This document shows positions 1 to 32,000 of a stretch of DNA of 32,000 nucleotides, piece by piece. This DNA comes from Fluviibacter phosphoraccumulans. Its GTDB lineage: Bacteria > Pseudomonadota > Gammaproteobacteria > Burkholderiales > Rhodocyclaceae. The translations under genes were made by a program, and so were the position numbers. The DNA is taken from NCBI RefSeq assembly GCF_016110345.1, contig NZ_AP019011.1, forward strand, positions 52,061 to 84,060, given 5' to 3'. How positions within the stretch are numbered: the stretch's first letter is position 1; every line of letters starts with the position of its first letter. The notes below the pieces were generated by a model. That model ran no database searches. It had not been told where the DNA came from and worked only from the letters and a program-made list of their open reading frames with translations.

Positions 1-959
1 TAAAGTCGTGTGCCGGTGTCTACGTCATACATGATGCCGGCAAAACCGATCTTGCCCAGGTAGGGATAAAGCGTACCGTCCGACAGGGTCAGGGTGACAT
101 CCAGTTCAGCCAGCGACGTGTCGTTCAGCTGTTTCTGAGCCAGCAGCTTGTTCAGCGTTAGCACCTGGTCTTCCGATACCGAGAAGTAAGCCCACATCGG
201 ATCCATCTGATTGACCACCGTGAGCTCGGAATTCGGGCTGCCAACCTGCAGATACGTCCCCAGTGCCTGTTTACGCACGGAGGCCAAACCGGAAATCGGC
301 GAGCGGATCGTGCAGTACTCCAGATTCAGCTGGGCTGTTTCCACATTAGCGCGCGCTTGATCAACACCCGCTTGTGCGCGTAGAAAGTTGCCGGTGGCGG
401 TATCCAGATCTTGTTGCGACAGCGCTTTGGCAGCGGCCAGCGGTTTGATTCGGTTGAGCGTCAACGTGGCAGTTCGTAGAGAGGCTTCCTGTGAAACCAT
501 GGCGGCCTTAGCGGCATCGAGTTGGGCAATGAAGGGGCGCTTGTCCATTTCGAACAAGATGTCGCCAGCATTGACCCAGGAGCCTTCCTGGTAGATTTGC
601 TTTTCAAGGAAACCAGAAACGCGTGTGTAGATGGCAACGGATTGGGGGCTACGGGTTTGAGCGACCAGTTGCGATTCCAGTGGCACGGTGAGCGGCTGTA
701 CCTCGATGACGTCAACACCCAGCGCAAAATGCGCTTTCATGTAGGGAATGACCACATCATTTTTGATGACGTGAATAGCAATCAGTACCGCAAATACAAT
801 CGCAGCAGGTTTATGCCAGCGCGGGTTGCGTAGCGTTTTAAGAACATCGTCTTTGGTCAAATGCTGTAGTTTCGACCAGTCAAACTGGCGAATGTTATTG
901 ATCCAAACTTGAACCTGGTTTGTGCAAGAAGCAACCATTGATTTCAGGCGAGACAGCAT
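1..959 (-). CDS. Efflux transporter periplasmic adaptor / membrane-fusion protein (HlyD family), 3' part cut off by the window edge
   Basis: My own minus-strand translation from the ATG at 959-957 is open all the way to position 1: MLSRLKSMVAS...AAIVFAVLIAI (TM anchor)...VIEVQPLTVPLESQLVAQTRSPQSVAIYTRVSGFLEKQIYQEGSWVNAGDILFEMD...AQLNLEYCTIRSPISGL. This is the biotinyl-lipoyl/coiled-coil hairpin pattern typical of MFP adaptors. It is absent from the ORF track because no stop lies inside the window. Confidence 0.7.
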   Translation of the reverse strand, partial: MLSRLKSMVASCTNQVQVWINNIRQFDWSKLQHLTKDDVLKTLRNPRWHKPAAIVFAVLIAIHVIKNDVVIPYMKAHFALGVDVIEVQPLTVPLESQLVAQTRSPQSVAIYTRVSGFLEKQIYQEGSWVNAGDILFEMDKRPFIAQLDAAKAAMVSQEASLRTATLTLNRIKPLAAAKALSQQDLDTATGNFLRAQAGVDQARANVETAQLNLEYCTIRSPISGLASVRKQALGTYLQVGSPNSELTVVNQMDPMWAYFSVSEDQVLTLNKLLAQKQLNDTSLAELDVTLTLSDGTLYPYLGKIGFAGIMYDVDTGTRL

Positions 960-970
960 AGATGCACCAT

Positions 971-1005
971 ATAAACGAAATAAGCGGCAACGCAATGGTT
1001 GCCGC
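971..1005 (-). terminator. Rho-independent terminator downstream of the GltS-like gene
   Basis: Perfect 8-bp stem gcggcaac (984-991) / gttgccgc (998-1005) with a 6-nt loop. On the minus strand it is followed by a U-rich stretch (ttatttcgttt). Confidence 0.5.
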
Positions 1006-1027
1006 TGAAAAATGAATTAACTATACC

Positions 1028-2740
1028 TTAGTTATTGAATTTTTTTGTTTCGTGCCAGACAGTTGGATCAGCATGCTGCCAGGCAATACCGAGCCCCGGA
1101 ACATACTGATCGAGTTTTGCGGCAGCCTCTTCGCCAAGCAAATCACCCTTGCGCAGATTAAGGAGCGCATGCGCCAGATTTTCCGGGCGCCCAGAGATGC
1201 CGCGGACCAGAATTCGGCTGGGTGTTACCTGGCGGGTGTGCGTTAGACCCGTTGCGCCAAGGAGTTCACAAACACCCATGATGGTATTGCGGTGAAAGTT
1301 AGCAACGCGCACCCCTTTGTCGGCCGGATCCAGCGCTTGCTGTCGACTTGGATCCTGTGTGGCAACGCCAGTAGGGCAGCGATTGGTGTCGCACGTCCTT
1401 GATTGAATACAGCCCAGAGCGAACATGAAGCCGCGGGCGGAATTGGCCCAATCTGCGCCAAGAGCACAGACCCGCATGATGTCAAAGGCGGAGATGATTT
1501 TGCCGGAAGCACCGATCCGAATTTCATCACGGAGCCCGGCACCCACCAGACTGGCGTGAACCAGCCGCAAGGCATCCCGCAGCGGCATGCCGATGTGATC
1601 GGCAAACTCCACGGGAGCGGCGCCGGTGCCGCCTTCGCTACCATCGACAACAATAAAGTCTGGTCGGATCCCCGAGGCCAGCATTGCTTTGACCAAGGCA
1701 AACCATTCCGTCATGCGGCCAATGCATAGCTTAAACCCCACCGGCTTACCGTTAGAGAGACGGCGGAGCTTCTGGATAAACTGCAGCAGTTCCAGCGGTG
1801 TCTTGAAGGCACTGTGATCCGCTGGGGAGATGCAGTCCTGATCCATCGGTATGCCGCGCGTCCGGGCAATTTCCGGTGTGATTTTGGCGGCCGGTAGTAC
1901 GCCGCCATGCGCGGGTTTGGCACCTTGTGATAACTTGATTTCAATCATTTTTATCTGCGGCCGCGCCGCCACTTCGGCGAAGCGCTCTGGGTCGAAGCGG
2001 CCCTCTTTGGTGCGACATCCGAAATAGCCAGACCCAATCTCCCAGATCAGATCGCCACCGTGCCGCTCGTGGAATGCCGACACGGAACCCTCCCCGGTGT
2101 CATGGGCAAAACCACCCATGTGTGCGCCCTTGTTCAGTGCCATGATGGCATTGGCGGAAAGCGAGCCGTAGCTCATGGCAGAAATGTTAAAAATAGACAG
2201 GCTGTAGGGTTGCGTGCAGTCAGCCCCGCCGACCATGACGCGCAGCGTGGCCGGGTCCGGGTGTGGAATCGGGGCCAGCGACTGCATCAGCCACTCATAA
2301 CCGGTTTGGTACGGGTCGATAATTGAGCCGAAGGCCTGCGTAGCCGGTAGATTTTTGGCGCGACGGTAAACCAGTACCCGTTGCTGATACGAAAAGGGTA
2401 CTTTGTCGCGATCAGATTCAATCAGGTACTGTCGTATTTCCGGGCGGAATTTCTCAAAAACAAAGCGGATGTGTCCCGAAACTGGGTAATTTCTCAGAAT
2501 GGCATGCCGGGTCTGGCGCACATCATGTAGGCCAAGCAACGCCAGCCCGGAAAAGAGCAGAAGCATGGACCAGTCGAGCGCCCCGGGCATAAAGGACTCA
2601 AACAAGGCTTCTAATGAGTCCACGGACAGTCTGGGCAGCTGCACCACCAGAATGTCTTGCAGAAAAAATAGCGACAGCGCAATGCACAGGAGCCAGGGAA
2701 TATATCGTCCCGGAAACGGTTTTAAATGCATGATGGTCAT
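1028..2740 (-). CDS. FMN-binding glutamate synthase family protein (GltS FMN-domain-like) with an N-terminal membrane anchor
   Basis: 570-aa ORF. The N-terminal segments are hydrophobic (WLLCIALSLFFL, LLLFSGLALLGL). The core carries GltS FMN-domain motifs (KLSQGAKPAHGG, VVDGSEGGTGAAP, CIQSRTCDTNRCPTGVATQD). Confidence 0.85.
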   Translation of the reverse strand: MTIMHLKPFPGRYIPWLLCIALSLFFLQDILVVQLPRLSVDSLEALFESFMPGALDWSMLLLFSGLALLGLHDVRQTRHAILRNYPVSGHIRFVFEKFRPEIRQYLIESDRDKVPFSYQQRVLVYRRAKNLPATQAFGSIIDPYQTGYEWLMQSLAPIPHPDPATLRVMVGGADCTQPYSLSIFNISAMSYGSLSANAIMALNKGAHMGGFAHDTGEGSVSAFHERHGGDLIWEIGSGYFGCRTKEGRFDPERFAEVAARPQIKMIEIKLSQGAKPAHGGVLPAAKITPEIARTRGIPMDQDCISPADHSAFKTPLELLQFIQKLRRLSNGKPVGFKLCIGRMTEWFALVKAMLASGIRPDFIVVDGSEGGTGAAPVEFADHIGMPLRDALRLVHASLVGAGLRDEIRIGASGKIISAFDIMRVCALGADWANSARGFMFALGCIQSRTCDTNRCPTGVATQDPSRQQALDPADKGVRVANFHRNTIMGVCELLGATGLTHTRQVTPSRILVRGISGRPENLAHALLNLRKGDLLGEEAAAKLDQYVPGLGIAWQHADPTVWHETKKFNN

Positions 2741-2815
2741 GTTTATCCGGATAATGATGTTTGTTCGCGATTGAGCTTAATAGCGACATATTACAATTGA
2801 CGCGGTATATCTAAA

Positions 2816-3070
2816 GTGATGAATGAATTTGCACACCGGTTGTATCTGACCAATATTCCCCCAGAGGTTACAGAAGCGGAAATCCGCGCCCTGGTCTTCA
2901 AATACACCCGCCAGGAGCCGGTGGACTTCAAGCGTGTTGACGAAGTCAGCGAGCATCCCGTCTATGTGCTCAGCTTCAATGGCTTGCTGGATGGCGAGCT
3001 CCAGGAGATTGTTTCACGTCTCCATGATCTGTACTGGCACGAACACCATATCGTCGCCCACGTTATTTAA
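2816..3070 (+). CDS. Small RRM-like (RNP2-type) protein, function unknown
   Basis: 84-aa ORF (GTG 2816 or ATG 2819). [20 protein letters not shown] resembles the RNP2 strand and first helix of an RRM fold. No clear RNP1 motif is present. Confidence 0.5.
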
Positions 3071-3126
3071 GTGCGGATGGATTAAAATACGTTCGATATC
3101 TAACATTCGGCAACACAAGGAATTTC

Positions 3127-4218
3127 ATGAGTCTCAAATGCGGCATCGTCGGCCTGCCTAACGTCGGCAAATCTACTCTGTTTAACGCGCTGACCAAGGC
3201 AGGCATCGCCGCCGAAAATTATCCGTTCTGCACCATTGAACCCAATGTGGGCATTGTTGAAGTGCCGGATCCCCGTCTGGATGCCTTATCGGAAATCGTC
3301 AAGCCGCAACGTGTGCAGCCAGCCATTGTTGAATTCGTGGATATCGCCGGACTTGTGGCGGGTGCCTCCAAAGGCGAAGGTCTGGGCAATCAGTTTTTGG
3401 CCAACATTCGGGAAACCGATGCAGTCGTTAATGTCGTGCGTTGTTTTGATGATGAAAACGTCGTGCATGTATCAGGTCGGGTTGATCCGATCGCGGATAT
3501 TGAAACGATTGTGACCGAACTGGCGCTGGCCGATCTGGCCGTCGTTGAGCGGACGATGAATCGCGATGGCAAGAAAGCCAAGTCAGGCGATAAAGATGCG
3601 CAAAAGCTGGTCGCTATTCTTGAAAAACTGCTGCCGCACCTGAATGAAGGCAAACCGGCAAGAACCATGGGTTTGTCTGATGAAGAGAAGCTGGTGCTCA
3701 AGCCGCTGTGTCTGCTGACGATCAAGCCGGCCATGTATGTGGGTAACGTGCTTGAAGATGGCTTTGAAAACAACCCGTTCCTTGATCGCCTGCGTGAGTT
3801 TGCAGCGCAGGAAGGTGCGCCGGTTGTTGCCGTGTGTGCCAAGCTCGAAGCCGAGTTGGCTGATCTGGATGACGAAGACAAGCAAGCCTTCATGGCGGAT
3901 CTGGGGCTGGAGGAGCCGGGTCTTAACCGCGTGATTCGTGCTGGTTATGACCTGCTGGGTCTGCAAACTTACTTTACGGCGGGTGTGAAGGAAGTCCGGG
4001 CCTGGACGATTCACAAGGGCGATACCGGTCCGCAAGCGGCCGGGGTGATTCACACCGACTTCGAAAAAGGCTTCATTCGCGCCCAGACCATTGCTTTTGC
4101 TGACTTCATTGCCTACAAGGGTGAGCAAGGCGCTAAAGAAGCCGGCAAGATGCGTGCAGAAGGCAAAGAGTACGTCGTGCAGGATGGTGACGTCCTTAAT
4201 TTCCTCTTCAACGTCTGA
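3127..4218 (+). CDS. ychF: Redox-regulated ribosome-binding ATPase YchF
   Basis: 363 aa. The N-terminus [23 protein letters not shown] (P-loop), [27 protein letters not shown] and the C-terminal TGS-like [15 protein letters not shown] match YchF/OLA1 end to end. Confidence 0.95.
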
Positions 4219-4226
4219 TAGCCGCT

Positions 4227-4799
4227 ATGACCAAATTACTTACCGCGTTAGCCGTTTTTCTTTGTCTGACCCAACCTGCGCAAGCGGCGTTTTATGACAG
4301 CAAAACCGTGGCACAACAGCGTGCCGACATTCTCAAAACCAACGATCAAACGCTGCAACGTCTTTATCGACTGGAGCCGCACGCGCGTGAACTGGTGGAT
4401 AAATCGGCGGGATATGCCACGTTTAGCAACTTCGGCATGAAGATTTTTATCGCCGGCGGTGGTTCGGGTTCAGGTGTGGTGTTCCGTAAGGGTGAAGCGA
4501 AACCTGTTTTCATGAAGATGGTAGAAGTGCAGGCCGGCCTGGGTATTGGCATCAAATCCTTCAACGTCATCTTTGTGTTTGAGAATGAAAAAGCGCTCAA
4601 CAGTTTCATCAACTCTGGCTGGGAATTCGGTGGGCAGGCAACTGCCGCTGCCAAGTATGAAAACAATGGCGGCTCCTACCAAGGCGCGACGAACGTGTCT
4701 GACGGTGTTTGGATGTATCAACTCACCGACTCCGGGCTTGCTGCTGAAATTACGGCCAAGGGCACCAAGTATTATCAGGACACGGACCTGAATAAATAA
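4227..4799 (+). CDS. Secreted SYLF (YSC84-like, DUF500) domain protein
   Basis: 190 aa. Signal peptide MTKLLTALAVFLCLTQPAQA|AF, followed by glycine-rich SYLF-type blocks (FIAGGGSGSGVV, QAGLGIGIKSF, GWEFGGQATAA). Confidence 0.7.
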   Translation: MTKLLTALAVFLCLTQPAQAAFYDSKTVAQQRADILKTNDQTLQRLYRLEPHARELVDKSAGYATFSNFGMKIFIAGGGSGSGVVFRKGEAKPVFMKMVEVQAGLGIGIKSFNVIFVFENEKALNSFINSGWEFGGQATAAAKYENNGGSYQGATNVSDGVWMYQLTDSGLAAEITAKGTKYYQDTDLNK

Positions 4800-4829
4800 C
4801 CCCGGCCTTATCCCTTGCGCGGCGGGCGC

Positions 4830-5783
4830 ATGCGTGCCTCTCTGACGTCTCAACCGAGAATCGGGCGTTTTGCGCCATCGCCGACCGGGCCGCTGCATTT
4901 CGGGTCACTAGTGGCGGCAGTCGCCAGCTACTTAGAGGCCAGAGATGGGCAGTGGTTGTTACGTATTGAAGACGTCGATCGGCCGCGCGCTGTGGCCGGT
5001 ATGGCAGCCCTGCAACAAGAGATGCTGCAGGCTTATGGCTTTGAGTGGGAAGGGGCAGTCATTCAGCAGTCCGACCGGGCGGCACTCTACGACGCAGCAT
5101 TAACAAAGCTTATTGCGGCTAATCTGGCTTACCCCTGCACCTGCAGTCGCAGTGCTTTGGCGGCTTATCCAGATTCTCGAATCGGTGTGGATGGCGCGCG
5201 GGTTTATCCCGGCATCTGTCAGCATTGGCAGCATGGAGACCCGATACCAGAGGGGGCTGCGTGGCGGTTCCGCGTCGGTGGCGTCAATGCGCCCGATTGG
5301 GTTTTCGTCGACCAGGTTCAGGGCACCTTTAGCCAGCAGTTGGCGCGCGACGTGGGCGACTTTGTGTTGCGTCGCGCAGATGGCTGTACCACCTACCAAT
5401 TGGCGGTAGTCGTTGATGATCTGGCACAAGGCGTGACGCAGGTGGTGCGTGGCGCCGATTTGCTGGATTCAACGCTGCGACAGATGGCCCTGATCACCGC
5501 GTTGGGCGGGCAAGTGCCAGACTACGCGCATGTTCCCGTGGCGGTTAATGCAGCGGGAGAGAAGCTATCCAAGCAGACTTTGGCGCCGACGCTATCGGTC
5601 GCTTCAGAGGCTGAACGCGTTGGTGCGTTGTGGTCCGTGCTCAGTTTTCTGGGGCAGGCTCCGCCCGATGCATTGTTGCGGGCGAGCCAGGCTGAGTTGT
5701 GGGCCTGGGCCAAAACGCACTGGTTATTGGATCGAGTGCCCAAACAGCGCAGCATGATGGTGCCGACTTTGCGCGCGCTCTAG
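4830..5783 (+). CDS. gluQ: tRNA glutamyl-Q(34) synthetase (GluQRS)
   Basis: GRFAPSPTGPLHFGSLVAAVASYL...LLRIEDVD is a class I HIGH-type motif, and the cysteine cluster YPCTCSR...YPGICQ is typical of GluQRS. The length is right for the truncated GluRS paralogue. The ORF track starts at TTG 4815; ATG 4830 is more likely. Confidence 0.9.
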   Translation: MRASLTSQPRIGRFAPSPTGPLHFGSLVAAVASYLEARDGQWLLRIEDVDRPRAVAGMAALQQEMLQAYGFEWEGAVIQQSDRAALYDAALTKLIAANLAYPCTCSRSALAAYPDSRIGVDGARVYPGICQHWQHGDPIPEGAAWRFRVGGVNAPDWVFVDQVQGTFSQQLARDVGDFVLRRADGCTTYQLAVVVDDLAQGVTQVVRGADLLDSTLRQMALITALGGQVPDYAHVPVAVNAAGEKLSKQTLAPTLSVASEAERVGALWSVLSFLGQAPPDALLRASQAELWAWAKTHWLLDRVPKQRSMMVPTLRAL

Positions 5784-5827
5784 GCTTGTTTACATGCGCT
5801 TAACTTGATTTCCATGGGTGTCTACCG

Positions 5828-5859
5828 CTTTTGCATGGATATTTCGGTACTTTTGCATG
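5828..5859 (+). promoter_or_regulatory. Two perfect 10-bp direct repeats (cttttgcatg) 22 bp apart, upstream of porin 1
   Basis: cttttgcatg occurs at 5828-5837 and 5850-5859, about two helical turns apart and about 110-140 bp upstream of the porin start region. This is a candidate regulator binding pair. Confidence 0.3.
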
Positions 5860-5965
5860 AGATTTACCCGCTGCGGGGTGGTCAATCCACCTCAGAGGCC
5901 CTTGAGAAGGACGAGTAGACTGATATCTAATTGATATTAAGATAATTTTTCGGCTTGGCCGAAAC

Positions 5966-7297
5966 ATGTAAAAGAAACTAATCGCTCTGGCAGTTGCTGG
6001 TCTGTCGACCGCTGCCTTCGCACAAACCAACGTCACCATCTACGGTGTTGCTGACGTTTCGGCTCAAGGCACCAACATGGGTAAGGGCTCGGCACTGGGC
6101 GCAAATCCAGCTGACGGCGGAGCTTTCAATCTGAAGTCGAACAGCTCGCTGATCGGTTTCAAGGGTACCGAAGATCTGGGCAACGGCCTCAAGGCTCTGT
6201 TCCAGATCGAAACTAACGTAAACGTAACAGGCGGCGGTACTGGCCCAGTTGCCAATACTGGTAACAGCGCTTTTGGTTCGCTGCGTGACACGTATGTTGG
6301 CGTAAGCAGCAAGTACGGTACAGCCATGGGCGGCTATCTGTCGACCCCGTTCCGATCGACGTTGACCTCGTTTGACGTGATGCCAGGTGCTACCGGTGAC
6401 GGTCGTATCGAAAACCTCATGGGCAACATGCGCATGACGGGCTCGGCTCTGGGCTACGCAGCTAACACGGGTTATCTGCAAGCATCTTCGTCGGTTCGTG
6501 CAACGGCTCTGGCCTATGCTCTGCCGACTCTGTACGGTTTCAATGGTTCGATCGCCTACACGGGCTCGAACAATAACGGTTCGACCAACCAGACTACGGT
6601 TGGTCCTGTGACCGAAAATTCTACAGGCACTTCGATCACCAGCCAAACCGTAGCTGCTCCTCAGTCGGCATTGTCGATGAATCTGGGTTGGACCGGTTAT
6701 GGTGTGAACGTTGCTGGTGCTTTCCAGCAAGCCAAGGTGAATAACTCGTTTACGTACAGCGGTCCTGTGACTGTTAGTGGCACTGATCCTGTGACTGGCG
6801 TCACTGGCAATACAAGTGTTACTGCTAATGGCTCGGGTACGCTGAATGCTCAAACTTACACCAGCTACCTGATCGGTGCTTCGTACACCGGCCTGCCAGG
6901 TCTGAAGGCTTCGGTTGTTTACAACCGTAACACCCTGAGCACCAACAACCCGAACACTAACTCGCTGCTGAACGGCGCAAGCAAGATCTCCAACAATGGT
7001 ATCTATGTTGGTGCTTCGTACCGTTTTGGCAACAACGAGCCGCGTCTGTCGTATGCAAACCTGAGCAACACCACGGGTGCTAACAGTGCATACTACGGTG
7101 GCCAGGATGGTGCTAACCAGTGGACGGCTAACTGGGGCTACTACCTGAGCAAGCGTACGCAGGTTTACGGTCTGGTTTCGTACCTGAAGAACAATGCTAA
7201 CTCGAACTACAGCATGGCGTCTGGTGGTACTTCGATTCAGCCGACTGCTGGTCAGAACCTCACCACCTACGGTGTCGGTATGCGCACCAACTTCTAA
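5966..7297 (+). CDS. General outer-membrane porin (Gram-negative porin family), copy 1; anomalous start (ATG-TAA, then signal peptide)
   Basis: The ORF track gives 6077..7297, but the frame is open back to 5972. That stretch encodes KKLIALAVAGLSTAAFA|QTNVTIYGVADVSAQG, a signal peptide plus the first beta strand. The body has alternating beta-strand patterns and the C-terminus is TYGVGMRTNF. The ATG at 5966 is followed in frame by TAA at 5969. Confidence 0.85.
5999..6079 (+). repeat. 81-bp 5' homology block shared with porin 2 (12794-12874), 1 mismatch
   Basis: Direct comparison of ggtctgtcgaccgctgc[c/t]ttcgcacaaaccaacgtcaccatctacggtgttgctgacgtttcggctcaaggcaccaacatg in both copies. Confidence 0.9.
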
Positions 7298-7360
7298 TCA
7301 GTTAGTTTCCTGATTTAGAGTGAAACGGGAGCCTTCGGGCTCCCGTTTTTATTGGTGCTT
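7281..7360 (+). repeat. Perfect 80-bp direct repeat, left copy (candidate attL): last 6 porin codons, stop and terminator
   Basis: tgcgcaccaacttctaatcagttagtttcctgatttagagtgaaacgggagccttcgggctcccgtttttattggtgctt is identical at 7281-7360 and 13941-14020. Identity stops abruptly on both sides. Confidence 0.9.
7323..7351 (+). terminator. Rho-independent terminator of porin 1
   Basis: aaacgggagcc-ttcg-ggctcccgttt forms an 11-bp GC-rich stem, followed by a T run. Confidence 0.85.
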
Positions 7361-7362
7361 TG

Positions 7363-8688
7363 TCAGCGTAATGGTTCGATCTTGAAGTAATCACCAGTGT
7401 CTCGACCCATGTGCCAGTTCGCCAACAATTCCTCACGATGTATTTCAACCCACGCATTCGCCAGCAGCTGCTTGTTGGTAGGTAGCTGCCCATAAACTGT
7501 CTCGCTGGTTTCAATATTCATCATCAGTTCGTGACCCTGGTATTGCAGCAATAACGTGGGCGTTTCAACGTGCTGCGGGATATTGGTAGAGAAAGCAGCC
7601 ACCAGCCCGTAAAACGCTGAGACAATTTGTTGATCAGTCGCTACACGTCTTTTGATAAGCGGTTTGACGAACAAATGGCTGAGATCGATACCAGCTACAT
7701 CAAAGTGCATCATTGCTTCAAACAGTGGCTGGAGCGGATACTGCTCGTTGCCATACTTTCGACCGGCTGAACTATTGGTATGACCCGTCAGCGCATCATG
7801 AACCGCTTCTTCAATCCCCATCTGCCGGCAACAGTCTTTAAACGTATGGCGGAAGCTATGAAATACTTTTCTGGGGTCAGTGATTTTCAGGGTATTGCGC
7901 AGCCAAAGCGAGAACCAAGTGCTGAAATAGCCCGCCAGCTTGCCGCGTGGATTCGGCTTGAGATGCGGAAACAACAAGCGGTCTGGCTCTCCTTTTGCCA
8001 CATAGTCGATAAAGCCACACGCCAAAAGGACTGGGTGGACAGGTATGCGACGACGCGATGATGGATTTTTCAACTTGGCATGGGCTGCTTCGTCCGTAAT
8101 GTTCAAATAGTGTCCCAGCCCATTCACAAAACGCACATCGCGCACCAACAGCTGCGCCAGCTCTTCAACACGAGCGCCAGTGTAGAGCGCCAGCAATGGC
8201 AGCCAGTATGCCGCCTCATAGCCGCCGCCACGTGGAAGTAATTTCTCGGAATAGACCGGAGAGTTGAAAATCCGATGCAAGTCTTGAGCATCAAACGCCA
8301 CTCGCTGCTTGATAGTGGGTTTGTTCAATGTCTTGATATTTTGAGCGGGATTGTCGTCCATCAACTCATAATCGATCGCCGCTTCAAACAGACGACGGAT
8401 GATGCTGACTTTGTTGATGGTAGTGGTGACGCTATAGCCCTGTTCCAGCAGCGCATCCCGATACATCACGATATCTTTGCGGGTCAATTCAAGCAGCGGT
8501 TTGTAGCGGACAAGCTGGGCAAACTGTTTAAGGTTTTTCCAGTAAGCATCAACGGTCGTCTCGCGGCGCTGCATTGATGACTTCTGCCACAGCGCAAAAA
8601 GCTCTTCGTAAGGCGTCAAACTTAAAATTTTCGTGGATACGACGGACGAAACGATCGGACGAACAGTAACATCAGTCTCACACCACAT
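7363..8688 (-). CDS. Tyrosine site-specific integrase with a C-terminal DUF4160-like extension
   Basis: 441 aa. The N-terminal part is SAM-like/core-binding (YWKNLKQFAQLV...RKDIVMYRDALL). The catalytic residues are R172 (TGARVEE), H277-x-x-R280 (HSFRH), H303 (TGH) and Y312 (RKYG). Residues ~355-441 (IVSAFYG...YQGHELMMNIETSETVYGQLP...AWVEIHREELLANW...FKIEPLR) look like a DUF4160 family protein. Confidence 0.9.
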   Translation of the reverse strand: MWCETDVTVRPIVSSVVSTKILSLTPYEELFALWQKSSMQRRETTVDAYWKNLKQFAQLVRYKPLLELTRKDIVMYRDALLEQGYSVTTTINKVSIIRRLFEAAIDYELMDDNPAQNIKTLNKPTIKQRVAFDAQDLHRIFNSPVYSEKLLPRGGGYEAAYWLPLLALYTGARVEELAQLLVRDVRFVNGLGHYLNITDEAAHAKLKNPSSRRRIPVHPVLLACGFIDYVAKGEPDRLLFPHLKPNPRGKLAGYFSTWFSLWLRNTLKITDPRKVFHSFRHTFKDCCRQMGIEEAVHDALTGHTNSSAGRKYGNEQYPLQPLFEAMMHFDVAGIDLSHLFVKPLIKRRVATDQQIVSAFYGLVAAFSTNIPQHVETPTLLLQYQGHELMMNIETSETVYGQLPTNKQLLANAWVEIHREELLANWHMGRDTGDYFKIEPLR

Positions 8689-8711
8689 CGTTACCTACTC
8701 GACTGTATGAA

Positions 8712-8903
8712 TTAGATGGATTGGGTCGGTTTTGCCAGCCGTTGTGCTTGCTGCTGGAGCTTTTGCTGAACTTTGCGTTGTCGTTCACGCTGCAGAGCCA
8801 CTTTTGCTGAATCGACTTGCTGCTTAAGTGCCCGGATACGAGCTTGGGCTGGATTAAGCGGTTTTTGAGTGGGCTGGGCTTCGATGACCTCTTTAATGTG
8901 CAT
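8712..8903 (-). CDS. Hypothetical small basic, Gln-rich coiled-coil protein (63 aa)
   Basis: The ORF is co-directional with and sits between orf146 and the integrase. Its composition is helical and charged (RIRALKQQVDSAKVALQRERQRKVQQKLQQQAQRL). The SD is weak. An excisionase/accessory role is only a positional guess. Confidence 0.35.
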   Translation of the reverse strand: MHIKEVIEAQPTQKPLNPAQARIRALKQQVDSAKVALQRERQRKVQQKLQQQAQRLAKPTQSI

Positions 8904-8945
8904 ATTGTATTTAGCGCTCGTCTGTCCATGTCTTGTAAACCACCA

Positions 8946-9386
8946 TCACTTACCAAAGCCGGATTTCAAGGTGTTCGCTGCGTTGTCGATTGCATCATCC
9001 AGTTCGCCGTTCTCCGTCGCTTGTTTCACGATTTCCAGGGTGTTCACGAGTTCCGCCGTGTTCGCCACTTCAATCGCATACTTGCCTTTCGCCAGTTCCA
9101 GCACTTTCGCGCCATAACGGACTGACAGTGCCAACTTACCGTTATCCCCTGTAAACCACCACCCCTTGACCCGTTTACTGGTTTCGACCTGTTTACGGAT
9201 ACCCGTCTCCTTGTCGGTCAATGTGCGGACTTTGGTAAACAAATGCGTGGTGCCATTTGCCTGTGCTGTCGCCAGTTCGATCTGTTCCGCGATACGACCA
9301 ATCAGTTTGTTACGACGCTGAACGACCTGCGGTAAGTTTTGGGGTTTACGAGTAGCAGTCAGCTTGAGTGCGGATAGTGCCGTCAT
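8946..9386 (-). CDS. Hypothetical protein (146 aa), island-borne
   Basis: The ORF track starts at TTG 9410. The ATG at 9386 has a good SD (caaAGGAtttgaaATG). The composition is protein-like (MTALSALKLTATRKPQNLPQVVQRRNKLIGRIAEQIELA...WWFTGDNGKLALSVRYGAKVLELAKGK). I cannot name a family with confidence. Confidence 0.7.
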   Translation of the reverse strand: MTALSALKLTATRKPQNLPQVVQRRNKLIGRIAEQIELATAQANGTTHLFTKVRTLTDKETGIRKQVETSKRVKGWWFTGDNGKLALSVRYGAKVLELAKGKYAIEVANTAELVNTLEIVKQATENGELDDAIDNAANTLKSGFGK

Positions 9387-9528
9387 TTCAAATCCTTTGT
9401 TTGGTTGCAATGACTACACATTAGTTTCGGATTTTGGATTGGACGACCGATTTCCGCTGGTTGCCTCTTCATCGATAGTTAAAGGCCAGATTTTTTCGTC
9501 TTTCTTTATCACGCCGCTAAATACTTGC

Positions 9529-9870
9529 ATGAAAAAGAATGCACTAACCCACAAACAGTTTGCCATCCAACACCAAAACAAACGTGACACAGGATTAACC
9601 GATTGGTGGCTGCGCAACAATGGCATCAAAGCTCAAATCATTTCCAACACCCATAGCAAGCTCATTCAGGCACAGCACGAGGCGCACTTACTGCTCTCAA
9701 ACCACATTGACTTACTGACCAGAGACCAAATCAAGGCACTCAAAAACTTCCAGCGCAAAATGAACACAGGCCACATTCGCAAGAAACTCAAACCCGAAGC
9801 AGCGTATCAAGTGCTGAACATCAGCACCAAAGTCGTTCGGTTGATGCACAGGCAGGCTAAGGCAAAATAA
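9529..9870 (+). CDS. Hypothetical basic protein (113 aa), divergent from orf146
   Basis: The first ATG within ORF 9364..9870 gives MKKNALTHKQFAIQHQNKRDTGL... No domain is recognisable. It is divergently arranged, 142 bp from orf146. Confidence 0.45.
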   Translation: MKKNALTHKQFAIQHQNKRDTGLTDWWLRNNGIKAQIISNTHSKLIQAQHEAHLLLSNHIDLLTRDQIKALKNFQRKMNTGHIRKKLKPEAAYQVLNISTKVVRLMHRQAKAK

Positions 9871-10099
9871 CAGGCAACATCACGGTACAACCAACCGTTC
9901 CCAACAGGTAAAAACGCGGGTTGTAATATGACGGCTAATGACCCCGCACTCGTTGCATGTTCGCTATGGAGAACAGCAACACATGAGTGGATGCCGCAAG
10001 ATTTCTGTTTTTGACAGTTGGAAGTTCTAATACGACCGTCTTCCGTCAAATCTTTCCATAGTCGTGTGCACGGGCGATGTCATACCAATGTACGCGATG

Positions 10100-10140
10100 C
10101 GACGACTATGATGCTTTGTGAGATAAGCACATAGCCGTCG
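10100..10140 (+). other. Extended imperfect hairpin inside the 680-bp non-coding region
   Basis: cgacgactatg (10100-10110) pairs with catagccgtcg (10130-10140) with one mismatch. Nested inside is tgctt/aagca (10112-10116 / 10125-10129). The left arm can alternatively pair with catagtcgt at 10057-10065. Confidence 0.45.
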
Positions 10141-10420
10141 TATGACCTCAAGCTCCATCACCCAATGCACTACAAAAACAAAAGAAGAAAAAAAATGCGA
10201 TGAGCGATAGCGACAGCGCGAGCAAACGCAGTTTGCTCTTCAACAGCTGCTCAAAAATCACCAAGACAAAAGCATAAGTACTTCATCGCTGAAAAATGCA
10301 GCCCTAATCATGCGTCAGCAACAGCCCTATTTGCTTCTACAAACAACGCAAACGTGGGCACACGCACTCTGACTGCTGGCAAACCGCTTTGCAGCGTATA
10401 CGGCGTTATACGTCATTCGC

Positions 10421-10448
10421 CGATAACAAAATACTTAAATTGTTATCG
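10421..10448 (+). promoter_or_regulatory. Palindrome cgataacaa-N10-ttgttatcg upstream of the small recombinase gene (candidate operator)
   Basis: Perfect 9-bp inverted arms at 10421-10429 and 10440-10448, about 100 bp upstream of ATG 10551. A TTGACG-N16-CATAAC promoter-like element follows, then GGAG 8 nt before the ATG. Confidence 0.4.
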
Positions 10449-10550
10449 ATTGGCTTAAGCCGCTGAAATCGAACAGGAAATATTTCGGTAGGAATTTGAC
10501 GCATAAGAAAACATACTCATAACAACAAATCATTATCTGGAGACCACAAC

Positions 10551-11120
10551 ATGGCACAAGCAAAAACACTGACGCAAGCGGAAATCGATCAAGTACTGCG
10601 CTACATTGCACAAAAGCAACGCTACAGCGCACGCAACCGAGCGATGCTGCTCATGAGCTATTACAGCGGCATGCGAGTTGGCGAGATCGCTGCTGTGCGT
10701 ATCGGTGATGTGCGCAATGAAGATGACACGATCAAACAAGAAATCCGTTTGTCCGCCGAACAAACAAAAGGCGACACGGGACGAACAGTATTTTTTAACG
10801 AGAAGCTTCGTGCTGAAATTGCCAGTTACCTCCGCACACATAAACACAGACATCCGACGGAGCCATTGTTCTTCACGGAAAAACAGATCGGCTTCAGTGC
10901 CAACTCGCTGGCACAGTGGTTTTTCTGGGTCTATAAGAAAGCGGGTGTGAGTGGTGCCAGTTCACATAGTGGCAGACGGACTTTCATCACGTCGCTGGCT
11001 AACAAAGGGATTGGCGTCCGTGTGCTGGCAAGTTTGGCCGGACACAAATCCATCCAAGTCACGCAGCACTACATTGATGTCAACGATGGGATGAAACGGG
11101 CGGCGGTTGAGCTGGTTTGA
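10551..11120 (+). CDS. Short catalytic-domain-only tyrosine recombinase (FimB/FimE-like architecture)
   Basis: 189 aa. Catalytic residues are R42 (SGMRVGE), K73, H139-x-x-R142 (SHSGRRT), H165 (AGHKS) and Y174 (QHYI). There is no N-terminal core-binding domain. The layout parallels the ~200-aa Fim-type invertases. Confidence 0.85.
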   Translation: MAQAKTLTQAEIDQVLRYIAQKQRYSARNRAMLLMSYYSGMRVGEIAAVRIGDVRNEDDTIKQEIRLSAEQTKGDTGRTVFFNEKLRAEIASYLRTHKHRHPTEPLFFTEKQIGFSANSLAQWFFWVYKKAGVSGASSHSGRRTFITSLANKGIGVRVLASLAGHKSIQVTQHYIDVNDGMKRAAVELV

Positions 11121-11131
11121 GAACGACGCGG

Positions 11132-11152
11132 TTTATTACTTAAAGTAATAAA
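11132..11152 (+). repeat. Perfect 21-bp palindrome tttattacttaaagtaataaa between the recombinase gene and orf407
   Basis: All 10 arm positions pair around centre 11142. The 9-nt core acttaaagt recurs at 12527-12535. Confidence 0.6.
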
Positions 11153-11199
11153 TTTGAGATTGGGCTAACATGGTCGGTATCCCACGAATGGAGTAACCC

Positions 11200-12423
11200 A
11201 TGTCTGCCGACATCCCCAGTGACGAGGAATTGCTCAAGGAAATCCAAGCCAAAATCATGGTGTTGTCGACGCCGCATAATGTCGCAAAGTACGGCAAGCC
11301 GGATATCCAAACGCTGATCGCCGAAAGAAGGCAATGGTATGCAGATAAGCCCAAACGTGCAGCCGCCGCTGCCAAATATGAAGCGGAACGCAAGAAAGAG
11401 GCTGAAAAGGCCGAGCGGCAGTACCGTCGAGAGCTGAAAAAACAAGGCAAGCCCATCATTAAACAAGATGAGCTGATTGTGCAGTATCCCACCGTTGCTT
11501 TTCTTAAAGAGCGCAAGTTAACCCAGCCGGAGTTGCAGCGGTATGCGGAAATGCTGTCCGCATTGGGCGCGGCAAGCGAGCTTTACAAAGAAGGCCAAGC
11601 GATTGAGCAGCAGTACCTCGTTCCAGGCCGTAAAAAAATGGCGGAGCTGGTCGCCAAAGCGTATGGCCTCTATCGCCGCGTTGAAGCCAGTACGCTCAAG
11701 GAGGAAATCTATGATGAAATGGCCAATATTCTAAAAAGTCATTTCGGTATTGGGGTGCACGTGGACACGCCAAATGCCACTTTGCTGCTCAAAATGGTTT
11801 TTCCAAGCATGAAGTCCAAGGCAGCGCATCAATATGGACGAGCATTGGACTTTGCACTGAGTTACGAAGTCACAGCCGATGATTATGTGGCATTTATCAA
11901 AGAGCATGGCGGCTATGAAAAGATTCGACGGGCCTATGCCAAGGTGCTGGCTGCTGATGCTGGCAAACTCTTGCCATTGCAAAAACAAGCGGCGGAAGTT
12001 GCGACTTTGGAATTCATGAGCGGACTCGAACCAGTCGTCAAAGTGCAGCTAACGGCGCCAGAAGGCCGTCAACTTCGAAAATACCAAAGTGCTCAAGGCT
12101 ACCACTACTTGATTGCTGACATTGACATGCACAACAACATGGAGATTTTGTGTGCAATCCCGCCGGGCAATGGCTGGGAAGACAATTTGATGAAACACAT
12201 CGAGCAAGCGGCACAATCCCATCCTGATTGGCAAGAGGCTTATGAGCGACTTTATGGCCTGTTGGTTAAACGATCCATTAGCAAGACCGTGGAAAAAGTG
12301 GCAAAAGCGGAAGAGAAAGCTAAGTACCGTGCCAAACGTGCTGAAGGTCAAAAAAAGCGGGACGCAGCTTTCAAGCGTGAGGTGGAACGGGAACGAAAGA
12401 AGGCTGGCGCCAAAAAAACGTAA
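11200..12423 (+). CDS. Hypothetical protein (407 aa) with Lys/Glu/Ala-rich N- and C-terminal tails
   Basis: Strong SD (GGAG, then 6 nt, then ATG). The ORF is long and clean. The charged low-complexity segments are KRAAAAAKYEAERKKEAEKAERQYRRELKKQGK and KVAKAEEKAKYRAKRAEGQKKRDAAFKREVERERKKAGAKKT. I cannot assign the central ~250 aa to any family. Confidence 0.75.
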   Translation: MSADIPSDEELLKEIQAKIMVLSTPHNVAKYGKPDIQTLIAERRQWYADKPKRAAAAAKYEAERKKEAEKAERQYRRELKKQGKPIIKQDELIVQYPTVAFLKERKLTQPELQRYAEMLSALGAASELYKEGQAIEQQYLVPGRKKMAELVAKAYGLYRRVEASTLKEEIYDEMANILKSHFGIGVHVDTPNATLLLKMVFPSMKSKAAHQYGRALDFALSYEVTADDYVAFIKEHGGYEKIRRAYAKVLAADAGKLLPLQKQAAEVATLEFMSGLEPVVKVQLTAPEGRQLRKYQSAQGYHYLIADIDMHNNMEILCAIPPGNGWEDNLMKHIEQAAQSHPDWQEAYERLYGLLVKRSISKTVEKVAKAEEKAKYRAKRAEGQKKRDAAFKREVERERKKAGAKKT

Positions 12424-12508
12424 AGCATTGACGTTCGAAAAGGTTTAGGTAGCTTTTGCTACGCTGGCAGTATTTAAACTATGCCTGTCATCGAATTGAT
12501 TTGTGATT

Positions 12509-12545
12509 AAAAAAGCTGCTTTTTACACTTAAAGTGTGCTTTTTT
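12509..12545 (+). terminator. Composite A/T-clamped hairpin downstream of orf407 (possible terminator / protein site)
   Basis: aaaaaagc (12509-12516) pairs with gctttttt (12538-12545). These enclose the 13-nt palindrome acacttaaagtgt (12525-12537), and a T run follows. Confidence 0.35.
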
Positions 12546-12757
12546 GGATCAAAAAATCGTGTTTTTAGCGATGGCTTTTAAAAAATTACCGTTTTTTAGC
12601 CGTCTACATGTCAATTGGCCCTCATCTACACAAAAAATGCTGCTCTTCTGTTAAAAAATACGCTGGCAACATAGAAATAGTGCTGGTAAGTGCTGCTAAA
12701 AGTTTTGCTATAAAGTTTTAACCCGTTGAAATCTAATCTAAAAAGCGGATTTTTTTA

Positions 12758-13957
12758 ATGTAAGCGACGAAACTAATCGCACTAGCAGTTGCCGGTCTGT
12801 CGACCGCTGCTTTCGCACAAACCAACGTCACCATCTACGGTGTTGCTGACGTTTCGGCTCAAGGCACCAACATGTCGAAGGGTGTTAACCCAGGCACGAC
12901 TAAGAACGAAGGCGGTTCGTTCAACATGAAGTCGAACAGCTCGCTGCTGGGCTTCAAGGGTACGGAAGATCTGGGCAACGGCCTCAAGGGTCTGTTCCAA
13001 ATCGAAACCAACGTTGGTCTAACTGGTCAATCTGCAAACCAAGGCGTTGCAGCTGGTTCGACTTCCAATGCTGGTTGGGGTCAACTGCGTGATTCGTATG
13101 TTGGTATGAACAGCAAGTACGGTACGGTTCTGGGCGGCTTCCTGTCGACTCCTTACCGTTCGGCGCTGACCTCGTTCGACGTCATGCCTGGTGCCACTGG
13201 CGATGCACGTATCGAAACCATGATGGGCACGCAGCGTGTTAGCAAGAACGGTCTGGCTTATACTGCACAAAGCTCGGTTCGTGCAACTGCACTTGCCTAC
13301 GCACTGCCAACCATGTACGGTTTCGACGGTTCGATCGCCTACACGGGCTCGAACAACAACGGCAATAATGAAAACGTTAATTCGACTGGCAACAACTTGT
13401 ACAGCGCCCTGTCGACCCAAATCGGCTGGACTGGCTACGGTGTGAATGTCAAGGGTGCTTTCCAGCAAGCTAAGATGATGGGTGCTACGACGGCTGGTGT
13501 TAGTCAAACTCCCGCCAATGCTTACACCAGCTACCTGATCGGTGCTAGCTACACGGGCCTGCCTGGCCTCAAGGCTTCGGTTGTCTACAACCGCAACACC
13601 TTAGGTGGTAACACTGCAACTCTTGCTACTGGTGCTACTTCTGATGCCAACAAGGGTTCGAACAACCAGATCTACGCTGGTGTTAGCTACCGCTTCGGTA
13701 ACAACGAACCACGCCTGACCTACCAAAACAGCAGCAACACTTCGTTCAACGGCGCTAGCGCCAATGACGGTGCAACGCTGTGGGGTGCTAACTGGGGTTA
13801 CTACCTGAGCAAGCGTACGCAAGTTTACGGTATCGTTTCGACCATCAAGAACAACCAAAACGGTACGGTTAACATGGCTTCGGGCGGCACCTCGCTGGTA
13901 CCAACTGGTGGTCAAGTTGTCACCACCTACGGTGCTGGTCTGCGCACCAACTTCTAA
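12758..13957 (+). CDS. General outer-membrane porin, copy 2 (island-proximal); same ATG-TAA anomaly
   Basis: The ORF track gives 12872..13957, but the frame is open back to 12764. That stretch encodes ATKLIALAVAGLSTAAFA|QTNVTIYGVADVSAQG. The ATG at 12758 is followed by TAA at 12761. The C-terminus is TYGAGLRTNF. Confidence 0.85.
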
Positions 13958-14020
13958 TCAGTTAGTTTCCTGATTTAGAGTGAAACGGGAGCCTTCGGGC
14001 TCCCGTTTTTATTGGTGCTT
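13941..14020 (+). repeat. Perfect 80-bp direct repeat, right copy (candidate attR)
   Basis: Identical to 7281-7360. It includes the porin 2 terminator (13983-14011). Confidence 0.9.
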
Positions 14021-14040
14021 CTAAAAGAGTATTGGTTTTT

Positions 14041-15246
14041 TTAGTAATTGTCGGCGTAGCGCGTTAGGCTGAGTAGCCGAAACAGTACGCGTGCGCTCAT
14101 CACGCGCAGTGCGCGATGCAGGCTGGATTTTTTGCCCCAGGCTGCTGCGGTAATTTCTTGGCTGTGGGTCTCAATCTCTTGCTGTAGCTTTGCTTCCAGC
14201 TGCGCACAGAATGCGTCGTCCTCAATAACGATATTGGCTTCCTGTGCCACTAACAGAGAGAAGGGGTCCAGATTGGCCGAGCCTAAGGTTGCCCACCGGC
14301 CATCAATGACGCCTACTTTGGCATGCATGAACCCGGGTTGGTATTCATACAGCCTAATGCCCGCATTGAGCAGCGAGCGGTACAAAGACTGCGAGGCGTA
14401 GTGTTGCAGCCGGTATTCGATTTTGCCCTGAAGGAGCAGGCGTACCTTAACGCCACGTTCTGATGCACTGAGCAGCGCGTTGAGAATGTTGCGGCTGGGT
14501 ATAAAGTAGGCCATGGCCAGCGTAATATGGTCGTGGGCGGTTTGAATGGCCTGAACATAGGCGTTTTCGATGCTGCGTCGTTGGCTCAGGTTGTTACGTA
14601 GCAAGAGCCCGGCGCGAATCTGACCGGCAGGCGCTGTCTTGGTTGGGGTAGGCGCGTGCTTAATACTGCGATGAAACAAGGGGCGGCGCGACAGCGTTTG
14701 CCATTGGCGGTCCATGGCCTCTGCAATGGGCTGCACCATCGGGCCGAAGATTTGCACGGCAAAATCAAGTCGAGTGGGGGATGGGTTGTCTGTGGCGTCA
14801 TCCAGAAGGTTGATGCCGCCAATAAAGGCGGTGCCGCCATCAAACAGCGCCATTTTGCGATGCATCCGGCGCAAGCGTGAGCGTTTGCGCGATAGCAGGT
14901 GGCGCCATAGGTGGTGTTCTGGTCGGTAGATGCGTACTTGTACGCCGGACTGTAGAAGCAATGGCAGATGGTGCTGGTCAATGTTGCGGGCACCGAAGCC
15001 ATCGACCACCAGCCGAACGTCAACACCACGCGCTGCCGCAGCGCAGAGCGCCGTCGTAACGGCCTGGCCGATGGCATCATCGGCATACAGATAAGTTTCC
15101 AGGCGAACGGTGTGGGTGGCCTGGTTAATTGCTTGTAGGAGCGCCGGAAAATACGCTTCGCCGTTGCACAGCAGGCTAATGGTGTTACCCCCCAGGACCG
15201 GATGCGCCGGGTGTAGTGCCTTCAGCAATTGGCGGCGCAGGCTCAT
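14041..15246 (-). CDS. clsB: Cardiolipin synthase ClsB-type (phospholipase D family, two HKD motifs)
   Basis: HRKMALFDGGTAFIGGINL and HAKVGVIDGRWATLGSANLD are two HxK(x)4D motifs. The likely start is ATG 15246 (MSLRRQLL...), 1 nt after the upstream stop codon. The longer track ORF (to 15426) overlaps the upstream gene. Confidence 0.9.
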   Translation of the reverse strand: MSLRRQLLKALHPAHPVLGGNTISLLCNGEAYFPALLQAINQATHTVRLETYLYADDAIGQAVTTALCAAAARGVDVRLVVDGFGARNIDQHHLPLLLQSGVQVRIYRPEHHLWRHLLSRKRSRLRRMHRKMALFDGGTAFIGGINLLDDATDNPSPTRLDFAVQIFGPMVQPIAEAMDRQWQTLSRRPLFHRSIKHAPTPTKTAPAGQIRAGLLLRNNLSQRRSIENAYVQAIQTAHDHITLAMAYFIPSRNILNALLSASERGVKVRLLLQGKIEYRLQHYASQSLYRSLLNAGIRLYEYQPGFMHAKVGVIDGRWATLGSANLDPFSLLVAQEANIVIEDDAFCAQLEAKLQQEIETHSQEITAAAWGKKSSLHRALRVMSARVLFRLLSLTRYADNY

Positions 15247-15247
15247 G

Positions 15248-15994
15248 TTAACCCGTGAGTACAAGCTCGCATCGTAAAGCGGCGTGGTCGGAAATTTTTG
15301 ACCAGCCGGCACCGTAGTGCACATCAGCCCGAACTGCCTTGAGGCCCCGCACATAAATCCGGTCGAGTCGCAGCATGGGCAAGGCCACAGGGAAGCTGCG
15401 TGCCGGTCGACCAGCAAGGTGATCAAAGACTTCGGTCAGGTGTAAACGATCAGCCAGGTGTTCGCTGGCATGGTTGCGCCAGTCGTTGAAATCGCCCGCA
15501 ATGATGAGCGGCTGATCATGCGGTACCAGTCGATCAATTTCTTCAGCCAGTGCCGCCATTTGCCATTTGCGCGACCGGGCCAGCAACGAGAGGTGGGCGC
15601 AGACACAGTGCACGATTTGTCCCTGCCACTGAATCTGCGTGTGCAAGAGTCCGCGTCGCTCAAAGCTCAGGTGCGTGACATCCTGGTTGTGGCTGGTCTC
15701 AATGGGGTAGCGCGAAAGAATGGCATTGCCGTGGTGGCCGTGGTCATAGAGTACGTTTTGACCGTAGGTGGCATTCCAGACGGAGTCCGCCAGAAACTCA
15801 TGCTGTGATTGCGCGGGCCAGTTGGCATGCTTCTGCGCGTGTTGCTGGTGTAACCCTTGTACCTCTTGTAAAAAGACCAGATCCGGGTTCAGATGGCGCA
15901 GACGATCGCGCAGGTCGTGCACCGTCAGGCGGCGGTTGAACTGCGAGAAGCCTTTGTGAATATTGTAGGTGACCAGCGACAGGGTGTCGGTCAT
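15248..15994 (-). CDS. Endonuclease/exonuclease/phosphatase (EEP) family protein, YbhP-like
   Basis: MTDTLSLVTYNIHKGF...VFLQEV...GNAILSR...IIAGDFNDW...ISDHAAL are EEP catalytic motifs. The start ATG 15994 overlaps the nadA stop (ATGA). The E. coli ybhP-clsB pairing is a known precedent. Confidence 0.85.
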   Translation of the reverse strand: MTDTLSLVTYNIHKGFSQFNRRLTVHDLRDRLRHLNPDLVFLQEVQGLHQQHAQKHANWPAQSQHEFLADSVWNATYGQNVLYDHGHHGNAILSRYPIETSHNQDVTHLSFERRGLLHTQIQWQGQIVHCVCAHLSLLARSRKWQMAALAEEIDRLVPHDQPLIIAGDFNDWRNHASEHLADRLHLTEVFDHLAGRPARSFPVALPMLRLDRIYVRGLKAVRADVHYGAGWSKISDHAALRCELVLTG

Positions 15995-17082
15995 GACACT
16001 TCCAGCATGCGCTCCATGGCTAAGCGTGCCGAGGCGGTTTCTTTTTCTGGCACGCGAATCGCGTTCACCACGTTGCCATCGACCAGGTTTTCCAGCGTCC
16101 AGGCGAGGTGTTGCGGATCGATGCGTTGCATGGTGGAACACATGCAAACTGTGGGCGACATGAACTGCACGATTTTGCCTTCTGGCGCGACTTCACGTGC
16201 CAGACGTTCAACGAGGTTGAGTTCGGTGCCGACCAGCCAGCGGGTCCCCGCCGGGGCTTCTTTGATGATCTTGACGATGTACTCGGTGGAGCCGATGTAA
16301 TCCGATGCGGCACAGACTTCAAATGAGCATTCCGGGTGTGAGATCACTTTGCCTTCAGGGTGCTTGGCACGGAACGCCGCAATATGCGATGGCTGGAACA
16401 TCTGGTGCACAGAGCAGTGCCCTTTCCACAGCAGAATTTTTGCGTTGCGGATTTGTTCCTGGGTGAGACCGCCGCGCGGTTGATCCGGGTCCCAGACGAC
16501 CATTTCATCCAGCGGAATACCGCGCTGATGCCCGGTCCAGCGCCCGAGGTGCTGATCCGGGAAGAACAGAATCTTGGGGCGGCGCACCAGCGCCCAGTCC
16601 AGAATCACCGGTGCGTTTGATGAGGTGCAGACAATGCCACCGCGATCACCACAAAACGCTTTGAGGTCGGCCGCTGAGTTGATATAGGTGATGGGGGTTA
16701 CCTGGTTGGCCGGGTCTTCGCCCAAGGCGGCGGTAAGCTCGCGCCAGCAGCGCTCCACCTTAGTCAGGTTGGCCATGTCGGCCATGGAGCACCCCGCTGC
16801 CAGATCCGGCAGAATAGCCGTCTGGTTGGGTTTGGTCATCATGTCGGCCACTTCGGCCATGAAGTGCACGCCACAGAACACAATGTATTCGGCGTCGGTC
16901 TGGCTGGCCAGGCGTGAGAGCTTGAGCGAGTCACCCGTTAGGTCGGCGTGTTGATATACGTCGGCCCGTTGGTAATGGTGACAGAGCAGCACGGCGCGCG
17001 AACCGAGTTGTTTGCGGGCGGCGTTGATCAGCTCCTGACATGCTTCGTCAGAGAGTTCTCGGTAGTCTTCAAAATCTCGCAT
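15991..17082 (-). CDS. nadA: Quinolinate synthase A
   Basis: 363 aa with conserved NadA blocks (FCGVHFMAE, CSMADM, TYINS, FFPDQHLG, W.G.C.VH, HPEC, TVCMCSTM). Confidence 0.95.
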   Translation of the reverse strand: MRDFEDYRELSDEACQELINAARKQLGSRAVLLCHHYQRADVYQHADLTGDSLKLSRLASQTDAEYIVFCGVHFMAEVADMMTKPNQTAILPDLAAGCSMADMANLTKVERCWRELTAALGEDPANQVTPITYINSAADLKAFCGDRGGIVCTSSNAPVILDWALVRRPKILFFPDQHLGRWTGHQRGIPLDEMVVWDPDQPRGGLTQEQIRNAKILLWKGHCSVHQMFQPSHIAAFRAKHPEGKVISHPECSFEVCAASDYIGSTEYIVKIIKEAPAGTRWLVGTELNLVERLAREVAPEGKIVQFMSPTVCMCSTMQRIDPQHLAWTLENLVDGNVVNAIRVPEKETASARLAMERMLEVS

Positions 17083-17096
17083 CGTTATTTACCTGA

Positions 17097-17549
17097 TCAA
17101 CCCTGATACCAAGGCAGGCCATGAAAGCGCCAGCCGCCAAGTTTGCCCCGATGGTTGAACGCATCTTTATCGCCTTCAAAGCCTTCGAGAATGTTGTAGG
17201 CGGCGGTGAAGCCGGCTTCTAATGCGGCGCTGGCCGCGCTGCGCGAGCGGACACCGCTGCGGCAGAGAAAAAGAATCGTCGCTTCTGAATCGACTTGGCG
17301 ACGCAGGTCAGTGATGAAGTTGGGGTTACGCGTCATGTCCGGGTATTCGGCCCAGTCAATTTCAACAGCGTGCGGCACACGGCCTACCCAATCCCACTCG
17401 GCGCGTGTGCGCACATCTACAAGCACGGTGCCCGGTGCTTCTTGTAACAGCGTGTAGGCTTCAAGCGGGGTGACGTCGCCGCTGTAATTAACGCCCTGTT
17501 GTTCGGCACGGGTGCGGGCAAGCGTCAGAATATCGCTAATGCAGCTCAT
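17097..17549 (-). CDS. Rhodanese-like sulfurtransferase domain protein
   Basis: 150 aa. VLVDVRTRAEW and the active-site loop LFLCRSGVRSRSAA (CRxGxR) are present. Confidence 0.85.
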   Translation of the reverse strand: MSCISDILTLARTRAEQQGVNYSGDVTPLEAYTLLQEAPGTVLVDVRTRAEWDWVGRVPHAVEIDWAEYPDMTRNPNFITDLRRQVDSEATILFLCRSGVRSRSAASAALEAGFTAAYNILEGFEGDKDAFNHRGKLGGWRFHGLPWYQG

Positions 17550-17713
17550 GATGAATTTTCTGTTAAACCTTCACCACCCAGACCCTGGTGGGCCGGTACG
17601 GCAAGGTAATTGACGATAGAATACGGTGCAAAAGGCGAGTATACGCGGCGCGCGCGGCAAGCGGAATCCGTGCCGGCAAATTCGTCGGGCGCTCAATATT
17701 AAAAAAGGAAAGT

Positions 17714-18970
17714 ATGTCGCTAGGACATAATCACGCGGGGCATGCGCATGGGGCGCACGGTCACGGATCGGCGGCATTGATTGATGCGCTTACCGGCGAG
17801 CATGCCAGCGCCGCATCGAACCGACTGGTGCGTCGGTCGGTTAATGTCAGCATGGGCGTTAACATCATCCTCTCTATCTTGCAGGTGATCGTGGGTTGGT
17901 TTGCCAATTCCCACAGTTTATTGGTGGATGGCTTTCACTCGCTTTCCGACTTGCTGTCGGATGTGCTGGTGCTTTTTGTGGCGCGGCACAGTGTCCGTGC
18001 CGCCGATGATAACCACCCCTACGGCCACGCCCGACTTGAAACGCTGGCCACGCTGATTCTGGGGTTGATGCTGGTTGGTATTGGTGGTGCCTTTCTTTAT
18101 AGCGCGGGCGAAAAGGCGATGCATCTGGGCGAAGGTCCGCCGGTTGGCATGACTGCGCTGTACGTGGCGCTGCTGGCGCTGGCCATGAAAGAGTGGCTCT
18201 TCCGTTACATGCTACGCGCCGCCGAAAAGGCGAAATCGGCCATGTTGGTGGCCAACGCCTGGCATTCGCGTTCAGACGCGGCATCTTCACTGGTGGTGGC
18301 GATTGGTATTGGCGGTAGCCTGCTGGGCTTTATCTACGCAGACTTACTGGCGGCAGCCATTGTCGGGGCCTTGATCATTAAAATGGGCTGGCAGTTTTCG
18401 CGCGATGCGCTGGAAGAGCTGGTCGATCATGGCGCCGATGCGGCGCAAATTGAAGAAATACGCACGGTGATTAAGCAGACGCCGGGGGTGCATGATCTGC
18501 ATGATCTGCGTACACGGCGCATGGCCGACCGCATTCTGGTGGATGCACATGTGCGGGTCGCGCCGCGCATTAGTGTGTCGGAAGGTCACCGGGTGGCTGA
18601 ACAGGTGCGCTTACGCGTGCGTGCGGCGTGCCCAGAGGTGTTGGATATGCTGGTGCATATAGATCCGGAAGATGATCTGGTACCCGCGGAAAGCGTGGCT
18701 ACAGGGGACATTAACCGTGATGCGCTGGAACGCTGGTTAAACACCGAAGCAGCGCGGGTTTGGGGACATGGCCCTTGGGCGCCAGAGCGCATCCAGCTGC
18801 ATTACCTCAATGGTCAGGTGGAAGTTGAGGTCATGTTGCCACCCATGCCGGGCATCGACCCCGAGCCGGTTGTTATTGAACATGGCATTAGGGATTTACA
18901 GCAGGCAGCGCAACAGGCAGGATTACCGCTATTGAGTTGGACGGTGTATCGTCGACTGACCGCAGACTAG
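17714..18970 (+). CDS. Cation diffusion facilitator (CDF) family metal efflux transporter with a His-rich N-terminus
   Basis: The start is ATG 17714 (SD aggaa). The N-terminus is MSLGHNHAGHAHGAHGHGS. CDF TM signatures are present (HSLSDLLSD, AWHSRSDA), as is the cytoplasmic domain (HDLRTRRMADRILVDAHV). About 100 further C-terminal residues follow. The track ORF from 17588 is an upstream extension. Confidence 0.85.
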   Translation: MSLGHNHAGHAHGAHGHGSAALIDALTGEHASAASNRLVRRSVNVSMGVNIILSILQVIVGWFANSHSLLVDGFHSLSDLLSDVLVLFVARHSVRAADDNHPYGHARLETLATLILGLMLVGIGGAFLYSAGEKAMHLGEGPPVGMTALYVALLALAMKEWLFRYMLRAAEKAKSAMLVANAWHSRSDAASSLVVAIGIGGSLLGFIYADLLAAAIVGALIIKMGWQFSRDALEELVDHGADAAQIEEIRTVIKQTPGVHDLHDLRTRRMADRILVDAHVRVAPRISVSEGHRVAEQVRLRVRAACPEVLDMLVHIDPEDDLVPAESVATGDINRDALERWLNTEAARVWGHGPWAPERIQLHYLNGQVEVEVMLPPMPGIDPEPVVIEHGIRDLQQAAQQAGLPLLSWTVYRRLTAD

Positions 18971-18973
18971 TTG

Positions 18974-19035
18974 TGCACCAAACAAGTGCGCTATGCGCTC
19001 ATTTGGGTAGCCACAAAACGCACTGTTTTGGTGCG
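18974..19035 (+). promoter_or_regulatory. Two NtrC-type enhancer sites (GCAC-N7-GTGC) upstream of glnA
   Basis: The sites are TGCACCAAACAAGTGCG (18974-18990) and CGCACTGTTTTGGTGCG (19019-19035). Both fit the TGCACC-N5-GGTGCA consensus and lie ~80-140 bp upstream of the sigma54 element. Confidence 0.55.
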
Positions 19036-19113
19036 GCTCAGGGTTGCCAATTGGGGTCTGTGCGTAAAAGGCGTTGCAAAGGTGCTTTTAGGGGTTAGGT
19101 TGTCGTATTATTG

Positions 19114-19131
19114 TTGGCATGGATCATGCTT
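19114..19131 (+). promoter_or_regulatory. Sigma54 (-24/-12) promoter of glnA
   Basis: tTGGCATggatcATGCTt compares well with the consensus TGGCAC-N5-TTGCW. GG is at 19116-17 and GC at 19128-29, with the correct 12-nt register. The element lies ~80 nt upstream of ATG 19211. Confidence 0.65.
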
Positions 19132-19210
19132 TATCAACAAAGCAGGGATCTGTGGATCCGTTACTGATTTATAGACTGACCGTTGCGGTCGATTTTAGGA
19201 GATAGCTGTT

Positions 19211-20623
19211 ATGGCTACAGTGCAAGACGTCCTGAAGCTGGTCAAGGACAACGACGTTAAATACATCGATTTCCGTTTCACTGATACGCGCGGTAAAGAG
19301 CATCACGTCGGCGTGCCGGTCAGCCAATTCGATGCAGACAAATTTGAAGAAGGTCAGGCGTTTGATGGTTCGTCGATCGCGGGTTGGAAGGGCATCCAAG
19401 CCTCCGACATGCTGCTGATTCCGGATCCAGCCTCGGCTTACATCGATCCTTTCTATGACGAAGTCACTCTGGTGCTGTCTTGCGACGTGGTGGAGCCCAC
19501 CGACGGCAAGGGTTACGACCGTGACCCACGTTCGATCGCCAAGCGCGCTGAAGCCTACCTGAAGAGCTCGGGTATCGGTGACACCGCCTACTTTGGCCCA
19601 GAACCAGAATTCTTCATTTTCGACTCTGTCGAATGGAAGACCGACATGTCGGGCACCTTCGTCAAGATTTTCTCGGAAGAAGCAGCCTGGTCGTCGGATG
19701 TTAAGTTCGAAGGCGGCAACACTGGTCATCGCCCAGGTGTTAAGGGTGGTTACTTCCCAGTCGCACCAGTGGATAGCTTTAACGACATTCGTACGGCTAT
19801 GTGTAATGCACTGGAAGCTTGTGGCGTTCCGGTTGAAGTACACCACCACGAAGTGGCGACTGCGGGTCAGAACGAAATCGGCACCAAGTTTGATACGCTG
19901 GTTCGCCGCGCCGACCAGACGCAGATTCTGAAGTACGTAGTTCTGAACGTGGCTCACCAGTATGGCAAGACCGCTACGTTCATGCCGAAGCCAATCGTTG
20001 GCGACAACGGTTCGGGCATGCACGTGCACCAGTCGATCTGGAAAGACGGCAAGAACCTGTTCGCGGGCGACCAGTACGCCGGTCTGTCGGAAATGGCGCT
20101 GTACTACATTGGCGGCATCATCAAGCACGCCAAGGCGCTGAACGCCATTACCAACCCAGGTACAAACTCGTACAAGCGTCTGGTGCCGCATTACGAAGCA
20201 CCGGTGAAGCTGGCTTACTCGGCTAAAAACCGTTCGGCTTCGATCCGTATCCCGTTTGTGGCTTCGACCAAGGCGCGTCGTATCGAAACCCGCTTCCCGG
20301 ATCCGATCGCTAACCCATACTTGGCCTTTGCTGCGCTGATGATGGCGGGTCTGGATGGTATCCAGAACAAGATTCACCCAGGCGATCCGGCTGACAAGAA
20401 CCTGTACGACCTGCCGCCAGAAGAAGATGCATTGATCCCGACCGTTTGCGCCAGCCTGGACGAAGCGCTGGAAGCACTGAAGGCCGATCACGAGTTCCTG
20501 ACTCGCGGTGGCGTCTTCTCGAAGGACTGGATCGATTCGTTTATCGAGCTAAAGATGGAAGAAGTTAACAAGGTTCGTATGACGACGCACCCAGTTGAGT
20601 TCGAACTGTATTACTCGTGCTAA
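19211..20623 (+). CDS. glnA: Glutamine synthetase type I
   Basis: 470 aa. [39 protein letters not shown] and the adenylylation-site region NLYDLPPEE are all present. Confidence 0.97.
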
Positions 20624-20663
20624 TTGGCATAACGCAAACCGCCCGTTAAAGGCGCATGCGTGA

Positions 20664-20696
20664 AAGAGGGACGGTTCGCCGTCCCTCTTCTGTTTT
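20664..20696 (+). terminator. Rho-independent terminator after glnA
   Basis: aagagggacgg-ttcg-ccgtccctctt forms an 11-bp stem, followed by ctgtttt. Confidence 0.8.
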
Positions 20697-20723
20697 CAGC
20701 GATGGATATCCACGGTTTTTCCC

Positions 20724-21782
20724 ATGAATGCCAAACTGTCAGTAACGACCCCAACCAAGTATGCCGGCCTGGAGCTCTTGTCTTCGGCGGCGGTTATCCT
20801 TGATCGGTCGCAGCATATTGTTTACCTGAATCCGGCTGCGGAGAATCTGTTGCGCATCAGTCAGCGCGCGGCCCTGGGGCGCGAGCTGTTTCAGGTGATC
20901 GGCGTTACCCCCGAGTTGGTCAGTGCGATCATGAAATCGCTGAGCAACAAGTGGGGCTACAGTGGTCAGAACATTCAGATTGAACGGGGCGAAGACGTAC
21001 TGCATGTTGATTGCACGGTGACGCCCGTAGACGAAGATGAAGGCGGCTTAGTCATTGAGATGCGCCCGGTGGATCAGCAGTTGCGGGCGCGTCGCGAAGA
21101 ACGCTTGATTGAACTGCAGCTGCGTCATCGCGAATTGATGCGCAATCTGGCGCATGAGATCAAAAATCCGCTCGGCGGTATTCGCGGGGCGGCACAGCTC
21201 CTTGAGCACGAACTGCCCAACCCATCGTTACGTGAATACACGCAAGTCATTATTAAAGAAGCAGACCGACTACAGGATCTGATGCAACGCTTATTACAGC
21301 CGCATCAGGGCATGCAACCAGCGCCCACCAATATCCATGAAATTCTGGAGCGCGTACGCAGTCTGATCCTGGCTGAATTCCCTAAAACACTGATGGTGCG
21401 TCGCGATTACGACACCAGTCTGCCCGACCTCACCGCGGATCGTGAGCAAATGATCCAGGCGGTGCTCAACATTGCGCGCAATGCCGCGCAGGCGATGTCG
21501 GGCAACGGGCAGATTACGCTGCGCACCCGGGCGGTACGTCAGGTCACCCTGCTCAAGCATCGCTGGAAGTTGGCGATTGAAGTGCAGGTCATCGACAATG
21601 GCCCGGGTATTCCGCGCGCTATTCTGGAACGCATGTTCTACCCGCTGGTTTCGGGGCGAGAAGGCGGTACCGGGCTGGGCCTGACGATTGCGCAGAGTTT
21701 TATTCAGCAGCATCAGGGCACTATTGAATGCGAGAGTCGGCCAGGTCATACGCAGTTCATTATTCGCTTGCCGGTGGTCTGA
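20724..21782 (+). CDS. glnL: Nitrogen regulation sensor histidine kinase NtrB
   Basis: N-terminal PAS-like domain, H-box LAHEIKNPLGGIRGAAQLL, N/G boxes (NIARNAAQA, DNGPGIP, GGTGLGL). Confidence 0.9.
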   Translation: MNAKLSVTTPTKYAGLELLSSAAVILDRSQHIVYLNPAAENLLRISQRAALGRELFQVIGVTPELVSAIMKSLSNKWGYSGQNIQIERGEDVLHVDCTVTPVDEDEGGLVIEMRPVDQQLRARREERLIELQLRHRELMRNLAHEIKNPLGGIRGAAQLLEHELPNPSLREYTQVIIKEADRLQDLMQRLLQPHQGMQPAPTNIHEILERVRSLILAEFPKTLMVRRDYDTSLPDLTADREQMIQAVLNIARNAAQAMSGNGQITLRTRAVRQVTLLKHRWKLAIEVQVIDNGPGIPRAILERMFYPLVSGREGGTGLGLTIAQSFIQQHQGTIECESRPGHTQFIIRLPVV

Positions 21783-21821
21783 GGCGCTAGAATGAAAACC
21801 ACGGCGTGCTTTTTCAAAAAC

Positions 21822-21838
21822 CGGCATGGTAATTGCTG
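21822..21838 (+). promoter_or_regulatory. Sigma54-like -24/-12 element in the ntrB-ntrC spacer
   Basis: cGGCATggtaaTTGCTg has GG at 21823-24 and GC at 21835-36 in the correct register. It lies ~70 nt upstream of the ntrC ATG. Confidence 0.4.
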
Positions 21839-21907
21839 TATATCCGGTAATGAAAATACGACCAGTGGCGGTTGCCGTCAGACTGGTGATTCCTGGAGAC
21901 AGAACAC

Positions 21908-23428
21908 ATGAAGTCCGTATGGGTTGTTGACGATGACCAGTCTATTCGCTGGGTGCTGGAGAAGGCACTTGAGCGTGCCGGTATCTCGCAGCGTAGCTTT
22001 GATCATGCCAATGATGTGATCAACGCGCTGGATGCCGGAGATCCACCGCCGCAAGTGCTGATTTCCGATATTCGTATGCCGGGCCCCTCTGGGCTGGATC
22101 TGCTCGCCCGCATTAAAACACTGCTGCCGGATCTGCCGGTCATTATCATGACGGCGTATTCGGATCTGGAAAGCGCTGTGGCTGCTTTTCAGGGCGGTGC
22201 ATTTGAATACCTGGCCAAACCGTTTGATGTGGATCAGGCTTTGGCGTTGATTCAGCGCGCCATGGCGCAATCGGCCAAGCCGTTACCGATTGCTGCGGAA
22301 GAAGAGGCCGGTGTCCCGGAGATTCAGGGGCACGCACCGGCCATGCAGGAAGTCTTTCGGGCGATTGGTCGTTTGTCGAATTCCAGCGCGACGGTCATGA
22401 TCACCGGCGAGTCCGGTTCTGGTAAAGAGCTGGTTGCTCGGGCGTTACACCGGCATAGCCCGCGCGCCAAGAAACCTTTCATAGCCATTAATACGGCGGC
22501 GATTCCTAAAGATCTGCTGGAGTCGGAGCTCTTTGGTCACGAACGCGGTGCCTTTACCGGAGCAGCCACGCAGCGGCGTGGCCGTTTTGAAGAGGCGGAT
22601 GGCGGCACGCTCTTTCTGGACGAAATCGGCGACATGCCATCGGAATTGCAAACCCGCCTATTGCGTGTGCTGTCTGATGGGCACTATTACCGGGTTGGCG
22701 GTCATCAATCGATTAAATCAAATGTCCGCGTCATTGCAGCGACGCACCAGAATCTGGAAGAGCGTGTGCGGCAGGGCTTGTTTCGGGAAGATTTGTTTCA
22801 CCGCCTGAATGTGATTCGCTTGCGCTTGCCTGCGTTGAAAGAGCGACGCGAAGATATTCCTGATCTGACCGTACACTTTCTGGCACGCAGTGCCAAAGAA
22901 CTCGGCGGTGAGCCCAAGCAGTTAACGCCAGCGGCCATGAGTTATCTGGCCTCATTGCCGTTCCCCGGTAATGTGCGGCAGTTAGAAAATCTCTGCCACT
23001 GGCTTACGGTGATGGCGCCCGGGCAGACCGTAGATCTGAATGATCTGCCGTTGGAGTTGCGTCAAGAGCAGGTCGTCGCCCCGGTTAAAAGTGAAGCCAC
23101 CGTGAGTGGTATGGCAACAGCTTGGGCTGGGACGCCCGGTGCCGTGAGTCATGCCCACTGGACAGATGCCCTGGCCGAAACAGTCGATGCGCTGCTGCTG
23201 ACTGCCGGCACGGCTAACGCCGACGAGGAAGGCGTACACGAAAGCCTGATGCATGCCTTTGAGCGCACGCTTATTTCGCGTGCCTTGCACCACACCGGCG
23301 GACGTCGTATCGAAGCAGCACAGTTGCTGGGAATTGGTCGTAATACAATTACGCGCAAAATCCAGGAACTGAAGCTTGATGAAGACACCCCTGCCAAACC
23401 AGCCCATACGACAGCTCACTCGGTTTGA
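21908..23428 (+). CDS. glnG: Sigma54-dependent response regulator NtrC
   Basis: Receiver domain (VWVVDDD...SDIRMPG), AAA+ sigma54-interaction domain ([21 protein letters not shown]) and C-terminal Fis-type HTH ([16 protein letters not shown]). An extended linker precedes the HTH. Confidence 0.92.
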
Positions 23429-24191
23429 GTCCTGTGACTCAACCAACCGGTTATTGCTCGATGCCGCAGATGCGGGTATCAGCGCCGGTGCGGTGTTTGT
23501 GGCGCGAGAACAAACGGCGGGTCGTGGACGGCGTGGTCGGCATTGGATCGCGGCACCTGGCGACAGTCTGACGTTTTCTTTACTGTGGACTTTTGCGGCC
23601 GACCCGGCCAAGCTCAGTGGTTTATCGCTGGTCGTTGGTCTGGCCGTTGTGCAAGCGTTGTCGGCTGCCGCACTCGGCACTCGGCGAAGCCAGACCCGCG
23701 CGGGTCTGAAGTGGCCCAATGACATTCTGGTCGCGCGGGCCGATGGCAGCTTTGCCAAAGCTGGTGGTGTTTTAATTGAATCCGCGATGCGTCCTGCTGC
23801 GGCAGGCGGTAAAGAACTGGCGGTGGTGATCGGCATTGGTTTGAACTGTGCCGAGTCAACTTCGGTGAATGCCGGGGTTGCTGATCAGTCTGTCGCGACT
23901 TTGTCAGAACTGTTTGAGCGCGACCTAACGCCAGAAATCTTGTTGCCTGTGCTGCTGGATGCGCTGTTTGAAACACTGGATACATTTGGGCACGCGGGGT
24001 TTGCTGGCTTCCGGGCGGTCTGGAATACGCAGAATCTCTGGCAAGATCAGTTCGTGCAGGTCAAAGAAGGCGCGACGGTGTTACACGAAGGGATCTGCCG
24101 TGGGGTGGACGACGCAGGGGCGCTCTGCATAGAAACTGTAGACGGTATGACGCACATTGTTTCGGGCGACGTGAGCTTGCGCAAGGTATAG
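23376..24191 (+). CDS. birA: Biotin--[acetyl-CoA-carboxylase] ligase, without an N-terminal repressor HTH
   Basis: ESCDSTN, GRGRRGRHW and KWPNDIL are BPL signature motifs. Only ~270 aa, so there is no winged-helix domain. The 5' end overlaps the ntrC 3' end by ~50 nt if ATG 23376/23379 is used. Confidence 0.85.
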   Translation: MMKTPLPNQPIRQLTRFESCDSTNRLLLDAADAGISAGAVFVAREQTAGRGRRGRHWIAAPGDSLTFSLLWTFAADPAKLSGLSLVVGLAVVQALSAAALGTRRSQTRAGLKWPNDILVARADGSFAKAGGVLIESAMRPAAAGGKELAVVIGIGLNCAESTSVNAGVADQSVATLSELFERDLTPEILLPVLLDALFETLDTFGHAGFAGFRAVWNTQNLWQDQFVQVKEGATVLHEGICRGVDDAGALCIETVDGMTHIVSGDVSLRKV

Positions 24192-24198
24192 TCGCAGC

Positions 24199-24954
24199 AT
24201 GAATCTGTTACTCGATTGCGGCAACACCCGGCTCAAGTGGGCGATTTCCGATCCGTTAAGCATCGGAACCGGTAGGCACATGGTTGAGAAAGGTGTGGTC
24301 GATTACGAGTCCGAATCGCTGGCTGTATGGGCCAATCGACTGAACAGCCAGGGGCTCAAGTGGCTCCAGTATTCAAGCGTTATTAGCCCTGAACAAGAAG
24401 CTCAGGTATTGGCAGCCCTGGCACCGCTTGGACTGAAATCAAGTCGGTTTGCGGTCACTGCGCAGGCGGGGAAGCTGCATAACCTCTATGCCACACAAGA
24501 GACGCTGGGTGTCGACCGTTGGGCGGCCGCCATTGGCGCCTGGGGTCTGGTCGGTCAATCCTGTTTGGTCATTGGGGCGGGCACGGCCACAACGGTCGAC
24601 CTGATTGAATCTACCGCTGCAGACACCGCCGTTTATCGTGGCGGGCTGATCTTGCCCGGCATTGCGTTGATGTTGCAGTCTCTGCATCAGCGAGCAGCAC
24701 GCCTGCCACTGGCAGAAGGTCGGTACTGTGCATCACCTGCGGTCGCTGACAATACGCACGATGCCATGACCTCGGGCGCGATTGAGGCAACCTGTGGTGC
24801 CATAGAACGTATGGGAAAGCGTTTGCCAGAGGATGCGCCATGGTTACTCACCGGCGGCAATGCGCCGTTGTTGCAGCAGGCTTTGGCTGATCGGGTCCGC
24901 GTGATCGACGACCTGGTGCTGGCCGGCCTCGCTTTAGACCTCGATCAGCGGTAG
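24199..24954 (+). CDS. coaX: Type III pantothenate kinase
   Basis: MNLLLDCGNTRLKWA, LGVDRW and GTATTVD are CoaX motifs. It follows the classic birA-coaX pairing. Confidence 0.9.
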   Translation: MNLLLDCGNTRLKWAISDPLSIGTGRHMVEKGVVDYESESLAVWANRLNSQGLKWLQYSSVISPEQEAQVLAALAPLGLKSSRFAVTAQAGKLHNLYATQETLGVDRWAAAIGAWGLVGQSCLVIGAGTATTVDLIESTAADTAVYRGGLILPGIALMLQSLHQRAARLPLAEGRYCASPAVADNTHDAMTSGAIEATCGAIERMGKRLPEDAPWLLTGGNAPLLQQALADRVRVIDDLVLAGLALDLDQR

Positions 24955-25692
24955 CGTCGCCGTGAGGCCGCGTAGCGCCTTGCGTGCGTTGCGCCAGTCT
25001 GGGTAGTGACTTTCTACGATGGCCCAGAAACGCGGGCTATGATTCATTTCTTTCAGGTGCGCCAGTTCATGCACGACGACATAGTCGATGAGCGTCGTCG
25101 GCACGTGCACGAGCCGCCAACTGAGTCGGATGTGACCACGACTGGTACAGCTGCCCCAGCGGGCACGTGCGTGCGATAGTGACAGCGCCGACACCTGCAC
25201 ATTCATCACCTTGGCGTAATGCGTGATTTGCATTTCAAAATATTGCAGGGCGTGGCTACGCAGCCATTGCACCAGCGCCCGATGGTTGCGAACCGTGTCG
25301 AGTGGGTCTTTGGTATGCAGGATGAGCGCGTCATCCTGTTGTTCAACGCGCGGACTGCGCGCAGTGTGGGTCGATGTCGTAACGCTGTGTGGCACACCGA
25401 ATAAGGGCAATGGCTCGGCCCCGGTGATCGCCCAGCCCCGACTGAATCGCTCCGGACGCCACACATCCAGTTTGTTAATGATCCAGGCTTCATGCGACAA
25501 GACCAATGATTCTGCCTGACGCACCGATAAATTCATCGGCCCGAGCACCCGGAGGCCGCGATGATCAATGGATAGGCAGAGTCTGCGGCGCGGGCTACGT
25601 TTAATGGTAAAAGGGACGATCCGGTCAGAGAGGGTGATGCGGTGCGCCTGCTCGCTGGGCTTGGGGTCAGCGCCGAACAGGAGGAAGTTCAC
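24934..25692 (-). CDS. YgjP-like metal-dependent hydrolase (M48/DUF45 family)
   Basis: The C-terminal zinc motif VVVHELAHLKEMNHSPRFW is present and the length is typical. It overlaps the coaX end tail-to-tail by 21 nt. Confidence 0.8.
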   Translation of the reverse strand: MNFLLFGADPKPSEQAHRITLSDRIVPFTIKRSPRRRLCLSIDHRGLRVLGPMNLSVRQAESLVLSHEAWIINKLDVWRPERFSRGWAITGAEPLPLFGVPHSVTTSTHTARSPRVEQQDDALILHTKDPLDTVRNHRALVQWLRSHALQYFEMQITHYAKVMNVQVSALSLSHARARWGSCTSRGHIRLSWRLVHVPTTLIDYVVVHELAHLKEMNHSPRFWAIVESHYPDWRNARKALRGLTATLPLIEV

Positions 25693-26395
25693 GCATGGCC
25701 TCTCGAATCCAGGTTTCTACCCGGTCATTTAATTCGCTATCGCTTAGTCCGGTGGGATCAATCGCCGGGCCGAAGCGAACGGTAATGGTGCCTGGCTTTT
25801 TAAGAAACGCATTGCGCGGCCAGAGTTCGCCGGCGTTGTGAGCAACCGGAATGACCGGGGCTCCTGTCCGTACGGCCAGGCGAGCCCCACCGGCCTTGAA
25901 TTTGCCCATGTGGCCCGGCGCAACGCGCGTGCCTTCCGGGAAGATGATGATGGACAATCCCTGTGCCAGCCGACGCTGACCTTGCGTGACAATTTTCCCT
26001 AATGCCGCTTTCCCGGCGCTGCGATCAATCCAGATCATGCGCAAGCCCCAGAGCGCCCAGCCAAAGAAGGGGATACGGAGCAGTTCGCGTTTAAGCACAA
26101 AGATGGCGGGCGGCGTCCAGATCTGCAGGGCAATGGTTTCCCAGGCTGACTGATGCTTGGCCAGATAAATGGCCGGTTCGGCGCTAATGTTTTCTCGTCC
26201 CTGGAGCTGTGTGCGGAAACCGAGCAGGGCATAACACATGCCCATAAAGCCATAGCGCCACATCTGGCAGACGGCGTAACAGCTTTTGAAGCGTGGGGAT
26301 TCCGGCAGCACATAAGTGCACAACACCAGCGTGCCGCAGATGACCGTCCAGACGGATAAGAGCAGCGTGAAAAGCGCAGAGCGAAGGGCGGTCAC
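25667..26395 (-). CDS. plsC: 1-acyl-sn-glycerol-3-phosphate acyltransferase
   Basis: N-terminal TM, acyltransferase block I variant AKHQSAWET, block III FPEGTR, block IV PVIPVA. Confidence 0.85.
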   Translation of the reverse strand: MTALRSALFTLLLSVWTVICGTLVLCTYVLPESPRFKSCYAVCQMWRYGFMGMCYALLGFRTQLQGRENISAEPAIYLAKHQSAWETIALQIWTPPAIFVLKRELLRIPFFGWALWGLRMIWIDRSAGKAALGKIVTQGQRRLAQGLSIIIFPEGTRVAPGHMGKFKAGGARLAVRTGAPVIPVAHNAGELWPRNAFLKKPGTITVRFGPAIDPTGLSDSELNDRVETWIREAMRELPPVRR

Positions 26396-26403
26396 GAGAG
26401 GCG

Positions 26404-26955
26404 TCAGTCTTTCTTCGACGGTTTGCCGAGTAGTGCATCCACGGCAGCGGCCAGGTCGGCACGGACTACCGTGCCCTCAGGCAGGTTGCCCTCCGCCACG
26501 GTCTTTTCACCCTTGCCGGTTTTGACCAGAATCGGGGCACAGCCAAGAGCGCTGGCGGCTTGCAGGTCTCGTAAAGAATCACCGATGGCCGGTACGCCAG
26601 ACAGATCCTGGTTATAGAGTGCGGCGATGCGCTCGAACATACCGGGCTTGGGTTTGCGACAGCTACAACCTTCATCCGCCGTGTGTGGGCAATAGAAAAT
26701 GGCATCGACTCGACCGCCAACCACGGCAAGTGCCTTATGCATTTTTTCATGCATGGCATTGAGTGTGTCCATGTCGAACAAGCCGCGACCAATGCCGGAC
26801 TGGTTCGTCGCAATAACCACCTTGTAACCCGCCTGATTCAAGCGGGCGATGGCTTCCAGACTGCCGGGCAGTGGCTTCCATTCGGCGGGCGACTTGATGT
26901 ACAGCGCTGAATCGACGTTGATGACACCGTCGCGGTCGAGAATGATCAGCTTCAT
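26404..26955 (-). CDS. gmhB: D-glycero-beta-D-manno-heptose-1,7-bisphosphate 7-phosphatase
   Basis: HAD motif I LILDRDGVIN, TNQSGIGRG, the Zn-finger insert CPHTADEGCSCRKP and GDSLRDL. Confidence 0.9.
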   Translation of the reverse strand: MKLIILDRDGVINVDSALYIKSPAEWKPLPGSLEAIARLNQAGYKVVIATNQSGIGRGLFDMDTLNAMHEKMHKALAVVGGRVDAIFYCPHTADEGCSCRKPKPGMFERIAALYNQDLSGVPAIGDSLRDLQAASALGCAPILVKTGKGEKTVAEGNLPEGTVVRADLAAAVDALLGKPSKKD

Positions 26956-26966
26956 GATGCGGCGTC

Positions 26967-29066
26967 TCAGACAGCCAGACGGGAGATGTCTGCCACGGCA
27001 TTCATCTGGTCAGACAGGGTCTTCAGTAGGGCCAAACGGTTCTGGCGAACTTGGGGATCGTCTGCCATCACCATGACATCTTCAAAGAAGGCATCAACGC
27101 TGGCGCGCACGCGGGCTAATGCCATCAGTGCATCGGTATAAGCTTCGTTCCGCACCGCTTCGCTAACCGTTGGGGCGAGTGCGGTCACTTCATCAAAGAG
27201 CGCTTTTTCGGCGGCTTCCGTTGTCAAGGCGCTGCTCGGTGTGCCAAGTGCACTCAGGTCTTCGACTTTCTTGAGCAGATTGCCGATACGCTTGTTCGCA
27301 GCCGCCAACGCCAGTGCATCGGGTACCGCGACAAACTCGCGCACGGCGGCCAGTCGGGCGGGTACCCGATCAATGCGGGCCGGGTTGACGCCGAGCACGG
27401 CTTCCACGACATCCTGTGGTTCGCCCTGATCTTTGAGCAGGTTGCGCAGGCGGTCGGTAATGAAGGCCAGCAGTCCCGATTCAAAATCGGCTTGCAGTGT
27501 GCCGGCCGGGAAAGTGCCTGCCGACCAGCTGATGAGCGCCGGTAATTCCAGCGGTAGTTGACGCTCCATCAGCAGGCGTAGCACGCCAAGCGCAGCGCGG
27601 CGCAGGCCGAAGGGGTCGCGATCACCCGTCGGCTTTTCGCCGATACCGAAGAACGAAACCAGGGTATCCATTTTGTCGGCCAGCGCCACGGCGCAACCGA
27701 CGTTACCCGATGGCAGTTCATCACCGGCAAAGCGCGGGCGGTAATGATCGGCAATGGCTTCGGCCACGTCCGCGGCTTCGCCATCGTGCTGGGCGTAGTA
27801 GCGGCCCATGATGCCCTGTAGTTCCGGGAACTCGCCCACCATATCGGTGACCAGGTCGGCCTTGGCCAGTTCGGCGGCACGGGCCACGTGCGTGGTATCA
27901 GCGCCGATGGCATTACCAATCTGAGTAGCCAGATTCTGTACGCGGAGCAGACGATCCAGCTGCGTGCCCAGCTTATTGTGATACACCACATTGCCGAGTT
28001 TCGAGATGCGCGAGGCCAGCGGCTCTTTGCGATCTTGCGTAAAGAAGAAGCGGGCATCCGACAGGCGCGGGCGCACCACGCGCTGGTTGCCGCCGATGAT
28101 GTGCTTGGGGTCGGCAACCGCCATGTTGGAGACGATCAGGAACTGATTGCGCAGCTTGCCTGAGGCATCCAGCAGGGGGAAATACTTCTGGTTCTGTTGC
28201 ATGGTCAGAATCAGACATTCCTGCGGTACTTCCAGGAACTCCGATTCGAACTCGCCGACATAAACGACGGGCCATTCCACCAGCGCAGTGACTTCATCTA
28301 GCAGACCATCGGCCTGATTGATCTGGGCGCCCAGCGCCTGTGCCTTGGCTGCCAGCTCGCCGCCAATGGTGCCGCGACGCTCAGCGTAGTCGGCCATCAC
28401 CTTGCCTTCGGTACGCAGGGTCTCTGCATAGGCCGTTGCATCAGGAATGGTGATCAGCCCCTTCGAGAGGAAGCGATGTCCCAGTGTTTGTTGACGTGAC
28501 GGCAGGCCCAGCACTTCACCTGGCACTAGTTGGTCGCCATGTAATTGAATCAGACCATGCACCGGACGCACAAATTGCACATCGGAGTCGCCCCAACGCA
28601 TCATCTTCGGGATTGGCAGTTTCTTGAGCGCATCGGCGACGATCCCAGACAGGACATCGTTCAGGTGCGCACCCGCCACCTGCATGGTGTAGAAGAAAGT
28701 CTCAGACTTGCCGTCCATGCGCTTGCTGAACTTGGGCAGTTCACTGGCGGCAATGCCTTTGGCTTCCAGTTTTTTGAGCAGGGCCGGCGATGGCTGGCCA
28801 TCGGCGCCGAGCGCCACGCTGACCGGCATCATCTTTTCTTCAACTTGTTGGTCGGCAGCGATATCCAGCACATCGGGGATCAACACGGCCAAACGGCGAG
28901 GCGTTGCAAACCACTGGTAAGCCACGTTGTCGGCAACCAGCTTACGCTGACTTAAGCCGGCAAAGACGCCCGCCGAAAAAACTTCACCAAAGCGAGCCAG
29001 CGCCTTCGGTGGCAATTCTTCAGTGAGCAGTTCAACGAGTAGGGGGGCAGTTTTGGCCTGAGTCAT
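26967..29066 (-). CDS. glyS: Glycine--tRNA ligase beta subunit
   Basis: [15 protein letters not shown] is the N-terminus and the match holds over the full GlyS length. ATG 29066 overlaps the glyQ stop (TAATG). The track ORF to 29099 is an upstream extension. Confidence 0.95.
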
Positions 29067-29980
29067 TACGCGGCCTCCTTCTTGATCGCGGTGCCGCACA
29101 TCGGGAAACCAAGGGCCTCACGGCTGTCGTAATAGGCTTGTGCCACCTGACGGGCCAACGCACGTACGCGACCGATATAAGCGGCACGCTCGGTTACTGA
29201 GATAGCGCCACGGGCATCCAGCATATTGAAGGTGTGCGAACACTTCATCACCTGTTCGAACGCCGGAAGCGGCAGGGTCAGCGCCATCAGACGCTTGGCT
29301 TCGGTTTCGTGATCGGTAAAGTGGCGGAACAGCAGTTCTACGTTGGCGTGTTCGAAGTTATAGGTCGATTGCTCGACTTCGTTCTGGTGGAAGACGTCGC
29401 CGTAAGTCACGACGTGATCCCCGTTCTTCGACCAGACCAGGTCGTAAACGTTTTCAACGCCCTGCAGATACATGGCCAGGCGCTCCAGACCGTAGGTGAT
29501 TTCACCCAGCACCGGCTTGCAGGTCAGCGAACCGACTTCCTGGAAGTACGTGAACTGCGTGACTTCCATGCCGTCCAGCCAGACTTCCCAGCCCAGACCC
29601 CAGGCACCCAGGGTGGGCGACTCCCAGTCATCTTCCACAAAACGAATGTCATGTTCTTCTGTGTTGATACCGAGGGCACGCAATGAATCAATGTACAGAT
29701 CCATGATGTTGGGTGGCGACGGTTTCAGAACAACCTGATACTGGTAGTAGTGCTGCAGACGATTGGGGTTTTCGCCATAACGGCCATCTTTCGGGCGGCG
29801 CGAAGGCTGCACATAGGCGGCGCTCCAGGGCTCCGGGCCGATGGAACGCAGAAAGGTGGCGGTGTGGAAAGTGCCCGCACCGACTTCAATATCATAAGGT
29901 TGCAGCAGGACACAGCCCTGGCGGTTCCAGAATTCCTGCAGTCGCAGGATGACGTCCTGAAAGGTCAGCATGTTTTGCAT
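29066..29980 (-). CDS. glyQ: Glycine--tRNA ligase alpha subunit
   Basis: 304 aa. [40 protein letters not shown] matches GlyQ almost motif for motif. Confidence 0.97.
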
Positions 29981-30072
29981 TTCGTCTCGAGAAATGTGAG
30001 CGCAACAGCGCGCCTGATCGAAACCCCCGATTTTACGGGTTTTTTAGCCGGAGAGCAGCAGGATTCTTGTCT

Positions 30073-31641
30073 TCAGACCGTATGTCGGCGGCGTGTGAAG
30101 AGGCTCCAGGCCAAAATCACCAGTGAAACGCCAACAATCGGCCAGTCTAACCAGCGCTGATAGGGCGTTGTCCCCTGCATCCCCTGCACGGTGGTGATCA
30201 GCGCGTTGCGCGTAAATGCGGCCAGCACGGCCTGCCGCTCACCCTGCGGGTCAATGACAGCCGTCATGCCGGTATTGGTTGCGCGTAACATCGGGCGGCC
30301 GTTTTCAAGGGCGCGGATCTGGGCAATCTGCAAATGTTGTGGCTGCGCCAGCGAATCACCAAACCAGGCCGTATTCGACATGTTGACCATGAGCGTGGCA
30401 TCGGCAGCACGCTGGGCAATGGCCGTGCCAAAAATATCTTCGTAGCAAATATTCACGGCAATTTTCTGATGGTTCAGTTGCATCAGCGGTTGATCGAGTT
30501 CGCCTGCCGTAAAGTTGGGCAGGGGCATGTTGATCATTGTCAGGAACCAGCCAAAACCCGGTGGGGTGATTTCACCAAAAGGCACCAGATGCACTTTGTT
30601 ATAGACCTGCAGCGGGTCGCTGCCGATGGAGACCGCGCTGTTAGCGTACCAACTGCGTTCTTTGCTGGTTTCTCCAGTAGGTACCCCCATCAGGATATTG
30701 CCGCGTTGTTCCTGGCCTATCCGCTGTAGATCCTGGAGGAACTCGGCCGGAGCTTCCGAAAGCATCGAGGGAATCGCTGTTTCCGGCAGTACGATCAGTG
30801 TGGCCGGATTGTTGCGGGCCAGTTGGAAGTAGGTGATCAATGTTTGAACATACTGTTCCGGTTGCCACTTCATCGATTGCGGCACGTTGCCCTGAAGTAA
30901 GGATACTTTAAGTGGGGCGCCCTCGGGCTGCGTCCATTGCACATGCTGGAGGAGTGCGCCCCCCGTGATGAGTGCGGCAACCACCAATGATTGGGGGTTC
31001 AATGAGGATGACCAGTGCCAACCGGTATTACGCAAACGCAGCCAGAATTCGCCACATAGACCCGCCAGCCAGGCGGTCACGAAAGTCAGACCGTAACCAC
31101 CCAGAATAGGGGCATAACCCGCAAGCGGGCTGGGCGGTGTTTGGGTGTAGCCCAGGTTGAGCCAGGGAAAGCCGGTCAATAGCGTGCCGCGCAACCATTC
31201 AGTCAGTAACCAGCAGGCCGCAAAAAGGAGGGGACGAAATAGTCCGCTATCAAGGCGTGTTGTGCTCGGCGTGTGCGGTGCGGTGCGACCGGCCAAGCAA
31301 AGTGCGAAACCTGCGCCGGCCAGCAGCGGGTATATCGCCAAGTACGCCGCAAAAAGCACCGTGGCAATAAGCGCCAGCAGCATGGGCATGCCACCGATGT
31401 CGTGCATGCTGACGTACACCCAGGAAACACCCGTTAGGAACTGGCTGAGCCCGAAAAAGAACCCGATGCCAGCGGCCTGCCGTTTGCTGTGCGACGACCG
31501 CAATAACAAATAGAGCCCCGCCCAGCAAATAATGCCCAATGGCCATAATGAAAATGGCGCAAAGGCCGCAACCCCCAGAAAGCCCCAGCCGATGGCTTGG
31601 GCGTAAGGCGACAGGCGGCGGAAGTCCGGCTTCCAACGCAT
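30073..31641 (-). CDS. lnt: Apolipoprotein N-acyltransferase
   Basis: 522 aa. Multi-TM N-terminal half and a C-terminal nitrilase/CN-hydrolase domain (LIVLPETA, VNICYEDIF). Confidence 0.93.
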   Translation of the reverse strand: MRWKPDFRRLSPYAQAIGWGFLGVAAFAPFSLWPLGIICWAGLYLLLRSSHSKRQAAGIGFFFGLSQFLTGVSWVYVSMHDIGGMPMLLALIATVLFAAYLAIYPLLAGAGFALCLAGRTAPHTPSTTRLDSGLFRPLLFAACWLLTEWLRGTLLTGFPWLNLGYTQTPPSPLAGYAPILGGYGLTFVTAWLAGLCGEFWLRLRNTGWHWSSSLNPQSLVVAALITGGALLQHVQWTQPEGAPLKVSLLQGNVPQSMKWQPEQYVQTLITYFQLARNNPATLIVLPETAIPSMLSEAPAEFLQDLQRIGQEQRGNILMGVPTGETSKERSWYANSAVSIGSDPLQVYNKVHLVPFGEITPPGFGWFLTMINMPLPNFTAGELDQPLMQLNHQKIAVNICYEDIFGTAIAQRAADATLMVNMSNTAWFGDSLAQPQHLQIAQIRALENGRPMLRATNTGMTAVIDPQGERQAVLAAFTRNALITTVQGMQGTTPYQRWLDWPIVGVSLVILAWSLFTRRRHTV

Positions 31642-32000
31642 TAGTGATCTTCTCCGGAGCTTTCTGCCGCGATGGGCTGCGCGGAGGTTTCATGACGCAG
31701 ATCTTCAACCATCAGGCTGTAAAGCCGACGGTTATCAGCCCGCACCACGCGGAACAACAGACCGTTGAGTTCGATGCTTTCGTTACGGCGTGGCACGCGA
31801 CCCAGATGGTGGACGATCTGGCCACCAATCGTTTGTGCTTCGCGTTCGTCCAGTTCGCAGGAGAATTTTTCGTTAAAAGTGTCGACGGGGGTTTGTGCTT
31901 TCACCCGATAACGGCCGCTGGCGTCGAGCTGGATGTCGGTGTCGAGCTGTGCCGCATCGTGTTCGTCTTCGATTTCGCCGACGATCTCTTCCAGGACATC
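31641..32000 (-). CDS. corC: CorC/HlyC family magnesium/cobalt efflux-associated protein, C-terminal part (5' end outside the window)
   Basis: The frame is open to the window edge: DVLEEIVGEIEDEHD...GRYRVKAQTPVDTFNEKF...IGGQIVHHLGRVPRRNESIELNGLLFRVVRADNRRLYSLMV is the CorC_HlyC transporter-associated domain. Its stop overlaps the lnt ATG (TAATG). Confidence 0.85.
   Translation of the reverse strand, partial: DVLEEIVGEIEDEHDAAQLDTDIQLDASGRYRVKAQTPVDTFNEKFSCELDEREAQTIGGQIVHHLGRVPRRNESIELNGLLFRVVRADNRRLYSLMVEDLRHETSAQPIAAESSGEDH

Follow-up and report, generated by a model that had tools for sequence, protein, structure and literature searches.

How does a bacterium keep a complete porin gene whose ATG is followed at once, and in frame, by a stop codon? 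The question is raised by a stretch of 32,000 nucleotides from the chromosome of Fluviibacter phosphoraccumulans strain ICHIJ1 (hereafter the window), in which two genes, porin 1 and porin 2, each place a signal peptide and a porin of ~400 codons in frame behind ATG-TAA. We describe both genes and their surroundings, compare their 5′ ends with those of related porin genes and weigh the ways in which such genes might be used or maintained.

An intact porin frame behind a start-stop

The preliminary description of this DNA reported ATG TAA at 5966-5971, followed by an open signal-peptide frame, and the sequence bears this out. Porin 1 is encoded on the plus strand, with the ATG at 5966-5968, the TAA at 5969-5971 and an intact but start-less ORF at 5972-7297; from 5972 the frame reads KKLIALAVAGLSTAAFA followed by QTNVTIYGVADVSAQGTN and stays open as far as the TAA at 7295-7297. 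The signal peptide KKLIALAVAGLSTAAFA ends in AAFA directly before a Gln, and the C-terminus is GMRTNF. The F. phosphoraccumulans porin P0001, which is 100% identical to porin 1, matches Pfam Porin_4/Porin_1 (PF13609/PF00267) in the precomputed annotation, as do its relatives; profile match, Sec signal peptide and a C-terminal RTNF β-signal thus together mark porin 1 as a general porin. As also described earlier, there is no in-frame ATG, GTG or TTG between 5972 and 6076, the first such codon past the TAA being the ATG at 6077 from which the predicted ORF (6077-7297) is called. The TAA occupies the position of CAA (Gln2 of MQKK...) in canonical paralogues and is an ordinary stop codon here, ending 9 of the 24 long ORFs in the window.

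A 7-bp hairpin (tttcggc-ttg-gccgaaa, 5948-5964, plus strand), previously said to lie in the place of a Shine–Dalgarno (SD) sequence, does so: its 3′ end falls 1 nt short of the ATG, and no SD is present between the two. The folding energy of this hairpin is ordinary relative to shuffled sequences (z = 0.14), and it is kept in 14 copies of the gluQ-adjacent locus, in which the sole change is a wobble-compatible A>G in L065. A promoter consensus scan of the plus strand upstream of porin 1 and porin 2 gave no match, and a candidate promoter picked by eye (TAGACT-N18-GATAAT, ending at ~5946) was set aside as unsupported by that scan.

The probability that the TAA arose in sequencing or assembly, in place of a true ATG-CAA or ATG-AAA, is negligible. 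The window belongs to chromosome AP022347, a hybrid assembly that combines Illumina (MiSeq) and PacBio data, and all three cultured strains show the same state, with an identical predicted protein of 406 aa when the internal ATG is taken as the start. All 14 orthologues of the gluQ-adjacent locus from MAGs and metagenomes read ATG-TAA, although the central parts of their porins diverge by as much as ~30%, and 13 further independent contigs agree with the window at this locus; a second gene, porin 2, has the same state with a different sequence around its TAA. Because the state is conserved across samples, an error is refuted. The preliminary description had proposed to ask whether orthologues conserve ATGTAA, and it is conserved at all 14 gluQ loci but not at other homologous loci, which carry different lesions. 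A search of genome contigs with the porin protein returned one distant Nitrosomonadales locus only.

Porin 2 is the last gene of an integrase island

Porin 2 (P0065; plus strand) repeats this arrangement, with the ATG at 12758-12760, the TAA at 12761-12763 and an intact, start-less ORF at 12764-13957 that ends in TAA at 13955-13957. Downstream of the start-stop the frame continues GCG ACG AAA CTA ATC..., encodes the signal peptide ATKLIALAVAGLSTAAFA followed by Gln and terminates in GLRTNF; the earliest canonical start in this frame lies at 12872. ORFs governed by a start-stop are expected to possess a start of their own, and in neither gene does an ATG, GTG or TTG follow the TAA before the signal peptide ends. 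ATC (5981 and 12776) is, as noted before, the sole near-cognate codon common to both copies. A weak GGA or AGGA is present 7 to 9 nt upstream of the ATG in porin 2 and in other island copies, many relatives have only AGA there, and the GCG that follows the TAA in porin 2 is GTG in two relatives.

The gene sits at the far end of an island bounded by a repeated 3′ homology arm. The first copy of this arm (7260-7360, plus strand) comprises the last β-strand, stop codon and terminator of porin 1, with the intrinsic terminator hairpin at ~7325-7351, and forms the left, attL-like junction; the second copy (13920-14020, plus strand; terminator at ~13985-14011) forms the right, attR-like junction. Adjoining the 3′ end of porin 1 is a tyrosine integrase gene (7363-8688, minus strand; Phage_integrase and SAM-like N-terminal domains), followed by a DUF6641 gene (8946-9410, minus strand), a second, small tyrosine recombinase of 189 aa (10551-11120, plus strand; PF00589, E = 1.4e-26) and a Lys-rich ORF of 407 aa (11200-12423, plus strand) that has no Pfam match. 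Homologues of the integrase occupy the equal position behind porins at L002, L003, L013, L019, L055 and L074, and the 189-aa recombinase is 64 to 68% identical in L013, L019, L033 and L055. Homologous islands elsewhere lie behind canonical or start-less porins and terminate in the same kind of porin. Scanning viral contigs for the arm pattern found nothing, and the island is thus not represented there as a virus. Searches of the window for Rfam elements and tRNAs gave no matches, whether to a known leader RNA or to a local suppressor tRNA.

Start lesions differ among homologous loci

The same genome harbors a normal porin gene (P0030) at ~460 kb (~462.8-464.0 kb of AP022347), which has a strong SD, begins AGGAG-N7-ATG CAA AAG AAA and has the same 5′ and 3′ arms. 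Such a class A leader with ATG-CAA is found in 44 of the 81 related porin 5′ ends that we compared, and its SD is visible wherever the contig extends far enough. Thirty of the 81, all from other types of locus, lack any canonical start in frame: ATG-TAA is seen in the 14 gluQ-locus copies, five island copies and L041; (A/T)TG-TG-TAA in three copies (a 2-nt insertion, in part together with ATG>TTG); an out-of-frame ATG, which arises from a 5-nt spacer where 6 nt are expected and opens an overlapping ORF of 5 or 23 codons, in six; and CTG-CAA in one. At least six locus types occur across the genus, three of them in the ICHIJ1 genome.

These lesions are all confined to the first two to three codons, and they vary between homologous loci and within them. 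In the island-type loci, the ATG is followed by TAAGCG, TAAGAG, TAAAAG, TACAG, CACAG, CTGCG, TAGTG or TTGTG; the ATG itself is invariant in 13 of 13 aligned leaders, and the 5 to 6 nt after it are variable. Another single locus carries ATG-TAA, ATG-TG-TAA or TTG-TG-TAA. The start-stop is therefore not conserved among homologous loci, counter to what a functional start-stop regulator would require, and what the start-less copies have in common is a missing productive start, not one recoding signal.

Start-less genes are intact and under purifying selection

Each of the 26 start-less copies that lie completely on their contig is intact, with 388 to 435 codons after the start of the pattern and an RT(N/T/S)F β-signal at the end. 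Pairwise dN/dS is 0.07 to 0.19 for start-less pairs vs 0.10 to 0.29 for canonical pairs, values that mosaicism confounds in most pairs; divergence is roughly uniform only in the pair L016-L018, where dS is 0.75 and dN/dS is 0.07, as low as in expressed genes. Relaxed constraint is not seen, as dN/dS is far from 1 and none of the 26 copies is disrupted past the start. Furthermore, the TAA state at one orthologous locus (L016, L018, L020 and L041, with flanks 72 to 88% identical) spans species-level divergence. The preliminary description had argued that a maintained signal-peptide sequence must be translated; maintenance is upheld by these data, but the conclusion does not follow, as exchange with an expressed locus can also maintain sequence.

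Homology arms and shared alleles

The 5′ homology arm of porin 1 (5974-6087, plus strand; signal peptide and first β-strand; repeat family D3) matches 12769-12882 of porin 2 at 94% identity and the genome's own canonical porin at ~95%. In the three ICHIJ1 copies, the arms (~100 to 110 nt each) are 95 to 100% identical, and the sequence between them is 8 to 90% identical. Over the 81 genes, identity at the free codon positions of the 5′ arm is 85%, where the median whole-gene dS is 0.90.

The central regions are shared across start classes. A canonical-start gene is the nearest relative of 12 of the 24 complete start-less genes in this comparison, which draws on unrelated metagenome contigs, some possibly mis-assembled at porin repeats. 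The ATG-TAA gene L067 is 96% identical in amino acid sequence to canonical L044, the pair being a mosaic in which 98 to 100% identity across ~400 nt gives way to patches of 73 to 85%; porin 2 of the window is 88% identical to the canonical L069/L019. In strain SHINM1, the canonical-start porin P0012, whose genomic place was taken from its cluster mate P0126, is 95% identical to P0121, the resident of the start-less gluQ locus, and merely 70% identical to the canonical porin of ICHIJ1, although the ANI of the two strains is at least 98.68%. Shared and mosaic alleles of this kind, seen in different samples, suggest that sequence passes between start-less and canonical-start loci. Since the 5′ segment is a common arm and the central regions resemble those of canonical genes, such exchange could maintain the sequence of a gene that is not itself translated.

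How start-less porin genes may be maintained

The porins might instead be translated in place, at a low or regulated level and non-canonically, through initiation at an ATC or CTG that lies within the signal peptide, reinitiation after AUG-UAA or readthrough of the UAA, with the start-stop acting as a throttle; we regard this as rather unlikely. Several observations fit it: purifying selection is as strong on start-less copies as on canonical ones and the pair at dS 0.75 shares the lesion at an orthologous locus, TAA exactly replaces CAA so that readthrough by near-cognate tRNA-Gln would restore the ancestral residue, the stop of the mini-ORF overlaps an in-frame GTG in L055 (ATG-TAG-TG) and L077 (ATG-TTG-TGA) in a normal coupling layout, and E. 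coli start-stops bind ribosomes and modulate expression (10.1101/520783). Each route nevertheless meets difficulties of its own. ATC, proposed at the outset as a start, is disfavoured, as no SD-like motif lies 5 to 10 nt upstream of ATC 5981 or of CTG 5987, and a protein begun at either codon (MALAVAGL... or MAVAGL...) would lack the signal peptide's basic n-region. RefSeq annotation does contain ATC or CTG starts, but the starts given for one gene took four different forms, and because they changed in this way we treat them as annotation choices rather than evidence. Termination-reinitiation, a further proposal, is plausible for L055 and L077 only, the codon available for coupling in porin 2 being GCG, not GTG, and in porin 1 an SD is lacking and the hairpin adjoins the ATG. 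Readthrough, likewise put forward earlier, would face a UAA that is a normal stop in a window with no suppressor tRNA, and it is inadequate because homologous loci carry lesions other than an in-frame stop: six homologues have an out-of-frame ATG and no in-frame stop, and others have lost the ATG. Since the lesions are of several kinds, no single recoding mechanism covers an in-frame TAA, an out-of-frame ATG, a 2-nt insertion and CTG for ATG. Frameshifting by –1 on A-AAA in the variants with an out-of-frame ATG, bypassing and mRNA editing were rejected on the same ground, as none fits all lesion types. The related proposal that the start-less state is a working translational design, for throttled or conditional porin synthesis in place without a canonical start and through any of these three routes, would explain how the state lasts through species-level divergence at dN/dS 0.07 to 0.19, and we hold it to be quite unlikely; if in-place translation is real after all, an ORF that has no start codon would here be translated efficiently.

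Ordinary pseudogenes, in which null mutations were fixed, e.g., under phage pressure, and which look intact only through passive gene conversion or recent inactivation, with no adaptive archive, would account for a codon-2 nonsense mutation by a C>T transition, a simple null. The near-invariant leader of the 14 gluQ-locus copies would also allow a lesion that is possibly recent and carried along with the leader, and the lesions stacked at one locus (TAA, 2-nt insertion and ATG>TTG) look as if the start had become irrelevant. Against this stands the placement of independent lesions, all in the first two to three codons and none in the ~1200-nt remainder of 26 complete copies, because random inactivation would mostly strike that remainder. 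A dN/dS of 0.07 to 0.19 is not the ~1 of a pseudogene, the lesion at the orthologous locus outlasts species-level divergence, and copies in the same genome have not been homogenised between the arms (8 to 90% identity); we consider pseudogenes quite unlikely.

On balance, porin 1 and porin 2 are probably start-disabled archive copies that exchange sequence with one expression locus, and translationally silent cassettes, one of the options of the preliminary description, fit the comparative data best. This account brings together what the sequences show directly, namely the start lesions and their conservation, intactness and purifying selection, the shared arms, the sharing of alleles and the architecture of the island. 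Short transcript-like contigs, which might have indicated that the canonical class alone is transcribed, were left out of account because their sample type is uncertain. Neither porin would be made in quantity at its own site: porin 1 appears silent, as it has no SD, a hairpin that abuts the ATG and UAA as codon 2, and porin 2 appears silent given its weak GGA, its ATG-TAA and a GCG in the position of the GTG start of two relatives. Ribosomes loading at the ATG would let fMet go at once and would find no canonical start before the signal peptide. We envisage a multi-locus porin family that recombines and in which a single expression locus is properly equipped. All loci would offer a near-identical 5′ arm, from codon 3 to the first β-strand, and a 3′ arm, consisting of the last strand and terminator, in which homologous recombination or gene conversion is anchored; the variable centre, mostly surface loops, would be swapped among loci and genomes. 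The direction and mechanism of this exchange are inferred. As central regions are exchanged, alleles would therefore face selection whenever they stand at the expression locus, and the benefit is probably a change of phage receptor. Porin 2 is the last gene carried by an integrase island that inserts into the 3′ arm of a porin gene already in place, and by carrying porin 2 into 3′ arms such islands would move start-disabled alleles between cells.

Some points count against the archive. It offers no reason for placing the block at the start codon instead of the promoter; the invariant ATG of the island-type leaders could be in use; and the persistence of the TAA state at the L016-L018 locus, with a dN/dS as low as in expressed genes, would be easier to understand if these copies were translated, provided that they do not often exchange sequence with the expression locus.

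If the archive is real, a free-living river bacterium stores complete, start-disabled porin alleles and swaps them with one expression locus, and part of this archive travels on integrase islands aimed at the 3′ end of the porin gene itself. The silent-cassette logic of pathogens would then reach bacterioplankton, with phages that use the porin as receptor as the likely pressure, and the extreme allele turnover at the main locus (70% identity at an ANI of at least 98.68%) would have a concrete mechanism. For annotation, pipelines impose ATC, CTG or internal-ATG starts on these genes, and the resulting proteins are probably never made in that form.

Comparison with known systems

Intact extra porins that are unexpressed under normal conditions include OmpS1 and OmpS2 of Salmonella and OmpN and NmpC of E. 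coli, which are silenced transcriptionally (by H-NS, LeuO being the activator) or through an IS element and have normal start codons; the Fluviibacter porins, unlike these, carry start-codon lesions. The donors of Neisseria pilE/pilS, Anaplasma msp2 and Treponema tprK (PMC10063172) are truncated cassettes that lack the 5′ end or signal peptide, whereas each Fluviibacter copy is complete with signal peptide, β-signal and terminator. In these three systems, silent donors feed a single expression site non-reciprocally.

The start-stops mapped in E. coli by retapamulin Ribo-seq share with the Fluviibacter genes a stop codon directly after the start codon, but they are out of frame, lie inside genes that have their own start, are preceded by SD-like sequences and alter expression by ~16% (10.1101/520783); the Fluviibacter start-stop is in frame, at the head of an ORF that has no other start and, in porin 1, SD-less. 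In Arabidopsis NIP5;1, the same six nucleotides form an AUGUAA minimum uORF upstream of a channel-protein coding sequence, where boron-dependent stalling acts through eukaryotic scanning and reinitiation on a main ORF with its own AUG, and the likeness is one of sequence only (PMC11915504).

The closer parallels are found among surface-protein archives. In Brucella, silent omp2a converts expressed omp2b, and as in Fluviibacter there are at least two full-length porin genes, only one of them reported to be expressed, with segmental conversion diversifying mainly the surface loops; the two Brucella genes lie side by side in inverted orientation, where silence is not ascribed to a codon-2 stop (PMC7050475). 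Fluviibacter differs in that its copies are disabled where translation starts, an island carries one of them, the host is a free-living river bacterium and exchange is deduced from sequence. Borrelia hermsii likewise has archived vmp genes with upstream and downstream homology sequences; its vlp/vsp system has one expression site, with promoter and RBS, and many silent full-length surface-protein genes, and conserved sequence at the 5′ end and downstream anchors recombination (PMC4534519). The Borrelia archives are promoterless, reside on linear plasmids and are selected by host immunity (PMC4534519), whereas the Fluviibacter copies either keep an ATG, blocked by a TAA or a frame shift, or have lost it, and the selecting agents are likely phages or grazers.

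Porin 1 and porin 2 have a stop codon directly after the ATG

Porin 1, the gene at the gluQ locus (ORF 5972–7297, + strand), has an ATG at 5966–5968 followed directly by TAA at 5969–5971 and then by AAG AAA CTA ATC GCT CTG, and the frame after the TAA encodes KKLIALAVAGLSTAAFA|QTNVTIYG... before closing at a TAA at 7295–7297. The earliest canonical in-frame start past the first TAA, the ATG at 6077, falls downstream of both signal peptide and first strand. Re-reading of the sequence confirms the ATG-TAA and the in-frame signal peptide devoid of a canonical start reported in the preliminary description, as well as its statement that TAA is a normal stop here (it closes 9 of the window's 24 long ORFs); the 7-bp hairpin at 5948–5964 was also found again, though its energy is unremarkable relative to shuffles. 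Scans of the window found no tRNA genes and no Rfam matches. In porin 2, the island-borne gene (ORF 12764–13957, + strand), ATG (12758–12760) and TAA (12761–12763) precede GCG ACG AAA CTA ATC, the frame is open to 13955–13957, and the earliest canonical start is at 12872. Most homologues have CAA at the position of the TAA, and their start reads MQKK(L/I)IALAVAGL. The window comes from the Fluviibacter phosphoraccumulans ICHIJ1 chromosome (AP022347, 2,431,578 bp), with a best protein hit of 100% identity, and a canonical copy (P0030, locus L072) maps to that same sequence; the leader of this copy reads cttaagAGGAGttatctaATG CAA AAG AAA CTA ATC and continues into the same signal-peptide DNA as porins 1 and 2, with which it also shares the last strand, stop codon, and terminator.

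Recurrence of the TAA in cultured strains and in the gluQ loci of MAGs and metagenomes excludes a sequence error. The ICHIJ1 genome is a hybrid MiSeq and PacBio assembly (PMC7936642), and the three cultured strains share one identical 406-aa product called from the internal ATG (BBU68540, BBU72305, and BCA64453). Every MAG or metagenome locus fetched with the gluQ-locus neighbors (Ysc84, gluQ-like synthetase, porin, integrase) reads ...ttcggcttggccgaaacATGTAAAAGAAACTAATC, with porins just 68 to 76% identical to porin 1. Conservation of ATGTAA among related 5′ ends, raised in the preliminary description, holds at this locus (14/14 copies), whereas lesions of other kinds occur at homologous loci.

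The TAA at codon 2 accounts for an unstable annotation of porin 1, for which public records (P0001 and P0127–P0130; region 5981–6040) give five N-termini: a 406-aa DFAST model from the internal ATG and RefSeq models of 438, 436, 431, and 419 aa that read as ATC, CTG, CTG, and ATC starts, respectively. Further upstream, at ~5829–5870, the porin 1 leader contains a tandem motif (cttttgcatgGATATTT/cttttgcatgAGATTT, spacing ~22 nt) that is conserved in L002 and L003 and may be a regulator-binding site; if so, this start-less gene would still be under regulated transcription.

Survey of porin 5′ ends

A metagenome scan with a fully degenerate pattern for AVAGLSTAA[FI]AQTNVTIYG, together with loci fetched by protein look-up, yielded 81 porin 5′ ends. 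Class A (44 sequences) has a class A leader, a Shine-Dalgarno (SD) sequence where the contig reaches far enough, and ATG CAA; class E (5) has ATG CAA without an SD, and class F (1) has CTG CAA. Class B, the gluQ locus of porin 1 (14), has the hairpin and ATG TAA AAG AAA without an SD. The island-borne class C includes five members with a 6-nt spacer, porin 2 among them, that read ATG TAA (GCG/GAG/AAG) ACG AAA, and eight with a 5-nt spacer in which the ATG is out of frame. In six of these eight (spacers TACAG, CACAG, and CTGCG), that ATG opens a 5- or 23-codon ORF across the signal peptide; the remaining two, L055 (TAGTG) and L077 (TTGTG), have a mini-ORF whose stop codon shares bases with a GTG in frame. 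Class D/X (4) reads ATG TAA, ATG-TG-TAA, or TTG-TG-TAA. These lesions and their conservation are directly observed, and no canonical in-frame start is present in 30 of the 81. Judged by sequence, the conserved trait is the lack of a productive start and not the start-stop itself.

Several features of individual loci are worth recording. The four D/X contigs (L016, L018, L020, and L041) represent one porin locus orthologous across species-level divergence, with flanks 72 to 88% identical; TAA is at codon 2 in all four, and three have stacked lesions, a 2-nt TG insertion plus, in two, ATG>TTG. L016 and L018 differ by a dS of 0.75 with a dN/dS of 0.07. The 23-codon overlapping ORF (MLRRKSLLWQLPACRPLPSHKPT) is conserved in the signal-peptide region of L022, L026, L033, L035, and L059 and ends in a TGA that shares bases with the in-frame GTG of ...TNVTIYG; a ribosome reinitiating at that point would make a porin without a signal peptide. 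In the second porin of L055 (ATGTAGTGACG) and in L077 at 46–56 (ATGTTGTGACG), a one- or two-codon mini-ORF has its stop overlapping an in-frame GTG followed by ACG AAA, a possible “on” configuration via translational coupling; porin 2, with GCG at this codon, is a single transition apart. Contigs of ~1.3 kb (L005, L021, L034, L040, L063, and other class A) carry a canonical porin alone, with the 5′ end 52 to 60 nt upstream of the ATG. Several begin at the same base and appear transcript-like, their sample type (metatranscriptome or other) being uncertain, and the start-less classes are not represented among them. Finally, two class A and one class E ATG-CAA ORFs on short metagenome contigs (L021, L034, and L050) end early, at 228 to 272 codons, with unrelated sequence following in L034; these are probably assembly chimeras at porin repeats rather than real truncations.

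Start-less copies are intact and share alleles with canonical genes

In each of the 26 start-less copies present in full on a contig, the frame stays open for 388 to 435 codons past the pattern start and finishes with RT(N/T/S)F; all lesions are confined to the first two to three codons. Nei–Gojobori dN/dS is 0.19 for the B–B pair, 0.18 and 0.15 for C–C, and 0.07 for D–D (dS 0.75), compared with 0.10 to 0.29 for canonical pairs. ORF integrity and purifying selection are thus both observed, and the coding sequence is therefore selectively maintained, as the preliminary description had proposed.

The three ICHIJ1 copies share a 5′ arm of ~110 nt and a 3′ arm of ~100 nt, the latter including the terminator, in which they are 95 to 100% identical; between the arms, identity is 8 to 90%. 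Free codon positions of the 5′ arm are 85% identical over the 81 genes; the median whole-gene dS is 0.90. For about half of the complete start-less copies (12/24), the closest relative is a canonical-start gene, as in L067 (B) versus L044 (A; 96%), L013 (C) versus L005 (A; 92%), and porin 2 versus L069/L019 (A; 88%). The L067–L044 pair is a mosaic, 98 to 100% identical over ~400 nt and then in patches of 73 to 85%. With P0002, which has an MQKK start, porin 1 shares 87% identity, versus only 68 to 74% with P0015 and P0031 from its own locus. The canonical-start porin of strain SHINM1 (P0012) is 95% identical to P0121, which three contigs place at the start-less gluQ locus, and 93% to the class A-locus porin P0126, but only 70% to ICHIJ1 P0030, despite an ANI of at least 98.68% between the strains. 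As far as sequence can tell, this anatomy, with several archived copies beside a single expression locus and homology arms common to all, is that of a recombining family.

Porin 2 is island cargo

The genes between the porins encode a tyrosine integrase (7363–8688, − strand), a DUF6641 protein, a further, small tyrosine recombinase (10551–11120), and a 407-aa product that belongs to no Pfam family. This ~6.6-kb island (7298–13957) has a lower G+C content (0.48 to 0.49 versus 0.55 to 0.59), and a copy of the 3′ arm with its terminator stands on either side, at 7260–7360 and 13920–14020. Homologous islands (50–68% aa identity) come after a class A or class B porin in L013, L019, and L055. A class C porin terminates these and the partial island of L033, and is start-disabled in all but L055. 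This directly observed architecture argues that porin 2 is the terminal cargo of an island whose integration target is a resident porin gene's 3′ arm, here that of porin 1.

Genes downstream of porin loci vary among genomes (L072, L073, L074, and L004 versus 14041–15426 in the window). The PLD-like gene that comes next after porin 2 in the window lies behind a class A porin on L073 and behind int-HTH on L074; the TPR gene is preceded by the class A porin on L072 but by a class C porin on L004. Such differences reflect either MAG mis-joins or true changes at the porin repeats, through island insertion and rearrangement.

Silent archive versus translation in place

We consider it reasonably probable that porins 1 and 2 are start-disabled archive copies, essentially untranslated in place, whose central regions would be swapped with those of the SD-equipped expression locus by way of the arms. 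Selection on the archive would act via that exchange, and the island would additionally carry start-disabled alleles from cell to cell; both silence and exchange are inferred, and the benefit is probably phage-receptor variation. The preliminary description reasoned that a maintained signal peptide must be translated, a step that the comparison does not support, since arms and allele sharing with canonical genes could provide maintenance without translation in place. Its interpretation is supported in part: among its options, silent cassettes are favored, whereas a non-canonical codon, termination-reinitiation, and readthrough are disfavored by the heterogeneous lesion types.

That heterogeneity also weighs against the main rival, translation in place by a non-canonical route, which we regard as unlikely. 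Its strongest point is the D/X locus, where the lesion is kept through species-level divergence at a dN/dS of 0.07, and the mini-ORF stop over GTG in L055 and L077 makes coupling feasible at island-type leaders; however, porin 2 has GCG where coupling would need GTG, porin 1 lacks an SD, and ATC or CTG starts would cost the signal peptide its n-region. The RefSeq ATC/CTG starts, changed four times for one gene, carry no evidential weight. That both genes are plain pseudogenes is more doubtful still, given the misfit of lesion distribution and dN/dS.

The closest likeness to archive copies of this kind is Brucella omp2a/omp2b, where a full-length porin gene that is silent acts as donor for conversion of the expressed copy (PMC7050475), followed by relapsing-fever Borrelia, with archived vmp genes and upstream and downstream homology sequences (PMC4534519). 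Unlike in both of these, the proposed silencing here acts at the start codon, the copies occupy several types of locus, one of them is carried by an island, and the host is free-living. The hexamer is common to E. coli start-stops (10.1101/520783) and the plant AUGUAA uORF (PMC11915504), but there the regulated ORF has its own start, whereas here it has none.

Follow-up and report, generated by a model that had tools for sequence, protein, structure and literature searches.

A putative porin-terminator-specific mobile island carrying a start-crippled porin in Fluviibacter phosphoraccumulans

Gene content of the porin locus

The window, the 32,000-nucleotide stretch of Fluviibacter phosphoraccumulans DNA analyzed here and identified with record AP022347.1, contains two porin genes between gluQ and a cardiolipin synthase gene (Table 1). 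An 80-bp direct repeat (100% identity between copies) brackets 6,660 bp, the 6.7-kb island. Each copy spans the last six codons of a porin gene, the TAA stop, a small hairpin, and the terminator hairpin, which folds at -27.9 kcal/mol (z = -4.9). Upstream of the repeat the two porins are ~75% to 86% identical, downstream of it the sequences are unrelated, and the left copy lies 2 nt from the end of the integrase ORF; alignment confirmed this layout, which a preliminary description of the locus had reported without the identity values for the porins. Even with up to three mismatches allowed, the window has exactly two occurrences of the 29-nt hairpin core (shuffled sequences: 0 expected). The G+C content is 0.43 to 0.51 within the island versus 0.53 to 0.61 in the flanks, and no invertible segment was found in the window. 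An assembly 99.99% identical to the window departs from it just past the attR hairpin. Assemblies break at the 80-bp repeat and therefore showed neither an excised circle nor an attP junction.

Table 1 Features of the island and its chromosomal flanks (window positions)
Feature	Position	Strand	Remarks
gluQ (glutamyl-Q tRNA(Asp) synthetase-like)	4830..5783	+	left chromosomal flank; Pfam tRNA-synt_1c; annotated gene coordinates
Porin 1, integrase-proximal ("resident")	5966..7297	+	porin HMM; NCBIfam PorB-like
Porin 1 5' conserved block	5974..6087	+	signal peptide codon 4 to first beta strand
attL, left 80-bp repeat copy	7281..7360	+	hairpin core 7323-7351
Tyrosine integrase with C-terminal DUF4160 (DhiT-like), 441 aa	7363..8688	-	reads toward attL
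63-aa basic, Gln-rich ORF	8712..8903	-	annotated gene; homologues in L108, L113
DUF6641 protein, 146 aa	8946..9386	-	island backbone gene; Pfam PF20346
113-aa ORF	9529..9870	+	annotated gene
Structured conserved noncoding element	9904..10084	+	candidate ncRNA or leader
Small tyrosine recombinase, 189 aa	10551..11120	+	catalytic domain only; island backbone gene; Pfam Phage_integrase, 93.8 bits
407-aa all-helical protein	11200..12423	+	AlphaFold model pLDDT 77
A/T-rich region upstream of porin 2	12424..12757	+	G+C 0.43; four A5-N6-T5 motifs
Porin 2, island-borne	12758..13957	+	porin HMM
attR, right 80-bp repeat copy	13941..14020	+	hairpin core 13983-14011
ClsB, cardiolipin synthase	14041..15246	-	right chromosomal flank; Pfam PLDc_2; homologue named ClsB in a source

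Between the repeats, the genes run from the Int-DUF4160 fusion through the 63-aa ORF, the DUF6641 gene, the 113-aa ORF, the 189-aa recombinase, and the 407-aa protein to porin 2. The integrase matches Phage_integrase, SAM-like N-terminal domains, and DUF4160 in Pfam and the XerD-like N-terminus and DhiT models of NCBIfam, and its residues R173, K207, H277, R280, H303, and Y312 are invariant across 16 homologues. The 63-aa ORF, which is without a match to any family searched, may be a candidate recombination directionality or regulatory factor. The DUF6641 gene is kept in the islands of several related loci (L019, L020, L022, L024, L108, L110, and L113) and of a Limnohabitans locus (L147). The small recombinase is kept in related islands and in Limnohabitans as well; it scored below the cut-off against Xer, FimB/E-type invertase, and integron models. 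Homologues of the 113-aa ORF were found in L019 and L113 only. The noncoding element matched none of the Rfam families; over 43 nt it shares 98% identity with its counterpart in an island whose integrase is only 61% identical, and its consensus fold has 42 pairs, with compensatory changes in six. Only nine homologues were found for the 407-aa protein, which had no match in Pfam, NCBIfam, PHROG, PADLOC, or the PDB and whose AlphaFold model gave no match in Foldseek. Apart from the integrases, the island contains no phage genes. In Limnohabitans, a member of another bacterial order, the backbone genes recur with a different integrase and a type I restriction-modification system, showing that the backbone is mobile.

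An integrase family associated with porin 3' ends

The integrase is a member of a large Rhodocyclales subfamily in which at least 120 clusters have the Int-DUF4160 architecture and which is absent from IMG/VR. In 19 of 21 species-representative loci, Int-DUF4160 is located near a porin gene, usually convergent on its stop codon (60 to 400 bp past the Int stop in 12 porin-bearing loci), whereas none of 59 loci for related integrases without DUF4160 (33% to 46% identical) has a porin nearby. In Dechloromonas sp. ZS-1, two islands lie in tandem beside trpC, with Int convergent on a porin in each, and a Rhodocyclales metagenome-assembled genome has one such island adjoining obg/proB. The islands of L019, L020, and L036 are flanked by direct repeats that extend from the last porin codons to at most 12 nt past the T-run. 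The preliminary description had proposed an island that uses a porin 3' end and terminator as its att while carrying a full porin, and had recommended a search for integrase homologues beside porin 3' ends; the results bear this out for a family associated with porin 3' ends at numerous chromosomal positions.

The 80-bp identity could alternatively stem from gene conversion between tandem porin paralogues, with the island lying between them by chance and using another att. The 5' ends of the two porins have also been homogenized (the near-identical block noticed earlier is real, with 94% identity over 114 nt between 5974-6087 and 12769-12882), porins of this group are mosaics with variable breakpoints, and the crossover mapping described below does not demand identity left of the hairpin or in the 9 nt right of it. 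However, the identity ends exactly at the island edges, just before the Int stop and 20 nt before the clsB stop, and the position of the edge relative to the terminator is repeated in four other genera. The family-wide link between Int and porins likewise argues against conversion. The window has no tRNA gene and no other flanking repeat that bounds the island, and neither an alternative att pair nor related genomes with tandem porins lacking the insert were found. We therefore regard conversion as a very improbable origin of the arrangement. Raised as a caveat in the preliminary description, it may well explain the identity outside a core of ~29 bp, but it does not explain the element.

Occupied and empty sites and the crossover point

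Related metagenome contigs provided two pairs of occupied and empty sites: L005 and L114 at gluQ-porin-att-TPR, and L110 and L116 at porin-att-clsB. The empty single-porin sites, for which a search among relatives had been suggested, are thus present on L114 and L116. These contigs are from populations with only 88% to 97% identity and carry different porin alleles, so that homologous deletion and site-specific excision are indistinguishable as the cause of loss.

The crossover was mapped by comparing L108, L110, L114, and L116. The same island (91% nucleotide identity) is located behind different porins in L108 and L110; their similarity begins at the hairpin and does not extend into the 25-nt spacer upstream, which is unrelated. 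Within L108, the differences between attL and attR, at stem position 8 and right past the T-run, leave ~21 bp for the exchange. The crossover therefore lies in ~21 bp within the porin terminator hairpin and not in coding sequence. A replacement 3' end like those of e14 and phage 21, as envisaged earlier, is unneeded when the exchange takes place downstream of the stop codon, and a full porin is not required to keep the target intact. The core, AAACGGGAGCC-TTCG-GGCTCCCGTTTTTA, has the geometry of tyrosine-recombinase core sites, with inverted arms on either side of a TTCG loop. Since UUCG-loop terminators are common, the hairpin alone is insufficient for specificity.

Four Thauera species share the integrase, a divergent porin pair, and 20 kb of flanks in synteny, so the integrase looks resident rather than mobile there; the 5' ends of this pair are 98% to 100% identical and the 3' repeats are inverted. 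Int is flanked by convergent porin pairs with inverted 3' repeats in L030, L031, L034, and L037, the same porin body is found behind a 5' end bearing a Shine-Dalgarno (SD) sequence in L029 and behind an SD-less one in L038, and minimal Int-HTH modules (L104 and L105) sit between a porin hairpin and clsB without a second hairpin that could serve as att. All of this would fit a domesticated resident recombinase that varies porins by inversion or by switching live and silent cassettes, the window being one such arrangement. For the window itself we consider this unlikely. Its repeats are direct, so that recombination between them would cause excision, not inversion, and the presence of the island differs between related populations. 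The same island type occurs behind different porins at different loci, tandem islands each have their own Int, the G+C content of the island is below that of the flanks, and the backbone genes accompany a different integrase in another bacterial order. Domestication and a mobile island are not mutually exclusive, since Thauera may have fixed a mobile ancestor.

Crippled starts and shuffled porin alleles

Both porins of the window have a stop as their second codon. In porin 1, the ATG (5966-5968) is directly followed by TAA (5969-5971), after which a 441-codon ORF, signal peptide included, is intact; in porin 2, the ATG (12758-12760) and TAA (12761-12763) precede an intact 397-codon ORF. Neither gene has an SD sequence, whereas in an alignment of start regions live porins have AGGAG followed by ATG CAA. 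With both porins in this state, the display of a new porin in the manner of lysogenic conversion, as first proposed, is doubtful. Start-crippled porins with intact ORFs and dN/dS of 0.25 to 0.42 are also present in L107, L108, L110b, L021, L025, L033, L039, L030, and L023, with live SD and ATG-CAA porins beside them, and otherwise intact genes of this kind occur in at least five lineages. The porin adjoining gluQ is start-crippled even at the empty site L114, and both porins have live starts in L020 and L036; crippling is thus neither universal nor limited to island porins. In a more distant relative, gluQ and clsB are directly convergent with no porin between them, and the integrase-proximal porin, previously taken as the resident one, is therefore not the ancestral state of the site.

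In 11 alleles with dS values of 0.6 to 1.0 over the rest of the sequence, identity in the 5' block is at least 95% for its first ~105 nt (to CAAGG in beta strand 1). The mature part of porin 2 has 88% amino-acid identity with L110a, a live resident porin of a related population. Porin alleles were found at both island-borne and resident positions, behind live and crippled 5' ends, and in Thauera the porin body has been swapped relative to a colinear promoter region. The elements form a previously undescribed Rhodocyclales family that seems to shuffle porin alleles.

The island porin might instead have no adaptive role, being target-flanking DNA picked up by imprecise excision in a former host, kept for its attP and long porin homology, and silenced since a second porin is costly. 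The crossover outside the coding sequence makes the porin unneeded for target repair, and the crippling takes varied forms (TAA, TGA-TAA, lost ATG, and lost SD), as repeated loss of expression predicts. In L019, moreover, the island porin has a frameshift and the resident one has no signal peptide. Nevertheless, ORFs of ~400 codons have stayed intact over the divergence noted above with the same dN/dS as live porins, at least five lineages have the start-stop form in which the ATG is kept, and island alleles are live resident alleles elsewhere, all of which makes a porin without an adaptive role improbable.

A putative porin-terminator-specific island

We consider it probable (roughly 70%) that 7361-14020 is an integrated, porin-terminator-specific mobile island that delivers spare porin cassettes. 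Int-DUF4160 would act on attP of the island and on the intrinsic-terminator hairpin downstream of a porin gene, recombining the two. The island porin and the integrase would be convergent on attP in the circular form, and integration would produce the order resident porin, attL, integrase, backbone (DUF6641, small recombinase, and unknowns), island porin, and attR. As all islands end in a porin with the same terminator, the target would be recreated at each insertion, which would explain tandem arrays and also, where copies are inverted, inversions. As imported, the porin is usually not ready for use, its ribosome-binding site and second codon being destroyed and its 400-codon body intact. As a spare cassette, it could be activated by homologous crossover in the 105-nt 5' block common with a live porin, placing a new body behind a working start. 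Between direct repeats this crossover would delete the old body together with the island, and between inverted copies it would cause a flip.

Phage 21 and e14 integrate into the 3' end of icd and duplicate it. As in those prophages, a tyrosine integrase adjoins att, the insert lies between direct repeats of the target 3' end, and the target remains intact. The island differs in that the exchange is in the terminator hairpin past the stop, so no replacement coding end is needed, and in that it carries a whole paralogue of its target, a porin, rather than a fragment. Like islands and prophages with tRNA or tmRNA genes as targets (P4-type and related), the island has a short crossover segment between inverted stem sequences, an identity block that reaches the transcript 3' end, and a target recreated with each insertion, so that tandem arrays are possible; the target of those elements is a stable RNA gene, whereas here it is an intrinsic mRNA terminator. 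To our knowledge, the toxin-like DUF4160 domain is not known from P4-type and related integrase families.

Lambdoid prophages also carry paralogues of general-diffusion porins, namely Lc of phage PA-2, which is expressed, and NmpC of DLP12. Those elements are phages and are not known to use the porin as att; the island has no phage genes other than integrases, and its porin is start-crippled. The resemblance to integron cassettes (IntI, attC) lies in a tyrosine recombinase acting on a hairpin-forming site at an ORF 3' end, in tandem stacking, and in incoming genes without their own working expression signals. Unlike cassettes, the units here each come with an integrase of their own plus several further genes, an attI or Pc platform is lacking, an ordinary terminator serves as the site, and scores against integron-integrase models are below the cut-off. 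Finally, in pilE/pilS, the R64 shufflon with Rci, and fimS with FimB/FimE, one live expression end is likewise combined with several intact unexpressed bodies, conserved blocks surround variable parts, and a tyrosine recombinase adjoins the locus; the putative porin cassettes differ from these in being full-length genes on a horizontally mobile island.

A porin terminator hairpin as probable attachment site

The segment between the two direct repeats is probably a site-specific integrative island: the integrase gene lies beside the attachment site, the repeats bound the segment, and empty sites exist in relatives. The window matches record AP022347.1 of Fluviibacter phosphoraccumulans. The analysis bore out the preliminary description in that the two 80-bp copies (attL and attR) are 100% identical, the porin sequences upstream of them are just ~75-86% identical, the downstream DNA is unrelated, and the integrase stop codon lies 2 nt from the left copy. 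Each copy takes in the final six codons of a porin with their TAA, followed by a small hairpin and then a strong one, the terminator (-27.9 kcal/mol, z = -4.9). The window contains two and only two occurrences of the 29-nt hairpin core, even with up to three mismatches, against an expectation of zero from shuffled sequences. Flanking repeats of 84-109 bp are also present at three related loci (L019, L020, and L036), and a fourth (L110) has two att copies 8,007 bp apart.

Features of the porin island and its flanks, in window order
Feature	Position	Strand	Remarks
ychF, Ysc84-like gene, gluQ			left flank
Porin 1	5966-7297	+	resident, integrase-proximal
attL	7281-7360		left repeat copy
441-aa tyrosine integrase with C-terminal DUF4160 (DhiT-like)	7363-8688	-	first inside the 6,660-bp interval, reads towards attL
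63-aa ORF			second in island
DUF6641 protein			third in island
113-aa ORF			fourth in island
181-nt conserved non-coding element	9904-10084	+	between 113-aa ORF and small recombinase
189-aa recombinase	10551-11120	+	catalytic domain only
407-aa protein			after small recombinase, function without assignment
A/T-rich spacer			before porin 2
Porin 2	12758-13957	+	island-borne, last gene before attR
attR	13941-14020		right repeat copy
clsB			right flank

The point of exchange is narrowed by loci L108 and L110, in which one island type (91% nucleotide identity) lies behind a different porin in each. The two become similar only from the hairpin onward; the 25-nt spacer that separates it from the stop codon is unrelated. 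Two differences distinguish attL from attR in L108, one at stem position 8 (A vs G) and one immediately past the T-run (C vs T). Crossover is thereby confined to ~21 bp made up of the loop, the right stem, and the T-run. The repeats of L019, L020, L036, and the window all end no more than 12 nt past the T-run. The hairpin core is made up of 9-11-bp inverted arms flanking C-TTCG-G, a layout suggestive of a core site for a tyrosine recombinase. Crossover is mapped to the terminator hairpin, at least 26 nt 3' of the stop codon and not within the coding sequence as in icd-type elements, so no substitute 3' end is required; the replacement 3' end proposed earlier, on the logic of phage 21 and e14 in icd, does not apply here. 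The accompanying caveat that gene conversion might account for the repeat may hold in part: in the window, the sequence identity left of the hairpin may well stem from conversion. As the sole cause of repeat identity, gene conversion fails, being contradicted by the island edges and by the family-wide association of this integrase with porin genes.

An integrase subfamily linked to porin genes

The integrase, here termed Int-DUF4160, is predicted to be a tyrosine recombinase of the phage integrase type from its catalytic set, its fold, and a SAM-like N-terminal core-binding domain. Residues R173, K207, H277, R280, H303, and Y312 are invariant among 16 homologues, the N-terminal half is matched by XerD (1a0p), and the protein matches PF00589 (29.7 bits, cut-off 27.1), PF02899 (29.3 bits, cut-off 22.3), and the PHROG 1 integrase (E = 5.5e-30). 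Its DUF4160 domain scores 36.8 bits in Pfam (cut-off 23) and 41 bits against the NCBIfam DhiT model, below the cut-off of 100. DUF4160 has been described only in toxins or effectors, and the DhiT/DUF4160 type II toxin stands alone, at ~80 aa, with a DUF2442 protein as its antitoxin (PMC8198452, PMC12065111). A toxin of this stand-alone kind was ruled out, since DUF4160 is here part of the integrase and a search for a neighboring DUF2442 antitoxin ORF found none.

The Int-DUF4160 architecture is present in at least 120 protein clusters, mostly from Rhodocyclales. A scan of one genome per species for relatives of the integrase gave 512 candidate stretches, 80 of which were kept: 21 loci with a full-length Int-DUF4160 and 59 with 33-46% identical integrases that lack DUF4160, at least 14 of the latter being from Betaproteobacteria. 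Porins were detected by HMM in 19 of the 21 Int-DUF4160 loci vs none of the 59 others, and in 12 of the 21 a convergent porin stop lies 60-400 bp past the integrase stop, in answer to the earlier question of whether homologues of the integrase also sit next to porin 3' ends. Dechloromonas sp. ZS-1 has two tandem islands adjoining trpC, in each of which the integrase is convergent on the porin, and one island in a Rhodocyclales MAG adjoins obg/proB. The subfamily was not found in IMG/VR, where the only relatives are those without DUF4160, sited at prophage ends. PHROG matches in the window are limited to integrases and two families of unknown function, with none to phage structural, replication, or lysis genes, and on these two grounds a prophage with a lysogenic-conversion porin was rejected.

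At locus L113, the integrase gene is flipped relative to att in comparison with the window and the neighboring gene order is kept; repeated AGCGTTAA/TTAACGCT motifs are present in the 150 bp separating att from the integrase start.

Occupied, empty, and rearranged sites

A scan of metagenomes for the hairpin core recovered 15 contigs from Fluviibacter-like populations. One of these (L114), with the order gluQ-porin-att-TPR gene, is 97% identical to the left flank of the window and matches the right flank of L005 (GCA_024642425.1) at 94% identity. The L005 record and the window agree at 99.99% over 14 kb, and L005 has the island between gluQ-porin and the TPR flank; these flank matches identify L114 as an empty site for L005. 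Another contig, L116, has a live porin (that is, one with an AGGAG Shine-Dalgarno sequence and an ATG CAA start) in the order porin-att-clsB and is the empty counterpart of L110 (porin-att-Int...porin-att-clsB), with an upstream region common to both at ~88% identity; it is the single-porin site followed by clsB that had been sought. Empty target sites are thus present in relatives, with flanks 88-97% identical and differing porin alleles. Porin terminators probably serve as attachment sites for a dedicated integrase, and islands come and go at them. Assemblies break at the repeat, where the contigs found by exact look-ups of the clsB and nadA proteins stop. Two further candidates were discarded, as the 2.3-kb insert after att in L109 is only an extra TPR-glycosyltransferase paralogue and the supposed empty site L107 is in fact the attR end of an L110-like island.

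In the more distant relative L100 (ClsB 70% identical), gluQ and clsB are convergent, with a 4-nt overlap and no porin between them; the whole stretch 5784-14040 was therefore acquired in the lineage of the window. This relative also has a cytochrome b gene and two YceI genes inserted between gluQ and the Ysc84-like gene.

The window and L005 diverge just after attR (~14012-14026), where L005 enters TPR, methyltransferase, and GspH genes and not clsB. The gluQ-porin-att-TPR linkage is confirmed by independent metagenome contigs, and three of the four possible combinations of left and right flanks were observed. This pattern fits att inversions between two porin loci, or else a misassembly in one of the records.

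Minimal modules, in which Int-DUF4160 is accompanied by a small ORF and an HTH_3 regulator, are located between the porin hairpin and the clsB stop at L104/L112 and L105/L117/L118. They have neither a second porin nor a second hairpin, and L111 (clsB 95.6% identical) lacks the module.

Porin genes with crippled starts

The two window genes have the characteristics of Gram-negative general porins (Porin_4/PorB-like) except for a working translation start. The annotation of the same record assigns them to Pfam Porin_1 and Porin_4, they score 71 bits against the PorB model, below its equivalog cut-off of 480, and they have a signal peptide (...AAFA/QTNVT) and the terminal sequence ...RTNF. Both begin with ATG TAA (5966-5971 and 12758-12763), followed in frame by an intact signal peptide and barrel, and the public annotation puts both starts at ATC. 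Live porins of related contigs start with AGGAG, 7 nt, and ATG CAA AAG AAA; the island-type porins have CAGGA or nothing at the Shine-Dalgarno position and TAA replacing CAA. The preliminary description envisaged display of a new porin in the manner of lysogenic conversion, which the lack of working starts in both porins makes doubtful.

Start-stop porins without a Shine-Dalgarno sequence (ATG TAA, GTG TAA, or ATG GCC TGA TAA) are also present at L021, L025, L033, L039, L107, L108, L110, L114, and L115. The defect is ATG TAA in Pseudothauera, ATG GCC TGA TAA in Dechloromonas ARDL1, ATG or GTG followed by TAA in two further lineages, CGG (L030) or ATA (L023) in place of ATG, and a missing Shine-Dalgarno sequence in the second porins of Thauera. 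Such diversity of start defects agrees with the island porin being a hitch-hiker without a role, an explanation that does not fit the open reading frames, since the start-crippled porins retain intact ORFs of ~400 codons under purifying selection (dN/dS 0.25-0.42 at dS 0.6-1.0), the same as live porins. Crippling is not universal (L020 and L036 each have two live porins), nor is it confined to island copies, the gluQ-side porin being of the TAA type even at the empty site L114.

Frameshifting past the ATG-TAA was ruled out because the sequence after the TAA is variable (AAG AAA, GCG ACG, ACG AAA). The start-stop porins may be silent cassettes, tRNA-Gln read-through genes, or a device for start-stop control. 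The ATG-TAA start, which is conserved in five lineages or more, could alternatively represent new translational control, for example Gln read-through restoring MQKK.

In L002/L019 (porins at 11475-12587 and 1851-3122), the signal peptide is missing from the integrase-proximal porin (MQKKLI then SGLVDIGAY), whose Shine-Dalgarno sequence and ATG are normal, and the island-borne porin has a frameshift near codon 75-90. These defects may be real decay or MAG error.

Porin allele exchange

Similar porin bodies recur at different positions. Porin 2, of the TAA type, is 88% identical at the amino acid level to the live resident porin of L110 (L110a), the island-borne porin of L108 (L108b) is 86% identical to the resident porin of L112, and the L114 porin is 82% identical to that of L116 at another locus. 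The gluQ-side porin (window 5972-7294 vs L114, L109, L115, and L008) has dS of ~0.9 and amino acid identity of 65-74% within flanks that are 94-97% identical, and mosaic breakpoints lie at differing positions. Across all alleles, identity is at least 95%, also at synonymous sites, over a 5' block of ~105 nt that starts at codon 4 of the signal peptide and reaches the first strand. The loci show tandem and inverted arrangements, exchange of alleles among positions, and porin bodies that are conserved despite being crippled.

In four Thauera species (L027, L029, L035, and L038), synteny covers the integrase, a divergent porin pair, and 20 kb of flanks, and the divergent porins of a locus have 5' ends that are 98-100% identical. 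The body behind the Shine-Dalgarno-bearing end in L029 is 97% identical to that behind the end lacking this sequence in L038, with a colinear intergenic region, in a body exchange involving two species that are 95% identical. These loci and the minimal modules agree with the integrase being a resident porin-switch recombinase, an explanation that fits Thauera and not the window, where the direct repeats, the presence/absence polymorphism, and the mobile backbone disagree with it. The Thauera intergenic region also contains an apparent small toxin-antitoxin-like ORF pair.

Proposed mechanism and comparison with known systems

In the proposed mechanism, Int-DUF4160 would catalyze both integration and excision, with the hairpin as the site of exchange, and each island would recreate a target through its own porin terminator at its end. 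The imported body would be expressed only after homologous crossover in the 5' block with a live porin, as a deletion if the copies are direct or a flip if they are inverted. A more tentative reading, to which we give a probability of about 0.3, is that the Int-DUF4160 islands constitute a horizontally transferable form of silent-cassette antigenic variation. Islands could dock at the terminator of any porin, leaving a full-length, deliberately untranslatable start-stop body without a Shine-Dalgarno sequence. A swap by recombination in the invariant 5' block would then move this body behind the single live porin start of the cell. Porin alleles would thereby be replaced within and between species, probably driven by phages, with large chromosome inversions between porin loci as an att x att by-product.

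The closest systems are icd-type elements, islands targeting tRNA or tmRNA genes, prophage porins (Lc, NmpC), integron cassettes, and silent-cassette variation; each has some of the features observed here and none has the whole combination. In contrast to integrons, every unit here has its own integrase, and an integron assignment was rejected, as only the small recombinase matches TIGR02249 (43 bits vs a cut-off of 265) and Int-DUF4160 has no match. Full-text searches of PubMed Central and bioRxiv returned no description of a porin-terminator att, Int-DUF4160, islands ferrying silenced porins, or recurrent start-stop porin genes.

Porins are the main nutrient gates and frequent phage receptors, and strains otherwise at least 95% identical have sharply different porin alleles, here with dS of ~0.9 inside 97% identical flanks. 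Elements that seek out porin terminators and carry along intact but silenced bodies would be a concrete vehicle for this turnover. They would also bring an intrinsic terminator into the small set of integrase targets and explain rearrangements between porin loci. The integrase is compact, with a toxin-like domain and a hairpin site of ~29 bp that could be tested directly, and the recurrent start-stop porin genes pose a separate puzzle in translation biology.

Island gene content

The G+C content is 0.43-0.51 within the island and 0.53-0.61 outside, and neither a tRNA gene nor a match to any Rfam family, including for the non-coding element, was found in the window. The 407-aa protein, for which nine homologues were found, has no sequence match in Pfam, NCBIfam, PHROG, PADLOC, or PDB, and its all-helical AlphaFold model (pLDDT 77) has no Foldseek match in PDB. 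PADLOC detected no anti-phage defence genes in the island. The small recombinase fits the FimB/FimE type in size (~200 aa) and scores 46.9 bits against PRK09870, below the cut-off of 221; no convincing inverted repeats that would bound an invertible segment were found within 7300-14100.

Over 43 nt, the non-coding element is 98% identical to its counterpart in an island with an integrase of just 61% identity. It has a consensus fold with six compensatory pairs among 42 and is confined to islands that also have a homologue of the 113-aa ORF. An exact search of IMG/VR gave no match to it, and its RNAduplex pairing with porin 5' regions or att was no better than that of shuffled sequences, in a method ill-suited to such long inputs.

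Four A5-N6-T5 motifs (e.g., AAAAAAGCTGCTTTTT and AAAAAATCGTGTTTTT) are located at 12509-12757, in the A/T-rich DNA upstream of porin 2. The window island lacks the palindrome TGTCNNTTTAAANNGACA (general form TGTC-N2-TTTAAA-N2-GACA), which is repeated in other island variants (L002/L019 with nine copies, L001, L020, L108, and L110). In L002, the stretch from the integrase stop to att contains three copies spaced at 43 bp, and the copies may be arm-type or regulator sites. In Limnohabitans sp. Jir61 (L147), the 189-aa recombinase, a homologue of the 407-aa protein, and DUF6641 are found together with another integrase, of 477 aa, and a type I restriction-modification system in an island without a porin, with a tRNA-Arg gene ~2 kb past its DUF6641 end. 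The island backbone therefore combines with varied integration modules and cargo.
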